From a virus (taxonomy: Duplodnaviria; Caudoviricetes): a DNA stretch of 55,648 nucleotides. A program made the translations under genes and the position numbers. Shown here one piece after another: positions 1-55,648 of the stretch (position 1 is the first letter of the stretch; every line of letters begins with the position of its first letter). The DNA is taken from the IMG/VR virus record IMGVR_UViG_3300017756_003602, positions 1-55,648 of that record; one strand, given 5' to 3'. Under the pieces are notes generated by a model. That model saw nothing but the letters and a program-made list of their open reading frames with translations. It searched no databases and was not told the origin of the DNA.

Positions 1-1209
1 TTAGTTTATGATGGTGCGTGTCATTTGCGTGTCTTTTTGGTTCGTTTTCTCATATTCCTCGATAAATCTACCGTAATGCCTAAATAGCATTTCAGGTGAT
101 GCGTGGCCCATCCAATTTGCTAATTGCCACAGGTTTACACCTTGGCTTATATACCTGGTAGCAAACGTGTGTCTCATTTGGTAAGGGTAACGATAGCGAA
201 CGCCAGCAGATTTTAAGATCCGTGACCATTTGTGCTTTCTGAATGAGTCGGGATTGATCCGATTCATTTCCCCATTAGGGAGTTGAACCGGCATCCCAAT
301 TTTTTGAGGGAATACAAAATCGCCAGCAACAAAAGATAAAGCCTTTTGATCATTCAATGCTTGCATGGCTTCATCATTTAATGGGATCGCCCGTTTACCT
401 GCATTAGTCTTGGTTCCTTTCATTTGGTGGTGAACGATTGCCACTTTCACAACTACCATTTTATTAATGAAGTCTATATCTTCCCAGCGCAGTGCAGACC
501 ATTCGCTAGGTCGCATGCCTGTATTGAACACAAACCTAATTACGTTAACTTCCCAACCTTTCGCCTTTTTGATAATGGCGTTAACTTCCTCAGGAGTGAA
601 TGGGTCGATATCGTTATGATCACCATCAAGGTTCACTTTGTTATCTTTTTCAACATAGTTTGAAAGCTTGATAGTATCGATAGGGTTTATGTCTACTAGG
701 CCATCCGTCAGAGCTTCAGCTAGTGCGCTTCTTAAATAGCTAAACTTGTTGCGCAATGTCTTTGGCGAATTACCCGACTTTCTAACAAAGTCTTTGAGTA
801 AAGCGGGGGTGAGTTCGCTTACTGGTATATCGTGAAGAGTAGACAATGATTTTTTCAGTTTGCGATAACCTTCAAGGGTAGACGGTGAAAGGCCGCGTAA
901 TTTGGCCGCGTCCTGATATTCATCTAAGTAATCAAGTACGGTTTTCGTTCTGTCTACCTTCCTGCCGAAAATACGAAGCTTGGCAGAATTAGGAAAGTAG
1001 TCAGCATACTGAAAAGTTTTTCGCTCAATGGCGTTTTGAATTTCGCCTAGTAGGTTATCTGCGTATTTAATATTTCTTGTTGTGGGTTCAATCCGCAACA
1101 CCTCACGGCAGCGAACACCTTTATAGGTGAACGCTACCTGTAATGATTCGCTGGCACGGTTCTGCTTTATGCTTACGCCGCGCGGCAGCTTCCTCCGTTT
1201 CTCGCCCAT
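1..1209 (-). CDS. int: Tyrosine integrase with N-terminal Arm-DNA-binding domain
   Basis: TGMRPSE catalytic Arg box, YQMRHTFAT (H-x-x-R variant), MGH and HYG motifs; N-terminal FTYKGVRCRE...IERKTFQYADYFPNS Arm-binding signature. Confidence 0.95.
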   Translation of the reverse strand: MGEKRRKLPRGVSIKQNRASESLQVAFTYKGVRCREVLRIEPTTRNIKYADNLLGEIQNAIERKTFQYADYFPNSAKLRIFGRKVDRTKTVLDYLDEYQDAAKLRGLSPSTLEGYRKLKKSLSTLHDIPVSELTPALLKDFVRKSGNSPKTLRNKFSYLRSALAEALTDGLVDINPIDTIKLSNYVEKDNKVNLDGDHNDIDPFTPEEVNAIIKKAKGWEVNVIRFVFNTGMRPSEWSALRWEDIDFINKMVVVKVAIVHHQMKGTKTNAGKRAIPLNDEAMQALNDQKALSFVAGDFVFPQKIGMPVQLPNGEMNRINPDSFRKHKWSRILKSAGVRYRYPYQMRHTFATRYISQGVNLWQLANWMGHASPEMLFRHYGRFIEEYEKTNQKDTQMTRTIIN

Positions 1210-1367
1210 TCTTCCACCGCCTTAATATCGATCCATCGCTCGCGAACTTTGCTTATTTTATAATAGTGTACACCTTCAACCCAAATGCCGCGCTCTATTC
1301 TTGCTTCAACTGCAGCCTTGGTTTCATGGCTCATTGCACAATAAGCTTTTAAAGGAACTACGTTCAT
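1173..1367 (-). CDS. xis: Excisionase (DUF1233-like)
   Basis: 64 aa, WVEGVHYYK...WIDIKAVEEW pattern, overlaps start of int. Confidence 0.8.
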   Translation of the reverse strand: MNVVPLKAYCAMSHETKAAVEARIERGIWVEGVHYYKISKVRERWIDIKAVEEWARNGGSCRAA

Positions 1368-1975
1368 AGCTTAACCCCTTCAGAATTATCCAGCATATCT
1401 AACAATCTGCCCTCACTTAGCGGAGCCCTCATAGGGGAATTTTCATCAAACTCATCGCTGTAATTCATCTTAGGCCGGATTAAATGTATGTATAGGCTTT
1501 CAAGCGCATCAAGCTTACCCTCGTCACATTTTATGTAGCAGTATGAGTCAAACTTGCCAAGATTATCCCTTACGTGAGAGCCTAGCCTACTGAGCAACTT
1601 CCTGCTCTGTCCAACGTAAACAACTTCGTCATCCTTTATTAGAAAATAAACACCAGAAGATAAACCGACAGAAGTCGCTTTCTCTACTATCTTGCGTTCA
1701 CCCATCAACTCTCCACCTAAACACGCGTGCGCTGAGGTCATAACTCTATTGCAAAAACGCTCCCTTTCCTTAATGTACCTATTGACATGAATGCTGCTGT
1801 ATCGTTTTACGTTGCCCTTAATTAGCTCTATCGGCTTAGGGAAATCAGGGTCAAAATCTGGGTGCCTAGGGTTTGTAATCCTTTCGAAATCAGCTTCCTC
1901 CATGCCCAAATGCTTCATCAATGCCTCCTTCGTCAAGAGCCTGCAATCTGGGATTTTTTTTAATTTTTTATTCAC
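1364..1975 (-). CDS. AlpA-like HTH fused to GIY-YIG nuclease domain
   Basis: N-terminal DPDFPKPIEL...RYSSIHVNRYI (AlpA-like); C-terminal SGVYFL-x6-VYVGQS...RL..H...LESLYI...PKMN (GIY-YIG). Confidence 0.7.
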   Translation of the reverse strand: MNKKLKKIPDCRLLTKEALMKHLGMEEADFERITNPRHPDFDPDFPKPIELIKGNVKRYSSIHVNRYIKERERFCNRVMTSAHACLGGELMGERKIVEKATSVGLSSGVYFLIKDDEVVYVGQSRKLLSRLGSHVRDNLGKFDSYCYIKCDEGKLDALESLYIHLIRPKMNYSDEFDENSPMRAPLSEGRLLDMLDNSEGVKL

Positions 1976-2235
1976 GCCACTTCCCCCTTCAATACACTTT
2001 CAAGATATACGATGCGCTCAATGTCATTCCGAGAGCGGATGAACTCTGGAAACTCGATGCAGTTACCTGGCATTTCTCGCCAATATGGGTTTGGGTCTGT
2101 GCCGTTGTCATCCATCCACACTGAGTAAACGCCAGCAACTTCATACCTAAGCCATGTTGGAGGAGTGTCAATCATAGAAGTTGAAACATGCGTCCAGCCT
2201 TCAGGCCCACTCTCTAATAATTCTTGGTTAGTCAT
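1972..2235 (-). CDS. Phage hypothetical protein
   Basis: PEGWTH motif typical of small phage proteins; overlapping start/stop with neighbours. Confidence 0.7.
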   Translation of the reverse strand: MTNQELLESGPEGWTHVSTSMIDTPPTWLRYEVAGVYSVWMDDNGTDPNPYWREMPGNCIEFPEFIRSRNDIERIVYLESVLKGEVA

Positions 2236-2794
2236 TGGCTGGCCCTTCTATTACTTCATATTGCTCTTTAATCGCAGAAACTGAAACTGATAGCTCTACA
2301 TCTTCACTGTCCAACATATCCCACGCTTGCGCCTTGGTTAGTGTCGGCTTGATTGGTTTTATTTCTTCAGCCCCAACAGGGATATAACGTCCGTTGCCTA
2401 AAAGAATAACTATATCCCCATCTGAGTCAGGTTCATCTATTAATACTTTACACTTATCACCATAGAAGTCGTGCGTCCACTTCTCGCCCTCTTGCTCTAC
2501 TTCCACAAAGTCACCCTGAGCGTCTTTTGCTATCTTCTCTAGGTTTTCACGAGTAGCTTTGAAGCGCGGTTTCTCCACCGCATCAGCAACGGTTTTTGTT
2601 TGCTCTAGTTGCGGCGTTTTTGTGATTGACTCGGCAAACGTAGGGCGCTTAGCCACAAGCTCCCAGCCCATAGAAATACCCCGGTGACCATCTAAAAAGA
2701 TATTTCTGTCGTTATCGACAAACGCTAATTGCTGACCTCTTTGAGCTACACCTATTGCACCCTCTGGCGCTAATTTCCAATTAATTTTATTCAC
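2228..2794 (-). CDS. Phage hypothetical protein
   Basis: 188 aa, INWKLAPEGA start; translational coupling with neighbours. Confidence 0.75.
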   Translation of the reverse strand: MNKINWKLAPEGAIGVAQRGQQLAFVDNDRNIFLDGHRGISMGWELVAKRPTFAESITKTPQLEQTKTVADAVEKPRFKATRENLEKIAKDAQGDFVEVEQEGEKWTHDFYGDKCKVLIDEPDSDGDIVILLGNGRYIPVGAEEIKPIKPTLTKAQAWDMLDSEDVELSVSVSAIKEQYEVIEGPAND

Positions 2795-3291
2795 GCCGCT
2801 TCCTCCATTTTGTTATTTTCCCACGTAGACAAGTAATCAAACGCACCTAGCTTGGTGTAAACCTTATCTAGTGTTTCAATTTCTAAATCTACCTTTTCAC
2901 CGATAGCGGGAACGGCTACCCATGCCAGGGTGATAACGTGTAGGTTATTTTGTTTTGCTAAAAACGCTTTGTGGTGCGTGTTTAGAAATTCGTTAAGTCT
3001 TGGGTCAGACTGGCGATAAGCTGACTCACAATGAACCGTTTCGCTAACGATGTACTCTTTGCCTTGTTGGTCACGGCATACTACTGAACACTCGAAATAC
3101 CATTTCCACGGTAGGCCAGCGATAAGTTCAGCGACTTGTTGAGAAACCTTAACTTCATTACACGATTTGTAATTCATTACCGCGCAATACTTTGCTTCAC
3201 CTAATACCATGGCAATGCAAAGGTTTTTAAGCGCAGTTCTAGCAATCATTTGCTTGCGCTTGATTGGGGTGTTTGCTTTGCGCTTACTCAC
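2791..3291 (-). CDS. Phage hypothetical protein
   Basis: 166 aa ORF with GTGA overlaps at both ends. Confidence 0.75.
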   Translation of the reverse strand: MSKRKANTPIKRKQMIARTALKNLCIAMVLGEAKYCAVMNYKSCNEVKVSQQVAELIAGLPWKWYFECSVVCRDQQGKEYIVSETVHCESAYRQSDPRLNEFLNTHHKAFLAKQNNLHVITLAWVAVPAIGEKVDLEIETLDKVYTKLGAFDYLSTWENNKMEEAA

Positions 3292-3533
3292 TGGCTTTCT
3301 CCTTGCTCAAAAACAGAATCAGGGAATGGTGTTAGCGATGTGAGGTTTATGTTAAACATTTCATCTTTGTCATATTCCAACTTTTCAACTAGTTGGTCTA
3401 CAAACGGTTTAGCTTTACCGTGAAGATGAAACCAGCCAAACCCCCAAGCAAACTTATACTGGCCAGTAGGTGCGCCAAGATTAAAGTTTACGTTATAGAA
3501 GCATTGCACTCGCGTTTGCTCGTCAAACTTCAT
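3288..3533 (-). CDS. Hypothetical protein (start revised to ATG at 3533, 81 aa)
   Basis: AAGGAG SD upstream, TGATG overlap with previous stop. Confidence 0.7.
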   Translation of the reverse strand: MKFDEQTRVQCFYNVNFNLGAPTGQYKFAWGFGWFHLHGKAKPFVDQLVEKLEYDKDEMFNINLTSLTPFPDSVFEQGESQ

Positions 3534-3773
3534 CACTCTTGCTCCTTGCGTAGTTTCCACGAATAACAGTTTGAGTAACTAAACTCTGCTCTCTCTACAA
3601 CGCCCGCCACTTCCATTTGCTTTAAAAGCCTTAGCGCTTGTGGAGTTTTAATGTCAAGAAGCCTAGCTACTTGGTAAGTGCGGCACTGTTCAAATTCTTG
3701 AAGATATTTAACAGCCTTATAATACCAGTCACTCCCTATTAGATGGCCCATCACTCTTGCTCCTTGCGTAGTT
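3531..3773 (-). repeat. 25-bp direct repeat AACTACGCAAGGAGCAAGAGTGATG (copies 3531-3555 and 3749-3773; rearranged partial copy 3994-4014)
   Basis: Exact match read from sequence; contains SD, stop and start codons. Confidence 0.9.
3533..3751 (-). CDS. Small winged-HTH protein (start revised to ATG at 3751, 72 aa)
   Basis: CRTYQVARLLDIKTPQALRLLKQMEVAGVVER...YSW pattern; SD in repeat. Confidence 0.65.
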   Translation of the reverse strand: MGHLIGSDWYYKAVKYLQEFEQCRTYQVARLLDIKTPQALRLLKQMEVAGVVERAEFSYSNCYSWKLRKEQE

Positions 3774-3981
3774 GTTCTAAAGTTCCGACACAAAGAAAGT
3801 CCAGAATGTCCATTATCCTACTAACCGCAAGAAAGCAGAACATACAACCTCCGCAAAAAAACAGCCCCGCGTAAAATATCCAAAACTGATTATCTTGTGT
3901 AAAGCAAACGTACAGCGAAATGGCTATTGCAACCGAAGAGAGCACAAAGTAAAAAAACACATAAAGTTTATCAGCAATCAC
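3751..3981 (-). CDS. Small two-TM membrane protein
   Basis: Two hydrophobic stretches; coupled start/stop. Confidence 0.65.
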   Translation of the reverse strand: MIADKLYVFFYFVLSSVAIAISLYVCFTQDNQFWIFYAGLFFCGGCMFCFLAVSRIMDILDFLCVGTLEQLRKEQE

Positions 3982-4397
3982 GACTCACCCCCTTTGCGTA
4001 GTTGCTCTTGCTCCACAAACATGGCGCCTAAGCTAGTTAACCTTTTATTTGCGCCCTTTTTATCATTAACAAGAAACCCGCCATCTACGGCAATATTGTA
4101 GGCAGTATGCCCTGACCAATACCCCATGGTTTGATCACGCAGGGTTTTAAATAGTTGGTCACGCATTTCCGATACTGGCGCATCTGATAAATCGCCAGAC
4201 CATCTAGCTTTATATAAAGGTTCGATGATGCTATCTATTACACGCTCATTAGCCTTTGCTAGTTGCTTATTTAAACAAGTAATCTGCTCTAGTAGCCCAG
4301 GTATATCTTCAACGTAGTAGAGCTTTTTGCCATCAGCCCAGGCTTCTTTCAATTCGCAGGTATCTTTCATGGCTGGGTCAAAGTTTTTATCACTCAC
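3978..4397 (-). CDS. Phage hypothetical protein
   Basis: 139 aa, coupled; ends EQEQLRKGGES, similar to neighbours. Confidence 0.7.
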   Translation of the reverse strand: MSDKNFDPAMKDTCELKEAWADGKKLYYVEDIPGLLEQITCLNKQLAKANERVIDSIIEPLYKARWSGDLSDAPVSEMRDQLFKTLRDQTMGYWSGHTAYNIAVDGGFLVNDKKGANKRLTSLGAMFVEQEQLRKGGES

Positions 4398-4582
4398 GCC
4401 ACTCTCCCCATTTGTGCTTGACCTTGAATAGTGTCGATTAATGCCGATGCACGGTTTTTCGAAAGCCCTGTTTTCTGGCGCACCGTTTCAATACTTTCAC
4501 CCGCCTCTAGTAGATTCTGAACACGTGCTACCACAGTGGCATGAATGCGTATTGGCTTGTTGTTTATTATGATTGTGGTCAT
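4394..4582 (-). CDS. Small HTH protein
   Basis: LLEAGESIETVRQKTGLSKNRA HTH-like pattern; AAGGA SD. Confidence 0.6.
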   Translation of the reverse strand: MTTIIINNKPIRIHATVVARVQNLLEAGESIETVRQKTGLSKNRASALIDTIQGQAQMGRVA

Positions 4583-4594
4583 GGGTTTTCCTTT

Positions 4595-4613
4595 AGCCCC
4601 CGAAGGGGCTTTT
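4595..4613. terminator. GC-rich hairpin AGCCCC-CGAA-GGGGCT followed by TTT (UUCG loop on minus strand)
   Basis: Perfect inverted repeat in intergenic gap; the same 14-mer occurs inverted at 9126-9139. Confidence 0.5.
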
Positions 4614-4620
4614 AAAGTGA

Positions 4621-5775
4621 TTAAGCGGCTTTAGGTGAAACAAGCACTTCACGTGCACCGTTATGACCTGGCTTACTTACAATGCCTTCAGCCTCCATCT
4701 GCTCAATTAAACGAGCGGCACGGTTGAAGCCAATTTTAAATTTGCGTTGCACTGCTGAAACTGATGCGCGTCTTGTCTCGCGCACGAACTTAACCGCTTC
4801 ATCGTAGAAAACGTCTTTACCTTCACTGTTTACGAAAGGGTTTGGTTGGTCTTCTTCAGCTTCATCAGAGGCAGGCTGGCTACTACTTTCTTCGGTTAAC
4901 TGAAATGCAGCATCAATCAACTTTATAAAGCCGAGCAGGGTGCTTACATACAGATAAACATCAGCATCGAAACGCGCTTCTGCTTGGTCTTTCGGAATAT
5001 CGTCATTTTCTTCAAGAACGCGATCAGCTAACTTGATGCGCTTGATTGAACCGTCTTCACATAGGATGGCGGTGAAAGCCTCGTCATACTCAAACGCTAC
5101 TTTCTGAACCAGCTTGCCAGCGTCCAAATGGTTTATTACTTCATCAGTGTCAAGCGCTTGGTTTTTCACGCGCACTAGACCGCCCGTATCATCAGTAGCT
5201 TTTAACTCTGCTTCTTCTAACAGGTTGATGGTGTCAGGCGTGGTGTCGGTAACCCAGTGAGTCAGTTCAGATTGAATGCTGCGGCGAGCAAATGGAACAA
5301 CGGGAAGTGAACCAATAGCTTTGCGAACCATAGCAAGCCAAGCTTCAGCTTGTGAGTCTGAGCTAGCGTGAATAATTACCAGATTGCTTTCAGGAATGAT
5401 TGTGCCGTAAGTGCTTTTGCGGTTGGTGAAAGCTTGTGGCAGCAATTTGGTGATAATCTCTTGCTTTATATCAGCCTTTGCTTTTTTACCAACCGGCGCA
5501 CCTGTTTCCATTTCGATGCGCTCAACTACTTCTTCAAGCTCTTGATTGACTACGCTGCCTGGTAAAAGCTTTTCTTCTTTCTGAATACGGATAGTGAACA
5601 TGCCTTGTGCAACATGCGCGAATAAACCACCGATACAGCGAGCAAAGCCCATCGTAGCCAAGTCGTGTGCACCGCAATGGCGAAATTCATGCTCACCTAA
5701 TAACTCCTCAAATGCTTCGCTGCTAAATGCCAAAGGTTGAGTAATTGTGTAAATCTTTGCGTTTTTGAAAATCAT
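4621..5775 (-). CDS. rdgC: Recombination-associated protein RdgC with C-terminal FtsK gamma domain
   Basis: [37 protein letters not shown]-like RdgC motifs; C-terminal [47 protein letters not shown]...GAREVL = FtsK gamma wHTH. Confidence 0.9.
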
Positions 5776-5816
5776 AAAATTCTTTACCTTTTAGTAAGAA
5801 AAGTTACAGAGGTGGC

Positions 5817-6185
5817 CTAAGCCGCCTCTAACTCATAATTAACTGGGAACGGCGTGCGCGAGGTTATGTCTTTTATAAACTTGCGCACCGTTAGCATTTT
5901 TATTTCACCTGGGTTAGCCGTATCTCCCTCAGGGTCAATGGTGCTTCTCTTGAAAATCACGCGATCCATGTAGCGACCTGGCATTTCAGCGATAGAGAGA
6001 ATTTCATAAATCACTTTTCCTTCACCATGTGCCGTAAAGAAACGCTCACTAACGCTATGTCCGTCAGTTTCATCATGAACTTCACAGCCGCCAATCCAAT
6101 AGAGAGTTCCCATAAAGTGCTCAGCGCGAAACGGAAAAACCATTTCATACTTATCACCGGCTTTAAGGTCGGCGGCGTTCATCAC
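5817..6185 (-). CDS. Phage hypothetical protein
   Basis: 122 aa coupled ORF. Confidence 0.7.
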   Translation of the reverse strand: MMNAADLKAGDKYEMVFPFRAEHFMGTLYWIGGCEVHDETDGHSVSERFFTAHGEGKVIYEILSIAEMPGRYMDRVIFKRSTIDPEGDTANPGEIKMLTVRKFIKDITSRTPFPVNYELEAA

Positions 6186-7879
6186 GCCACCTTCTTCAAG
6201 TTGTTAGCCTTAACCGATTCAACGAACTCGCGTAAGTCGCTGGCGTAAGGCTTGTTGGCTTCTTCAACTAGCTTGGCTAGCTGATCCATAGCGTTAAGCT
6301 CCATTACTGAGTATTGACGCGTTGGTGCTTGTTCTTGTCGAACCACGCTAGGCGCTGGCTTCGCTTGCGGTTCTGGTTGAACTTCTTCTTTTGGCTCATG
6401 GGTGGGGGTTTCCTGTGCTAACTGGTTTGTTGCTGCCACGTATTGCTTGTTGCTTTCTGACTCAGCATCAAAACGGGCTTTCTCTTCCGCATCACGCTTG
6501 GCTTGCTCTTCTGCTCGAGCCTTCGCTTCAGCTTCACGTTGCAGTTTCGCTTGCTCTTCTTGGCGAATGCGTTCACGTTCTGCATCTTCTTTGGCTTTTT
6601 GTTCAGCACGGTAAGTTGCAATGCGAGCCGTTACCAACGTCTTGAAGTCCTCAGTTGCTTTGAAAGCAATTTGGGCCCAGTCGTTAAAGAGGAAATCGAA
6701 ACCGCGGTTATCAGCAATAACAAGCATGTTGGCTTGTGCTACTTCAACAAACTCAGCGATTTGAATTTTTGCTTTCGCCACTTCGGTATCAGCTGCGTCT
6801 TGAAGTGACTCAATAGTGCGCTTGCCTTTCATGGCCGTGAACGGGTCAAAGTTGCAGTAAGGCAGTGGTGCGTTAATCTTTTGCTCTGCCGCTTGCTCTA
6901 CTTTGCCAATTTCGGTGTTGGCCTTATCAAGAATTTCTTTGCGCAATTCTTCTTTGCGCGCTTTGATTTGCTTACCTTCAGCTAGTCGTGCCTGACGAAT
7001 CTGTTCAGAAATAAAGCGCATATCCTTCACAAAGGTATCGATTGAATCAATCTCACCCATAACGCGGTCACATGCGTCCTTAATGTCTTTCTCTGCTTTG
7101 GTGAAAACCTTTTGACGCGCTTCGGCATCGGCAAAGTCTTGGTCTGATTCAAGTGGCTTTTCAGATAGCGCTACAAGGTCAGTGGCAGCTTGCTTGTACG
7201 CTTCTAGGTTTGACTCTAGTGCTAGACCATTCATTTTGTAGTTGATGGCTGGCAGTTCGCGCACTGGGCCAGCTTCAACTTTTTCTACTTTTTCAGTAGG
7301 AACGTATGCTTCAAGGTCGGCTTTAAATTGCTTCCATCCGTTGATGACTTGCGTACGGCGCTCTGGTTGCGACTCGTACCACACCTGTTCGCGCTTTTCT
7401 TCGGTGCCATCAGTAATGGTGAATAAAATCTTTTCTGCACCACTTACAAGCATCTGATGTTCAAGTTGCGGCCAATGCGTATCTGGTACGATGCCGTTTT
7501 TAACCATTTCAGCAAACTCAGCATTCCACATTTTGCATTCCCAGCCGCGATCGCCCATCATGGTTAATCCATCCATTGAAGCTAGAAGCTTTAAACCTTC
7601 TACTTCGTTTGTGATAGTGGCAGGGTAGAGCTCCTCTTGAATAAAAGCTTCAGCAATTACACGCGCCAACTCTTCAACTTCATGCCCTTTATCGAATAGA
7701 CGCTGTTGCTGGTCGGCCACTTCTGGCGTTACGCCTGTCGCTTTCTGTTCAAGTAGCTCACTACGCTTGGTGTATTTGCTTAAACCAAGCATTGCCGCCG
7801 CTTCGCTCGCAGTGAAGTGCTGCTTACGCACTTCTAGCCATTTTTTTGAACCCTGCACTAAGTCAGTTAAAAAATTCAT
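6182..7879 (-). CDS. YqaJ/lambda-exonuclease family protein with long coiled-coil C-terminus
   Basis: QGSKKWLEVRK...FTASEAAAMLG, ASMDG, WECK, QLEHQ motifs. Confidence 0.9.
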   Translation of the reverse strand: MNFLTDLVQGSKKWLEVRKQHFTASEAAAMLGLSKYTKRSELLEQKATGVTPEVADQQQRLFDKGHEVEELARVIAEAFIQEELYPATITNEVEGLKLLASMDGLTMMGDRGWECKMWNAEFAEMVKNGIVPDTHWPQLEHQMLVSGAEKILFTITDGTEEKREQVWYESQPERRTQVINGWKQFKADLEAYVPTEKVEKVEAGPVRELPAINYKMNGLALESNLEAYKQAATDLVALSEKPLESDQDFADAEARQKVFTKAEKDIKDACDRVMGEIDSIDTFVKDMRFISEQIRQARLAEGKQIKARKEELRKEILDKANTEIGKVEQAAEQKINAPLPYCNFDPFTAMKGKRTIESLQDAADTEVAKAKIQIAEFVEVAQANMLVIADNRGFDFLFNDWAQIAFKATEDFKTLVTARIATYRAEQKAKEDAERERIRQEEQAKLQREAEAKARAEEQAKRDAEEKARFDAESESNKQYVAATNQLAQETPTHEPKEEVQPEPQAKPAPSVVRQEQAPTRQYSVMELNAMDQLAKLVEEANKPYASDLREFVESVKANNLKKVA

Positions 7880-8610
7880 GCCGCTTCTCCTTCAGGTAGA
7901 TTTTCGATTTTTTTGCGAATATCTTCGGGCAAGGTGTACTTACTGGTAATGTTCCCAATAATGCGATCAGTAGTCATTTTCCCGGCTTCGATTCCTGCAA
8001 TCCACGCTGAATTATTTGCGTCAAACTGCTCTTGCGTGTAAACGGGTAGGGCTTTTGATTCTGGCGCTGGGTTTATTTCACGCTCGCCGCTCGTTGCGTC
8101 TTTAATGCGCTCAGCTTCATCAGGGTCAACAATGCCGCTGATACCAAACGCATAACGACCAGCTTGGATAGTTGCTTTGTGGCGCAACATGCGGTTAGGC
8201 CATTGCTTCCATGTATCGGTGCCACGCTTACATTCGCTCATGTACTCAGTGACAGTGATAGGGCGCTTTGCGTCTTTGCGGTAAATAGAGCATTTGATAG
8301 CAACCAACTGGCCGTTATCTAAAATATCTTCATGCTCCATGCCATCAAACTGTTCATGGTTGGTGATAATCTTTAACCAGCCATCGATTGAAACGATGGG
8401 CTGAATGCCGCCGCCTTTTGCTGGGAAGGCATATATCTCCTTCACAAGCGGATTAAGCTTGTACTCATTGGCTACGGCCATGAATGAAACGAACTGCTCA
8501 TTACTGACCTGCTTACCGCTTGGCATTACCGTGTTGAATACAATGCTCGTTAACTCTTGCTCTGAAACTGCCAGGCGATTTGCCACCTGTGCTAATGCTG
8601 TGCTACCCAT
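7876..8610 (-). CDS. bet: Bet/RecT family single-strand annealing protein
   Basis: LNPLVKEIYAFP, PIVSIDGW, WKQWPNRMLRHKATIQAGRYAFG motifs. Confidence 0.9.
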   Translation of the reverse strand: MGSTALAQVANRLAVSEQELTSIVFNTVMPSGKQVSNEQFVSFMAVANEYKLNPLVKEIYAFPAKGGGIQPIVSIDGWLKIITNHEQFDGMEHEDILDNGQLVAIKCSIYRKDAKRPITVTEYMSECKRGTDTWKQWPNRMLRHKATIQAGRYAFGISGIVDPDEAERIKDATSGEREINPAPESKALPVYTQEQFDANNSAWIAGIEAGKMTTDRIIGNITSKYTLPEDIRKKIENLPEGEAA

Positions 8611-8764
8611 GGTTATTTGCTCCTTTAAGATTCTTTACCAGTCCAACTATTTCAACTTTCCAACCGTTAGGGCGGTTAACGACCATTGCGTGAAGCCCTA
8701 GCATTTTCCACATGCGCTTTTCAGCTAGCGCCTTGTGATACTCTTTGTGAGTCACGAAAATCAC
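8603..8764 (-). CDS. Small hypothetical protein (53 aa, MIFVTHKEYHKALAEKRMWK...), absent from ORF track
   Basis: Hand-translated; GTGA overlap with upstream stop; fills the gap and overlaps the bet start. Confidence 0.55.
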   Translation of the reverse strand: MIFVTHKEYHKALAEKRMWKMLGLHAMVVNRPNGWKVEIVGLVKNLKGANNHG

Positions 8765-9063
8765 GCTGCGTCCTCCATAGGGTTGCCATCCTTGGCAGAC
8801 GATGGAACTGTTTCAGTTGCTGGAAAAGGGTTGATTACATCAATAGGCACATCGACGTTGTTAGCCATTTCAAAAAACGCGTCTACGGCATCAGAATCGA
8901 TGTTTAGCGTTGTGCCAGGTACACCTTCACGACATAGCGTTACATCGGTGTCACGTGAATTGGTGATAGTTTCTAGGCGAGTAAAATACTCACTGCCATT
9001 TACGCCACTATCACGCCATTGAAGGCAAAATAAGCCTTTAGTGTTTGTGGTTCGGATTTCCAT
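8761..9063 (-). CDS. Phage hypothetical protein
   Basis: GAGGA SD, 100 aa. Confidence 0.7.
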   Translation of the reverse strand: MEIRTTNTKGLFCLQWRDSGVNGSEYFTRLETITNSRDTDVTLCREGVPGTTLNIDSDAVDAFFEMANNVDVPIDVINPFPATETVPSSAKDGNPMEDAA

Positions 9064-9144
9064 CGTTTATCATCCTCGTTGCTATGGCTGCTCTGTCCGT
9101 CCAAAACTTCGCAGCCGTGGTGTGTGCCCCTTCGGGGGCGCTGT

Positions 9145-9531
9145 TTAAATCTTCTTGCCGTAAACGCTGGATGTAGCAATTAGATCGCTCTTCCATCCCC
9201 AGTTATCCATCACAAGCTTGTCGAACTGAGACTCGCTTAGCTCAATAACTTCATCCGTTGTCATCTCAATCATGCGAATTGCTTTCTTATAGTCCTCGCT
9301 GTGATCTTTTGGCATTGGGAAAGAAAGGTGCTCTTTAGGCTGAAAATCAACATCCCACTCCATTTCTTCCAACTGCTTTTTAAAAGACTTTGCTATTGTT
9401 TCTCTTCGCAACTTAAGAGCGTCTGAAACATCAATTTTGTGCTTATCAAGATTTGCTATGACATTTGAAAGAAGTTCCTCTTTCGTCAATTTCACGCTGT
9501 TCATTAGATTTCCTGCATTCATTTCAAACAT
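9145..9531 (-). CDS. Phage hypothetical protein
   Basis: AAGGAG SD; P.DHSEDYKKAIRMIEM...LVMDNWGW pattern. Confidence 0.75.
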   Translation of the reverse strand: MFEMNAGNLMNSVKLTKEELLSNVIANLDKHKIDVSDALKLRRETIAKSFKKQLEEMEWDVDFQPKEHLSFPMPKDHSEDYKKAIRMIEMTTDEVIELSESQFDKLVMDNWGWKSDLIATSSVYGKKI

Positions 9532-9549
9532 TGCATTTCTCCTTTAAAT

Positions 9550-9654
9550 TTACTTGTTAAAATCAATACTCTTTATTGCTTCTACCGTTGAGATAACAGC
9601 GATAAAGAAGAGTGACACTAGTGCTATCGCAATAAGTGTGAATACCGTGTTCAT
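9550..9654 (-). CDS. 34-aa single-TM peptide MNTVFTLIAIALVSLFFIAVISTVEAIKSIDFNK
   Basis: Hand-translated; ATGA overlap with upstream peptide gene. Confidence 0.55.
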   Translation of the reverse strand: MNTVFTLIAIALVSLFFIAVISTVEAIKSIDFNK

Positions 9655-9758
9655 TCGTCGTCACGCTCGCCTTGACCAGCGCGAATGAAAGCACCAACCA
9701 GAAAAGCAAAAACGCCCATCAAAATAAACAATCCAATTGCTAATAAAAACGTGTTCAT
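9651..9758 (-). CDS. 35-aa single-TM peptide MNTFLLAIGLFILMGVFAFLVGAFIRAGQGERDDE
   Basis: Hand-translated; AAGGA SD and ATGA overlap with LuxR gene stop. Confidence 0.6.
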   Translation of the reverse strand: MNTFLLAIGLFILMGVFAFLVGAFIRAGQGERDDE

Positions 9759-10183
9759 GCTGCTTCCTTCATTTCGGTGTTCTGACCGCTTGTGTAGTGC
9801 TTGATGACTATTTCAAGCATTGAGTTGGTGCCTAGTTTTTTGCTGATAACTCTCAGGTGAAAGCGAACGGTGTGTTCCGACAAAAAAATATTTGCTGCAA
9901 TCTGCTTGCGACTTATGCCAGTGACAAGTTGGTCGTAAACGCGGCGCTCAGCTTTAGATAACAACTCAACACCTGGCATACCGCTCTCATTGGTATAACC
10001 CAGTCCAATGTAATGCTTTGCCACGACTTCACGTGCCGAATGAGCGTCAAGCTTTTTGTAAATTTGAGCGCTGCACTCCTTAACACTGCGCACTGAAAGT
10101 CCGATTATCTTGGCGGCAGTGCGCTGGCTAAATCCTTTTATCATCAGGTCATAAACCTGTTGTTGGCGTGGTGTAAGATTCAT
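9755..10183 (-). CDS. Protein with two tandem LuxR/GerE-type HTH domains
   Basis: LTPRQQQVYDLMIKGFS...IIGLSVRSVK...IYKKL and LSKAERRVYDQLVTGISRKQIAANIFLSEHTVRFHLRVISKKLG. Confidence 0.85.
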   Translation of the reverse strand: MNLTPRQQQVYDLMIKGFSQRTAAKIIGLSVRSVKECSAQIYKKLDAHSAREVVAKHYIGLGYTNESGMPGVELLSKAERRVYDQLVTGISRKQIAANIFLSEHTVRFHLRVISKKLGTNSMLEIVIKHYTSGQNTEMKEAA

Positions 10184-10641
10184 GCTGCTTTCCTCACTTC
10201 CATAAACTTGTCACGACCCATGTAGTGAAGGGCAATGATTTCACGCGTTGAATTAACGCCTTTCTTTCTGCTTATTGCAGTGGTGTGAAACTTGATGGTT
10301 TGTAGCGACAAGCAAAGTTTGTCAGCAATTTGCTGCTGGCCCATACCAACAACAATCAAGTCGTGAACGCGTTGTTCAGATGGCGAAAGATCGCCATCGT
10401 AAACATTCACTTCACAAGCAGAAGTCAACTTTGGCAGATAGGTGTATCTATCAAAGCGGTGGCTGTGCGTCTGTGGGTGAAAGTCTTTCTCGCTAATTAC
10501 TTGCTGAACTGAGTCACCAATAGCATCGCGAATTACATCAATGGATTGTTCAGTAATGATGCACATACGGTCATCAAACTCTTTGCCGTTAATTGACACG
10601 GTAGTGCCTGGCTTTAGGAAAATATTGAATTTGGTATTCAT
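10180..10641 (-). CDS. Protein with C-terminal LuxR-type HTH and unknown N-terminal domain
   Basis: LSPSEQRVHDLIVVGMGQQQIADKLCLSLQTIKFHTTAISRKKGV. Confidence 0.85.
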   Translation of the reverse strand: MNTKFNIFLKPGTTVSINGKEFDDRMCIITEQSIDVIRDAIGDSVQQVISEKDFHPQTHSHRFDRYTYLPKLTSACEVNVYDGDLSPSEQRVHDLIVVGMGQQQIADKLCLSLQTIKFHTTAISRKKGVNSTREIIALHYMGRDKFMEVRKAA

Positions 10642-10919
10642 GCGGCTTTACCTTCTACGTTGTAGAGAAAGTCATCAATGTGGTAACCGTTAGGCGCACG
10701 ATTGAAGGCTTCAAGCGCACTGCGCAAAGCGCGTTCAACTTCTTTAGGGAGGGTTACTGGAATATCAGATTGTTCATCCAAGCACACAGTAACTGGCTGA
10801 ATAATGTTTCCCGACACAACAGACCACGTGTACGCTTTACCGCGCATTACGCTCTCTGTGAGCCGAGAAACAATTAGGTCTTTTTGAAACTTAAATAAAT
10901 CTACGTATGTTGAGGTCAT
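10638..10919 (-). CDS. First gene of pL operon, hypothetical (start revised to ATG at 10919, 93 aa)
   Basis: AGAGGA SD before ATG; the TTG at 10955 falls within the predicted promoter. Confidence 0.65.
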   Translation of the reverse strand: MTSTYVDLFKFQKDLIVSRLTESVMRGKAYTWSVVSGNIIQPVTVCLDEQSDIPVTLPKEVERALRSALEAFNRAPNGYHIDDFLYNVEGKAA

Positions 10920-10954
10920 GTTTTTTATCCTCTGGCTAATTACCGCATGATTCA

Positions 10955-11004
10955 AATGTAAGATAACTTAAATTTTTTGTCAATAAAAAATGTAAGATAA
11001 CTTA
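10955..11004 (-). promoter_or_regulatory. pL promoter (TTGACA-17-TACATT) with OL operators TAAGATAACTTA at 10959-10970 and 10993-11004
   Basis: Sigma70 hexamers at 10978-10983 and 10955-10960 on the minus strand; operator palindrome shared with the cI-cro gap. Confidence 0.85.
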
Positions 11005-11053
11005 AATTAATTTGTGAAATGATTAAGTAATGTAAAAACAGGGAGGGTTTTCT

Positions 11054-11455
11054 TTGGATTTCTTTGAAGCTGTCGGCGCACTACTATTAGTTGCCTTTAT
11101 GGGATATTTTCTGAATGTTTTTTACGTTCAGGGTAATAATATTTTACTGCTTATGCTGAATTCTTTCTGGTGGTGGCTTTCTTTCGTTGTGCTTCTATCT
11201 TTCTTTTTCTGGAAAGCCTGCTATTCATTTGATATGAATGTTGGTTACCCATTTTGGGCAAGCGCTTTTGTAGCGTATAAGCAAAGGGCGCAATGGAATG
11301 ACAAATCAGAAAAGCAAATTGCTAATGATGTTTACATGCAAATGTTCAATGTTGGCAGAGGCGTACTAAAAGTAACTTCTGGTAGGGTTGCTTTCATTGC
11401 TACATCTTTGTTTTCATGGGTGTATCTTTACAGTGAGATCACAAGTTACATTTGA
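11054..11455 (+). CDS. AT-rich membrane protein (moron between OL and cI)
   Basis: GGGAGG SD, TTG start, 3-4 hydrophobic segments. Confidence 0.65.
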   Translation: MDFFEAVGALLLVAFMGYFLNVFYVQGNNILLLMLNSFWWWLSFVVLLSFFFWKACYSFDMNVGYPFWASAFVAYKQRAQWNDKSEKQIANDVYMQMFNVGRGVLKVTSGRVAFIATSLFSWVYLYSEITSYI

Positions 11456-11501
11456 GGATTAACTCAAAGCGCATTGTGAGTGCGCTTTGTCATTTTTATT
11501 C

Positions 11502-11768
11502 TTATATAAATTTTACTTTTGATGAAAAACTAAACGCGAGGTACAGAGCTCCAAAAACTAGCGAGCATAGGAAAACTTGTGTAATCAAAACGGGAATATC
11601 TATATGCCCTAACATATCATCGAAGTTTAGTGGTGGAGTGAGAATGAATGCATAGCCAAGATTTAACTTAATTTCACCTCTATAGAAATATGTAAATGGT
11701 GGAAATAGTGCCATAAATGACAATGTTGCCGCGTAATAAAATAATACTGATGATTTTGTAATTTCCAT
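11502..11768 (-). CDS. Two-TM membrane protein directly downstream of cI (rex position)
   Basis: Starts 3 nt after cI stop; LFPPF...GYAFILTPP...ID...LITQ pattern with two TM helices. Confidence 0.7.
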   Translation of the reverse strand: MEITKSSVLFYYAATLSFMALFPPFTYFYRGEIKLNLGYAFILTPPLNFDDMLGHIDIPVLITQVFLCSLVFGALYLAFSFSSKVKFI

Positions 11769-11771
11769 TCA

Positions 11772-12482
11772 TTAATCCCAGATGCTCGTGTGCCAAAAAA
11801 CCTTTCCGATCACCTTGATTTGCTCTAGTTCTCGACCAAAGTACTTTTCGTCTGGATGCTCGTCACTATTAATGCTATTAATCCGCAAGCCATTACCAGG
11901 TATTCGGTAAAGCCTCTTAACTCTAAGTAAACCATCATGATTTATTGCATAAACTTTTCCATCAACAACTTTTGTATCAAATGTGTTTACGCCAACAACA
12001 TCACCGTCAAACAGTCGCGGCTCCATGCTGTTGCCGGAAACCTTAACGCATGCTGCTGCTTCCGTTTCAACTCCACAGCGTCGAAGTGTTGATTTGGAAA
12101 ATCTAAGTTTAGGCCCTCGCCTTTCTATATTGTATTCGCCACCAATCCCTGCTGCTAATTCTACTTCCATGAAAAAAGGCACCTCTACTTCATCTTCGTC
12201 AAGCGGTGTCGCGCTGTCCCAAGCGTCGATATGCCCATAATATTCCGCATTCTCGTTCACTTGATTCTTTTTACTTTGGTGATGCACACGCGGTAGCAGT
12301 TCGCTATGCACTCCAAGTATGTTAACTATCTCAAAAATATTGTCGCTACTAGGCTTATACTCGTCTTTCTCCCATGCCCTTACAGTCACATGAGATACGC
12401 CAAGCTTTTTGCCAAATTCGCCAGCTGATCTAAAGCCAGCTGCTTTTCGCGCCCGTTCTAAGCAACTTCCAAATGTATCCAT
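11772..12482 (-). CDS. cI: CI-like repressor (HTH_3 plus S24 peptidase)
   Basis: N-terminal HTH, AG cleavage site (LAAGIG), GNSMEP and VKRL catalytic Ser/Lys. Confidence 0.95.
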   Translation of the reverse strand: MDTFGSCLERARKAAGFRSAGEFGKKLGVSHVTVRAWEKDEYKPSSDNIFEIVNILGVHSELLPRVHHQSKKNQVNENAEYYGHIDAWDSATPLDEDEVEVPFFMEVELAAGIGGEYNIERRGPKLRFSKSTLRRCGVETEAAACVKVSGNSMEPRLFDGDVVGVNTFDTKVVDGKVYAINHDGLLRVKRLYRIPGNGLRINSINSDEHPDEKYFGRELEQIKVIGKVFWHTSIWD

Positions 12483-12500
12483 AAACCACCAATTTAATTT

Positions 12501-12560
12501 TAAGTTATCTTAAAACAGCTTGACGTAAGATATGTTAAGGTTTAAATTTAAGAAATCTTA
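12501..12560 (+). promoter_or_regulatory. OR operators (TAAGTTATCTTA 12501-12512, TAAGATATGTTA 12526-12537, TAAGAAATCTTA 12549-12560) and pR (TTGACG-17-TAAATT)
   Basis: Three TAAG-N4-(C/G)TTA palindromes at 23-25 bp spacing; -35 at 12520-12525, -10 at 12543-12548. Confidence 0.85.
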
Positions 12561-12580
12561 CATATTTTAAGGTTCTTAAC

Positions 12581-12766
12581 GTGAAAAAGAGTGATGCGAT
12601 TGAGCACTTCGGTAGCGCTTCAAAACTCGCTAGCGCAATCAATATAGCGCCCGCAGCAGTATCCCAATGGGGCGAGACTATACCGCTCCTTCGCGCTTAC
12701 CAGCTTGAAAAAATTACGGGCGGCAAGCTCAAAGTTGAAGAAGTCGAACTTAGTAAAGCCAGTTAA
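12581..12766 (+). CDS. cro: Cro-like repressor
   Basis: AIEHFGSASKLASAINIAPAAVSQWGETIPLLRAYQLEKITGGKLK; divergent from cI. Confidence 0.9.
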   Translation: MKKSDAIEHFGSASKLASAINIAPAAVSQWGETIPLLRAYQLEKITGGKLKVEEVELSKAS

Positions 12767-12782
12767 TACGGAGATAAAGGCT

Positions 12783-12971
12783 ATGTACGCAGACCCAAGA
12801 AAAATCAAAAAGAACGAAGTCAAAGTCCGTTTAGATGACGACGTTAATGACTTGCTTGAAGCGCTGGTAAAAAACACTGGCGGACAAAAAGCGGTAATTG
12901 TTCGTGACATTTTCATGCGTGGCCTAAAAGAGTCTGTTTCGTTTGGAAGCAAAGAGCGTACAGCAGCTTAA
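12783..12971 (+). CDS. Ribbon-helix-helix-like regulator in the cII position (start revised to ATG at 12783)
   Basis: GGAG SD; MYADPRKIK...VKVRLDD beta-strand followed by two helices. Confidence 0.65.
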   Translation: MYADPRKIKKNEVKVRLDDDVNDLLEALVKNTGGQKAVIVRDIFMRGLKESVSFGSKERTAA

Positions 12972-13027
12972 AACATTAACGAAGAACCCAAGGAGGGTTC
13001 ATCTAAGACTTTTTAAGGCCCTCAATA

Positions 13028-13225
13028 ATGACTGAAGAAAAAATAGAGCTCAGTAACGAAGAATTAGAACTACTACAAAAACATGCAGACGAGCTTGGCG
13101 TGAGTCTTGAGGAAGCAGCTCAACGAGCAATGCTTGAAGGTCTTGGATCTGTATTAACCGACATTTGCCCATCATCAATGGCTATGAAGAAGATTTTGAG
13201 GGACTCAAAAGCCCCTAATAAGTAG
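13028..13225 (+). CDS. Small CopG/RHH-like protein
   Basis: IELSNEELELLQKHADELGVSLEEAAQRA pattern. Confidence 0.55.
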   Translation: MTEEKIELSNEELELLQKHADELGVSLEEAAQRAMLEGLGSVLTDICPSSMAMKKILRDSKAPNK

Positions 13226-13237
13226 AGGAAAATTAAG

Positions 13238-13845
13238 CATGAGCAAAGTAGTTCAAGCTTGCCGATTTTTTAAAAGCGCAATGTCTTGCAATCGTTTGGC
13301 TTTCAATTCTATTCGCCTCTTCGCTTGCTTGGCTTCGAAATGCGAGTCCATCAAAAAGTATGCAATAGGAACTACGGGCAATAAAAGTGACATGAAATTC
13401 AATATCTCACTATCAACTTTCTTGACTTGTAAAAGCGCTGCAAATATTGCGACAGGCATACCAAGAAGGATGGGCCATTTTTTTAAAGCAGCTGCCGCAA
13501 AGTATTCATCATTACGCACTAGCCGAAAGTGTATGCGCCTAGCTGGCCCGTTAAATCTGCTCATCATGCTGATGATAATTGCTTTCGCTTCTGATAGTTC
13601 AATTTTCATGTTCGCGCTGGCTTCCTATTTAGTGCTGACAATCGCTGATTTAATTTTTGTATTTAACGCAACACGAGAGGGGTGCTAATGAAGCAGTTTA
13701 CTTTAAAAGCGGGTGAGATAGTGAAGATTAATGGCATTCCAATCGCCTTGGTTGAGGACGCCATTTTCGAAACTCACGAAAGCAACATGAGCGTTATTTT
13801 TCCAACTCAAAACAAACAGGATAAAGGTCATGAGCAAAGTAGTTC
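13238..13845 (+). repeat. 17-bp direct repeat CATGAGCAAAGTAGTTC (13238-13254 and 13829-13845)
   Basis: Exact match; both copies encode an MSKVV start. Confidence 0.85.
13253..13609 (-). CDS. Two-TM membrane protein oriented against the pR operon
   Basis: AGGAAG SD; two hydrophobic helices and basic C-terminus. Confidence 0.55.
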   Translation of the reverse strand: MKIELSEAKAIIISMMSRFNGPARRIHFRLVRNDEYFAAAALKKWPILLGMPVAIFAALLQVKKVDSEILNFMSLLLPVVPIAYFLMDSHFEAKQAKRRIELKAKRLQDIALLKNRQA

Positions 13846-13858
13846 CAATAAACCCTAA
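13688..13858 (+). CDS. 56-aa hypothetical protein MKQFTLKAGEIVKINGIPIALVED...
   Basis: Hand-translated; GAGG SD. Confidence 0.6.
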   Translation: MKQFTLKAGEIVKINGIPIALVEDAIFETHESNMSVIFPTQNKQDKGHEQSSSNKP

Positions 13859-13907
13859 ACGCACACAACCAAAGCCAGCTTTTACACCAACGCGGAGAGC
13901 AGCGTAA
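13830..13907 (+). CDS. 25-aa peptide MSKVVPINPKRTQPKPAFTPTRRAA
   Basis: Hand-translated; AGGA/AAGG SD; ends in RAA with TAATG coupling, like other genes of this phage. Confidence 0.4.
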   Translation: MSKVVPINPKRTQPKPAFTPTRRAA

Positions 13908-14080
13908 TGCGTTCTGAATTTGTGTGGTTTTGTAAGCGTCATTTTCGCAGCTTTGCGCATCAGTTTAAAACCGACTGGCAGTTTCGAGCGGCAACTATTG
14001 TATTAGCGGTTGAGTTAGCAGCTTTGGCCTATTACGCATCTGTCAGTTTTTGGCTGGATGCGTTTATTAGATCAATTTAG
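13907..14080 (+). CDS. 57-aa protein with C-terminal TM helix (MRSEFVWFCKRHF...)
   Basis: Hand-translated; GGAG SD; TAATG coupling. Confidence 0.55.
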   Translation: MRSEFVWFCKRHFRSFAHQFKTDWQFRAATIVLAVELAALAYYASVSFWLDAFIRSI

Positions 14081-14084
14081 CAGT

Positions 14085-14705
14085 AAGCGTTTGATGTTGC
14101 GCTTTAAACGTCCTGAATGTACCGCCTGAGCAATCTTCTTCCGTGTTGCGAGGACATTCAGATAAACGAAGCAGAAGTCATAAGAGTGTTGGGCTACTCG
14201 GACATGGTTAGCGACCTTAGCTAGCGGCGAAAGACAAAGGTGACACTTGGAGAGACAAGGCGTTTTGAGAATGACTGCTAGGGATGTAACGCAAGAAGCG
14301 CCCTAACGGGTAATGAGCTTGGTCAGTGTGGTATCGGTCAGTCATTCATCAAAGCGTTATTGCTGCTGGCTGTGGGCGAATGAGGGTGCCCACTATAAAC
14401 CCCACGGAATTAACCGACAAAGCCATGGGCCAGAGAACGTTCGGATAAGACGAGGCACCGGCAACGCTTTCTAGTATCGGTAACGGTAAGCAATAGGGCT
14501 TATTCATCCGAGTTGGTGCCAAGGTGACGACCATGGCCGCGCCTACTGCGAAAGTGTAGGGCGTTTTGAGAAGGCTTATTAGGTTATCAACGGTACGGCT
14601 TCACATTCACTGAGTGTGATGGGTAATCAATAAGCTTTCTCAAAGCGTTATGCGGATTGCACATTTGCGGTCGGCGCTTTCGACTGGCCCACGTTAAGGG
14701 CTAAA
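14085..14705 (+). ncRNA. Candidate structured ncRNA cluster, family unknown
   Basis: ~620 nt with no credible ORF; nearly continuous helices, two related 18-20 bp stems, GNRA tetraloops and G-U pairs that favour the + strand. Confidence 0.6.
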
Positions 14706-14706
14706 A

Positions 14707-14796
14707 CGAAAAAACCCCGCATGCCGTGGAAAGCAAATGCGGGGTTTAGATGATAAACATCGAGGTAATTATGATGCAAATCGAAAATATTAACAA
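14707..14796 (-). ncRNA. oop-like antisense RNA unit: promoter TTGTTA-17-CATAAT, ~55-nt RNA, intrinsic terminator
   Basis: -35 at 14791-14796, -10 at 14768-14773 overlapping the ATG at 14771 as in lambda pO; AAACCCCGCAT/ATGCGGGGTTT hairpin 14712-14747 with U-tract on the minus strand. Confidence 0.65.
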
Positions 14797-15490
14797 CTCT
14801 AAATACACAGATTACGCGTTACTGCCATTCAAAAATGTAACTGTTTTTGATAACGCAGAGGAAATGATTCTTGATCACAATGAAAAGGTTTTAGGTGGCT
14901 GGGTTTACGCTCTTTCGAATGAAAGTTTTCCTGACCTCCTAAAAATAGGTATGACAACTATCAGTCCAGTAGAGAGGGCAAGACAATTAGGCTCTTCTGG
15001 AGTTCCAACCCCCTTTAAAGTTGAGTGGTCAGTGCAGGTAAAAGATGCACCCAAAGTGGAGAAACAGATACACGAACACTTCAGCAAGGGGCGAGTAAAT
15101 TCATCTAGAGAATTTTTCAAAATAACGCTAGACGAACTCACTGAATACGTGAGCGAGGAAGTTGATTTCTACCTGTCATCAGGAATGGATGTGTTCTTTC
15201 AGTACCACACTATTCATTTGGATGAAGCGAAAAAAGAAAAGCGAGAGAATTTAAAAATATCCAGCGATCTTTTGGAAAGAATCAATTGCGAAGCTTTTGT
15301 GAAAAATAACACAGCCTTCATAGAAAGCTGCGTAGAGCTTGTCCTTTCCAAGTTCAGGGGAACGTTAATATTCAAAGATGGTGAGGTGAAAGTATCTCCA
15401 GAGCCCGAGTACAGTGGCCACTCAGAGTTTTTAAAGCCCCATCAAAAGCCAGTCCAGATAAGAGTTAAGAACGGTGGTTTTTCACTATGA
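14771..15490 (+). CDS. T5orf172/GIY-YIG superfamily nuclease-like protein (start revised to 14771)
   Basis: GWVYALSN...LLKIGMTT...ERARQL..SGVPTPF...EKQIHEHF...RVNSSREFF; GAGG SD. Confidence 0.85.
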   Translation: MMQIENINNSKYTDYALLPFKNVTVFDNAEEMILDHNEKVLGGWVYALSNESFPDLLKIGMTTISPVERARQLGSSGVPTPFKVEWSVQVKDAPKVEKQIHEHFSKGRVNSSREFFKITLDELTEYVSEEVDFYLSSGMDVFFQYHTIHLDEAKKEKRENLKISSDLLERINCEAFVKNNTAFIESCVELVLSKFRGTLIFKDGEVKVSPEPEYSGHSEFLKPHQKPVQIRVKNGGFSL

Positions 15491-16242
15491 GCGTTAAATT
15501 AATGTGGTCTGCAATGACCGTAAAAGCTGGTAGCCCTACTGCTAAGCTAATCCTTCTAAAGTTGGCAGACAACGCGAACGACAAAGGCGAGTGCTGGCCT
15601 AGTTTAAAAAACATCGCTGAGCATTGTGAAGTATCACAGAAAACGGTTATCACCAATATCAAGAAGCTTGAAGATCTTGGGTATGTCAAAAAAATCAACC
15701 GATTTAATGACAAGGGTAAAACCTCAAATCTATATGTAATTACCATTACTGAAGGTGCACCAGTTGAGGGCAATTCTTCTTCAGAACCATGTGAAAAAAC
15801 TTCAACTACCCATGTGAAAAAACGTAAAGAACCTAGTGAAAAAACTTCAACTACCCCATGTGAAAAATCTTCAACTACCCCATGTGAAAAATCTTCACAT
15901 GAATCTGTCAGTATAGAACCTGTCATTACTGAATCTGTCATTGAAACTATAGAGCGCGAGAAGATGGTTTCTCTTGAAAGCCTGAATGCTTTCGTTAGCT
16001 ACAGAAAAAAAATCAAAAAGCCAATGACTACTCACGCAGTTGAGTTGCTAGTTGCAAAACTAAGCGGTCTTCGTGTTGACGGTCATTCTCCACAAGAGCT
16101 AATCAACGAAGCCATCATGAATGGCTGGCAATCGGTTCACCCTAAAAACAATGCGCAACCTAACCGCACCTTTCAAAGCCATCAAGAACGCATACGCGAA
16201 GAAAACATGCGCGTTATGTCTAACTGGGCAAACAAGGAGTAG
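15487..16242 (+). CDS. Replication initiator (O-like, HTH_36)
   Basis: KLILLKLADNANDKGECWPSLKNIAEHCEVS...LEDLGYV N-terminus; internal iterons; AIMNGWQSV C-terminus. Confidence 0.88.
   Translation: MSVKLMWSAMTVKAGSPTAKLILLKLADNANDKGECWPSLKNIAEHCEVSQKTVITNIKKLEDLGYVKKINRFNDKGKTSNLYVITITEGAPVEGNSSSEPCEKTSTTHVKKRKEPSEKTSTTPCEKSSTTPCEKSSHESVSIEPVITESVIETIEREKMVSLESLNAFVSYRKKIKKPMTTHAVELLVAKLSGLRVDGHSPQELINEAIMNGWQSVHPKNNAQPNRTFQSHQERIREENMRVMSNWANKE
15787..15941 (+). repeat. Replication origin iterons: five CC(A/T)(T/A)GTGAAAAA copies (15787, 15810, 15832, 15856, 15880) plus three GAA(T/C)CTGTCA copies at 15-bp period
   Basis: Repeats at 22-24 bp spacing inside the initiator gene, as for lambdoid ori. 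Confidence 0.85.
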
Positions 16243-16245
16243 CAC

Positions 16246-16830
16246 ATGCAGACTGAAGACCGTTCACGTTTCGCCAGTGCTATTCACGGCACCTTTGAAA
16301 TTTACAGCGTCAAGCAAGTATCTGAACAACTCATGGATATTTGGTGGGCAACGCTAAAACCTTATGACATTGCAGACGTATGCCGTGCGCTAACGAAGCA
16401 TATTTCTGACCCTGAACGCGGCCAGTACCAACCAAAGCCAGCTGATGTAATCAGGTTTCTTGCTTGTGGTGAAAAAGAGCAGCTCGAAAACCTTAAAACC
16501 AAAGCTGAAATGCAATGGCTGAACGTGACTAAAGCCATTACGAGTTGCGGCGCCTATCGCACGCCAACATTTAAAGACCCCCTCACCACGGCAACGATAA
16601 GCGCCCTGGGTGGATGGCCGTTTATCTGCGGGAAAACGACACAGCAACTTGATTTTCTACAAAAGCAGTTCGTTTCCACCTACGTAGATTTTGAAAAGTC
16701 ACCGCTTGAAGCATTGCCAAACCATATCGCCGGCATTGAAGACATTCAGCGCAGCAAGGCTGAGAAGGCATCAGCATTCGCAAACCTTGAAAAAGGGCTA
16801 GAATATTTTAGAGCGAGGAAGCAGGCATGA
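16246..16830 (+). CDS. Replication protein in P position (DUF6475-like, possible helicase loader/inhibitor)
   Basis: HISDPERGQYQPKPADVI; GAYRTPTFKDP...LGGW; follows the initiator. Confidence 0.65.
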   Translation: MQTEDRSRFASAIHGTFEIYSVKQVSEQLMDIWWATLKPYDIADVCRALTKHISDPERGQYQPKPADVIRFLACGEKEQLENLKTKAEMQWLNVTKAITSCGAYRTPTFKDPLTTATISALGGWPFICGKTTQQLDFLQKQFVSTYVDFEKSPLEALPNHIAGIEDIQRSKAEKASAFANLEKGLEYFRARKQA

Positions 16831-17078
16831 ACCCAGTTCTAACAGACAGACAAATCAGCTACATGGACTTCATTCAAAATTTCATCGAGCAAAATGACAA
16901 CTTTCCTACGTTTGAAGTTATTGCCGAACATTTTGGCGTAAATCCTAATAGCGTTTCAGGTCACTTACTAGCCCTACGCAAAAAAGGCTACCTCGATATG
17001 TGCCCGAACATGGCGAGCTATCGCCGCACCAACATTTTTAAAAGCTTCATGGCTATTCGCGAAAGGAATGCAGCATGA
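16827..17078 (+). CDS. Stand-alone LexA-type DNA-binding domain protein
   Basis: LTDRQ...FIQNFIEQNDNFPTFEVIAEHFGVNPNSVSGHLLALRKKGYL; no peptidase domain. Confidence 0.8.
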   Translation: MNPVLTDRQISYMDFIQNFIEQNDNFPTFEVIAEHFGVNPNSVSGHLLALRKKGYLDMCPNMASYRRTNIFKSFMAIRERNAA

Positions 17079-17659
17079 ACTACAAAGTTTTGTACGTTGA
17101 CCCGCCTTGGTCATTTAGCAACAAGAAAACAGGCGGCTCTATGAAATCGGGCGCAGCGCAAAAGTATGACGTAATGGACGTAGAAAGCATGAAGCAGTGG
17201 GATATTCCAGCAATATGCCAAGACGATTGCTTACTGGTCATGTGGTACGTGGGCGCCATGCCAAAAGAAGCCATTGAACTTACAGAAGCTTGGGGTTTCC
17301 GCGTTGTAAATATGAACGGCTTTGTTTGGGATAAAGAAACCAAGCATGGCAAAGACTTTTTTGGCATGGGTAGTATTACTCGCGCTTCAACTGAATCGGC
17401 ACTAGTCGCTGTACGCGGCAAAACTGGCAACATCATCAAAGACCGTTCAGTTCGTTCACGCATCCGCGCCAAAGTTGGTGAGCATTCAGAAAAGCCGCAG
17501 GCATTTAGAGAAGCCATTGAAAAGCTATGTGGTGACGTTCCTCGCCTAGAAATGTTTGCAAGAAAGCAAACGCTCGGCTGGGATGTGTTTGGCAACCAAG
17601 TTGAAAACTCTATCTCAATTCCATTTAAGCGCCAATTAGAGTTAGGAGTAGTGGCATGA
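17075..17659 (+). CDS. MT-A70 family adenine methyltransferase
   Basis: YVDPPW, EAWGF, FVWDK, HSEKP, LEMFAR, GWDVFGNQ motifs. Confidence 0.92.
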   Translation: MNYKVLYVDPPWSFSNKKTGGSMKSGAAQKYDVMDVESMKQWDIPAICQDDCLLVMWYVGAMPKEAIELTEAWGFRVVNMNGFVWDKETKHGKDFFGMGSITRASTESALVAVRGKTGNIIKDRSVRSRIRAKVGEHSEKPQAFREAIEKLCGDVPRLEMFARKQTLGWDVFGNQVENSISIPFKRQLELGVVA

Positions 17660-17832
17660 CCCCCATTCAAAAAGAACACCGTGAAAGCAAACTAGCCAGA
17701 GAAAGCGTTCACCCCAAAGTAAAGCGTAGAGGCGATACTCTTCGTGAAATTGAAAAGAAAAAGGAATTTAGCGATTTAGCATTGAATGACCAGGACCACT
17801 TTAACCAGATTTGGAAGGAGTTAGAGGCGTGA
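17656..17832 (+). CDS. 58-aa hypothetical protein MTPIQKEHRESKLARE...
   Basis: Hand-translated; AGGAG SD; ATGA and GTGA overlaps. Confidence 0.65.
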   Translation: MTPIQKEHRESKLARESVHPKVKRRGDTLREIEKKKEFSDLALNDQDHFNQIWKELEA

Positions 17833-18314
17833 AGCTCGCAAAGCAAACCTGTGTAGCGTCAAAGCCAAGTCAGTTCGCTTCATTCTACGAGGCCGCAAAA
17901 GATTGTTTCTCTAAAGGCATGACACTTCTACTTTCCATGCAATCAGTGGATGACGAGAGAAAAGCGGCGCAAAACGCGCTGCAATTCCACTGGTTTAGAG
18001 AAATGGAACAGCAAGGCGATTTATCGGCGCGAGAATATAGAGCTTACTGCAAGTTACATTTTGGCGTTCCCATTGCCCGGGAGGACGAAGGTTATCGAGC
18101 GCAATATGACGCAGTAATAAAACCGCTCCCGTACGTTCAGAAAATTCAAATGATGGACGAGCAAAGCAGGTTCTACATTCCAGTAACCAGCACATTCAAT
18201 ATGACTGAAATGACGCGCTATTTAAGAGAGGTGGAGCGATGGGGTTCAGGTCAAGGCTTTAACTTAACCAGCAACGAAACACTGTATCTGGCAGCTATGG
18301 GGATAAAGAAGTGA
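17829..18314 (+). CDS. NinB/Orf-like recombination protein (start revised to GTG at 17829)
   Basis: RKAAQNALQFHWFREM, CKLHFGVPI, PVTSTFNMTEMTRYL motifs; AAGGAG SD. Confidence 0.7.
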   Translation: MKLAKQTCVASKPSQFASFYEAAKDCFSKGMTLLLSMQSVDDERKAAQNALQFHWFREMEQQGDLSAREYRAYCKLHFGVPIAREDEGYRAQYDAVIKPLPYVQKIQMMDEQSRFYIPVTSTFNMTEMTRYLREVERWGSGQGFNLTSNETLYLAAMGIKK

Positions 18315-18532
18315 TAAAAAGAAAATACTTTTTTTCGGTAAAAGTGGCACATAACAACGATTCGGGGCAGTACTCATGGTGGCATAGCGTAGTGACTCAA
18401 AAGTCATTATTTGCGGATCCAGAGAATTTGATAAGAGAAATTCGTAGCAGTGCGGTAGCGATGTTACGTAATGAAGTTCCTAGGGATTTCAAACCTGATG
18501 ATGTTGAGATTATCGCATTTAACAGGGTGTAA
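18311..18532 (+). CDS. Hypothetical protein
   Basis: 73 aa coupled ORF. Confidence 0.6.
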   Translation: MIKRKYFFSVKVAHNNDSGQYSWWHSVVTQKSLFADPENLIREIRSSAVAMLRNEVPRDFKPDDVEIIAFNRV

Positions 18533-18537
18533 AGAAC

Positions 18538-18888
18538 ATGATTACACCAACAAGAACGGTTTGTTATGTACGCATGCTAGATGGGAGCTTGAAAGAGGTT
18601 TCAGAGGCAAGGTCGCTTGCGCATTTATGGGGGTGGGATTTCACTAACGTAAAACGTGTAGTGGTGAGAGAAGAGCCAGTGGAGCAGTATCACCCATGGG
18701 TGGTTAATGACGGCGATTTATCTGACTTGAAGATTGAGTCAGGTGAGATTAAGCGTTATCCATCAAAGTGCCTGTGCCAAAAAGATCGCATGTGCAATAC
18801 ATGCTTCCAAACATTTGTTGCTTATAACCAAGCTACAGCATGGTCTTTACCATCAGCTGAAATGTTTGGTCACCCAAAATGGCTGTAA
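18538..18888 (+). CDS. Hypothetical protein with Cys cluster
   Basis: CLC-x5-CNTC putative metal site. Confidence 0.6.
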   Translation: MITPTRTVCYVRMLDGSLKEVSEARSLAHLWGWDFTNVKRVVVREEPVEQYHPWVVNDGDLSDLKIESGEIKRYPSKCLCQKDRMCNTCFQTFVAYNQATAWSLPSAEMFGHPKWL

Positions 18889-19460
18889 TCGTGAAAAACC
18901 GCCGTTGCTCACACTGCAAAAAGAAAGGCCTACAAAGCGACATGCTATTACGACAGCTAAAGGCATTCTGTGACCAAAACTGTTTTGCAGAGTGGGCGGC
19001 AGCTAACGTTTCTAAACTGGCTAAAAAGGGTAAACAAATTGAATCGAAGCGACTCAAGGCAAAGAAAGAAAAACTCAAAACAAAAGGCGAACACCTACGC
19101 GAAGCACAAACGGCATTTAACAGTTTTATCCGCGAAAGGGATGCGCAAGAGCCGTGTATCAGTTGCGGTAGGTATCACACTGGCAAGTACGATGCAGGGC
19201 ACTACCGAAGTGTAGGAAGTGCACCCGAACTGAGATTTGATGAAGATAACTGCCACCGTCAGTGCGTTCCCTGCAATCAGCACCTTTCAGGAAACCTAAT
19301 TAGTTACCGAATAAACCTGGTCAAGAGAATAGGGCAGGAACGAGTAGATAAGCTAGAAGGTCCACACGAGCCTAAAAACTACACCATAGAACAAATACAA
19401 GACATTAAGGCGCATTATCGCAAGCGTGTACGCGAAATGCAGAAACAAAAAGCGGCATGA
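18879..19460 (+). CDS. ninG: NinG/Rap family endonuclease
   Basis: AQTAFNSFIRERD..PCISCG, DAGHYRSVG, LRFDEDNCHRQCVPCNQHLSGN. Confidence 0.93.
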   Translation: MAVIVKNRRCSHCKKKGLQSDMLLRQLKAFCDQNCFAEWAAANVSKLAKKGKQIESKRLKAKKEKLKTKGEHLREAQTAFNSFIRERDAQEPCISCGRYHTGKYDAGHYRSVGSAPELRFDEDNCHRQCVPCNQHLSGNLISYRINLVKRIGQERVDKLEGPHEPKNYTIEQIQDIKAHYRKRVREMQKQKAA

Positions 19461-20005
19461 GCCGTGCGCTAAAGGTAAATACAACAATGGCACACCCAAT
19501 CAGAGAATTAAGCAGAATGACTACTCGCTCAAAAAATCCCGATGGTATGACATTTGGTGGTGTTGCACCCGATGTAAATGAAGTAGCTGGCGCACTGGCA
19601 ATGCGACACCCTGAAACACAACTAAAGCTAGATACACATGCTTACTACTTGGCTAGATTGCTCTACGCCGATGACAGTAGCGCAAGAGTGCGCGTTAAAG
19701 CTGGCTTATTGAACGTTATGCTAAAAGCTGAGCTAGAGGTAAGTAACACTTGCTTGGTGCGCATGATTAACTGCGCCATCATCGAAATACAATCACCTAT
19801 CATGCGCTTAAACCGCAAGACCGGCGAACAAGAAATTAAGCCAACAAGCAAAGTTCAGCTTTGTAAGCGGTTAGGTATCAAGGGGAACAAGCTTCCCGTT
19901 AAAATATCTGAAGCTTACAGCCAAGTGCTAGAGCAGCTTTATCTATGGAATAGCGAGGCGATAGGCCACGTTAGAGCAACCATGAGAGAGGATGAAGCGG
20001 CATGA
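19457..20005 (+). CDS. Probable late antiterminator (Q position)
   Basis: Follows ninG, size and C-terminal HTH-like segment fit; a pR'-type module lies downstream; no strong motif match. Confidence 0.5.
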   Translation: MSRALKVNTTMAHPIRELSRMTTRSKNPDGMTFGGVAPDVNEVAGALAMRHPETQLKLDTHAYYLARLLYADDSSARVRVKAGLLNVMLKAELEVSNTCLVRMINCAIIEIQSPIMRLNRKTGEQEIKPTSKVQLCKRLGIKGNKLPVKISEAYSQVLEQLYLWNSEAIGHVRATMREDEAA

Positions 20006-20232
20006 ATAGCGAACTAGCAAGTAACGACATTCGCCAGGCTATTGATGAAGCAGTTAGGCGCTATTACGACAACAAACCACCAAAGGGGGCTACCCATAAA
20101 TTATGGACGGGCTGTTACTACAGGTGTTGCTATGGTTCATGGCAACTATGGTCACCATTCAGTAATCAGTGGGGCGCAATTGGTTTAAGTAGCGCGGTAA
20201 GCGCTGAAGAGATTGGGTTAGAAAAGCTATGA
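20002..20232 (+). CDS. Phage hypothetical protein
   Basis: PKGATH motif; ATGA overlaps. Confidence 0.65.
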   Translation: MNSELASNDIRQAIDEAVRRYYDNKPPKGATHKLWTGCYYRCCYGSWQLWSPFSNQWGAIGLSSAVSAEEIGLEKL

Positions 20233-20384
20233 AAAGAAACTACGACAAAGATTACATGCGAAGCACTAGCGAAGACTACCGAAATGGGTACAGGGATGGC
20301 ACGCAATCGGCGCTTAATATCGTTATGTGGGCTATGATAATTGCCGCAGTAGTTGGGTTTTTATTTGGAGGTGGTCATGGGTAA
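20229..20384 (+). CDS. 51-aa protein with C-terminal TM helix (MKRNYDKDYMRS...)
   Basis: Hand-translated; ATGA overlap. Confidence 0.55.
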   Translation: MKRNYDKDYMRSTSEDYRNGYRDGTQSALNIVMWAMIIAAVVGFLFGGGHG

Positions 20385-20637
20385 AGGTATACCAGCAAGA
20401 GAGCCAGATGCGCTGCGCGATTTAATATCTCAGATGCCGCAGCAACTTTTTGAAGCTTATCGTGATGACTATGAGTTTCACGAATTAGTTCGCCATTTGG
20501 CGGAAGATAAGTTGTCTTACGCCCAGGCACTAGAAGAAATGGTGAAGTATTATTTAGGTGTTCGTAAAATTGCAAGAGACAAGGCGATAGATAAGGCAAT
20601 GAAAGAGCCTGCGCCACCTTTGTATATTGGGAGTTGA
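20377..20637 (+). CDS. Hypothetical protein (start revised to ATG at 20377)
   Basis: GGAGGT SD. Confidence 0.65.
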   Translation: MGKGIPAREPDALRDLISQMPQQLFEAYRDDYEFHELVRHLAEDKLSYAQALEEMVKYYLGVRKIARDKAIDKAMKEPAPPLYIGS

Positions 20638-20655
20638 AAGCCTATAAAACAGTAG

Positions 20656-20743
20656 TTGACTCACTGACGAGCTTTGCTTAATATATCCCCATACTAGCAC
20701 TATTTCACTTGAAGCCCTGACCTAACCAGTCGGGGCTTTTTTT
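20656..20743 (+). promoter_or_regulatory. Late promoter pR'-like (TTGACT-17-TAATAT), -10-like pause element CATACT (20690-20695) and terminator (20712-20743)
   Basis: Hexamers and 10-bp hairpin with T-run read directly; lies immediately before the lysis genes. Confidence 0.8.
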
Positions 20744-20756
20744 ATGGCTGAAATTT

Positions 20757-21185
20757 ATGTTCCCCTACGGCAAAACTTCACAAGCGCGTCTTGATACGTG
20801 CCATGTTGATATTCAAACGATATTCGACGAGGTGAAGAAGTATATTAATGCGTCTATCTTTTGCGGCCACCGCGGTAAAGAAGAACAGAACAAAGCATTT
20901 GCCGATGGTCTCAGCCAATTAAAGTGGCCTCACTCCAAACACAACAAAACCCCTTCACTTGCCGTTGACGCTGGCCCTTACTTCGTAGAATTAAGTAACA
21001 CAGACTGGAAAGACGAACTCGCTTTTGCTGTATTCGCTGGTCATGTGATGTGTATTGCTCGCCAGTTATACAAAGAGGGAAAGATCACACACCTACTTCG
21101 ATGGGGTGGTGATTGGGATATGGACGGTAGAAGCCGTGACGAGCGTTTCCGCGACCTGCCACACTTTGAATTGTACAAGCCATAG
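20757..21185 (+). CDS. Endolysin, peptidase M15 family
   Basis: GHRGKEEQN, SKHN..PSLAVD, RWGGDW, DLPHFEL motifs. Confidence 0.92.
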   Translation: MFPYGKTSQARLDTCHVDIQTIFDEVKKYINASIFCGHRGKEEQNKAFADGLSQLKWPHSKHNKTPSLAVDAGPYFVELSNTDWKDELAFAVFAGHVMCIARQLYKEGKITHLLRWGGDWDMDGRSRDERFRDLPHFELYKP

Positions 21186-21193
21186 GTATCGAT

Positions 21194-21427
21194 ATGAAAC
21201 TAGATTTCAAGCCTATGGAAGAAACGCCAACGCTACAAAGCAATGAATTCCAGCCAGAGTGCTTATTATACAGTGCTTGTGATGGTTATCACTTGGTTCA
21301 TGCTTTCTTTTGCCCCGTGACTGGTGATTTCATGCATTTTGCTGATTTTACTGAGAGCAAAATTGAAGACGCAAAAAACTACAAGGCATGGGCATTGTTA
21401 ATCGGCGAACCAGAGGTGGCAAAGTGA
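21194..21427 (+). CDS. Hypothetical protein
   Basis: 77 aa within lysis cassette. Confidence 0.65.
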   Translation: MKLDFKPMEETPTLQSNEFQPECLLYSACDGYHLVHAFFCPVTGDFMHFADFTESKIEDAKNYKAWALLIGEPEVAK

Positions 21428-21939
21428 ATTGGTCAGATGTAGGAAGCTTTCTAAAGCAAAATCAAAAAGGCGTAGCCGGTTTAGTTGGTTCGCTATTAAC
21501 GGGCAATGTAGTGGGCGCGGTCAGTGCTGGGGCTTCGATGGTTGCTCAGGCAACGGGAACGACAGACCCCGACCAAGCGTTAGCGACACTGCAAAGCGAC
21601 CCTAATGCTTTGGTTAGACTTGAAGAAATCGCCGCAGCGCGTGAAGCTGAAGTAAACAGGCACCTTGAATCTGTAATGGCGCTAGAACTTCAAGATAAAC
21701 AGCGTAGCCATTCAGAGACACAGCAAACCATTCGCAATGGCGATAATGCAGAAGGTGGCGTTAAGTACGTAAGACCTTCACACGCTACACTTTCTTTATT
21801 TGCTGGTATCTATTACGGGTTGTTTACTGACTCACCCGACTTGCTGATACTAACCGCATTCCTTACTTTACCCTTTACTTACGCGGGTCTAAGGGAAATC
21901 GGAAAGCGCAACGTATTGGCGTTTCAGAGCAAAAAATAA
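21424..21939 (+). CDS. GTA-type 3TM holin-like protein (start revised to GTG at 21424)
   Basis: Gly-rich N-terminus, coiled segment, YVRP motif then two TM helices and basic tail. Confidence 0.6.
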   Translation: MNWSDVGSFLKQNQKGVAGLVGSLLTGNVVGAVSAGASMVAQATGTTDPDQALATLQSDPNALVRLEEIAAAREAEVNRHLESVMALELQDKQRSHSETQQTIRNGDNAEGGVKYVRPSHATLSLFAGIYYGLFTDSPDLLILTAFLTLPFTYAGLREIGKRNVLAFQSKK

Positions 21940-22010
21940 CCCTTTGTCTAATTCCCAATGGAACAAAATTTGAATAACCATGTTGTTGAAACCACGAAAA
22001 GGACAACAGC

Positions 22011-22283
22011 ATGAACACTCACTACCAACAAGAATACAATCAAGAAATGGCCGATAAATCATCAATAGCTACCTATATTGGAGGCGGTATCTCAGCGTTT
22101 TGGGGAATACTCACTTCACAAGAGTTCGGTATCTTAATCGGCATGTTGGTAGGTATAGCCGGTCTATGTCTGAACTACTACTTCAAGAAACGTGACGACA
22201 AATACAAACTGGCAGACGAGCGAAGAAAGCAAGAGCTTCACGAAATCACGCTTAAAACAATGGCGAACAACGCAGAGGACTAA
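22011..22283 (+). CDS. HP1-family holin
   Basis: DKSSIATYIGGG...FGILIGMLVGIAGLCLNYYFKKR pattern. Confidence 0.75.
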   Translation: MNTHYQQEYNQEMADKSSIATYIGGGISAFWGILTSQEFGILIGMLVGIAGLCLNYYFKKRDDKYKLADERRKQELHEITLKTMANNAED

Positions 22284-22285
22284 AC

Positions 22286-22582
22286 GTGGCATTCACCACC
22301 GTTACTTCAACGGATGGTTACGTAGTCGAATCCGAATTAACAGGCGCTACGCTCAGGGTATACAGCCCACAACGAGCAAAGCGCCTTTTTACTGTCAACG
22401 TTTCACATAACGGCCAAGGCAAAGCAAGACTCACCAACGCTTACGGTAACTACTCATTCAAAGTAAGAGTAGCTATCAAAGCCTGGCTAAAACTCAACAA
22501 CTTCACTTCCTACACCTTTGAGCGCGGAGCGCCCCACGATGGGCAGCGCTCACTAAGTGGGGTAGTTCCTTTAACTGCATAG
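22286..22582 (+). CDS. Hypothetical protein
   Basis: GAGGA SD, 98 aa between holin and terS. Confidence 0.6.
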   Translation: MAFTTVTSTDGYVVESELTGATLRVYSPQRAKRLFTVNVSHNGQGKARLTNAYGNYSFKVRVAIKAWLKLNNFTSYTFERGAPHDGQRSLSGVVPLTA

Positions 22583-22593
22583 AGAAACAAACA

Positions 22594-23148
22594 ATGTCCA
22601 CTAAGAAGCTGACAAAAAAACAAGAGTTGTTTGTCAGTGAATACCTTATTGACTTAAACGCAACTCAGGCAGCTATACGGGCTGGCTACAGTAAAAAAAC
22701 TGCTTGCGAGACAGGTAACGAGAACCTCAGAAAACCTATTATTCAAGATGCCATATCAAAAGCGCAAAACAAACGGCTCGAAAAGAACGAAGTCAATGCT
22801 GATTATGTGCTTAAGCGTCTTATTGAAATTGATGAAATGGACGTTGTTGATATTTTGGATGATGGCGGTCATATCAAGCCCATTACGCAGTGGCCTAAGT
22901 CGTGGCGTAGAACAATTTCGGGCTTGGATATTCAAGAGTTAATGATGGGCGAAGTAGAAACCGTCCTACGTAAAATCAAATGGCCTGACAAAGTGAAGAA
23001 CCTAGAGTTGCTAGGTAAGCATATTGACGTACAGGCGTTCAAAGAGAAGCGCGAAGTAGAAGGCGAGTTAACCGTTAACAACCTTATTGCTGAAATCTCT
23101 GAAAGCAACGGTGAAACACGCGCTGTTTTGCCTAAACATGCAAAGTAA
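22594..23148 (+). CDS. terS: Terminase small subunit
   Basis: LTKKQELFVSEYLIDLNATQAAIRAGYS; KIKWPDKVKNLELLGKH. Confidence 0.95.
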   Translation: MSTKKLTKKQELFVSEYLIDLNATQAAIRAGYSKKTACETGNENLRKPIIQDAISKAQNKRLEKNEVNADYVLKRLIEIDEMDVVDILDDGGHIKPITQWPKSWRRTISGLDIQELMMGEVETVLRKIKWPDKVKNLELLGKHIDVQAFKEKREVEGELTVNNLIAEISESNGETRAVLPKHAK

Positions 23149-23217
23149 TTAAATAAGTATTCCGTTTTATTAAAAATATACGGGGTATATATCTTGAATT
23201 GTGGATATTGATGCAAA

Positions 23218-24732
23218 ATGACTGAGGAAGAATTAAAAGCCAACCTCAGTGATTGGCGTTGGCGCATCAATAACCTGTACTTCATTACCGACAAAAACGG
23301 TAAGAAAATTAAGTTCAAGCTCAACGAAGCGCAAATGACGTTCTTCGAGGGCATGCACTATCGAAATATCATTCTGAAAGCGAGGCAGTTAGGCTTCACT
23401 ACTTTCACAATGATATTTATGTTGGACGCGTGTTTGTTCAACAACAACACAAAGTGCGCCGTGATCACGCATAGTCGCGATGACTCAATTAGGCTCTTCC
23501 GTGAAAAGATAGAGTTTGCGTACAACGCATTGCCGCCAACGCTGCAAAGGATGATGCCAGCGACCATCGCAAGAGCGGGTGAGCTGGTATTTAAAAACGG
23601 TTCATCTATCGCGGTAGGTACTTCATTCCGTGGTGGTACGCTCACTTACTTGCACATCAGTGAGTTCGGAAAGATTTGCGCCAAGTACCCGCACAAAGCA
23701 AAAGAGATTGTGACCGGTGCTTTTGAAGCGGTAGCGAAAGATTGTGTTATTACCATCGAGTCAACCGCCGAAGGTAAACAGGGTTATTTCTACGACTACT
23801 GCCAAGAAGCATTAAACCGGCAGCGTAAAGGCATGAAGCCTGGTCAAATGGATTGGGAGTTATTCTTCTTCCCTTGGCATGAAAACCCTGATTACACACT
23901 GGACGATGATAACGTTGTCGTTCCTGATAGATTGCTTGAATACAGCTACAAGTTAGAGCAAAAGTACGCAATACGCCTAACCAATGGGCAATTGGCGTGG
24001 TACACCTCAAAAGAAAAGTCACTGGGCTCAGATATTCGCCGTGAATATCCTGCAACACCTGAAGAGGCGTTTGAGCAGTCCATTGAAGGTGCCTACTACC
24101 ATCGCCAGATAAACGAAATTTACGCAACAGGCCGATTAACCAGCGTGCCGTTTGAGCCAAGTGCTTTGGTTCACACGTTTTGGGATTTGGGCATGTCCGA
24201 CACAATGAGTATTTGGTTTATCCAACAGGTCGGGCGTGAGTATCGCATCATCAATTACTATCAAAACTCAGGTGAAGGACTCGCGTTTTACAAGCGTGTG
24301 CTGGATGAACTGAGGGAGAAGCACCATTACAGCTACGGATTTCACGTAGCGCCGCATGATATTGCGGTTAGAGAGCTTGGCACCGGTAAATCTCGACTTG
24401 AAACCGCACAATCGCTCGGTATTGATTTTATTACGGCGCCTAAATTATCCATTGCTGATGGTATTGAAGCGGTTCGCGGCGTCTTACCACTTTGCTGGTT
24501 TGATGAAGCGAAGACAGAAAAAGGCTTCTCTGGCTTGTCAGCTTATCGAAAAGACTGGGATGACAAGCACGGCGTGTGGAAGTCACAACCGGTACACGAT
24601 GAAGCCAGTCACCCTTCAGACGCATTTAGAACATTTGCCGTTGCGCTAAACGAGATTAGAGATCGCATGAACGAATCATTTCACACAGGCTTTGCAGAAG
24701 TACAAGTTCAAAGCTCAGGAGGTTGGGCATAA
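23218..24732 (+). CDS. terL: Terminase large subunit
   Basis: ILKARQLGFTT Walker A, LHISE Walker B, ESTAEG, WDLG nuclease, SHPSDAFR. Confidence 0.95.
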   Translation: MTEEELKANLSDWRWRINNLYFITDKNGKKIKFKLNEAQMTFFEGMHYRNIILKARQLGFTTFTMIFMLDACLFNNNTKCAVITHSRDDSIRLFREKIEFAYNALPPTLQRMMPATIARAGELVFKNGSSIAVGTSFRGGTLTYLHISEFGKICAKYPHKAKEIVTGAFEAVAKDCVITIESTAEGKQGYFYDYCQEALNRQRKGMKPGQMDWELFFFPWHENPDYTLDDDNVVVPDRLLEYSYKLEQKYAIRLTNGQLAWYTSKEKSLGSDIRREYPATPEEAFEQSIEGAYYHRQINEIYATGRLTSVPFEPSALVHTFWDLGMSDTMSIWFIQQVGREYRIINYYQNSGEGLAFYKRVLDELREKHHYSYGFHVAPHDIAVRELGTGKSRLETAQSLGIDFITAPKLSIADGIEAVRGVLPLCWFDEAKTEKGFSGLSAYRKDWDDKHGVWKSQPVHDEASHPSDAFRTFAVALNEIRDRMNESFHTGFAEVQVQSSGGWA

Positions 24733-26711
24733 TGCTGGTAGTTAAAAACGCGGAACAGCTACAAAGAGAAGATGAAGCAGCGAAGAACGCTAAGATTGAA
24801 GCTGAACGCGAAGCAACACAGCCACGCATTGTAGATAACTTAGCCGCGCACGTTCACAAATGCTGGACTACAGCGAAAAGTCACAAGGTTGATATTGCTG
24901 ACAGGCTTACTAATTGCCTACGCAGACGCAAAGGCGAGTACAGCCCTCAAAAACTGTCAGATATTAGAAAGCAAGGCGGCAGTGAAATATACATGAACCT
25001 CACCGGCACAAAGATTCATGCTGCAAAAGCATGGTTAAGTGACTTGTTTGCGTCCAGTAATGACCGTCCTTTTCACATCGAAGCAACGCCAGTACCTGAA
25101 TTGCCACCAGAAATTGCACAGAGCATGATTTCTATTGCCATTCAAAACGCAATGATGACCGCAGGAAGCCAACAAGAAGTCATGGCGATGACTGAGCAAG
25201 TTCTAAAGCAGCATGAAGAGCGCATTAAATCGGAGATAAACGAAGAAGCTGAAGCGCGTATGGAAAAGATGGCCGAGTATATCGAAGATATGATGGTCGA
25301 AGGTGATTTCCGTGGCGAGTTCGATGCGTTCTTAGATGACTTGGTAACGTACCCGTTTGCAATTCTAAAGGGCCCGATTTATCGCAAGCAGAAGCGTGTT
25401 AAATGGGTGCAGGATAAACAGACCGGCAGACACGTACCAAAGATAGAAGATAAACTTGTTCGTAAATTTAGACGCGTAAGCCCGTTTGACTTCTATCCTT
25501 CGCCATCTACAACCAATATCGGTGACCACTGGCATATTGAACACGTGCGCTTCACGCCTTCAACACTCGCATCAATGCGAGGCTCTAAAGGCTACAACAG
25601 CCAGAACATTGCCATGGCATTGAACGACCATCGTTTAGGCTTACGTCAGTGGGTATTTGAAGACTCAGAGCGTGAGCGCCTAGAAGGTAAGCGCAACTTC
25701 AATCATCATCAGTATGAAAACATCGATGGCCTAGAGTTCACTGGATGGATTCAGGGTAAGCAATTGATCGAATGGGGCATTGAACAACAGATTACCGACC
25801 CTTACGCAGAATACCCAGTAACTGTAGTGGTTGTGGGTAACTACACCATCAAGGCATCGGTTAACCCTGACCCTAACGGCAAGCCTGGTTATTACAAATC
25901 GACTTTCCGCAGCATACCTAACTCTTTTTGTGGTGAAGCACTAGCCGAAATCATTGAAGACATTCAAGACGCGGCAAATGCGACCATGCGAGCGCTTATC
26001 AACAACATGGCAATTGGTGCACAACCACAAGTTTCCATCGATTTAGCGCAGATACCGCAGGGCGCGAACATAACCAGCATTTACCCAGGGAAGATTTGGC
26101 AGTTTAGCAGCAAAGGCGTAAACGGCGCAGGGCAAAGCAAGCCTGGTATCAACTTCTTTAGTCCTGAAATCAAAGCCAATGAATTGCTTAGTGTGTACGA
26201 GAAGTTTGAACGCTACGCCGATGATAAAAGTGGTATTCCTGCTTATGCGTATGGTTCAGACCAAGCAGCTGGCGCAGGCAAAACCGCCTCTGGTTTATCT
26301 ATGCTGATGAACGCAGCCAGTAAATCTATGAAAGAAGTGGTGCGATCGGTAGATATTCACGTGATTGAGCCGCTTGTTTCTAACCTCTACACAAGCGCCA
26401 TGATTGACCCTGATGTACCTGAAGACATTAAAGGCGATGCGCAAGTTAAAGCACGTGGCTCTGATGCACTGATGCACAAAGAGGCCACCGCAATGCGACA
26501 AGCTGAGTTCCTTGCTACGACTAACAACCCAACTGACATGCAAATCATTGGTCCTGAAGGTCGCAGGGTATTACTTGAAAGTGCAGCCAAAGCCGCCGAC
26601 TTACCTGCAGCGCGTTTCGTTCCTACTGAAGACGAGCTTAGACAAAAGCTAATGCAAGAAATGGCAGCCGTTCAGCAGCAGGCGGCAGCACAAGGGCAGG
26701 TGCCGCAATGA
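24732..26711 (+). CDS. Portal protein
   Basis: ~660 aa after terL; RVSPFDFYP, PGKIW, TASGLSMLM motifs; TAATG coupling. Confidence 0.85.
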   Translation: MLVVKNAEQLQREDEAAKNAKIEAEREATQPRIVDNLAAHVHKCWTTAKSHKVDIADRLTNCLRRRKGEYSPQKLSDIRKQGGSEIYMNLTGTKIHAAKAWLSDLFASSNDRPFHIEATPVPELPPEIAQSMISIAIQNAMMTAGSQQEVMAMTEQVLKQHEERIKSEINEEAEARMEKMAEYIEDMMVEGDFRGEFDAFLDDLVTYPFAILKGPIYRKQKRVKWVQDKQTGRHVPKIEDKLVRKFRRVSPFDFYPSPSTTNIGDHWHIEHVRFTPSTLASMRGSKGYNSQNIAMALNDHRLGLRQWVFEDSERERLEGKRNFNHHQYENIDGLEFTGWIQGKQLIEWGIEQQITDPYAEYPVTVVVVGNYTIKASVNPDPNGKPGYYKSTFRSIPNSFCGEALAEIIEDIQDAANATMRALINNMAIGAQPQVSIDLAQIPQGANITSIYPGKIWQFSSKGVNGAGQSKPGINFFSPEIKANELLSVYEKFERYADDKSGIPAYAYGSDQAAGAGKTASGLSMLMNAASKSMKEVVRSVDIHVIEPLVSNLYTSAMIDPDVPEDIKGDAQVKARGSDALMHKEATAMRQAEFLATTNNPTDMQIIGPEGRRVLLESAAKAADLPAARFVPTEDELRQKLMQEMAAVQQQAAAQGQVPQ

Positions 26712-26950
26712 TAACCAATCTAACGGTACCGCAATTAAAGTCGCTTATTTATTTAAAGAACGTTCACACAGAGCACTACAACAACATTCAAGACATTATC
26801 ACTATGTTGGTAGAGCAGAACGTTGAAGCGCTAAAAAGCGCAGTGAACACACAAGAAATGTTTAAAAGCCAAGGCGCTATTTACACATTAGAAGAATTAT
26901 TGGAATTACTCGAAGACCCGAAGACCACACTGGCTCGGATTGAACAGTAA
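26708..26950 (+). CDS. Small head-associated protein
   Basis: FKSQGAIYTLEELL pattern common after podovirus portals. Confidence 0.65.
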   Translation: MITNLTVPQLKSLIYLKNVHTEHYNNIQDIITMLVEQNVEALKSAVNTQEMFKSQGAIYTLEELLELLEDPKTTLARIEQ

Positions 26951-26979
26951 TACCAACCACGCCTTAACGGGCAAATCAT

Positions 26980-27006
26980 AAGGTCGCTATCCAGCGGCCT
27001 TTTTTT
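26980..27006 (+). terminator. Intrinsic terminator
   Basis: AGGTCGCT-ATCC-AGCGGCCT followed by T-run. Confidence 0.75.
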
Positions 27007-27083
27007 ATACCTAAACGAAAGTGAACACCAGTGGGAATACCGCAAGGCTCCCGAAGATACTGACTCACCGAGGATAAGACACA

Positions 27084-28073
27084 ATGGCTTTACCACAGGC
27101 ACTGCAAGACGCAAATGAAAGAGCAAACGAGCTAATTCGCAAGCAAAGCGAAGGTCAATCAACTCCCGAAAATGGGAACACTGAGAAACCCATCACGCAG
27201 CCGCAAGCGCAAGAGCAGCAGAAACCACAAGAGGCCAGAACACCCGAGCCGCCGCAACAGCAGCAGCAATCGGACTCTGAGCAAACGTGGGAGCATAAAT
27301 ATCGAGTATTGCAAGGCAAGTACAACGCCGACACCAAAAAGCTTAATGAGCAGCTTCAAGAGGCTCAAAAGCGCAGCCAAGACCCAAGCTTGCAACACCG
27401 TTTACAGGCCTTAGAGTCTGAAAACTCGCAACTGAAGCAACAATTAGAGCAACAGCAACAGGCGAGCCAATCAAGCGGCGAATTAAAGCTTAATCAAAAA
27501 TTGGTTGACGAGTACGGCGAAGACTTCGCGCAAGCAGTAGCAGAGCAGTCAAGTGCGGGAACAAGTGAGCTAATCAATCGATTAACTCAGCAGATCAACA
27601 CGCTTCAATCAAAGTTAGAGCGAACTGAGCAAACCACCTCAGAAACCGCAGGCAACATGCGTATGCGTGAGTTAAATGCAGAGTTGAGTAAGCACAACAT
27701 TGATTTTGAGCAGGTCAATACTGATCCAATGTTCCATGACTGGCTATCTGCCATCGATGACGCAAGCGGCGAGCAACGCAATACGCTGATGAATAACGCG
27801 TTCCAGCGAGGCGATATCAATCGCACCGCATACTTTTTCAAAGCCTTTAAAGCCCAAGAGGGTTCCAACTTCAATAACAACCCATTATCAAGCCATGTTG
27901 ATGTAACCAGCCGCGCACCGAGTGACGCCGCAGGGGATGACAACGTATGGACCAAAGCGCAGATGGATAAGCTATATGCTGACAGACGCGCTGGCAAATT
28001 GACTGATGCAGAGTTTCAGAAGTGGGAGCAACAACTATTTTCCGCGATGCAACAAGGTACATACCTCGGCTAG
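27084..28073 (+). CDS. Capsid scaffolding protein
   Basis: Q/E-rich coiled coil; WEHKYRVLQGKY and VNTDPMFHDWL; precedes capsid gene. Confidence 0.75.
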   Translation: MALPQALQDANERANELIRKQSEGQSTPENGNTEKPITQPQAQEQQKPQEARTPEPPQQQQQSDSEQTWEHKYRVLQGKYNADTKKLNEQLQEAQKRSQDPSLQHRLQALESENSQLKQQLEQQQQASQSSGELKLNQKLVDEYGEDFAQAVAEQSSAGTSELINRLTQQINTLQSKLERTEQTTSETAGNMRMRELNAELSKHNIDFEQVNTDPMFHDWLSAIDDASGEQRNTLMNNAFQRGDINRTAYFFKAFKAQEGSNFNNNPLSSHVDVTSRAPSDAAGDDNVWTKAQMDKLYADRRAGKLTDAEFQKWEQQLFSAMQQGTYLG

Positions 28074-28095
28074 CGGTTTTTTGGAGTAATTAAAA

Positions 28096-29028
28096 ATGGG
28101 TTATCCTGTAGCAAGTGGCGCAGTCAACTATTCAAACACTGGCGCTAACAACAACTCTAGCTTTATCCCTGAAATTTGGTCTACGAAGTTACTGACCAAG
28201 TATTACGAAAACTGTGTTTACATGGAAATTGCAAACACTGACTACGAAGGTGAAATCAAATCGCATGGTGACAAGGTTCAAATCCGCACCATTCCTGATA
28301 TCACTATCAACGACTATGAGAAAGGTCAAGACCTGAACTACGAGCAGCCAGAAAGTGCGCCTGTGTCGTTAACTATCGACCAAGGCCACTATTTCGCGTT
28401 CAAAGTAAACAGCGTTGATAAGTACCAAGCAGATATCAATCTGATGGATACGTTCTCACAAGATGGCGGCATGAAAATGAAACGCCGTGTTGATGCTAAC
28501 GTATTGGGCTCTATCTACGCCGGTGCTGCGGCGGTAAATGCTGGCGCAAACGCGGGTAAAGATTCAGGCTCATTGAACTTGGGTACCGCAGCTGCGCCTA
28601 TTGACGTTACAAAAGACAATATCATTGACGTGCTTGTTGAGCGCTTTGGTGTATGTCTTGATGAAACGGACACGCCAGATGAAGACCGTTACGTGGTTCT
28701 TCCTCCTTCAATGTGTGCACGCATCAAAACGTCAGAACTGAAAGACGCGAGCTTAACCGGTGACGGTAACTCTACTCTTCGCTCGGGCAAAATCGGCATG
28801 ATTGACCGTCTTCACATTTACTCTTCACGTAACTTGAACGTTACTAGTGGCGCGTATGATGTGTTGTTTGGTCACAAGTCAGCGCTATCGTTTGCCGCAC
28901 AAATCACTGAAATGGAAAAACTAAAGAACCCGAAAGATTTCGGTGACTTGGTTCGTTCACTGTTTGTGTACGGTTTTGATGTGTTGCTACCTGAGCAACT
29001 TGGTCACAGTGTAATGCGCCTGGGTTAA
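28096..29028 (+). CDS. Major capsid protein
   Basis: FIPEIWSTKLL, NTDYEGEI..GDKVQI, GKIGMIDRLHIYSS, FGDLVRSLFVYG; strong SD; terminator follows. Confidence 0.9.
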   Translation: MGYPVASGAVNYSNTGANNNSSFIPEIWSTKLLTKYYENCVYMEIANTDYEGEIKSHGDKVQIRTIPDITINDYEKGQDLNYEQPESAPVSLTIDQGHYFAFKVNSVDKYQADINLMDTFSQDGGMKMKRRVDANVLGSIYAGAAAVNAGANAGKDSGSLNLGTAAAPIDVTKDNIIDVLVERFGVCLDETDTPDEDRYVVLPPSMCARIKTSELKDASLTGDGNSTLRSGKIGMIDRLHIYSSRNLNVTSGAYDVLFGHKSALSFAAQITEMEKLKNPKDFGDLVRSLFVYGFDVLLPEQLGHSVMRLG

Positions 29029-29054
29029 TTCCCGCGCATAACGTAAACCCTTTC

Positions 29055-29077
29055 GCCCCCTTAATTGGGGGCTTTTT
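29055..29077 (+). terminator. Intrinsic terminator after capsid gene
   Basis: GCCCCC-TTAATT-GGGGGC-TTTTT. Confidence 0.8.
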
Positions 29078-29096
29078 CGTTTAAGGAGCCTAGAAA

Positions 29097-29318
29097 ATGG
29101 CACAAGCAAAACCAACGACTGAAGGCGCAGTAGATTTACAAGACAACGCTACCGCTGAAGCACCTGATTATCTTCAAGCTAAATCTGGTCGTGTCTTCAA
29201 AGCAACACCTTACCTTGTGAAGCAGTGGCGCAAAGGCAAGTTCGGCATGATCAAGGCCACTAAAAAAGACTACGACGATGCTGTAAAAGCTGAAGCCGCT
29301 AAAGCCAAAGAAGCGTAA
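29097..29318 (+). CDS. Small virion/hypothetical protein
   Basis: AAGGAG SD, 73 aa. Confidence 0.7.
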   Translation: MAQAKPTTEGAVDLQDNATAEAPDYLQAKSGRVFKATPYLVKQWRKGKFGMIKATKKDYDDAVKAEAAKAKEA

Positions 29319-29333
29319 GAGCGAGGTTCACCA

Positions 29334-29984
29334 ATGGCAACACGTAAAGTTATTGATGCAATTGCGCAAGTGCGAGCAACGCTTGTAGATAATACAAGTA
29401 CACGCTGGCCTAATCCTGAACTACTAAACGCCTATAACAATGCTGTATTGGCAGTGGTGAACCTTCGTCCTGATGCTAGCACTAAGAACGTTGCGTTCAC
29501 GCTGGTAGCAGGCGAGTCAAAGCAAACCTTGCCTAGTGATGGTCTTCGCTGGATGGACGTTGTTTACGATGTAAATTCAGGCCAGCCGATTAGAAGCACT
29601 AAGCGCCGCATATTGGACGATCAAATACCTAATTGGCACAACACGCCAGGTGATCGCGTAGCAAGTTGGGCATTTGATGAGCGCGACCCGAAGACAATTT
29701 ATGTTTACCCTCAACCGTCACAGGCTAAGGATATTCAGATTGTTTACTCGGTAGCACCACAAGCGGTCAATATTACTGATTTTGAGAACGACACCACCAC
29801 TATCAGTATTGATGATTGCTATTTCAATGCAATCAAAGAGTACATGCTTTATTCAGCTTACTCGAAAGATGCAGATTACGCAGCTAACGCACAACGCGCA
29901 GCCTCGCATTACAGCATTTTCGAGCGTGCACTAGGTAATAAATCTGGTGTAGATAAAGCGGCTAACCCTGAAGAGCGCATGTAA
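29334..29984 (+). CDS. Head-tail adaptor-like protein (DUF6682-like)
   Basis: RWPNPELLNAYN...RPDA, YVYP, YMLYSAYSKDADY. Confidence 0.7.
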   Translation: MATRKVIDAIAQVRATLVDNTSTRWPNPELLNAYNNAVLAVVNLRPDASTKNVAFTLVAGESKQTLPSDGLRWMDVVYDVNSGQPIRSTKRRILDDQIPNWHNTPGDRVASWAFDERDPKTIYVYPQPSQAKDIQIVYSVAPQAVNITDFENDTTTISIDDCYFNAIKEYMLYSAYSKDADYAANAQRAASHYSIFERALGNKSGVDKAANPEERM

Positions 29985-30596
29985 ATGGTAACTTTTGATA
30001 GCTTATCCACGCTTGTAGCGCCTTACACACCCAATGTGCCAGCGTTCACAGCGGCTAATGCTATCCGCGAGGCAGCACGTGACTTTTTACGTCACGTGTT
30101 TGCCTATCAGCGCGAGATAGAGATTTGTGTAATTGAAGGCGAAGCGAAGTACAAAATAGAGCCGTATGACGCACACACCGAAGTTGTATCGATACTTGAA
30201 GTAAAGCGCTGTGATAGTGATGTGCTTACGCAGATGCAAAAAGACAATCGCGACACATACAGCGGCAAGCCTAGTCACTACATCGGCACCTTTGATCGCA
30301 CAATCAAACTCTTTCCCGTTCCTAATAAAGATGAAGAGTTAACGGTAACCATTGCGGTTCGTCCAACCTTTCAAGCGCCCATTATTGATAGAGCAGTGTT
30401 TGACGATAACGCTGAAGCTTTTCGATGGGGAGCGCTAGCTATTCTCAAAAAACACCCTGGCACTGAATGGTTTTCACCTGAAGAAGTGCCGTATTACGAA
30501 AACCTCTTCCTTGAAGCGAAAAACAAGAAAGCTGAAGAAATCAGACTTGGCAACATGCCTAACAACATGAAACTGGAAATTCCTAGCTTCCTATGA
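29985..30596 (+). CDS. Tail adaptor/structural protein
   Basis: PNVP...AIREAARDF, LFPVP, GALA...PG.EW pattern; synteny. Confidence 0.65.
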   Translation: MVTFDSLSTLVAPYTPNVPAFTAANAIREAARDFLRHVFAYQREIEICVIEGEAKYKIEPYDAHTEVVSILEVKRCDSDVLTQMQKDNRDTYSGKPSHYIGTFDRTIKLFPVPNKDEELTVTIAVRPTFQAPIIDRAVFDDNAEAFRWGALAILKKHPGTEWFSPEEVPYYENLFLEAKNKKAEEIRLGNMPNNMKLEIPSFL

Positions 30597-32545
30597 CCGG
30601 CATTTATAAAACTGGCACGATAACACTCAACAGTAATTCAAACATCGTGACAGGTAATGGCACGCTCTTTCAAAGCGTTGCCAATGCGCGTTTGGGTGAT
30701 TTGTTTTCGCTTGACGGTAAAGAGTTCTTTGAAATTTACCAAGTCGATACCGAAACGCAGCTACGCATTAGAAACTTGGTTACTGGTGCTAAGTATCAAG
30801 GCCAAAGCGTTGCCTCCGTTAGCTATGCTATAGTGCGAAACTTTGCAGCCTCAACCGATGCGCAAATAGCTTCTGATGTTGTCAGTCTTCAGCAACGATG
30901 GCACGAACGCGAAAGAGAAATGACAGAGTGGTTTGCTTCTGATGCAAATTACCACCAAATCACCGACATTCGCGGCGATAAGGTATTAGTCATTACGCCA
31001 ACCGGTCTTAATAACCTAGTTGATGGCCCTGTTAATATTGAAGACTTTGGCTTCCCAGTTGCCAAAGAAAGCCAAGCGCTAGACCTAAATGACTTTCCTG
31101 CAGGCATTTTCTATACTCGCCCATTATCAATTGCTCACCAGCCCCCTGGCTTTGGCTCTGGCATAAAGCTTGTTATCACCAATAAAAGTGAAGCGATTTT
31201 CTATCAGAAAATCATTGAGCTTAGTACGTCAAAAGTTCGCTATCGTATTGCCACTACAGCCGCCAATGCTGAGTTATGGAACACGCTAGGTAGCGAGGAT
31301 GGAGGAAGCGCACAAGTAACATGGAATGACATTCAGGGTGACATTCCAGCCACTGCTACAAGATGGCCTAGCTTCCAAGAGGTGACTGGCGATGTAGCGC
31401 AAATACTTCCAGATACTGCAAAGCGGTGGCCTTCATTCAGTGAGGTAAGTGGTGACATAAACAGCTTGCTTGCTGATTTTGCTAAACGTTGGCCGAGCTT
31501 TGAGGAAGTGACCGGCGATATTTTGGCTGTATTGCCAGAGACCGCTAAACGATGGCCTAACTTTCAAGAGGTGGCCGGATCTTTGGAAGTTGAACAGCTG
31601 CCAGAAGCCATAACACGAGATAAGAAGTCTCTATCACTTAGCCCACCTATAAAACGCGAGCCGAGTATTAGTCAAATACTGACTGACTACCCTACTTTGA
31701 AAAGCACCGAGGTAAGGCCTACAGCTTCACCAAACAACAGACGCATGATTCAGTTTGATGACGTGCGCGGCGAGGTTCATGTAGCACTGACAGATAGATG
31801 GTTCACTATTCCTACCACTATTGCCAGTCGGTCGTTCCCAATTTTTTATCGTGGTTTGATACTGCGCTTCAATAATAACAGTTCGTACACCGGCAATATC
31901 AAAATGCGTGTCTACCCGATGGGAACGGGCGGTTTAGGGTTGCCCAACAACCCCACGCTGGCTAATCACCAATGGCATGAGTACGAAACCAGCGTAACGA
32001 ACCTTTATAAAATTGGTGAGTTCAACAGCGAGTACTTCGAGGGAATCATTGAGTACATCGAACTAGATAGCGGATGGCACAAGTTCGATGTAAACCAGTC
32101 TGATGTTGGCTCATTAAACGCCAAGTTTGATACTGCATTTGGCACTTTGCGTTCACCCTTCAGAGCGTTCTATCAAAAGGCTGATGGCTATTGGTACAGC
32201 GAAGATATGTTCCCCGATACGCTTGATGAGATTGGTCCAAGCTGGGCGCAGGATGCCAGCAACCCTCGCAAATTTACTGTTACTGACGCTACGAGCGGCA
32301 GTGATGCTCTCAGGTTCTTTAGTGACTCCTACGACGATTTTCAATTTGAAGTAGTGTTAGTCGCTGAATATCTCAACAACACACTAGCTCTGACTGTTTC
32401 AAATCGTGACCCAAACCGAATGTACTACGCAGGTTCTGGAAGGTTCATTACTGACGAACGCATCTATTTTAAACGCGCTGGTTCAAAAGTGACTGGTGCT
32501 ATCACTGTTGAGTCAATAAAAATGAGAATCCCGCACTATGGATAG
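30593..32545 (+). CDS. Tail fibre protein
   Basis: YKTGTITL...VTGNGTLF fibre-attachment N-terminus; RWP repeats. Confidence 0.75.
   Translation: MTGIYKTGTITLNSNSNIVTGNGTLFQSVANARLGDLFSLDGKEFFEIYQVDTETQLRIRNLVTGAKYQGQSVASVSYAIVRNFAASTDAQIASDVVSLQQRWHEREREMTEWFASDANYHQITDIRGDKVLVITPTGLNNLVDGPVNIEDFGFPVAKESQALDLNDFPAGIFYTRPLSIAHQPPGFGSGIKLVITNKSEAIFYQKIIELSTSKVRYRIATTAANAELWNTLGSEDGGSAQVTWNDIQGDIPATATRWPSFQEVTGDVAQILPDTAKRWPSFSEVSGDINSLLADFAKRWPSFEEVTGDILAVLPETAKRWPNFQEVAGSLEVEQLPEAITRDKKSLSLSPPIKREPSISQILTDYPTLKSTEVRPTASPNNRRMIQFDDVRGEVHVALTDRWFTIPTTIASRSFPIFYRGLILRFNNNSSYTGNIKMRVYPMGTGGLGLPNNPTLANHQWHEYETSVTNLYKIGEFNSEYFEGIIEYIELDSGWHKFDVNQSDVGSLNAKFDTAFGTLRSPFRAFYQKADGYWYSEDMFPDTLDEIGPSWAQDASNPRKFTVTDATSGSDALRFFSDSYDDFQFEVVLVAEYLNNTLALTVSNRDPNRMYYAGSGRFITDERIYFKRAGSKVTGAITVESIKMRIPHYG
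31340..31580 (+). repeat. Four 63-bp (21-aa) repeats, RWP(S/N)FxEVxG core
   Basis: Arg codons at 31361, 31424, 31487, 31550. Confidence 0.85.
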
Positions 32546-35435
32546 GCTCTTTGATATCAATTTATCTTCAGCCAATGGCTGGACTGACGGGCAAGAGTGG
32601 GCAGAGTGCAACCCAGCGCAAGAGCTTGAGTCGATTTACAGACGTGTATTTTCTACAAGTGAAGAAGATAACCCCGACTATCGAATTGACCCCGGTGATA
32701 ATTTCTTTATTGCTTCCGCTTCTAATAATGTACGTGACTGGACGCCGAGAACATTGCCGTGGACATTTGACATTCCAAAAGGGCGAGATGGGAATCCACT
32801 ATCATTCTACTTTGGTCTTCAAGTGGGTGAGCGTGAGATTGACGAAAATTTATTTAATCACAGCCCATTCATGCAAAAAGTGTCAGGTGACTTTATCGTG
32901 CTTGGCGCTAACTACCACCGATTTTACGGTTTAAAAGTCAAAGACTCCGATCCTGTATTAAAGCTCAGTAAAGATAACCGAGGCGGCGAGGTGCATGGCG
33001 CATTGCTCATCAATACGCCGCTCATCAACACGCAGGGCTACGCTATGTTTGATTGGATATTACGCAAGCTCACGTTCATTAACACGTTTTTCAAAGCACT
33101 CGATATCCCTTTTAGCTCTAGCAAGGTGTCAACTCAAGACTTTGAAATAAGCGGAAAGGGCGATATTGGTATTGTGATTCGTGCTGGTCACTCCGAAATG
33201 GAAGTGATAGGCGGCACAATTACTAATGAAAACCATGAGTTCAGTGAAAATGAAACGTTACTGCACGGTTTAGAGTTAGAGCAAGGCGATAACGCCGTTG
33301 TGCGCTATGTGGAAACCAAAGGCTTTAGTGGCAACGGGTTCAAGTTCGGCTGTGAAGTCGATGTAAAGGGGCTTATTTCAGACCATGATGGCGCTGGTAT
33401 TGAGTTCTTGGAAGAGTCTACCGCGCGTGACTGCATGGTTAGCTGGACGCGGCAGTTGGCTGGACAGAGCTTTGCTTATTACTTCCATAAAGATGGTGAA
33501 CTGAATAACTGCGGTTGCAACCTAGATGAGACAGGCGGGTTAGGTGTAGTTGTTATTGGCCCCAATGCCACTGTAACCATTAACGGTGGAGATTATCGCG
33601 CGCACTTGCCGTTACCGTTTCTATCGGCTCTTGGAGCCTGTACCGTGAGGCTTAACAACGTAACGCTAAATGGGGTTCTATACAACGAAACAATTGAGCT
33701 TACAGAAGGCGAGTCTTGGCGTGGCGTTAAAGCTACTGTGACACCCAATGTTATACCCGTATACGCGAACAAAGCACTTTCTCTCCCGTACATGCATATT
33801 CCTGCGATGGCTGATGCGATTGCAGTGCAAGGATCAGAACGCCCGTTTGAAAATGTGATCACGCTTCCTAGTGGGGCAAGAATAGCTCCCACGCCTGATG
33901 GGTCACTGCGTTACATTCCAGCTGAAGCGTGGCTGCATTTAGACCCGGGTGAAATAGGTACTGATTATTTCAGGTATTCAACTGAAACACTTATCTACAT
34001 GCATACTTTTGAAATACTGCCTTCGCCTGAAGTTGGTGCGAAAGTTGTGCAGCCTGATGGTTTTAGCGGTTCGGGATGGTCTAAGAGTGGTGGCAATTAC
34101 TACGCGAATGGTACAAGCAATCCACTAACGGCAAACTACAACTTTGAAGCCGATGAAGTTTACCAAGTATCACTAAAGCTAGTAGATAAGCTTAGTGGCT
34201 CGGTCACCCCTAAAATCGGTAGCGAATTAGGCCAATATAGCCACAGCATTGAAGGAACAGAGGTATGGCTTATCCGTGCGCCAGCCAATGCAACACAGGT
34301 TCAAATTACGGCTAGTGGCTACAAAGGCAACGTTCAGAATATCTATGTGCGTAAGCTCCTAAGAACGGAAACACCAGCAGTGCCTACCCTTGCTGGCTCA
34401 GTTTCTGGAGCGACAGTTGACTTGCATTGGAAGCTACCGCCAGTAGATAGACTTAAATTTCGGTATACCGCAGACATCCACGTCCAAAACCAGCAACTTG
34501 ATCATGATGCGCAATCAGGCTACTACCGCAAAGACGCCTCAAAACGTTACTTGTTTGAAAACGTTTGGTCGGAAGGTAAACGTAAAGGCATAAGCCTCTA
34601 CGGTTCAGTGTCTGTTGAAGTCGATGGTTTTAAATGCACTGGTGGCTATGTAGGCCAAAGTGATACATGGCAAGTCGGCATACAGGTAGATTTATACAAC
34701 CCTTACGCCCAAATTCAGCAACTCGGCAACCTCAGCATCGACTTAGGCCTAGAAAGTAACTTTGCGAACTATCAGGCGCAATTCGGTAATTCTGACCCAA
34801 TCGTGGTGAACGGCGCTTACTCGGGCGAAGAAAGCTACTTGTATAGCGCCCATATCTACAATGCTGATTTGCGTAATGGCTCAGACGCTGTAACCGACCT
34901 TAAGAAAAACACGGAGGTTAACAACGCGTATTACCAAGGTGCCTGCAAGATGGTCAGAACACATAAGCATGGTAAAGCGTTAATGGCTAACATTGCGTTT
35001 TCTCAGTCCTACGGCACGCGCGAAGTATTCTCTGTGCAGCATAGCCCTGCAATTATTGAAATATGGAACTGCAGTATTGATGGCATACGCTGCGTCAATG
35101 TGCCTCAACTCGATAATCAGAAAAAAGATAATAGTTACTTCTATGAAGGTCGTGGAACGCTACAAGGGAAAAGAGGCGCTATCGAAGTGCTAAAAACCTA
35201 CCCGACTCTTGACGACCTTAACCGTTTTGCAATGACAGACATGGAGTTTCAATACAAAAGCTCAGGCGGTGCTAGCTGGTACGGTTTGAACTTCCCTGAT
35301 GTTGAACTTCCTGGTGTCATCGGAGCTTTTAAACGTTCATTTTCACTTTCTTCAGGCACATACCAGATCAGATGCCGTTGTTACAACGGTGCGCTTGTTG
35401 GCGCTTGGTCTAACACAATTTCAATTACAGTATAG
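32538..35435 (+). CDS. Large spike/adhesin-like protein (beta-helix-like regions, cadherin/VCBS-like Ig, FN3)
   Basis: Beta-helix-like periodicity; LPSGARIAPTPDGSLRY...GEIGTDYFRYS; C-terminal LSSGTYQIRCRCYN...GAWSN. Confidence 0.55.
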   Translation: MDRLFDINLSSANGWTDGQEWAECNPAQELESIYRRVFSTSEEDNPDYRIDPGDNFFIASASNNVRDWTPRTLPWTFDIPKGRDGNPLSFYFGLQVGEREIDENLFNHSPFMQKVSGDFIVLGANYHRFYGLKVKDSDPVLKLSKDNRGGEVHGALLINTPLINTQGYAMFDWILRKLTFINTFFKALDIPFSSSKVSTQDFEISGKGDIGIVIRAGHSEMEVIGGTITNENHEFSENETLLHGLELEQGDNAVVRYVETKGFSGNGFKFGCEVDVKGLISDHDGAGIEFLEESTARDCMVSWTRQLAGQSFAYYFHKDGELNNCGCNLDETGGLGVVVIGPNATVTINGGDYRAHLPLPFLSALGACTVRLNNVTLNGVLYNETIELTEGESWRGVKATVTPNVIPVYANKALSLPYMHIPAMADAIAVQGSERPFENVITLPSGARIAPTPDGSLRYIPAEAWLHLDPGEIGTDYFRYSTETLIYMHTFEILPSPEVGAKVVQPDGFSGSGWSKSGGNYYANGTSNPLTANYNFEADEVYQVSLKLVDKLSGSVTPKIGSELGQYSHSIEGTEVWLIRAPANATQVQITASGYKGNVQNIYVRKLLRTETPAVPTLAGSVSGATVDLHWKLPPVDRLKFRYTADIHVQNQQLDHDAQSGYYRKDASKRYLFENVWSEGKRKGISLYGSVSVEVDGFKCTGGYVGQSDTWQVGIQVDLYNPYAQIQQLGNLSIDLGLESNFANYQAQFGNSDPIVVNGAYSGEESYLYSAHIYNADLRNGSDAVTDLKKNTEVNNAYYQGACKMVRTHKHGKALMANIAFSQSYGTREVFSVQHSPAIIEIWNCSIDGIRCVNVPQLDNQKKDNSYFYEGRGTLQGKRGAIEVLKTYPTLDDLNRFAMTDMEFQYKSSGGASWYGLNFPDVELPGVIGAFKRSFSLSSGTYQIRCRCYNGALVGAWSNTISITV

Positions 35436-35447
35436 CGAGAACAAGCA

Positions 35448-38400
35448 ATGGCAGAGACAGTACACAGTTTCAGCGATCAGGAAAGCGGTTCACCGTTACC
35501 GCAAGGGTACTCTACCGTTGAGGGTGGCTGGCAAAATTTTGGCAACAACTCAGGGTTAACACCTACATCCACATCAGGACTTAATGTTCTTGGTGTTCCA
35601 GCGGATTTCACAGAGGGATACTTTGAAGCGACACTGAGAGCCAGAGACGCTAGTAACACAACATACGCCAGTCTGCGGTTTCGTTATCAGGATGATGACA
35701 ATAACTGGTTGTTGCAATGGCGAGCCAGCGATGGCGCAGTTAGGTTTGTTAAGCGAATCAATGGTGTAAACACTATTTTCACAGAGGTGGATACGACTGT
35801 TCAAGGTAATGGCACTGTTGCAACGCTGCGTGTTTCGATTGCAGGAGACACCCTAACACCGTCAGTCAATGGCCAAGAAATAACTGGCGCCATCGTAACT
35901 GACCCTGCCCTTAACACATTCCAAACAACTCATGTCCGAATATCAGAGCAGACCTACGCGGTCATGGCAGTTGCATACGATAACGTGGCGAGTGGTGGTG
36001 GAACAGGTGGCGAAACTGGACCTGACGATCCTTTACCTGCTTTAACGATGCACAATATCGAAGGTTTCGCTCGCCAGTACACTAAGGCCGGTAAGATATT
36101 TGATAATCACAGTGCTAACGTTACAGACCGCGAGTATTGGATACGCTTGTATGAGACAAAGGACTGGCCTAACTGGCCTCACGAGCAATATCCCGTTGTC
36201 GCTGAAAGTAGCTCTGACCACGCCAATGGCACTGGCGCTATTCTACTGCGTGTATATGAAGAAACTGGACAATATGATTTAACGCATGCCCCCAGTTGGC
36301 ACGAATGGCAGGAAATCAGCAATTTGCCTGTGTTTGACCACATCGCTACTAAAACAGGCGCTATCTACTCAGACCCGAACCAATCGGAAACCCCAAGCCG
36401 TATCACTAAAGACGGGGTTATTTACTCATTTTTCCATGGCGGCGGTGTGACTGTTGGTGGAGTAGAGGTTCAAGCTACTAAACGAATGGAAAGCGTTAAC
36501 GGCGTAGATTTCACCAACGTTGTAACAACCGATATTGTCTATGACCCGAATTTGCTAGGGGGCAATGGTCATGTTGGCTATCAAGTTGTCGGTAAAAACG
36601 TTGTAAGCGGAATTCCATATACCTACATTACTACAGGCTTGCACGGCGGTGGTAACGACCAAGCTGGTCAGTCGCAAGGGGTTTGGGGCTCTAATGATTT
36701 GGAATCATGGGAGTTGATTCAGACGCACGGAAAAATGCGCGGATATTTAGGTTTGTATTCGGGACTGTCTGACGGTGAACGATTCTACAATGTATATCAA
36801 TTTCACAGCATGAAAAAAGAAGGTGCGTATTATCGCGCGCTTTATTCACAGCGAAATCCAAGTGCCGGAGGTCAAGCTACAAACGCGATAATGGCTGAAA
36901 TCTTGGTTAATGATAAGTTAGAAGCCGTTTCAGCACCGCATTTCTTTTTAGAGCCTACGGTTGGTGGTTTTGACGAGCGGCAAGTGGGTGACGTAACAGA
37001 GCTAGAGTATGCAGGGCGCACGTTTGCTTTCTACGTGACGAGAAACGCTAACGATTTCTCAGAAATAGGTGCTGCATATGTCGAGCACGTACCTCATACA
37101 TGGGAAATTGCAAGACCACTATCAAACAAGACAACACTTCTTTCATTGCAAACGAATGGTTCAGCGCTGAGTACTGGTGTTACTTCCAATCAGACACTGG
37201 GTTTTAAAGCTGAATCTGGCAATGACATGACGGTACTTCCATTACCCGCAAACGGTGATGAAGCGCTGTTAACGTTCGATACGACAATTAACCCATACAA
37301 CCATGAATACATTGATATCTACTTTGATTTCATCGGTAAAGATAGTGCTGATGACATAAATTTGGCATTTGGTATTGCCGATGACGTAGCGAACCCAAGT
37401 CAAGAGCTAAAGGTATTCTGGCCTGCAGCGAGTACAACCAGCAACCCTACACGCGCAACCAAAATGCAGTTGCGTAGCTTAGGCGCTACTAGTGATTTAC
37501 TTGTTTTCACTGATAACTACTTCGGTCAGTCTGATAGCTGGCGTTCGTTTAACGATCAAGGTGATGAAGCACCAGCAGCAAAACACACAGTAGGACTCAG
37601 GTTAGTACCATCGGAAAAAAAAGTATACATGCTACAAGGAAGCGCAGAAAAGCGCGTCTATAGCACTGATGGGATGATTTTCAACCAAGCATTCACGCTG
37701 TTTGTTAAAGCTAATTTAGAAACTACACAGGCGCAAAATTCAAGTGTGTCGCTTGTTGGGGTTCGCGTAATTTCTTCAACTGATGAAGTAATAGCTGTAC
37801 CAGCAGCACCAATGATAAGCGCTAGTAAGTCATCAGATAGCGTTACCGTTTCATCTAGCACAGTGCCTGGTGCCACAGGCTATAAGTATTTCCTTGATAA
37901 CCAGCAAAATGAAACGGGCACATTCACTGGGTTAGAGCCAGAAACAACCTACACCGTTTATGCTCGTGCAAGTAATTCCTTAGGTGATTCCGCACCTAGT
38001 ACGATTCAGACAGTCACTACGGATGCAGCAGAAGCACCAAACCAACCCCCAACAGCAAACGCTGGATTCGACCAATCAATTGCGGCGGGTGCAACCTGTA
38101 TTTTGGATGGATCAGCTTCTAGCGACAGTGATGGCACGATTGCCTCTTACTCATGGCGAAAAGTAAGCGGTCCAACCATAGCGCTTGCCAATGCTAACCA
38201 AGCGGTAGCATCTTTTATCGCGCCGAGTGAATCAACTATTCAAACGCTCGTCTTTGAATTGACAGTGACGGACGATGATGGCGCAACCAGTGCGCCAGAT
38301 ACAGTGACCGTCACCGTTGCCGCCGTTCCTGATGTTGCCGACCCGCTTGATCCTACGCTTAGTGTAATCAGCATTAAGAGTAAGGTAGGCATTGAAGATG

Positions 38401-38747
38401 ATGTGCAGTCGTTTGGTGTGGTGTCACTTTACCAGTACACCGACAACTTTATTCTCTGCGAGGTGGTGAGCAAGTCTAATGCAGCGCTATCGCCTGATTC
38501 ATTCAGTCAAGCGGAATACCGCATTGTCGATAATAAAGGCACCAATGTCGTTAAGTTAGGCTTGGGCACGGGCATCAAAGAGGCTGACGGTAAGTTTCTC
38601 ATACATATCAACTCAGGCATTTTGAACAGTAGCCACAAAGGTTCACTTAAACATCAGTTTGTTGTTTGGAACCAAGCAGGCTACAAGCTCCCGCCTATCT
38701 TTGGTGGCACCGTTAATATCATCCCTGTACTAGAGCCAACTCTATGA
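35448..38747 (+). CDS. Large virion protein with lectin/propeller-like regions, FN3 and PKD domains
   Basis: GLEPETTYTVYARASNSLGDS (FN3); NQPPTANAG.DQ...LDGSASSDSDG...FELTVTDDDG (PKD). Confidence 0.65.
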   Translation: MAETVHSFSDQESGSPLPQGYSTVEGGWQNFGNNSGLTPTSTSGLNVLGVPADFTEGYFEATLRARDASNTTYASLRFRYQDDDNNWLLQWRASDGAVRFVKRINGVNTIFTEVDTTVQGNGTVATLRVSIAGDTLTPSVNGQEITGAIVTDPALNTFQTTHVRISEQTYAVMAVAYDNVASGGGTGGETGPDDPLPALTMHNIEGFARQYTKAGKIFDNHSANVTDREYWIRLYETKDWPNWPHEQYPVVAESSSDHANGTGAILLRVYEETGQYDLTHAPSWHEWQEISNLPVFDHIATKTGAIYSDPNQSETPSRITKDGVIYSFFHGGGVTVGGVEVQATKRMESVNGVDFTNVVTTDIVYDPNLLGGNGHVGYQVVGKNVVSGIPYTYITTGLHGGGNDQAGQSQGVWGSNDLESWELIQTHGKMRGYLGLYSGLSDGERFYNVYQFHSMKKEGAYYRALYSQRNPSAGGQATNAIMAEILVNDKLEAVSAPHFFLEPTVGGFDERQVGDVTELEYAGRTFAFYVTRNANDFSEIGAAYVEHVPHTWEIARPLSNKTTLLSLQTNGSALSTGVTSNQTLGFKAESGNDMTVLPLPANGDEALLTFDTTINPYNHEYIDIYFDFIGKDSADDINLAFGIADDVANPSQELKVFWPAASTTSNPTRATKMQLRSLGATSDLLVFTDNYFGQSDSWRSFNDQGDEAPAAKHTVGLRLVPSEKKVYMLQGSAEKRVYSTDGMIFNQAFTLFVKANLETTQAQNSSVSLVGVRVISSTDEVIAVPAAPMISASKSSDSVTVSSSTVPGATGYKYFLDNQQNETGTFTGLEPETTYTVYARASNSLGDSAPSTIQTVTTDAAEAPNQPPTANAGFDQSIAAGATCILDGSASSDSDGTIASYSWRKVSGPTIALANANQAVASFIAPSESTIQTLVFELTVTDDDGATSAPDTVTVTVAAVPDVADPLDPTLSVISIKSKVGIEDDVQSFGVVSLYQYTDNFILCEVVSKSNAALSPDSFSQAEYRIVDNKGTNVVKLGLGTGIKEADGKFLIHINSGILNSSHKGSLKHQFVVWNQAGYKLPPIFGGTVNIIPVLEPTL

Positions 38748-40399
38748 AATTAGCCGTATCAACGTTCAAGGGGCAGAACAACGCGTTTGCCCCTCGCTTG
38801 ATTAATACTGAGCAAGCGCAGAAAGCCAGCAATTGTATTGTGAGAAATGGAAATCTCACGCCGAGAAAAGGGAATAGCGTTGTAACGCCAGCGCCTACTA
38901 TCGCTAACAATGCAAAAACCATTTTCCTTTACAAGGGAACGCATTGGTTTAGCTGGCCTAAAGACGTTGATGTGGTTGATAGCCCTATTGCAGAGGATGA
39001 ATACGACAGGGCGTACTATACCGGCGATGGCGTACCACGCTATACAAATAGCAGCATTGCCACCGGTGCAGGCGTCCAGCCATTTGCTAACAATACGTTG
39101 GGGCTAGATAGTCCTGACGCATTTAGTGCTAGTGTGACTTATCACGACCAATCTAATGACTTAAATGGCCGTGATCCTGCTGACTTCGATACTGAGCCTG
39201 AAAGCGGTTATCTCAACTTAGAAACCGATGATGACGAAACGCGCTTTTATGTTTGCACCTACGTAACGGATTTTGGCGAAGAGAGTGCGCCTAGTAACGT
39301 ATCGCAAGAGTTAAATGTCTTCTGTGAAGATGACAGCGTAACGCTTACGTTTTCAGATACTGGCGGCTTTGGTACGCAGAAAATAAATCGCAGGCGCATT
39401 TATCGAAGTGCAACTTCAGGTGATGTAACTCAGTTTTTCTTAGTCGATGAATTGCCAGTTTCTACCGATACCTACACTGACACCAAATCTATTTATGAAT
39501 TGGGCGCGGAGCTTGAAACCGAAGAGTATGCGAAGCCTCCTGAAAATATGACAGGGCTTATCGCTACGTCTAATGGCGTGGTGATTGGCTTTGTGGGCAA
39601 TACTGTGGTGCCTAGCGAGCCGTATTTGCCTTACGCATATCCGCTTGCTTATCGTCAAACGCTACAAGATAAAGTAGTAGCAATGGCTGAAATGAGTTCG
39701 GGCGTGGTCATCGCTACCGAAGATAAGCCGGTCATTATGCAAGGAACGCTACCCGACAGCTTTACCATGACAGTTATTGATGCTGCATTGCCATGCGTGT
39801 CTAAGCGCTCAATGGTAGATATGGGCGAGGCCGCAATTTATGCCAGCCATGAAGGGCTTGTGTCTATCTCGCAAAGTGGCGCGCAACTTATCACCAAGGA
39901 CTTACTTAGTGAAGAGTATTGGAAGTCGCTCGACCCGAGCAGTGTGCAAGGGTATCGATATAATGAGTTTTATGTAGGCTTTCACAGCGGTAACGCAGGG
40001 TTTGTGTTTGATTTGCGCCGTGGCGATTTCTTTGAATTAGATTTCTACGCAGATGCAGGCTACTTCGATTCAGCAAGCGGTATTCTCTATCTAATGGTCG
40101 ATGATGCGCTTGTGAAGTTTGATGATGGATTAGCGCTAGACTACGAATGGACGTCGAAGCAGTTCAACATAAACGCCACCACGCTTTCTTGTATGAAAGT
40201 GTTTTCACCTAACTTAGCTGCAACAAATGTAACGTTGTATGTCGATGGTGAGCAGCTTACCAGCATTCCTTTACTGGGTGTCGATCCCGTTGTTCGCCTT
40301 CCTGCCTTTCGCGGCTCACGCTTTCATATAACAATTGCAGGAAGTGACGAAATTGAAGGTATCGCATTAGCAACGTCACCAGGTGAATTGAATGGCTAA
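38744..40399 (+). CDS. Tail tubular/nozzle (stabilisation) protein
   Basis: YVCTYVTDFGEESAPS, RRIYRS, SEPYLPYAYP, CVSKRSMV, YASHEGLV. Confidence 0.75.
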   Translation: MKLAVSTFKGQNNAFAPRLINTEQAQKASNCIVRNGNLTPRKGNSVVTPAPTIANNAKTIFLYKGTHWFSWPKDVDVVDSPIAEDEYDRAYYTGDGVPRYTNSSIATGAGVQPFANNTLGLDSPDAFSASVTYHDQSNDLNGRDPADFDTEPESGYLNLETDDDETRFYVCTYVTDFGEESAPSNVSQELNVFCEDDSVTLTFSDTGGFGTQKINRRRIYRSATSGDVTQFFLVDELPVSTDTYTDTKSIYELGAELETEEYAKPPENMTGLIATSNGVVIGFVGNTVVPSEPYLPYAYPLAYRQTLQDKVVAMAEMSSGVVIATEDKPVIMQGTLPDSFTMTVIDAALPCVSKRSMVDMGEAAIYASHEGLVSISQSGAQLITKDLLSEEYWKSLDPSSVQGYRYNEFYVGFHSGNAGFVFDLRRGDFFELDFYADAGYFDSASGILYLMVDDALVKFDDGLALDYEWTSKQFNINATTLSCMKVFSPNLAATNVTLYVDGEQLTSIPLLGVDPVVRLPAFRGSRFHITIAGSDEIEGIALATSPGELNG

Positions 40400-42905
40400 T
40401 AACAAAAAGGCGTTTTTAGGCGTAGGCGGTAAGCCAAAATTTTCACAGCCCGATCAGCAAAGGCACATAGATTCTGTATCTAAAAATATTGCCATTCTTA
40501 CTGGGCAAACTAAAAACACTAAAGATAGAGCGGTATTGGTTCGTGATTTAATGGATTTTGGTCTATTAGATGCGCGAGGCAGATTCACCGGTAATGGCGG
40601 CACAACGATTATTGGTGGCGGGGGGAATGGTGGTGGCATTGTAAACCCTGACCCCGAAACACCGACTAAACCTGTCAATGTAAGAGCGTCAGCGGCGTTT
40701 ACCACTATCATGGTGCAATGGGATTTCCCCAACTATGCAGGCCATGAACACGCAGAGATTTGGCGTAACACCATTGATGCGTTAGGCGATATGACCGACC
40801 CGAGGGAAGAGGGTGAAGCGGTGCTTGTTGCTACCGTTGCTGGATCTATGTTTATGGATAACGTATTGCCCGAGACTGGCTATTATTATTGGGTTCGGTT
40901 TGTAAACACCAATGGTCTTGCTGGTCCTGTTCATGGTGCTAGTGGTGTATACGCTGAAACGCTGCCAGATATCGAAACCATTTTGAATGATTTTCAGGAG
41001 GAGAGCCTAGAAACACTCCAAACCTTCCAGGAGACGTTTAACGGCCAGATTGATAGGCTAGACAGTCAAATTGCGGATTTTGGCTTTGAGGCAAGCAAGA
41101 TTGCCATTAACCAACTAAACGCCGATGTGCTTACCCTGACTGATGGGCTCTTTAATCACATTGTTACCACAGAGCGTAACTATAACGACTGGCTAGCTGA
41201 TGCGAAAGCATTAGGCGATAGGGCCGATGTGACAGAGGCGAAGCTAGAGCAAGAATATTACACCATTGAAGATGCTGACTTGGCTATTGCAAATGCGATA
41301 ACAAATTTCGAGAGCATAGTCATTCGCGAAGATTTCGCCACAATTGCACAGTTGGAACAAAACTATTATACAAAAAGCGATGCAGACAGCGCGATTGCCG
41401 CAGATATTCAGGCATTCAGAGCGACTTACATTGACCCCAACTTTGTAACCGATTCGCAGCTTACGCAAAACTATTACACAAAAAGCGATGCAAATAGCGC
41501 AATATCAGCAGGTATTGAAACATTTCGGACAGGGTATCTAGCGGGAAACTACAAGACCGCCGCCGAAATCAACACCGCCCACTATACGAAAACTGATACT
41601 GATGGCGCTATAGCTAGCGCTATTTCTACGCTAGAAAGCGAAACGCTCACACCGAATTACGCCACGTTCTCTTACCTATCCACTAACGTCTACACAAAAA
41701 CACAGGCAGACGCTGCTACCGCTGCGAAGGTTGAAGAATTTAAAGCCGAAATAGTGGATTCAAGCGGCAAGATCACCAATGCGTTTACCAACAAAATGAG
41801 TGAAGTGTTGGCTGGCCCTGATGGAGCAATAGCACAAGAAGTAGCAGAATTTGGGGTAACCTATGGAGGCAATACGTACACGATAGCTGAAGGCATACGG
41901 GTAAGTGTTGATCTTAATGGTGAGTACACAAAACAGTGGGGTGTTCAGTCCGAAGTAGGAGACTTACAGCATGGCGTAGGTTTCATTGATAATGATGGTA
42001 CTACGACCTTTATGGTATCAACCGATAATTTTGCCGTATTTAACCCCGTCAATGGCGAGTGGGAAGCGATATTTGGCGTGCGCGATGGTCGTGTTGTTAT
42101 CACTGAGGCGGTCATAGGTAATGCGTTTTTAGAAACGCTAGCGGTGCAGTTTTCAGCTGTGTTTGAAAATGAAGTGCTGGTAAATGGTGAATTGACCGCA
42201 TGGAAGTTGAAGGGCGCTCAGATTACAGGTAACGCACTTTGGATGGTGAACGGCAATCATTCACTTGCAATTGAGCCCGATGACTTTCTAGCATTCTGGT
42301 ACGGCGAAGCCGTTTATTACAACGTTGAAACCGATACGGATGATCGCTCAATAGGTAACGCCAAATTTGCACTAACTAATAATGGCAGAGTAATAGCGCG
42401 TGGCCTAGAGCTATACGACAACAACAATACTCTGATCATGAGTGCCAACGGTATGAGCGGCACCTTCATTCGAAACTTAACGGTTGACACTCTCAAAATA
42501 AAAGCCGATGCGGTTACCGTTCCCACATACATTGAAGGTGAAGTTGTCTTTACTGATCACGTTTGGGCGGAGTTGTTAGATTATTCATTTGAAGAAGATT
42601 TCCCTATAAAGGCAATGTTTAATTTCTCGGTCCTTTTTTATCGGCAGGGAGATATTTCAGGCGCTGACGCAGTAAGTATTACTATGCTCGTATATGAGGA
42701 CGGACAACAAATAGATTCTATTGCGTTGCCCAATATGTATGCAGAGTCAGTAGGGGGTAAAAACTTTGGACATGGCCTTCCGCTTTTCGGTGCAGTTAGT
42801 GCGCCGAGCGGAAAAATAAGGGTAAGGGTTTCTGCGAAAGCGAGGGTTGAAAACCAAATGTATAGCTTTAAATTACAAGGCTCAATAACCAATGCAAAAA
42901 GATAA
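40392..42905 (+). CDS. Tail tip/host-specificity protein (FN3, YYTK repeats, DUF1983-like region)
   Basis: AEIWR...YYYWVRFVN FN3; coiled repeats; FMVSTDNFAV...FGVRDGRVVITEAVIGNA. Confidence 0.7.
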   Translation: MANNKKAFLGVGGKPKFSQPDQQRHIDSVSKNIAILTGQTKNTKDRAVLVRDLMDFGLLDARGRFTGNGGTTIIGGGGNGGGIVNPDPETPTKPVNVRASAAFTTIMVQWDFPNYAGHEHAEIWRNTIDALGDMTDPREEGEAVLVATVAGSMFMDNVLPETGYYYWVRFVNTNGLAGPVHGASGVYAETLPDIETILNDFQEESLETLQTFQETFNGQIDRLDSQIADFGFEASKIAINQLNADVLTLTDGLFNHIVTTERNYNDWLADAKALGDRADVTEAKLEQEYYTIEDADLAIANAITNFESIVIREDFATIAQLEQNYYTKSDADSAIAADIQAFRATYIDPNFVTDSQLTQNYYTKSDANSAISAGIETFRTGYLAGNYKTAAEINTAHYTKTDTDGAIASAISTLESETLTPNYATFSYLSTNVYTKTQADAATAAKVEEFKAEIVDSSGKITNAFTNKMSEVLAGPDGAIAQEVAEFGVTYGGNTYTIAEGIRVSVDLNGEYTKQWGVQSEVGDLQHGVGFIDNDGTTTFMVSTDNFAVFNPVNGEWEAIFGVRDGRVVITEAVIGNAFLETLAVQFSAVFENEVLVNGELTAWKLKGAQITGNALWMVNGNHSLAIEPDDFLAFWYGEAVYYNVETDTDDRSIGNAKFALTNNGRVIARGLELYDNNNTLIMSANGMSGTFIRNLTVDTLKIKADAVTVPTYIEGEVVFTDHVWAELLDYSFEEDFPIKAMFNFSVLFYRQGDISGADAVSITMLVYEDGQQIDSIALPNMYAESVGGKNFGHGLPLFGAVSAPSGKIRVRVSAKARVENQMYSFKLQGSITNAKR
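41244..41740 (+). repeat. Five 108-bp (36-aa) repeats with (Y/H/V)YT-x3-D/N-xA core
   Basis: CAAAACTATTA(T/C)ACAAAAAGCGATGCA at 41358 and 41466; protein periodicity of 36 aa. Confidence 0.8.
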
Positions 42906-43275
42906 AAAATATTACCTTTGTGATGAAGTTACAGGCCAGATAAAATATAAAGCGTCCAAGCTCTTAAATAATAAAATCGAGGAGAATCAACGATTTGTAT
43001 TGCATTTTGATGTTGATTTAAACTCGCATTATTTCAACTCTGAATCAAACTCTATCGAGGAACGAAAAACATTTCCAGCGGGTAGTTGGGTTGGTGGCGA
43101 GTACGTTGTTAACTTGCCTGAGAAAACAATGCTCCTTTGGCAAGGTGAGCGATACACCGTCAATGATGGCACCGCAGAGCTAATGGTTGATCAGCCTGGT
43201 CAACATCAAGTCATTCTTATTCATCCTCACTATTACACAGAGACGCGTTACATTGAAAATCCAGAAGCAGATTGA
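42892..43275 (+). CDS. Tail-associated hypothetical protein
   Basis: 127 aa; overlaps tail tip gene stop. Confidence 0.65.
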   Translation: MQKDKKYYLCDEVTGQIKYKASKLLNNKIEENQRFVLHFDVDLNSHYFNSESNSIEERKTFPAGSWVGGEYVVNLPEKTMLLWQGERYTVNDGTAELMVDQPGQHQVILIHPHYYTETRYIENPEAD

Positions 43276-43441
43276 TCCATTAAAGTTAAGGCGAAAGGCG
43301 TATATGCCAGTTGGCGATCAGCTAGACGCTATCATCAAAACATTTGCGCATTTAGAAAATCAGGGTGTTGATATTGGCAAAGAAGGAAGAGAGCTTGTAG
43401 CCCACAGTGAGTGGGTTAAAGAGTCGTTTGTCAAAAAGTGA
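43253..43441 (+). CDS. Tail fibre assembly-like small protein (probable TTG start at 43253)
   Basis: LRRKAYMPVGDQLDAI...VKESF motif typical of small fibre-associated proteins. Confidence 0.6.
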   Translation: MKIQKQIDPLKLRRKAYMPVGDQLDAIIKTFAHLENQGVDIGKEGRELVAHSEWVKESFVKK

Positions 43442-43445
43442 ACAA

Positions 43446-43515
43446 TTGACAAAAACCGAGTTTTGAAGTAATTTTTCTCATACTGACACAGACCTCGCCT
43501 TACGCGGGGTTTTTT
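43446..43515 (+). promoter_or_regulatory. Second pR'-like module: TTGACA-17-TAATTT, CATACT (43479-43484), terminator (43492-43515)
   Basis: Same architecture and CGAG(C/T)TTTG spacer motif as 20656-20743. Confidence 0.75.
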
Positions 43516-43520
43516 CGTTT

Positions 43521-43901
43521 ATGCAGCCTGAAAACTTCTATCCCGATATCAAGGCGCTTGGCAAACGCTACGACGAACCCGAACTTCTCGCCCAGGTTAA
43601 AGAAGCTATACAGAGCGGCAGTGCCGTACCTGTCACAACCAAAGAAACACTAATCATAGTTAAGCCCATATATGACCATCAATCCCGAACAGGAATGCTT
43701 GTTTGGGTGGGTATTCATCGGGCTCAGAAAGGCGTGGGCAAATACTTCCAACTTGTTCTTGATATGGCGAGAGCAGCAAACATGACTTTTATTCGCTTTG
43801 AAACCAAGCGCAAAGGCTTTGCCAAGCTAGGCGCTCGTTTTGGTTATGAGCGAATAGGGCAGCGTAACGAATACACGATTTATCAAAAAGAGGTTTACTA
43901 A
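43521..43901 (+). CDS. GNAT-fold-like protein
   Basis: LVWVG...LDMARAANMTFIRFETKRKGFAKL...GY pattern; precedes ejection proteins. Confidence 0.55.
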   Translation: MQPENFYPDIKALGKRYDEPELLAQVKEAIQSGSAVPVTTKETLIIVKPIYDHQSRTGMLVWVGIHRAQKGVGKYFQLVLDMARAANMTFIRFETKRKGFAKLGARFGYERIGQRNEYTIYQKEVY

Positions 43902-43902
43902 C

Positions 43903-44484
43903 ATGGGTGGCGGTGGCGATAACAAAATTGAAGAAACACCTGAGCAACGGGCGCAAGCTGACGTAGCAATGATGCAGTGGAAGGACTATTTAAATAAATA
44001 CCGTCCTTTTGAAGATGCTTTCATGGAAGACGTTGACCGCATGAATACGGGTCAGCAATACAATCAAGTTGCTGGCTTAGCGGCCGTTCCCGTTGAAAGC
44101 CAGTTCTCTACCGCTGTTCGTGATACGTCTCGCGCAATGGTAAGCGGTGGCTTAAATCCCACTTCAAGCGCATTCAAATCCAACCTTTCTAAGCTTGATA
44201 GAGCCAAATCGACAACCAAAGCCGACAACATGAACCAAGCTCAGGTTGGTCAGCAAAACCGCTATGTAAGCGGCATTTCTAATATTGTCAGAATGGGGCA
44301 AGGCCAAGAGACTGAAGCAGTTCAAGGCTATGGTGATTTAGCGACGAACTCAGCGAGAAAGGCTGGTAATGATGCCAACATAGCGTTAAACAACCGACGA
44401 GACAACCAGCAGCTAGCCGGTGCCGTTGTGGGTGCAGGTACGCGATACGGCCTCAATTACATTGATAATAACGGTGGCGCATAA
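43903..44484 (+). CDS. Internal virion (ejection) protein
   Basis: MGGGG start, Q/A/N-rich, GLNPTS, C-terminal AGAVVGAG. Confidence 0.65.
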   Translation: MGGGGDNKIEETPEQRAQADVAMMQWKDYLNKYRPFEDAFMEDVDRMNTGQQYNQVAGLAAVPVESQFSTAVRDTSRAMVSGGLNPTSSAFKSNLSKLDRAKSTTKADNMNQAQVGQQNRYVSGISNIVRMGQGQETEAVQGYGDLATNSARKAGNDANIALNNRRDNQQLAGAVVGAGTRYGLNYIDNNGGA

Positions 44485-44960
44485 TGTCTTTCCTTAAAAG
44501 AGCCTATGACGATGTAATGACCGAGTTAGATTTTAGGGCTCGCGGTCAATATCAACTAGGCGGCATAGACCCTAGAGACGATGAATACGCGTCGAAAACG
44601 TATGCGCAATTAATCAGAAGCCAGTACGCCGATTATCAAGAGCGCTTCCAGCCTTACGAAGAGCGCATGATGGATCTCTCCACTTCGCGTGAACTACTTG
44701 ATCAGCAACTTTCCCGTATTGGCACAAACATCAATGCTTCATTTGCCAACCCGCAATTTAGTGCTGGGGCGCTCGCTTCTCAGCGATACGGTACACAGCA
44801 GACCGCGCAGGAGCGCAGCTTCAACACGCGTCAGTCAGATATGGATAGAGCGCTCGCAACCGCTAACGCCAAAAATAATACAAGACTGGCAAACGCAGAT
44901 ATGAAACAAAATATGGTTACCGGTGGCTCGTCAGTGCGTGGCCTTATGGTAGATAACTAA
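44484..44960 (+). CDS. Internal virion protein
   Basis: Coupled; QYADYQERFQPYE resembles the preceding protein. Confidence 0.6.
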   Translation: MSFLKRAYDDVMTELDFRARGQYQLGGIDPRDDEYASKTYAQLIRSQYADYQERFQPYEERMMDLSTSRELLDQQLSRIGTNINASFANPQFSAGALASQRYGTQQTAQERSFNTRQSDMDRALATANAKNNTRLANADMKQNMVTGGSSVRGLMVDN

Positions 44961-44972
44961 TAGGGGCTCAAT

Positions 44973-45260
44973 ATGTACGGCTTAATTAATACCGGCGCTA
45001 GCAAAAAGCAACAAGCCATGTCTGGCTTCCAAAAAAGCGCAAGCGATGAAAACAACCGCAACATTGCTAATGAAAATATCAAACAAGCTGAAAGCGCTCA
45101 GAAGAAAACAAATGCCAGTACGGGTGCAGCAACAGGCGCTACCATTGGTGCAACTATGGCTAGTAACATGGGGCTAGGTGCAGCTTCAATTGGCGCTTCA
45201 GCATTGGCTAGTGGCGGCATAGGTCTAGCCGCAGGTTTACTTTTATCGGAGTTGTTCTAA
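44973..45260 (+). CDS. Internal virion protein with glycine zipper
   Basis: Gly/Ala-rich hydrophobic C-terminus. Confidence 0.6.
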   Translation: MYGLINTGASKKQQAMSGFQKSASDENNRNIANENIKQAESAQKKTNASTGAATGATIGATMASNMGLGAASIGASALASGGIGLAAGLLLSELF

Positions 45261-46570
45261 TGAGTATCGTTGATGGTTTTCGCCAAGGCTTCGGCATGAT
45301 GAGTCAATACTATGACCAGCAAGACGCCAAGAAATACCGACAAGAACAGCTTGGCTTACAACGCCGCCGCATGAACATGGCTGAAGAAAGTCATAATGCC
45401 AATATGGAGGCAGCAGGGCTAAATACACAGATATTGCAAAACCAAGTAAACGATTTGCCAGCGGCAAACAAATATCGTGATGAGACTCGCGGTCTTTCTC
45501 TAGACAACCAAAAAGCAGGGCTGGATGCCAAGAGAATGCAAACTCAGGTAGCAGGCCAAAACCTTTCAAACGCAAAGGCGTTAGGAGGTTATCAGGCTGA
45601 AGATAGAAAAAATCAGGTTGCAAAAGAGCGCTTTAATGCTTACGTAGCTGCAAAAGATATGGTTGGCTTTGCTACTGACCCCATCTTTAAAGACACTAAC
45701 ATTGGCCCACTTCAAAACGTGAAAGGTATTGACGCAGCAATAAAAGGAGCTGAAGCGCTGGAAAAAAGAGACTTTAAAACAGCAATTGAGCAAGCCAATA
45801 TTCTGTTTAGTTCAAAACTGAATCGCAATGCAGGAAAGATGGAAGGGCGTGATGGCGGTACGATACAAAACATTAAAATCATTGATGTGGTTGAGCAGCC
45901 AGACGGACTCTACAAAGTTCCAGTATGGGTTACAACCGATGGGCCAAGTGGCGGCTATAATTCATTTTTAAGTGAGCAGCGCGGTATTGACCCTGATGAT
46001 CCAGATAAGGTATTTACGGGGGAAGACCTGTTTGGCACAGTGGCCGCAGCAGGTTCGCTGGCTAGCATGATGAAAGCATCTGGCATTTATGATCAGATGC
46101 TGGCTAACGCTAATCGCTATTTAGCGCCACAGGGCGGCAGAGGTAACGGCATACCTGCCGAAGTGCAAAGTGTTGCTATGCTTTCTAAAATGACCGGCAT
46201 CTCGCCAGAAGAGCTTGTGAGAGCAAAGTACTTCTCTCAAAAAGATCCAAGCGGCGCGACACTGCAAAAGATGGCAATTGAATTGGCCCAAAAAGATCCT
46301 CGCTTATCTGGTTATGGGAAAAAGCCTGGACCTGAAGAAATGAGCAATATAATCGGTGAGTATCGAAACATGCTGCTGCAGTCTGATCAAAATGAAACTG
46401 GGCAAAGCGGCACACCTCAACCGAATCCAGCGCCAAACCCTAACCAATATTCCCAAGTGTTACAGCAAGCAGTTGCGGCAATTCAAAGCGGTAAAGATCG
46501 CAATGCTGTCATTCAACGCCTAGAAGAAATGGGCGTTCCTCAAGACCTAATTAAGCAAAGTAATCTGTAG
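45260..46570 (+). CDS. DNA ejection protein
   Basis: GFRQGF N-terminus, coiled coil, QAVAAIQSGKDRNAVIQRLEEMGV C-terminus. Confidence 0.6.
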   Translation: MSIVDGFRQGFGMMSQYYDQQDAKKYRQEQLGLQRRRMNMAEESHNANMEAAGLNTQILQNQVNDLPAANKYRDETRGLSLDNQKAGLDAKRMQTQVAGQNLSNAKALGGYQAEDRKNQVAKERFNAYVAAKDMVGFATDPIFKDTNIGPLQNVKGIDAAIKGAEALEKRDFKTAIEQANILFSSKLNRNAGKMEGRDGGTIQNIKIIDVVEQPDGLYKVPVWVTTDGPSGGYNSFLSEQRGIDPDDPDKVFTGEDLFGTVAAAGSLASMMKASGIYDQMLANANRYLAPQGGRGNGIPAEVQSVAMLSKMTGISPEELVRAKYFSQKDPSGATLQKMAIELAQKDPRLSGYGKKPGPEEMSNIIGEYRNMLLQSDQNETGQSGTPQPNPAPNPNQYSQVLQQAVAAIQSGKDRNAVIQRLEEMGVPQDLIKQSNL

Positions 46571-46577
46571 GTATTAA

Positions 46578-49500
46578 ATGGCTATTGACCCGAACAACCC
46601 ATTTGCTGATCTTCCTGATAACCAGAACGACCCGTTTGCAGACTTGCCCGATGCGCAACAAAGCGAGTCGGGTATTATGCCGGCGCTTGGTGCTGGTATC
46701 GATAAAATGCAGGAACTTGGCTACCGTGCTGTAAAAGGCTTTACTGATGTTGGTGTGCCACAAGAAGAGCAAACCAATGCTTTAGGTCGCGCCATTGGTC
46801 AAGGTGGTTCGCTTTCTCGTTGGGCAGATGAAGGTATTGCGCGAAACATTGAAGAGCAAAAAGCCTATACGCCAAGTGTTGCATCCTATAAAGATATTGA
46901 TTCTATTGGGGATGCTGCAAGCTATGTAGGTGAAATGACCGCACAGTCAGTGCCAATGATGGCAACAGCGTTGAGCCCTGCAGGTCTATTTGCAATGGGT
47001 GGCGGTTTATCGAATGAAGCTTATGAAGCGCAGCCAGAAGATAACAAACAGCCGTGGCGAGCAACCGCTTCAGGCTTTGGTCAAGCAGGCTTAGAGCGCT
47101 TAGGTGTTGAAACCGCCATAGGGCGTGTGTTCGGTGGTGAAGGTAAGCAGTTCGCTAAGCGTGTTGGTCAATCCATGCTGGGTGAAGGTACTACAGAAAC
47201 TGGTCAAGAAGCGTTAGCGCAGTGGGGTTCAGGCAAATCGCTGGATGAAATTGAAAACCTTGATGAAGCGTTTGTGGGTGGCGCATTAGTGGGCGGTACT
47301 ATTCGCACCGGTACAGAAGCTGGTAAAGCGGCTTATGATAAATACCGCGGCGAAAGACCTGAGCTTAGCGACATTGAAGAAACCGACCTAACTCAAAGTG
47401 CGTCCAGTGCTGAAAGTGTAATTCCTGACCCATTTGCAGATATAGGACCAGCGCAAGACCAAGAAGTAACTGGTAACGAAATTGAAATTATACCTGGTGA
47501 AACCGCAGGTGATTCGCAACCTAATTGGAAATACGGTAAAAATGATGATACGGCATACCCGTATCGCGGCCAAATAACACCATATACTTTCACTGGTGAA
47601 TATGAGCAGTATCGTGAAACACCTAACTCCGTTCCCGTTGGTGCAGCATTAGAAGCACCTATTATTGATGGCGAGTTTGAACAGCCACGCGGCTTGCCTA
47701 ATCGCGCTGATACTATTATTGGTGAAGACGGTAGGCCAATGCAGCAGGCGCAAGAGTTTGCTGACAATGTTGGTCAAGCATCAAATAGAGCATTGCCTTT
47801 TGATGATGTTATCTACGCTGAAGATAAGCGCGACATTCAAGTTAAACGAAACGGTGAGCCGTTTGGTGGACGCCGCGCAGCAGAATTAACCAAAGAGTTT
47901 CGCCAAGCTAAAGAGCAAGGTTTGAACCCACAGGTTATTAGAGTGAATGGCGGTTATGGTTGGGTGACTGATGGCGAGCAACAAGTTACGGCGCCAGAAA
48001 ATGTAGCGCAGCAAACGCAACCTACTATCACAACCAAACCAGCACAAAAACGTGATGCACCTAAGAAATCAAATCGCACCAAAGTTTACACACCAAATGG
48101 CAGAGAGCTTGAAGTCGAATACGCTATTGTGGACGCTGATCAACTTGTTACCTCTAACACTGATGATGGTCGCGTAAACCCTGATTACCCACAAACACTA
48201 CAGCCACGTGATAGAACGCGTGCTTCCTCTGAAATTCAGATTAACAGCATTGCTAATAACTTAAACCCTGCCTTGTTGGGCGAGAGTGCTACAACTGGTG
48301 ATGGTGCGCCTATCATTAGTGATAGTGGTATTGTTGAAAGTGGTAACGGGCGAAGCCTGGCATTAAAGCGTGCGTATCAAAACGGCAAAGCGGATAAATA
48401 CCGAAGCGCACTTATCGAACAGGGCTATGATGTATCTGGCTTTGAAAAACCTGTTCTAGCGCGTATTCGCCGCACACAGATGAACGATCAAGACTTGGTT
48501 GATTACACTAAGGAAAGTAACGAGCGCAGCACACTTTCACTTAGCGCATCAGAAACGGCAAAGGCTGACGCTAAAGCAATTGGCAATATCATTGCAGACT
48601 TTAAAGGCGGCGATATATCCTCAGCAAGTAACCGTGATTTTGTTCGTAAGTTTATGCAAGGCGCAGTAAGCCAGTCTGAACAAGCAAGCATGATTGACAA
48701 GCAAGGTATGCTTTCACAGGACGGACGCCGCCGCGTAGAAGCTGCAATGATTGCTAATGCGTATGAGAATGCAGAGTTAGTAAACGACTTGTTTGAAAGT
48801 TCTGATAACGACATTAAATCTATCGGTGGTGCATTGCTTGACGCGTCAGGCGATTGGGCCAAGATGCGAGCAGCCAAGAAAGCAGGCGCAACGCAAGACG
48901 ATGTTGATATTACGACAAACGTTATTGATGCGGTTAACCTGGTGCGCCGTTCTCGCGCTGAAGGTAAGAAGCTGAGTGAAATGGTATCGCAAACTGATTT
49001 GTTTGCCGGTGACATTGACCCTACAACAAAAGTCGTTCTTGGTATATTCTATGGTGGTGAAAACTTCACCAAGCCGCGCAGCCGACAACGCGTAAAAGAA
49101 GCATTAAGCCGTTACGCTGAACTAGCCAGTAACACAAAAGGCGGCGATGATTTGTTTGGTGGTGAGTTAGAAACCGTCAAACCCGAACAACTTTTAGGTA
49201 AGGCAAATGAAGCCAATGAACAAACAGACCAGCAAGCAGAAGCCCAAACAAGCTTACTCGACCAAGACCCTCAACCTACTGGGCAAAGTGGCACAGGAGA
49301 TCGGGGAGAAGGACAACGACCCGCAGTTGGTGGAAATGGGCAAACAGGCGCAGAAAGCCAAGTAACCGTCATTGATGCAGCCGCTAACGCTGCGGCTACT
49401 TCTCCTACCAATAATCTACCCGAACCCACCGAAGCACAAAAAGAAGCTGGCAACTATAAGAAAGGTAAAGTCCGTCTTCATGGCCTAGATATTTCCATTG

Positions 49501-52500
49501 AAAACCCGAAAGGCTCTACCCGTAAAGGTAAAGACCAAGATGGTAAAGAATGGTCCTCAGAAATGAAGCACCACTATGGAGATATCAAAGGCACTACCGG
49601 TGCTGATGGTGACTCTATTGACGTGTTTATAGGCGATAATCCCGAAAGCCAGAAAGTATTTATTGTCGATCAGATAGACCCGAAAACTGGTGAATTTGAT
49701 GAAGTCAAAGTGATGATGGGTTTTGATGATGCTGAAAAAGCTAAGTCGGGCTACCTTTCAAACTATGACAAAGATTGGAAGGGCTTAGGAGAAATTACCG
49801 AAGCGTCAGTGGAAGACTTCAAGGCGTGGACTAAGCGCCCTCGCAAATCTAAGCAGCCTTATGCCCTGCCAGTTAAGCCGAAGAAAGAAGAGGCGGCGGC
49901 AAAAGACCAAGAGGACTGGGGCAAGAAGATAACCACTGCTAGAAAAAACATATCAGTTCGCTGGAATGAAAATTCTACCGATGAAGAGATCAGCAGTAAG
50001 CCGCTAAGCAAAACATGGCCTGAAAATGAATTTGATGATGTTGGCGATACTTTTGCATCAGCATTTGCTTTTGCGGCTCGTGGCGAAATACCACGTAAGC
50101 CAAATCAGTCATATAAAAAGCAACGCTGGGTAGAGAAAGTAAAAAGCTATCGCCAGTTAGTTAAAGACAATGTAGTTGATGGTTTGCTTACTGGGAAGAT
50201 AACTAAAGAAAAGCTGAAGGAATTAGGTGGTAAAAGAAACCTTCAGGATTTTTTTGCAAAAGTAGAATTGCTTAGTGAACTTGATCGCAACTACTGGGGC
50301 AAAGTAGAGCGCGTACAGTCTTACCCTGACGCCATGGAATTTAACCCTAAAACAGACAAGCTAGATATTCCTAAACCAACAACCTATGTGCGAATTAACG
50401 GCAGAAACCGCGAGTTTAATACTATTGACCCTAAAGCTTTAGCAGAGCAAATCATGCCGTTCCTTGATGAAAAGGTTGATAAGCCTCAGATGAAATTTGA
50501 GGTGCGCGGCAGGAAGGGCAGTTACTTTATCAATAAGAAGGGTGATCCAGAATACACAAGGCTTGCCACATTCGATTCAAGCAAAGAAGCTTTTGACTTC
50601 ATAAAAAACAACAATAGCAAGTTGGTAGAGTCTTGGGAGTCGCACAAGGCTAGAGTGAATGTAACTAAAGCCGACATTCGCAACAAAGTTAACAAGCCTC
50701 GTACCGGTGAAGATTACCGCAATGGGAAAAACGCTACCGCTGAAGACTTCCAAAATACGTTTGGTATTAAGCGAGGCACCTTTGGTAAGTGGGTGAAGCA
50801 AGGCAAAGAGCGTCAAGACATGCTTAATGGTACGTATGACGCACTAATGGACTTGGCTAACATAACTGGCGTACCGCCTAGAGCATTGAGCCTTGAAGGT
50901 AAGCTAGGTTTTGCTTTTGGTGCTAATGGTCGCGGTAAAGCTATGGCGCATTATGAGCCAGGCGAAGTAGTAATAAACCTCACCAAAACCAAAGGCGCAG
51001 GCTCACTTGCGCATGAATGGTTCCACGCACTAGATAACTATTTTCAAAAGAAACGCGATACATTGCCGACCACAGAAAAAGGCAACTTCATTACGCATAA
51101 CCCTGAAACCTATTACATTGGCCCTAGAGGTTATTCCGTTCCTGAGAGTCGCTTTAAAGACATGCGCGGCATTAATAAAAATGAATGGCGTAGGGTAGAA
51201 GGTGTGCGCCCCGAAGTTGCCGTATCATTTAAAAACCTTGTTGATACGCTGAATGGATTGGACTTCGCGAAACGCTCTAGCCGATTAGATAAAGGAAAGG
51301 CCGGCGGCTATTGGTCAAGCAATTTAGAAATGGCAGCGCGAGCATTTGAAAGTTATGTAAAAGCTAAGATGAACGCTAACGGTTATGACAATGATTTCTT
51401 AGCTAATGTCACAAGTGCCACAGATTTTGTGCGCGATGATAGCCGATACCCTTATATAAAGGCTGATGAAATTGCAGAAGTGGAAGCGGCTTTCGATGAT
51501 CTTTTTAATACCATTGAAAGCAAAGAAAGTGACAATGGTGATGTTGCATTATTTTCGGTTGCTGGCACTGTCACTGGTGACACCAACACGCGTACCGTCA
51601 GCCGTTCTAATGCAAATGAAATCGTCAGTCGATTCGTTAAGGGGCTTACTACTGCGGGTAAGAATTACGTTTCTGTTGTTTCTTCTTATGATGATCTTCC
51701 TACAGAAATAAAAGATGCAGCAAAAGCCCAGGGCGTAGAGTATCAAGTAAAAGGCGTATTCCATAAAGGCAAAGTCCATGTGGTTTTAGACCAGCATACC
51801 AGCGCACTTGATATGGAAACAACGCTTTTCCATGAGGCTTATGGTCACTTAGGAATTAAAAACCTATTTGGCGATGACATTACCAAAAAGCTCAACTCAC
51901 TATTTATTGCTAACGGTGGCCTAAAAGGATTACGCGAAACGGCTAAACGCCACGGCATTAACCTAGAAAAATACATCAAAGGTTTAGACAAAACCAATAT
52001 GCCGCAGGAAATGAAAAACCGCGTACTTATGGATGAACTTCTAGCGCACCTGCAGCAAAGCAATAAGCCATCTGTTAAACGTTTAGCGCGTGAGATAGTA
52101 GGCATGGTTCGCGATAAGTTGCGCAAGCTTGGTTTGCCTGGGCTTTCAAAAGTTACCGATAGTGATTTATTTTACACACTCAAAAAAGCTAGGAATGCGG
52201 CTAGAAAAGGCGATACACAAAATGGTGACCCACGATTTATGCTTGACGATAAAGGTGCAAGTGTAGACAGCGAAATGAGTTCAGAGCCTACTTCATTTCG
52301 TGTTGGGGAAGAAGGCAACCAATCTGAAAACAAGTTAATGGAAAGCGCTAAGCAAAAATTGGGACTTAAGGAAAACGAAGCAAAGTCAATTGTCAGCAAA
52401 GTAAAAGAAGCATGGGAGGACGTTAATTATACCGAAGCAAAAAATCGGGTTAAGGAGGGTTTGTTCGACTCTCTTTATGGGATTAAAAAAGCAGAAGATG

Positions 52501-54905
52501 CTCAGAACGTCTCGCTTGAAAAATCAGGTTACGTTTCAGCAAGGCTTGCACAAGGTGTTGGTGATGTTATTCACGCCACTATGTTTTACGGTTCACCTGA
52601 GTGGCGTGATGGAATTGTGCAAAAAAAGGAGGGCACAAAGGGGCTGCTAGATATCTTTAGTCAATTAGATTCAAGTGAATTAAATGATTGGCTCGCTTGG
52701 ATGGGGGGTAACCGTGCCAATGTGTTGATGAAGCAGAGTAGAGAAAATAACCTGAACAAATCTGAGATCGAGGAACTACAAAGCCTAAACATTGGTAGAG
52801 AAGAATTATTCAACAAGGTTAAAGAAGAATATAACGCTGCAAATTCGGCTGTACTTAAGCTTGCTATCGATTCAGGATTGCTTGATAGCGACGTAATGAA
52901 TAAATTTGAGTCTGAGTGGTATGTTCCTTTCTTCCGAGCAGAGGATCCAACTGATATAAATGAAGTCATCAAGGGGCCTACATCACCAAATGGTATAGCA
53001 AATGCCTCAGCACAAATTAAAACGTTGAAGGGTGGGGAGCAATCTACGAAAGATATTTTACAAAATATCCTTCAAAGACAAGCAACGCTTATCGACGCAT
53101 CGATGAAAAACAAAGCTATGCTAGAAGTAGCTGGTAATCTAGACGGCACACCTTTCATGAAAAAGGTGAAGCTGAACAAAATACAGATTGATGCCATCAC
53201 AAAGAAAAGACTTGCTAAGAAAGCTACGCCGTATGTCAGTGTAAACGAAAATGGTGAAACTCAATGGTATGAAGTTCTGGAACCTTCCCTGTTGAGGGCG
53301 CTCATGCAATTAAACGTAAAGCGCAGCGATAACCCACTTATGAAATTAAGTCGCGCAGCAAAGCGCTACTTAACGACAGGCGTTACACTTTCCCCTACAT
53401 TCATCATAAGAAACTACTTGAGGGATGGTGTTCATGGATGGATGATAAATAAAGATAAATTTGTTTTTGGCTTAGACTCCGTAAAAGGGGCGGTAAAAAC
53501 ATGGAAAAAAGATCAATCCACTATAGATCTCATGTTTGCAGGAGCATCGTTTCAGGGCGGCTATGTTCATGCTAATGACCCTGAACAAGGAGCGCAGCAA
53601 ATTAGAAGGGCTCTGAGAAAGAAAGGGTTGAGTGAAAGTGCAATTAGTAAATATATGGCTAGCATACCCAAAGGGGCTGGGCAGTTCTTCGAGAAATACC
53701 GAGACTTCTCCGACTCTATGGAAAATGCAAACCGAGTATCTACATACGACGCTTCCTTAAAAGCTAATAAATCCAAAAAGCAATCAGCGTTTGAGGCTAG
53801 AGACTTTATGGATTTTGGTTTGCAAGGAAATTTCTCTGCAATGCAATTCCTGACCGATGTAATCCCATTTTTAAACGCTAGAATGCAAGGCCTTTATAAA
53901 CTCTACAGATCTGGAAAAGCTGGAGAGGGTGAGTCATTTGCAAAAGTACTTAGTAAAGAATTGGCTATAAAAGGAATGTACGTTGCTAGCTTCTCACTTG
54001 CGTTAGCACTTTATAATATGGACGACGAGCGCTATGAAGAATTGCCCGACTGGGACAAGGATGCAAATTGGCATTTCTTCAACGGTGAAACTCATATACG
54101 AATCCCTAAACCCTTTGAATTGGGCGTGATATTTGGAACTGTACCAGAACGTTTGTTCATGCGAACCATGGGGAAACAAAACAACAAAGACTTAGAAAGG
54201 TCTATGACGCACGCAGTAACTTCTACTCTTGCTATGAACCCGTTTCCTCAAATCATAAAGCCCGGCTTTGAAGTTTGGGCTAACTACGACTTTTTCAGCG
54301 GTAGACCTATTGATAGCTTTTCCGATCAATTCAAGCGCCCTCAAGATAGATACTCAATGTATACCACTGAAAGTGCTAAGGCGATAGGTGATGCTTTGGG
54401 TGTAAGCCCTCAGCGTGTAGAGCATTTAGTGAGGGGGTACGCCGGCACTTTAGGATCTTATGTATTAACTTCTGCCGATATTATAGGTAATAGTTTTGCT
54501 ACGGCCACGGGTAAAGGTGAGTTCAAGATAAATGAATTTGATGATCTTTCGCTTATAAGAGCATTTGTTAAGACCGGTGAAGTTGGCGGCACCTATTACG
54601 GTGAGCAGTTTTACGATACTTTACAGGAAATAAACAGCCTTCATAAACAGTACGTAAACGCGAATCAGGAGCAAGATGAAGAAGCAGCGGAAGAGATACT
54701 GGAAGAAGGGTTGAGCAAGCTTCAATTTCGAAGCATGTTCAATAAAGCGCAAGCTCATCTTAATAAATTAAACCATCAAAAGAACATTATCTGGAAAGAT
54801 AAAAGCATCTCTCTTAAAGAAAGAGAAAAAATAATTGACGATATAAGTAGAGAAAAAAATGCAGTTTACAGATCAGTAATCTTGGAGTATCGGAAAGCAA
54901 ACTAA
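46578..54905 (+). CDS. Giant polyvalent virion protein (DdrB-ParB-like, InPase-like, LPD5/LPD1-like, HExxH peptidase-like, LPD38-like)
   Basis: LQPRDR...GAPI...VESGNGR; EAGNYKKG...IENPKGS.R...HYG.I.GT.GADGD.IDVF; GAGSLAHEWFHALD...EMAARAFE; FHEAYGH; LPDWDKD.NW...IPKPFELG. Confidence 0.85.
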   Translation: MAIDPNNPFADLPDNQNDPFADLPDAQQSESGIMPALGAGIDKMQELGYRAVKGFTDVGVPQEEQTNALGRAIGQGGSLSRWADEGIARNIEEQKAYTPSVASYKDIDSIGDAASYVGEMTAQSVPMMATALSPAGLFAMGGGLSNEAYEAQPEDNKQPWRATASGFGQAGLERLGVETAIGRVFGGEGKQFAKRVGQSMLGEGTTETGQEALAQWGSGKSLDEIENLDEAFVGGALVGGTIRTGTEAGKAAYDKYRGERPELSDIEETDLTQSASSAESVIPDPFADIGPAQDQEVTGNEIEIIPGETAGDSQPNWKYGKNDDTAYPYRGQITPYTFTGEYEQYRETPNSVPVGAALEAPIIDGEFEQPRGLPNRADTIIGEDGRPMQQAQEFADNVGQASNRALPFDDVIYAEDKRDIQVKRNGEPFGGRRAAELTKEFRQAKEQGLNPQVIRVNGGYGWVTDGEQQVTAPENVAQQTQPTITTKPAQKRDAPKKSNRTKVYTPNGRELEVEYAIVDADQLVTSNTDDGRVNPDYPQTLQPRDRTRASSEIQINSIANNLNPALLGESATTGDGAPIISDSGIVESGNGRSLALKRAYQNGKADKYRSALIEQGYDVSGFEKPVLARIRRTQMNDQDLVDYTKESNERSTLSLSASETAKADAKAIGNIIADFKGGDISSASNRDFVRKFMQGAVSQSEQASMIDKQGMLSQDGRRRVEAAMIANAYENAELVNDLFESSDNDIKSIGGALLDASGDWAKMRAAKKAGATQDDVDITTNVIDAVNLVRRSRAEGKKLSEMVSQTDLFAGDIDPTTKVVLGIFYGGENFTKPRSRQRVKEALSRYAELASNTKGGDDLFGGELETVKPEQLLGKANEANEQTDQQAEAQTSLLDQDPQPTGQSGTGDRGEGQRPAVGGNGQTGAESQVTVIDAAANAAATSPTNNLPEPTEAQKEAGNYKKGKVRLHGLDISIENPKGSTRKGKDQDGKEWSSEMKHHYGDIKGTTGADGDSIDVFIGDNPESQKVFIVDQIDPKTGEFDEVKVMMGFDDAEKAKSGYLSNYDKDWKGLGEITEASVEDFKAWTKRPRKSKQPYALPVKPKKEEAAAKDQEDWGKKITTARKNISVRWNENSTDEEISSKPLSKTWPENEFDDVGDTFASAFAFAARGEIPRKPNQSYKKQRWVEKVKSYRQLVKDNVVDGLLTGKITKEKLKELGGKRNLQDFFAKVELLSELDRNYWGKVERVQSYPDAMEFNPKTDKLDIPKPTTYVRINGRNREFNTIDPKALAEQIMPFLDEKVDKPQMKFEVRGRKGSYFINKKGDPEYTRLATFDSSKEAFDFIKNNNSKLVESWESHKARVNVTKADIRNKVNKPRTGEDYRNGKNATAEDFQNTFGIKRGTFGKWVKQGKERQDMLNGTYDALMDLANITGVPPRALSLEGKLGFAFGANGRGKAMAHYEPGEVVINLTKTKGAGSLAHEWFHALDNYFQKKRDTLPTTEKGNFITHNPETYYIGPRGYSVPESRFKDMRGINKNEWRRVEGVRPEVAVSFKNLVDTLNGLDFAKRSSRLDKGKAGGYWSSNLEMAARAFESYVKAKMNANGYDNDFLANVTSATDFVRDDSRYPYIKADEIAEVEAAFDDLFNTIESKESDNGDVALFSVAGTVTGDTNTRTVSRSNANEIVSRFVKGLTTAGKNYVSVVSSYDDLPTEIKDAAKAQGVEYQVKGVFHKGKVHVVLDQHTSALDMETTLFHEAYGHLGIKNLFGDDITKKLNSLFIANGGLKGLRETAKRHGINLEKYIKGLDKTNMPQEMKNRVLMDELLAHLQQSNKPSVKRLAREIVGMVRDKLRKLGLPGLSKVTDSDLFYTLKKARNAARKGDTQNGDPRFMLDDKGASVDSEMSSEPTSFRVGEEGNQSENKLMESAKQKLGLKENEAKSIVSKVKEAWEDVNYTEAKNRVKEGLFDSLYGIKKAEDAQNVSLEKSGYVSARLAQGVGDVIHATMFYGSPEWRDGIVQKKEGTKGLLDIFSQLDSSELNDWLAWMGGNRANVLMKQSRENNLNKSEIEELQSLNIGREELFNKVKEEYNAANSAVLKLAIDSGLLDSDVMNKFESEWYVPFFRAEDPTDINEVIKGPTSPNGIANASAQIKTLKGGEQSTKDILQNILQRQATLIDASMKNKAMLEVAGNLDGTPFMKKVKLNKIQIDAITKKRLAKKATPYVSVNENGETQWYEVLEPSLLRALMQLNVKRSDNPLMKLSRAAKRYLTTGVTLSPTFIIRNYLRDGVHGWMINKDKFVFGLDSVKGAVKTWKKDQSTIDLMFAGASFQGGYVHANDPEQGAQQIRRALRKKGLSESAISKYMASIPKGAGQFFEKYRDFSDSMENANRVSTYDASLKANKSKKQSAFEARDFMDFGLQGNFSAMQFLTDVIPFLNARMQGLYKLYRSGKAGEGESFAKVLSKELAIKGMYVASFSLALALYNMDDERYEELPDWDKDANWHFFNGETHIRIPKPFELGVIFGTVPERLFMRTMGKQNNKDLERSMTHAVTSTLAMNPFPQIIKPGFEVWANYDFFSGRPIDSFSDQFKRPQDRYSMYTTESAKAIGDALGVSPQRVEHLVRGYAGTLGSYVLTSADIIGNSFATATGKGEFKINEFDDLSLIRAFVKTGEVGGTYYGEQFYDTLQEINSLHKQYVNANQEQDEEAAEEILEEGLSKLQFRSMFNKAQAHLNKLNHQKNIIWKDKSISLKEREKIIDDISREKNAVYRSVILEYRKAN

Positions 54906-54906
54906 G

Positions 54907-55122
54907 TTAGTGAAACTGTGCAGCTATACCTATAATAAAAAGAAAAAAGTACGCCCACCCTAGATTTGTTGCTTCATCGTTTTTAGAATTCCTAAAAACA
55001 TGGGAAAGAGCAAAAAAACAAATCACTCCAATTGTAAGTGCTAAAGCAATACTGAACTTTGCAATTAAGGTGCAAATTAAAACGAGAACAAGTAAGCTTG
55101 TTAGTAGCATTTTACTCTTCAA
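54907..55122 (-). CDS. Small membrane protein (moron)
   Basis: Two to three TM helices, AT-rich, convergent with giant gene. Confidence 0.55.
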   Translation of the reverse strand: MKSKMLLTSLLVLVLICTLIAKFSIALALTIGVICFFALSHVFRNSKNDEATNLGWAYFFLFIIGIAAQFH

Positions 55123-55210
55123 AAAAGTGTCATTTGAGGTTTGGAACTGTACACCATTTGCACTTTATATTGCAAAGTAAACCGTACCATAAAAAGTTAA
55201 AGGAATAGCA

Positions 55211-55648
55211 ATGAAAATTGTAGTGCTAGCACTTCCACTATTACTCACAGGCTGTGTAATAAATCTTGATGGCCAAAGTAAGCAAGAGCCTACTGGCGAA
55301 TACCAATGGGTAAACGATAAAGCCTTTGCTTCACACAATAATGGTGAATTGTCATTTGAGGAAGTTGATCACCTATTTGTTGTGGCTAAAAGCGAATGTA
55401 CTATTGAGTCAAATAAAATTCCAATCCCACCCCCTTCATGCACTCAGCCACCACAGCAAGATTGCTCTAAAATGTCTGGTGCTGCACTCGGTTTCTGTCA
55501 AAGTGGTGCTATGAGCTCGAGACAAAATTGTAATTACAGTTCAGTGAATGCAGCATATCGAGCGCAAGACGAAGTATTTAAAAGTTGCATGACGTTGAAA
55601 GGGTGGAAAGAAAAGTGGTTTCCATTCGATCAAACCGCAGAAGACTAA
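55211..55648 (+). CDS. Cys-rich lipoprotein (moron)
   Basis: AAGGA SD; signal peptide with lipobox LLLTGC; six further Cys; ends FKSCMTLKGW. Confidence 0.75.
   Translation: MKIVVLALPLLLTGCVINLDGQSKQEPTGEYQWVNDKAFASHNNGELSFEEVDHLFVVAKSECTIESNKIPIPPPSCTQPPQQDCSKMSGAALGFCQSGAMSSRQNCNYSSVNAAYRAQDEVFKSCMTLKGWKEKWFPFDQTAED

Follow-up and report, generated by a model that had tools for sequence, protein, structure and literature searches.

In lambdoid phages, a nutR or putR site sits between cro and the replication genes. The early transcript of T7 is punctuated by hairpins with a common lower stem, and DicF, a 53-nt small RNA, is excised from the early operon of a lambdoid prophage (Qin). In phage lambda, the short leftward oop RNA lies between the cII region and the O gene, starting from a promoter located where the O-side gene begins and ending at a strong terminator of its own. 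Structured RNAs several hundred nucleotides long are seldom found in phages, and a function is known for almost none of them.

According to its published description, the put RNA is about 70 nt long, consists of two stem-loops, occurs as putL and putR and needs no phage protein (PMC9378689). The published account of canT describes a 452-nt, cis-acting RNA that is processive in reporter experiments and was formerly annotated as orf5 (PMC11658703). AltRN1 is reported to be an abundant, unexplained 424-nt RNA of Alteromonas macleodii that is common to all deep-ecotype strains (PMC4223743).

Here we analyzed a 55,648-nt stretch of phage DNA (IMG/VR record IMGVR_UViG_3300017756_003602; “the window” denotes this whole stretch), which holds an element of about 670 bases without a conserved ORF at positions 14079-14747. 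The accessible texts of the literature matches listed, supplements aside, contain no prior description of it. The element is a new RNA family within the broad kind of phage early-operon regulatory or large structured RNAs, with an unusual cassette-like build.

The likeness to HK022 put lies in the setting: both would be nascent RNAs of a lambdoid early operon, with adjacent stem-loops, after cro and before the first terminator. However, put is present in both early operons of its phage, whereas the family described here ranges from 354 to 1458 nt, occurs once per genome, has long hairpins with variable tips and carries extra domains. The small GNRA hairpin and the long hairpin found at each conserved stem recall the two stem-loops of put, but the sizes are far apart and the two were compared by description. 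With Tn916 canT the element shares the properties of a structured RNA of several hundred nucleotides over which an ORF was once annotated (partly, in phage P24, in the case of our block). According to its published account, canT lies downstream of the main promoter and upstream of the terminators of a mobile element; it belongs to a Gram-positive conjugative element, however, and this comparison was also made by description. GOLLD and ROOL resemble the element in being phage-borne, hundreds of nucleotides long, rich in GNRA loops and variable in their insertions, but they occur beside tRNA arrays in other hosts, whereas the window's element is located in an early operon and gave no match to their Rfam models. 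AltRN1 was considered by way of its published description; the hairpin model had no match in 78 of 79 genomes of the genus.

Position of the element in the early operon

The replicon that carries the block is a 55.6-kb temperate phage with a lambdoid gene order, in which the following features surround the element.

1-1209, minus strand: phage-type integrase, the sole integrase among the ORFs scanned
Between integrase and repressor in gene order: RecE/Bet-type recombination genes
11772-12482, minus strand: CI-type repressor
12520-12548, plus strand: pR-like promoter TTGACG-17-TAAATT, by consensus match alone, just 5' of the Cro gene
12581-12766, plus strand: Cro gene, P22-Cro-type
Between cro and the RNA block: small ribbon-helix-helix-like genes
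14750-15490, plus strand: gene with a T5orf172/MUG113 domain (Pfam PF10544, 8.3e-16)
15487-16242, plus strand: O-like initiator gene
3' of the O-like initiator in gene order: loader-like gene, methylase, NinB, NinG, lysis genes and terminase

A preliminary description of this DNA had placed the block in the early rightward operon, and the pR-like promoter and Cro gene upstream and the O-like initiator downstream agree with this placement. No further promoter-like site was found on the plus strand after 12520-12548 as far as 16777, and the pR-like promoter would most simply account for transcription of the block. Origin-like iterons (a 24-bp repeat in 4.8 copies) are located inside the O-like gene and outside the RNA block. 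The element lies at a well-understood lambdoid control point and has a cultured relative. This relative, Alteromonas phage P24, is the closest named one; it is 86% identical across the first 387 bases of the block and was the single match to the block among 50,697 phage records, a set from which the window's own record is possibly absent.

The location past cro and ahead of the replication genes, which is the usual place of nutR or putR, raises the possibility of a cis-acting processive antiterminator or anti-Rho element similar to put or canT. The nascent two-hairpin unit or the leader would bind the transcribing polymerase via its invariant base and override the terminators before the replication genes. 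Among the alternatives to the cassette reading discussed below, this explanation is the leading one, and we consider it possible but doubtful. In its favor, 670 untranslated nucleotides, in a block richer in G than in C, would be at risk from Rho, and neither an N-like family nor another antiterminator was recognised by PHROGs and Pfam among the 40 window ORFs scanned, which is weak evidence, as proteins of the N type easily escape detection. A search for a lambda-type nut site with the 12-nt boxA consensus, allowing at most two mismatches, gave 6 hits in the window compared with 8.3 expected, none of them on the plus strand between 12500 and 14800. A boxA reading of GCGCTTTAA at 14099 was discarded because the motif is partly within helix P0 and no consensus hit occurs in the early operon. 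The two adjacent stem-loops of the element find a parallel in put (PMC9378689), and canT offers the precedent of a 452-nt cis RNA formerly annotated as an ORF (PMC11658703). On the other hand, the element is 5-20 times as long as put, which leaves its extra domains unaccounted for, and it forms one site per genome with no leftward copy of the hairpin or the leader, whereas HK022 has both putL and putR. If the element does act on transcription, it would extend RNA-only antitermination, as in put and canT, to marine gammaproteobacterial phages.

The T5orf172 gene adjoins the element in the window and in the related locus L022, and the preliminary description had suggested an RNA–protein partnership on this basis, in which the RNA would be a partner or guide of the downstream T5orf172/GIY-YIG-type nuclease. 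However, a homologue lies near the element in just one of 36 related loci (L022, 44% identity) and was not seen in the other 35, many of which are short. Several complete contexts lead to other genes, and in L007 and L008 the terminator is followed by the O-like gene. The T5orf172 gene is a neighbor and not a conserved partner, and the partnership appears extremely improbable.

Coding capacity, folding and expression

The ORFs of the block are short (the longest has 53 aa on the plus strand and 61 aa on the minus strand), none is conserved, and none of the five block ORFs tested had a PHROG match, which bears out the earlier statement that no credible ORF is present. The ORF over the block in the GenBank record of P24 begins within hairpin A and measures 53 aa in the window as against 112 aa in L010. 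The corresponding hypothetical protein is probably not a gene, and the annotation of P24 should probably be corrected in this respect.

The comparison with shuffled sequences, proposed earlier as a check, was carried out on 14085-14745 (661 bases). On the plus strand the folding energy was -251.2 kcal/mol, compared with -210.95 ± 6.89 kcal/mol for the shuffles (z -5.84; 0 of 20 as good), and on the minus strand it was -191.3 against -180.44 kcal/mol (z -1.69; 2 of 20 as good). The excess is confined to the plus strand, the strand originally proposed, and the G-T wobbles in the invariant stem point the same way. It is distributed unevenly: the two long hairpins contribute most and the leader hairpin and tail less, and the energies of M2, the linker and part of the leader (14167-14258, z -0.46) are no better than those of shuffles. 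With three stretches resembling shuffles, the initial impression of a block that is “almost continuously base-paired” was overstated with regard to energy, although the leader helices are supported by covariation. The individual elements reported initially, namely the hairpin at 14113-14161, stems A and B, GTGGGC/GCCCAC at 14372-14393 and the GNRA loops at 14250-14255 and 14550-14553, were all recovered, and the small 3' hairpins are also present, at 14655-14672 and 14685-14703 and not exactly at about 14669-14701. The block is a GC-rich island (0.49-0.53, compared with 0.37-0.44 in the flanks) with more G than C.

The element does not belong to an RNA class recognised by Rfam at the gathering score or by ARAGORN, as had been suspected. 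The covariance models of Rfam 15, including GOLLD, ROOL, HEARO, riboswitches, ribozymes and Y-like RNAs, gave no match in the whole window at the gathering score, and ARAGORN found no tRNA or tmRNA gene in it. At E values up to 10, the region 13900-14900 gave just three sub-threshold minus-strand matches, located on the terminator (best E 0.21), and in the loci of seven relatives (57,207 bases) Rfam detected only a tRNA outside the element. A type III toxin-antitoxin system of the ToxI kind was looked for and not found: there is no tandem array in 13900-14750, the hairpins are 301 nt apart and the downstream gene is not conserved. No reverse transcriptase family indicative of a retron was recognised with PHROGs or Pfam among the 40 window ORFs scanned.

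Twenty-two sequencing runs with part of the block are listed, 14 of which are recorded as RNA. Positions 14089-14559 are covered by contigs of three RNA libraries, each from a different study, which is a weak hint of transcription given possible DNA carry-over. Block contigs from X2 have depths of 15.5 and 28.7, compared with 2-9 in flanking pieces, with one depth figure per contig and DNA as a possible source, so that regions cannot be ranked by depth. Some RNA-library contigs end in adapter, and contig ends coincide with mosaic junctions. X19 was rejected as a transcript; this 21.6-kb contig is evidently related prophage DNA.

The leader domain

The 5' part of the element forms a multi-helix leader composed of the following features.

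14079-14258, plus strand: leader domain, by MAFFT alignment and covariation
14086-14090/14099-14103, plus strand: helix P0
14109-14112/14226-14229, plus strand: closing helix
14113-14161, plus strand: P1 hairpin, CTGAATGT/ACATTCAG
14178-14180/14205-14207 (outer) and 14184-14187/14196-14199 (inner), plus strand: P2
14209-14212/14220-14223, plus strand: P3
14246-14259, plus strand: small GNRA-type hairpin with the loop GAGAGA at 14250-14255, directly 5' of hairpin A

Leader variants exist at 70-80% identity. The MAFFT alignment comprised 14 variants (70-99% identity) and was not fitted to structure. RNAalifold predicted 34 pairs, 8 of which changed on both sides, and seven helices are supported. 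The fraction of paired cells was 96.6%, compared with 34-48% when the partners were slid, and the covariation score was reached by none of 500 shuffles. Conserved stretches that are unpaired sit between the helices. The closing helix is invariant in all 14 variants and appears broken in L068, and the leader hairpin (14109-14166) has a z of -2.10 relative to shuffles. In a search of the window with the leader profile (nhmmer), only 14079-14262 matched, with no second leader copy. Pairing between the 5' end of the leader and the 3' strand of hairpin A, which form a 78% inverted repeat, was rejected, as it is lost in the second leader type.

A family of long hairpins with a nearly invariant base

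Two long hairpins account for most of the folding energy.

14259-14359, plus strand: long hairpin A, with lower stem, bulged A at 14346 and a branched upper part of type T1
14560-14650, plus strand: long hairpin B, with a lower stem without bulge, an unbroken duplex of about 21 bp and an upper part of type T2

Stems A and B belong to a single hairpin family, of which they are two copies 301 nt apart, and have a common base with GGCGTTTTGAGAA on the 5' side and TCAAAGCGTTAT on the 3' side. Relative to shuffles, z is -4.75 for hairpin A and -8.77 for hairpin B, and the covariance model R1 scores them at 81.9 bits (E 1.5e-21) and 85.4 bits (E 1.5e-22), respectively. With filters off, R1 found only these two copies in the window, both on the plus strand, and no other on either strand. 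The preliminary description had overlooked the relationship between A and B as well as the extension of the element to the terminator-like hairpin at 14709-14747.

Across the family, the long hairpins measure 75-160 nt. The lower stem of 10 bp is nearly invariant (GGCGTTTTGAG/TCAAAGCGTTA), with a bulged A in most copies, and the upper parts fall into at least 12 types that cannot be aligned with one another and are each still base-paired. Most tips, judged by eye, end in GTAA or another GNRA loop. The 59 R1 matches represent 31 distinct cores, more copies came from the leader-based scan, and the core of hairpin A was found identical in 14 loci. Immediately 5' of every long hairpin stands a small one whose loop is of the GAGA or GAAA type, regardless of the module upstream; we refer to the small GNRA hairpin and the adjoining long hairpin as a two-hairpin unit.

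In an alignment of 34 copies (29 distinct), 97.4% of cells were paired, compared with 40-53% when slid, in an alignment fitted to structure, which favors the pairing score. Changes on both sides were seen in 8 of 18 pairs (59 cells), and the covariation score was reached by none of 500 shuffles. Together with the 8 leader pairs, this supplies the covariation in homologues that had been proposed as a check. The lower 10 pairs were unchanged in 23-29 of the 29 distinct hairpins, and the rare changes in the base stem are wobble-compatible. At three positions of the invariant stem there are G-T wobbles, which become A-C mismatches if read on the other strand. We conclude that the block is very probably a genuine plus-strand, multi-domain non-coding RNA region of a lambdoid Alteromonas phage, untranslated in the early rightward operon and built of exchangeable modules.

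The hairpin types showed no association with the Cro allele or the downstream gene and combine freely with both. Because differing types occur with one Cro allele or with one downstream gene, the tips are not tied to immunity or to the initiator, and, because the base is invariant while the tips are free, the base points to a constant partner. Docking on an invariant host enzyme, as in the antiterminator reading, would also suit such a base with free tips. The invariant 10-bp stem also provides a handle for pull-downs and mutagenesis.

Linker, second domain and tail

The regions between and after the long hairpins comprise a linker, a second domain (M2) and a tail.

14360-14421, plus strand: linker with the hairpin GTGGGC/GCCCAC at 14372-14393, present in minimum-energy folds (z -0.13)
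14422-14559, plus strand: second domain M2, with closing helix 14422-14428/14531-14537 and a GTAA tetraloop hairpin near 14475-14486
14543-14559, plus strand: small GAAA hairpin in M2, loop 14550-14553, directly 5' of hairpin B
14651-14708, plus strand: tail with hairpins at 14655-14672 and 14685-14703 (z -2.53)

The linker is 95-100% identical in relatives. The same range of identity was found for M2 (14422-14558; z -1.61 relative to shuffles) in 26 of 26 BLAST rows, 20 of which cover 14355-14562, 4 only 14355-14471 and 2 only 14474-14562. At this near-identity the M2 pairs have no variation to compare, and the helices of the domain are predicted ones. A 75-nt relative of M2 with 79% identity lies 3' of a dUTPase gene in another Alteromonas genome, and one of its helices has compensated changes when inspected by eye. 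In L006 and L020, M2 is represented only by its 3' half, which indicates either that M2 is not essential as a unit or that these copies are recent recombinants. Complementarity between M2 and hairpin B was considered and rejected, being missing where M2 adjoins other hairpin types. Beside an M2-like piece in L073 (G043), ARAGORN and Rfam found no tRNA despite two T-arm-like hairpins seen by eye, and the L073 fold is no better than shuffles (z -1.21). In the tail, the pairing of the hairpin at 14655-14672 is kept in relatives through GCA/TGC to GAG/CTC exchanges, as judged by eye.

Mosaic architecture and distribution

From leader to terminator, the element measures 354-1458 nt across loci. The minimal form consists of leader, one hairpin, tail and terminator (L038, L009), and the order in the window is leader, hairpin T1, M2, hairpin T2 and tail; other phages have different modules before the hairpin or at the 3' side. 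The loci of the family hold one to three long hairpins. Spans are 354-1283 nt with one hairpin (both 1283-nt cases contain a moron) and 574-1458 nt with two, and hairpin number tends to grow with element length, with overlapping ranges. A third copy was seen only in loci from the leader-based scan, whose spans are not included in the length data. The hairpins mark the module boundaries between leader and M2 and between M2 and tail, and mosaic breakpoints coincide with hairpin edges. In L010 and others, the gene of a 109-aa signal-peptide protein with its own strong terminator is inserted exactly at the leader/hairpin junction, and in L021, L057 and L064 small ORFs are placed directly after a hairpin. 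This modular mosaic of relatives fits the polycistronic cassette suggested in the preliminary description. The natural variants amount to dozens of ready-made “swap” experiments.

Relatives were collected by exact-pattern scans with the hairpin ends, so diverged relatives are missed, and some metagenome and IMG/VR records represent the same contig. The IMG/VR scan yielded 13 stretches. From metagenome contigs 30 stretches were obtained, 20 with a strong R1 match and one with a weak match (L041, 23.6 bits, which was excluded); L058 and nine of the 30 metagenome loci were treated as chance matches. The genome-contig scan yielded 8 stretches, two of which are real, an Alteromonas sp. prophage and a marine gammaproteobacterial MAG; the other six (L012-L016 and L018), with poor folds and no flanks, were treated as chance. 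A scan of IMG/VR with one leader 17-mer added 12 more real loci, each with at least one hairpin. Among 79 genomes of Alteromonas species, the hairpin model matched one, within a prophage. The whole block as DNA matched four of the 79, with a real full match only in the hairpin-bearing prophage. Judged by these matches, the family would occur only in P24-like lambdoid Alteromonas phages and prophages (one of 79 species genomes and about 45 viral or metagenome contigs).

The coincidence of mosaic junctions with hairpin edges, and the insertion of one gene cassette exactly there, could also be explained at the DNA level, with the hairpins serving as single-stranded recombination or priming sites (attC-like or ssi-like) or as small mobile inverted repeats. 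The hairpins are built like attC sites, in which the ends are conserved, the middle varies and one base is extrahelical. However, the hairpin ends deviate from the attC core consensus in all but one variant, most hairpins flank RNA modules and not genes, and the ORFs scanned yielded no integron integrase. The strand asymmetry and the wobble pairs agree with a transcribed strand, leader and tail are multi-helix domains with covariation, unlike simple palindromes, and the origin iterons lie elsewhere. Furthermore, the hairpin is found nowhere else in the phage and in one of 79 genomes of the host genus, there only in the prophage, which argues against a spreading repeat. A DNA-level role is therefore highly unlikely.

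Possible mode of action

Our tentative interpretation, for which we claim less than an even chance, is that the element is a co-transcribed cassette of non-coding RNAs, the hairpins of which would serve for docking or cleavage and so set free stable domain RNAs. A single conserved partner, in the simplest case a host factor, would dock or cut at the invariant lower stem. The 20-28 bp of near-perfect duplex in each hairpin would present a substrate for a host enzyme of the RNase III type, with RNase III itself as the simplest candidate. Cutting at these “punctuation” hairpins would yield stable, hairpin-capped domain RNAs (the leader, M2 and alternative modules), and would also allow the cro-proximal message and that of the replication genes to have separate fates. 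The freed domains would then act as RNAs, probably through protein binding. If stable domain RNAs do result, they would represent a new kind of polycistronic non-coding RNA cassette.

RNase III cleaves long near-perfect duplexes. In the folds of most of the 31 distinct cores, pairing extends over 20-28 positions from the base and is interrupted by one bulge at most, as in the roughly two turns of near-perfect duplex that RNase III takes as a substrate; a few, e.g. cores 28 and 31 (the latter the weak 23.6-bit match), are more interrupted. However, the enzyme has no need of an invariant sequence, and cleavage by RNase III alone would leave the strict conservation of the lower stem unaccounted for. 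What recalls T7 and DicF is that the units of an early transcript are set apart by hairpins whose lower stems are alike, and that a small RNA would be cut from a lambdoid early operon, but those systems release mRNAs or a 53-nt small RNA, whereas the units predicted here are multi-helix domains of 150-300 nt.

A broader proposal, which we regard as speculative and on balance improbable, is that the early operon is run by RNA alone. Modules tagged by the invariant base would dock on RNA polymerase, Rho/Nus factors or an RNase and replace the jobs of lambda N/nut and cII, with GNRA loops assembling the modules into a larger particle. If true, this would define a new class of large, modular phage RNAs that evolve in a cassette-like way.

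The terminator-like hairpin and a predicted antisense RNA

The element ends in a hairpin that is followed by a promoter-like site on the opposite strand.

14709-14747: terminator-like hairpin, an 11-nt perfect inverted repeat with arms 14712-14722 and 14737-14747
14768-14796, minus strand: promoter-like site TTGTTA-17-CATAAT, from which a short leftward antisense RNA would end at the 14709-14747 hairpin

In 26 distinct contexts, the terminator-like hairpin has an upstream A-run of 5-7 and a downstream T-run of 3-4, which implies a terminator that is strong leftward and weak rightward. Its presence 3' of the element in all 26 contexts would suit an antiterminator. Another argument for read-through comes from relatives whose inserted gene, placed after the leader and ahead of both the hairpins and the replication genes, brings a strong plus-strand terminator (5 T); in these moron-bearing relatives read-through is required. 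However, their hairpins are located downstream of the strong terminator, and the sole early-operon plus-strand terminator of the window has 3 T and was apparently built for the opposite strand, so that the need for antitermination here is weak. The terminator may mainly serve a conserved, oop-like antisense RNA. In 24 of 26 contexts the motif TTGNNN-17-CATAMT overlaps, on the minus strand, the start codon of whichever gene comes next, and such a conserved promoter-like site with its terminator predicts a leftward RNA of about 60 nt, positioned like lambda oop.

In all loci found, the gene directly downstream of the element shares its strand and has a conserved ribosome-binding stretch, and the 5' part of the predicted antisense RNA would oppose that stretch in the first downstream gene. 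The element may accordingly be viewed as a long cis-regulatory leader, in which the RNA, the leaky hairpin and the antisense RNA set the timing, stability or translation of the first gene of the replication module in the manner of cII and oop, with no free RNA product. The antisense promoter over the start codon of the downstream gene in 24 of 26 contexts is consistent with this view, as are the origin-like iterons in the O-like gene, which mark the region as the entry to the replication module. We nevertheless judge it unlikely, because a leader requires neither 350-1450 nt nor exchangeable domains, and the element tolerates inserted ORFs. An antiterminator pairing between the tail and the terminator arm was looked for and rejected: no covariation was seen, and the arm varies while the tail is constant.

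The predicted antisense RNA shares with lambda oop its position, the placement of its promoter and a strong terminator. It would overlap the ribosome-binding stretch of the downstream gene and the terminator hairpin, whereas lambda oop overlaps the end of the cII gene.

Antisense RNA predicted at the 3′ end of the block

The 3′ end of the RNA block coincides with a set of putative transcription signals on the minus strand:

14700-14796, minus strand: predicted small RNA, antisense and oop-like, with a promoter-like site and a terminator-like hairpin

We classed this predicted RNA as oop-like by its position, which resembles that of the oop RNA of lambda. Its promoter-like sequence (TTGTTA-17-CATAAT, minus strand) lies across the region around the next gene's start codon. 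Its predicted 3′ end is a hairpin (14747-14709) that is followed on the minus strand by a run of six T residues. Of the 26 distinct contexts compared, 24 share this layout of promoter-like site and hairpin, although their downstream genes differ. In its 5′ part, the predicted RNA would be complementary to the ribosome-binding stretch of the gene that follows the block.

Protein-coding sequences within and beside the RNA element

One protein is annotated over the block itself, in the Alteromonas phage P24 (L001), and some of the related loci carry an inserted gene:

L001 1033-1371: hypothetical protein QIV64695.1 (GenBank MK241539.2, phage P24), wholly within the RNA block
L010 8847-9176, minus strand: 109-aa protein gene, also present in L059, L062, L063, L066 and L071

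The reading frame of QIV64695.1 starts at the tip of hairpin A in phage P24 and is shortened to 53 aa in the window; the protein showed no family match, and it is probably not a gene. The 109-aa protein of L010 has a signal-peptide-like N-terminus, and its gene, which is equipped with a strong terminator of its own, is inserted exactly between the last small hairpin of the leader and the next RNA module.

Two further reading frames lie upstream of the block in the early operon of the window:

13212-13609, minus strand: 118-aa membrane-like ORF, on the opposite strand within the rightward early operon
13907-14080: 57-aa ORF, directly upstream of the RNA leader

The 118-aa ORF, which is accompanied by a terminator-like site (13228-13212) and is common to the window and two related loci (L007 and L008), is possibly an opposite-strand moron, and the 149-aa plus-strand ORF that overlaps it looks spurious. 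For the 57-aa ORF, whose N-terminus is basic and which contains a single hydrophobic helix, no family match was found; its relatives stand upstream of the RNA element in 23 of 36 loci.

Putative replication and late-control signals

Other putative regulatory sequences in the window resemble those of lambda:

15787-15897: 24-bp repeat, 4.8 copies, inside the O-like initiator gene
15900-15942: 15-bp repeat, inside the same gene
20656-20739, plus strand: promoter-like site TTGACT-17-TAATAT and strong terminator, just upstream of the lysis genes

The repeats are iteron-like, as are those of the lambda origin. At 20656-20739 the strong plus-strand terminator lies 27 nt downstream of the promoter-like site, a layout equivalent to lambda pR'-tR' that suggests Q-type late antitermination in this phage. 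The candidate Q gene (19457-20005) had no PHROG match.

Possibly related sequences in Alteromonas

A partial relative of the M2 domain was found in another Alteromonas genome (G043):

L073 1500-1580, minus strand: 75-nt sequence related to the 3′ half of M2

This piece (79% identity over 75 nt, E 9e-10) is situated after a dUTPase gene. Next to it come two hairpins whose loops resemble those of tRNA T-arms, but no tRNA was called at the locus. One report (PMC4223743) describes AltRN1, an unexplained 424-nt RNA of Alteromonas macleodii deep-ecotype strains, whose abundance in these strains reportedly equals that of RNase P RNA. Within the 630-nt block, the pentamer GGTAA occurs four times (14310, 14478, 14484 and 14622; a raw count). 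It recurs in most hairpin tip types of the relatives, where the site is usually able to form a GTAA tetraloop.
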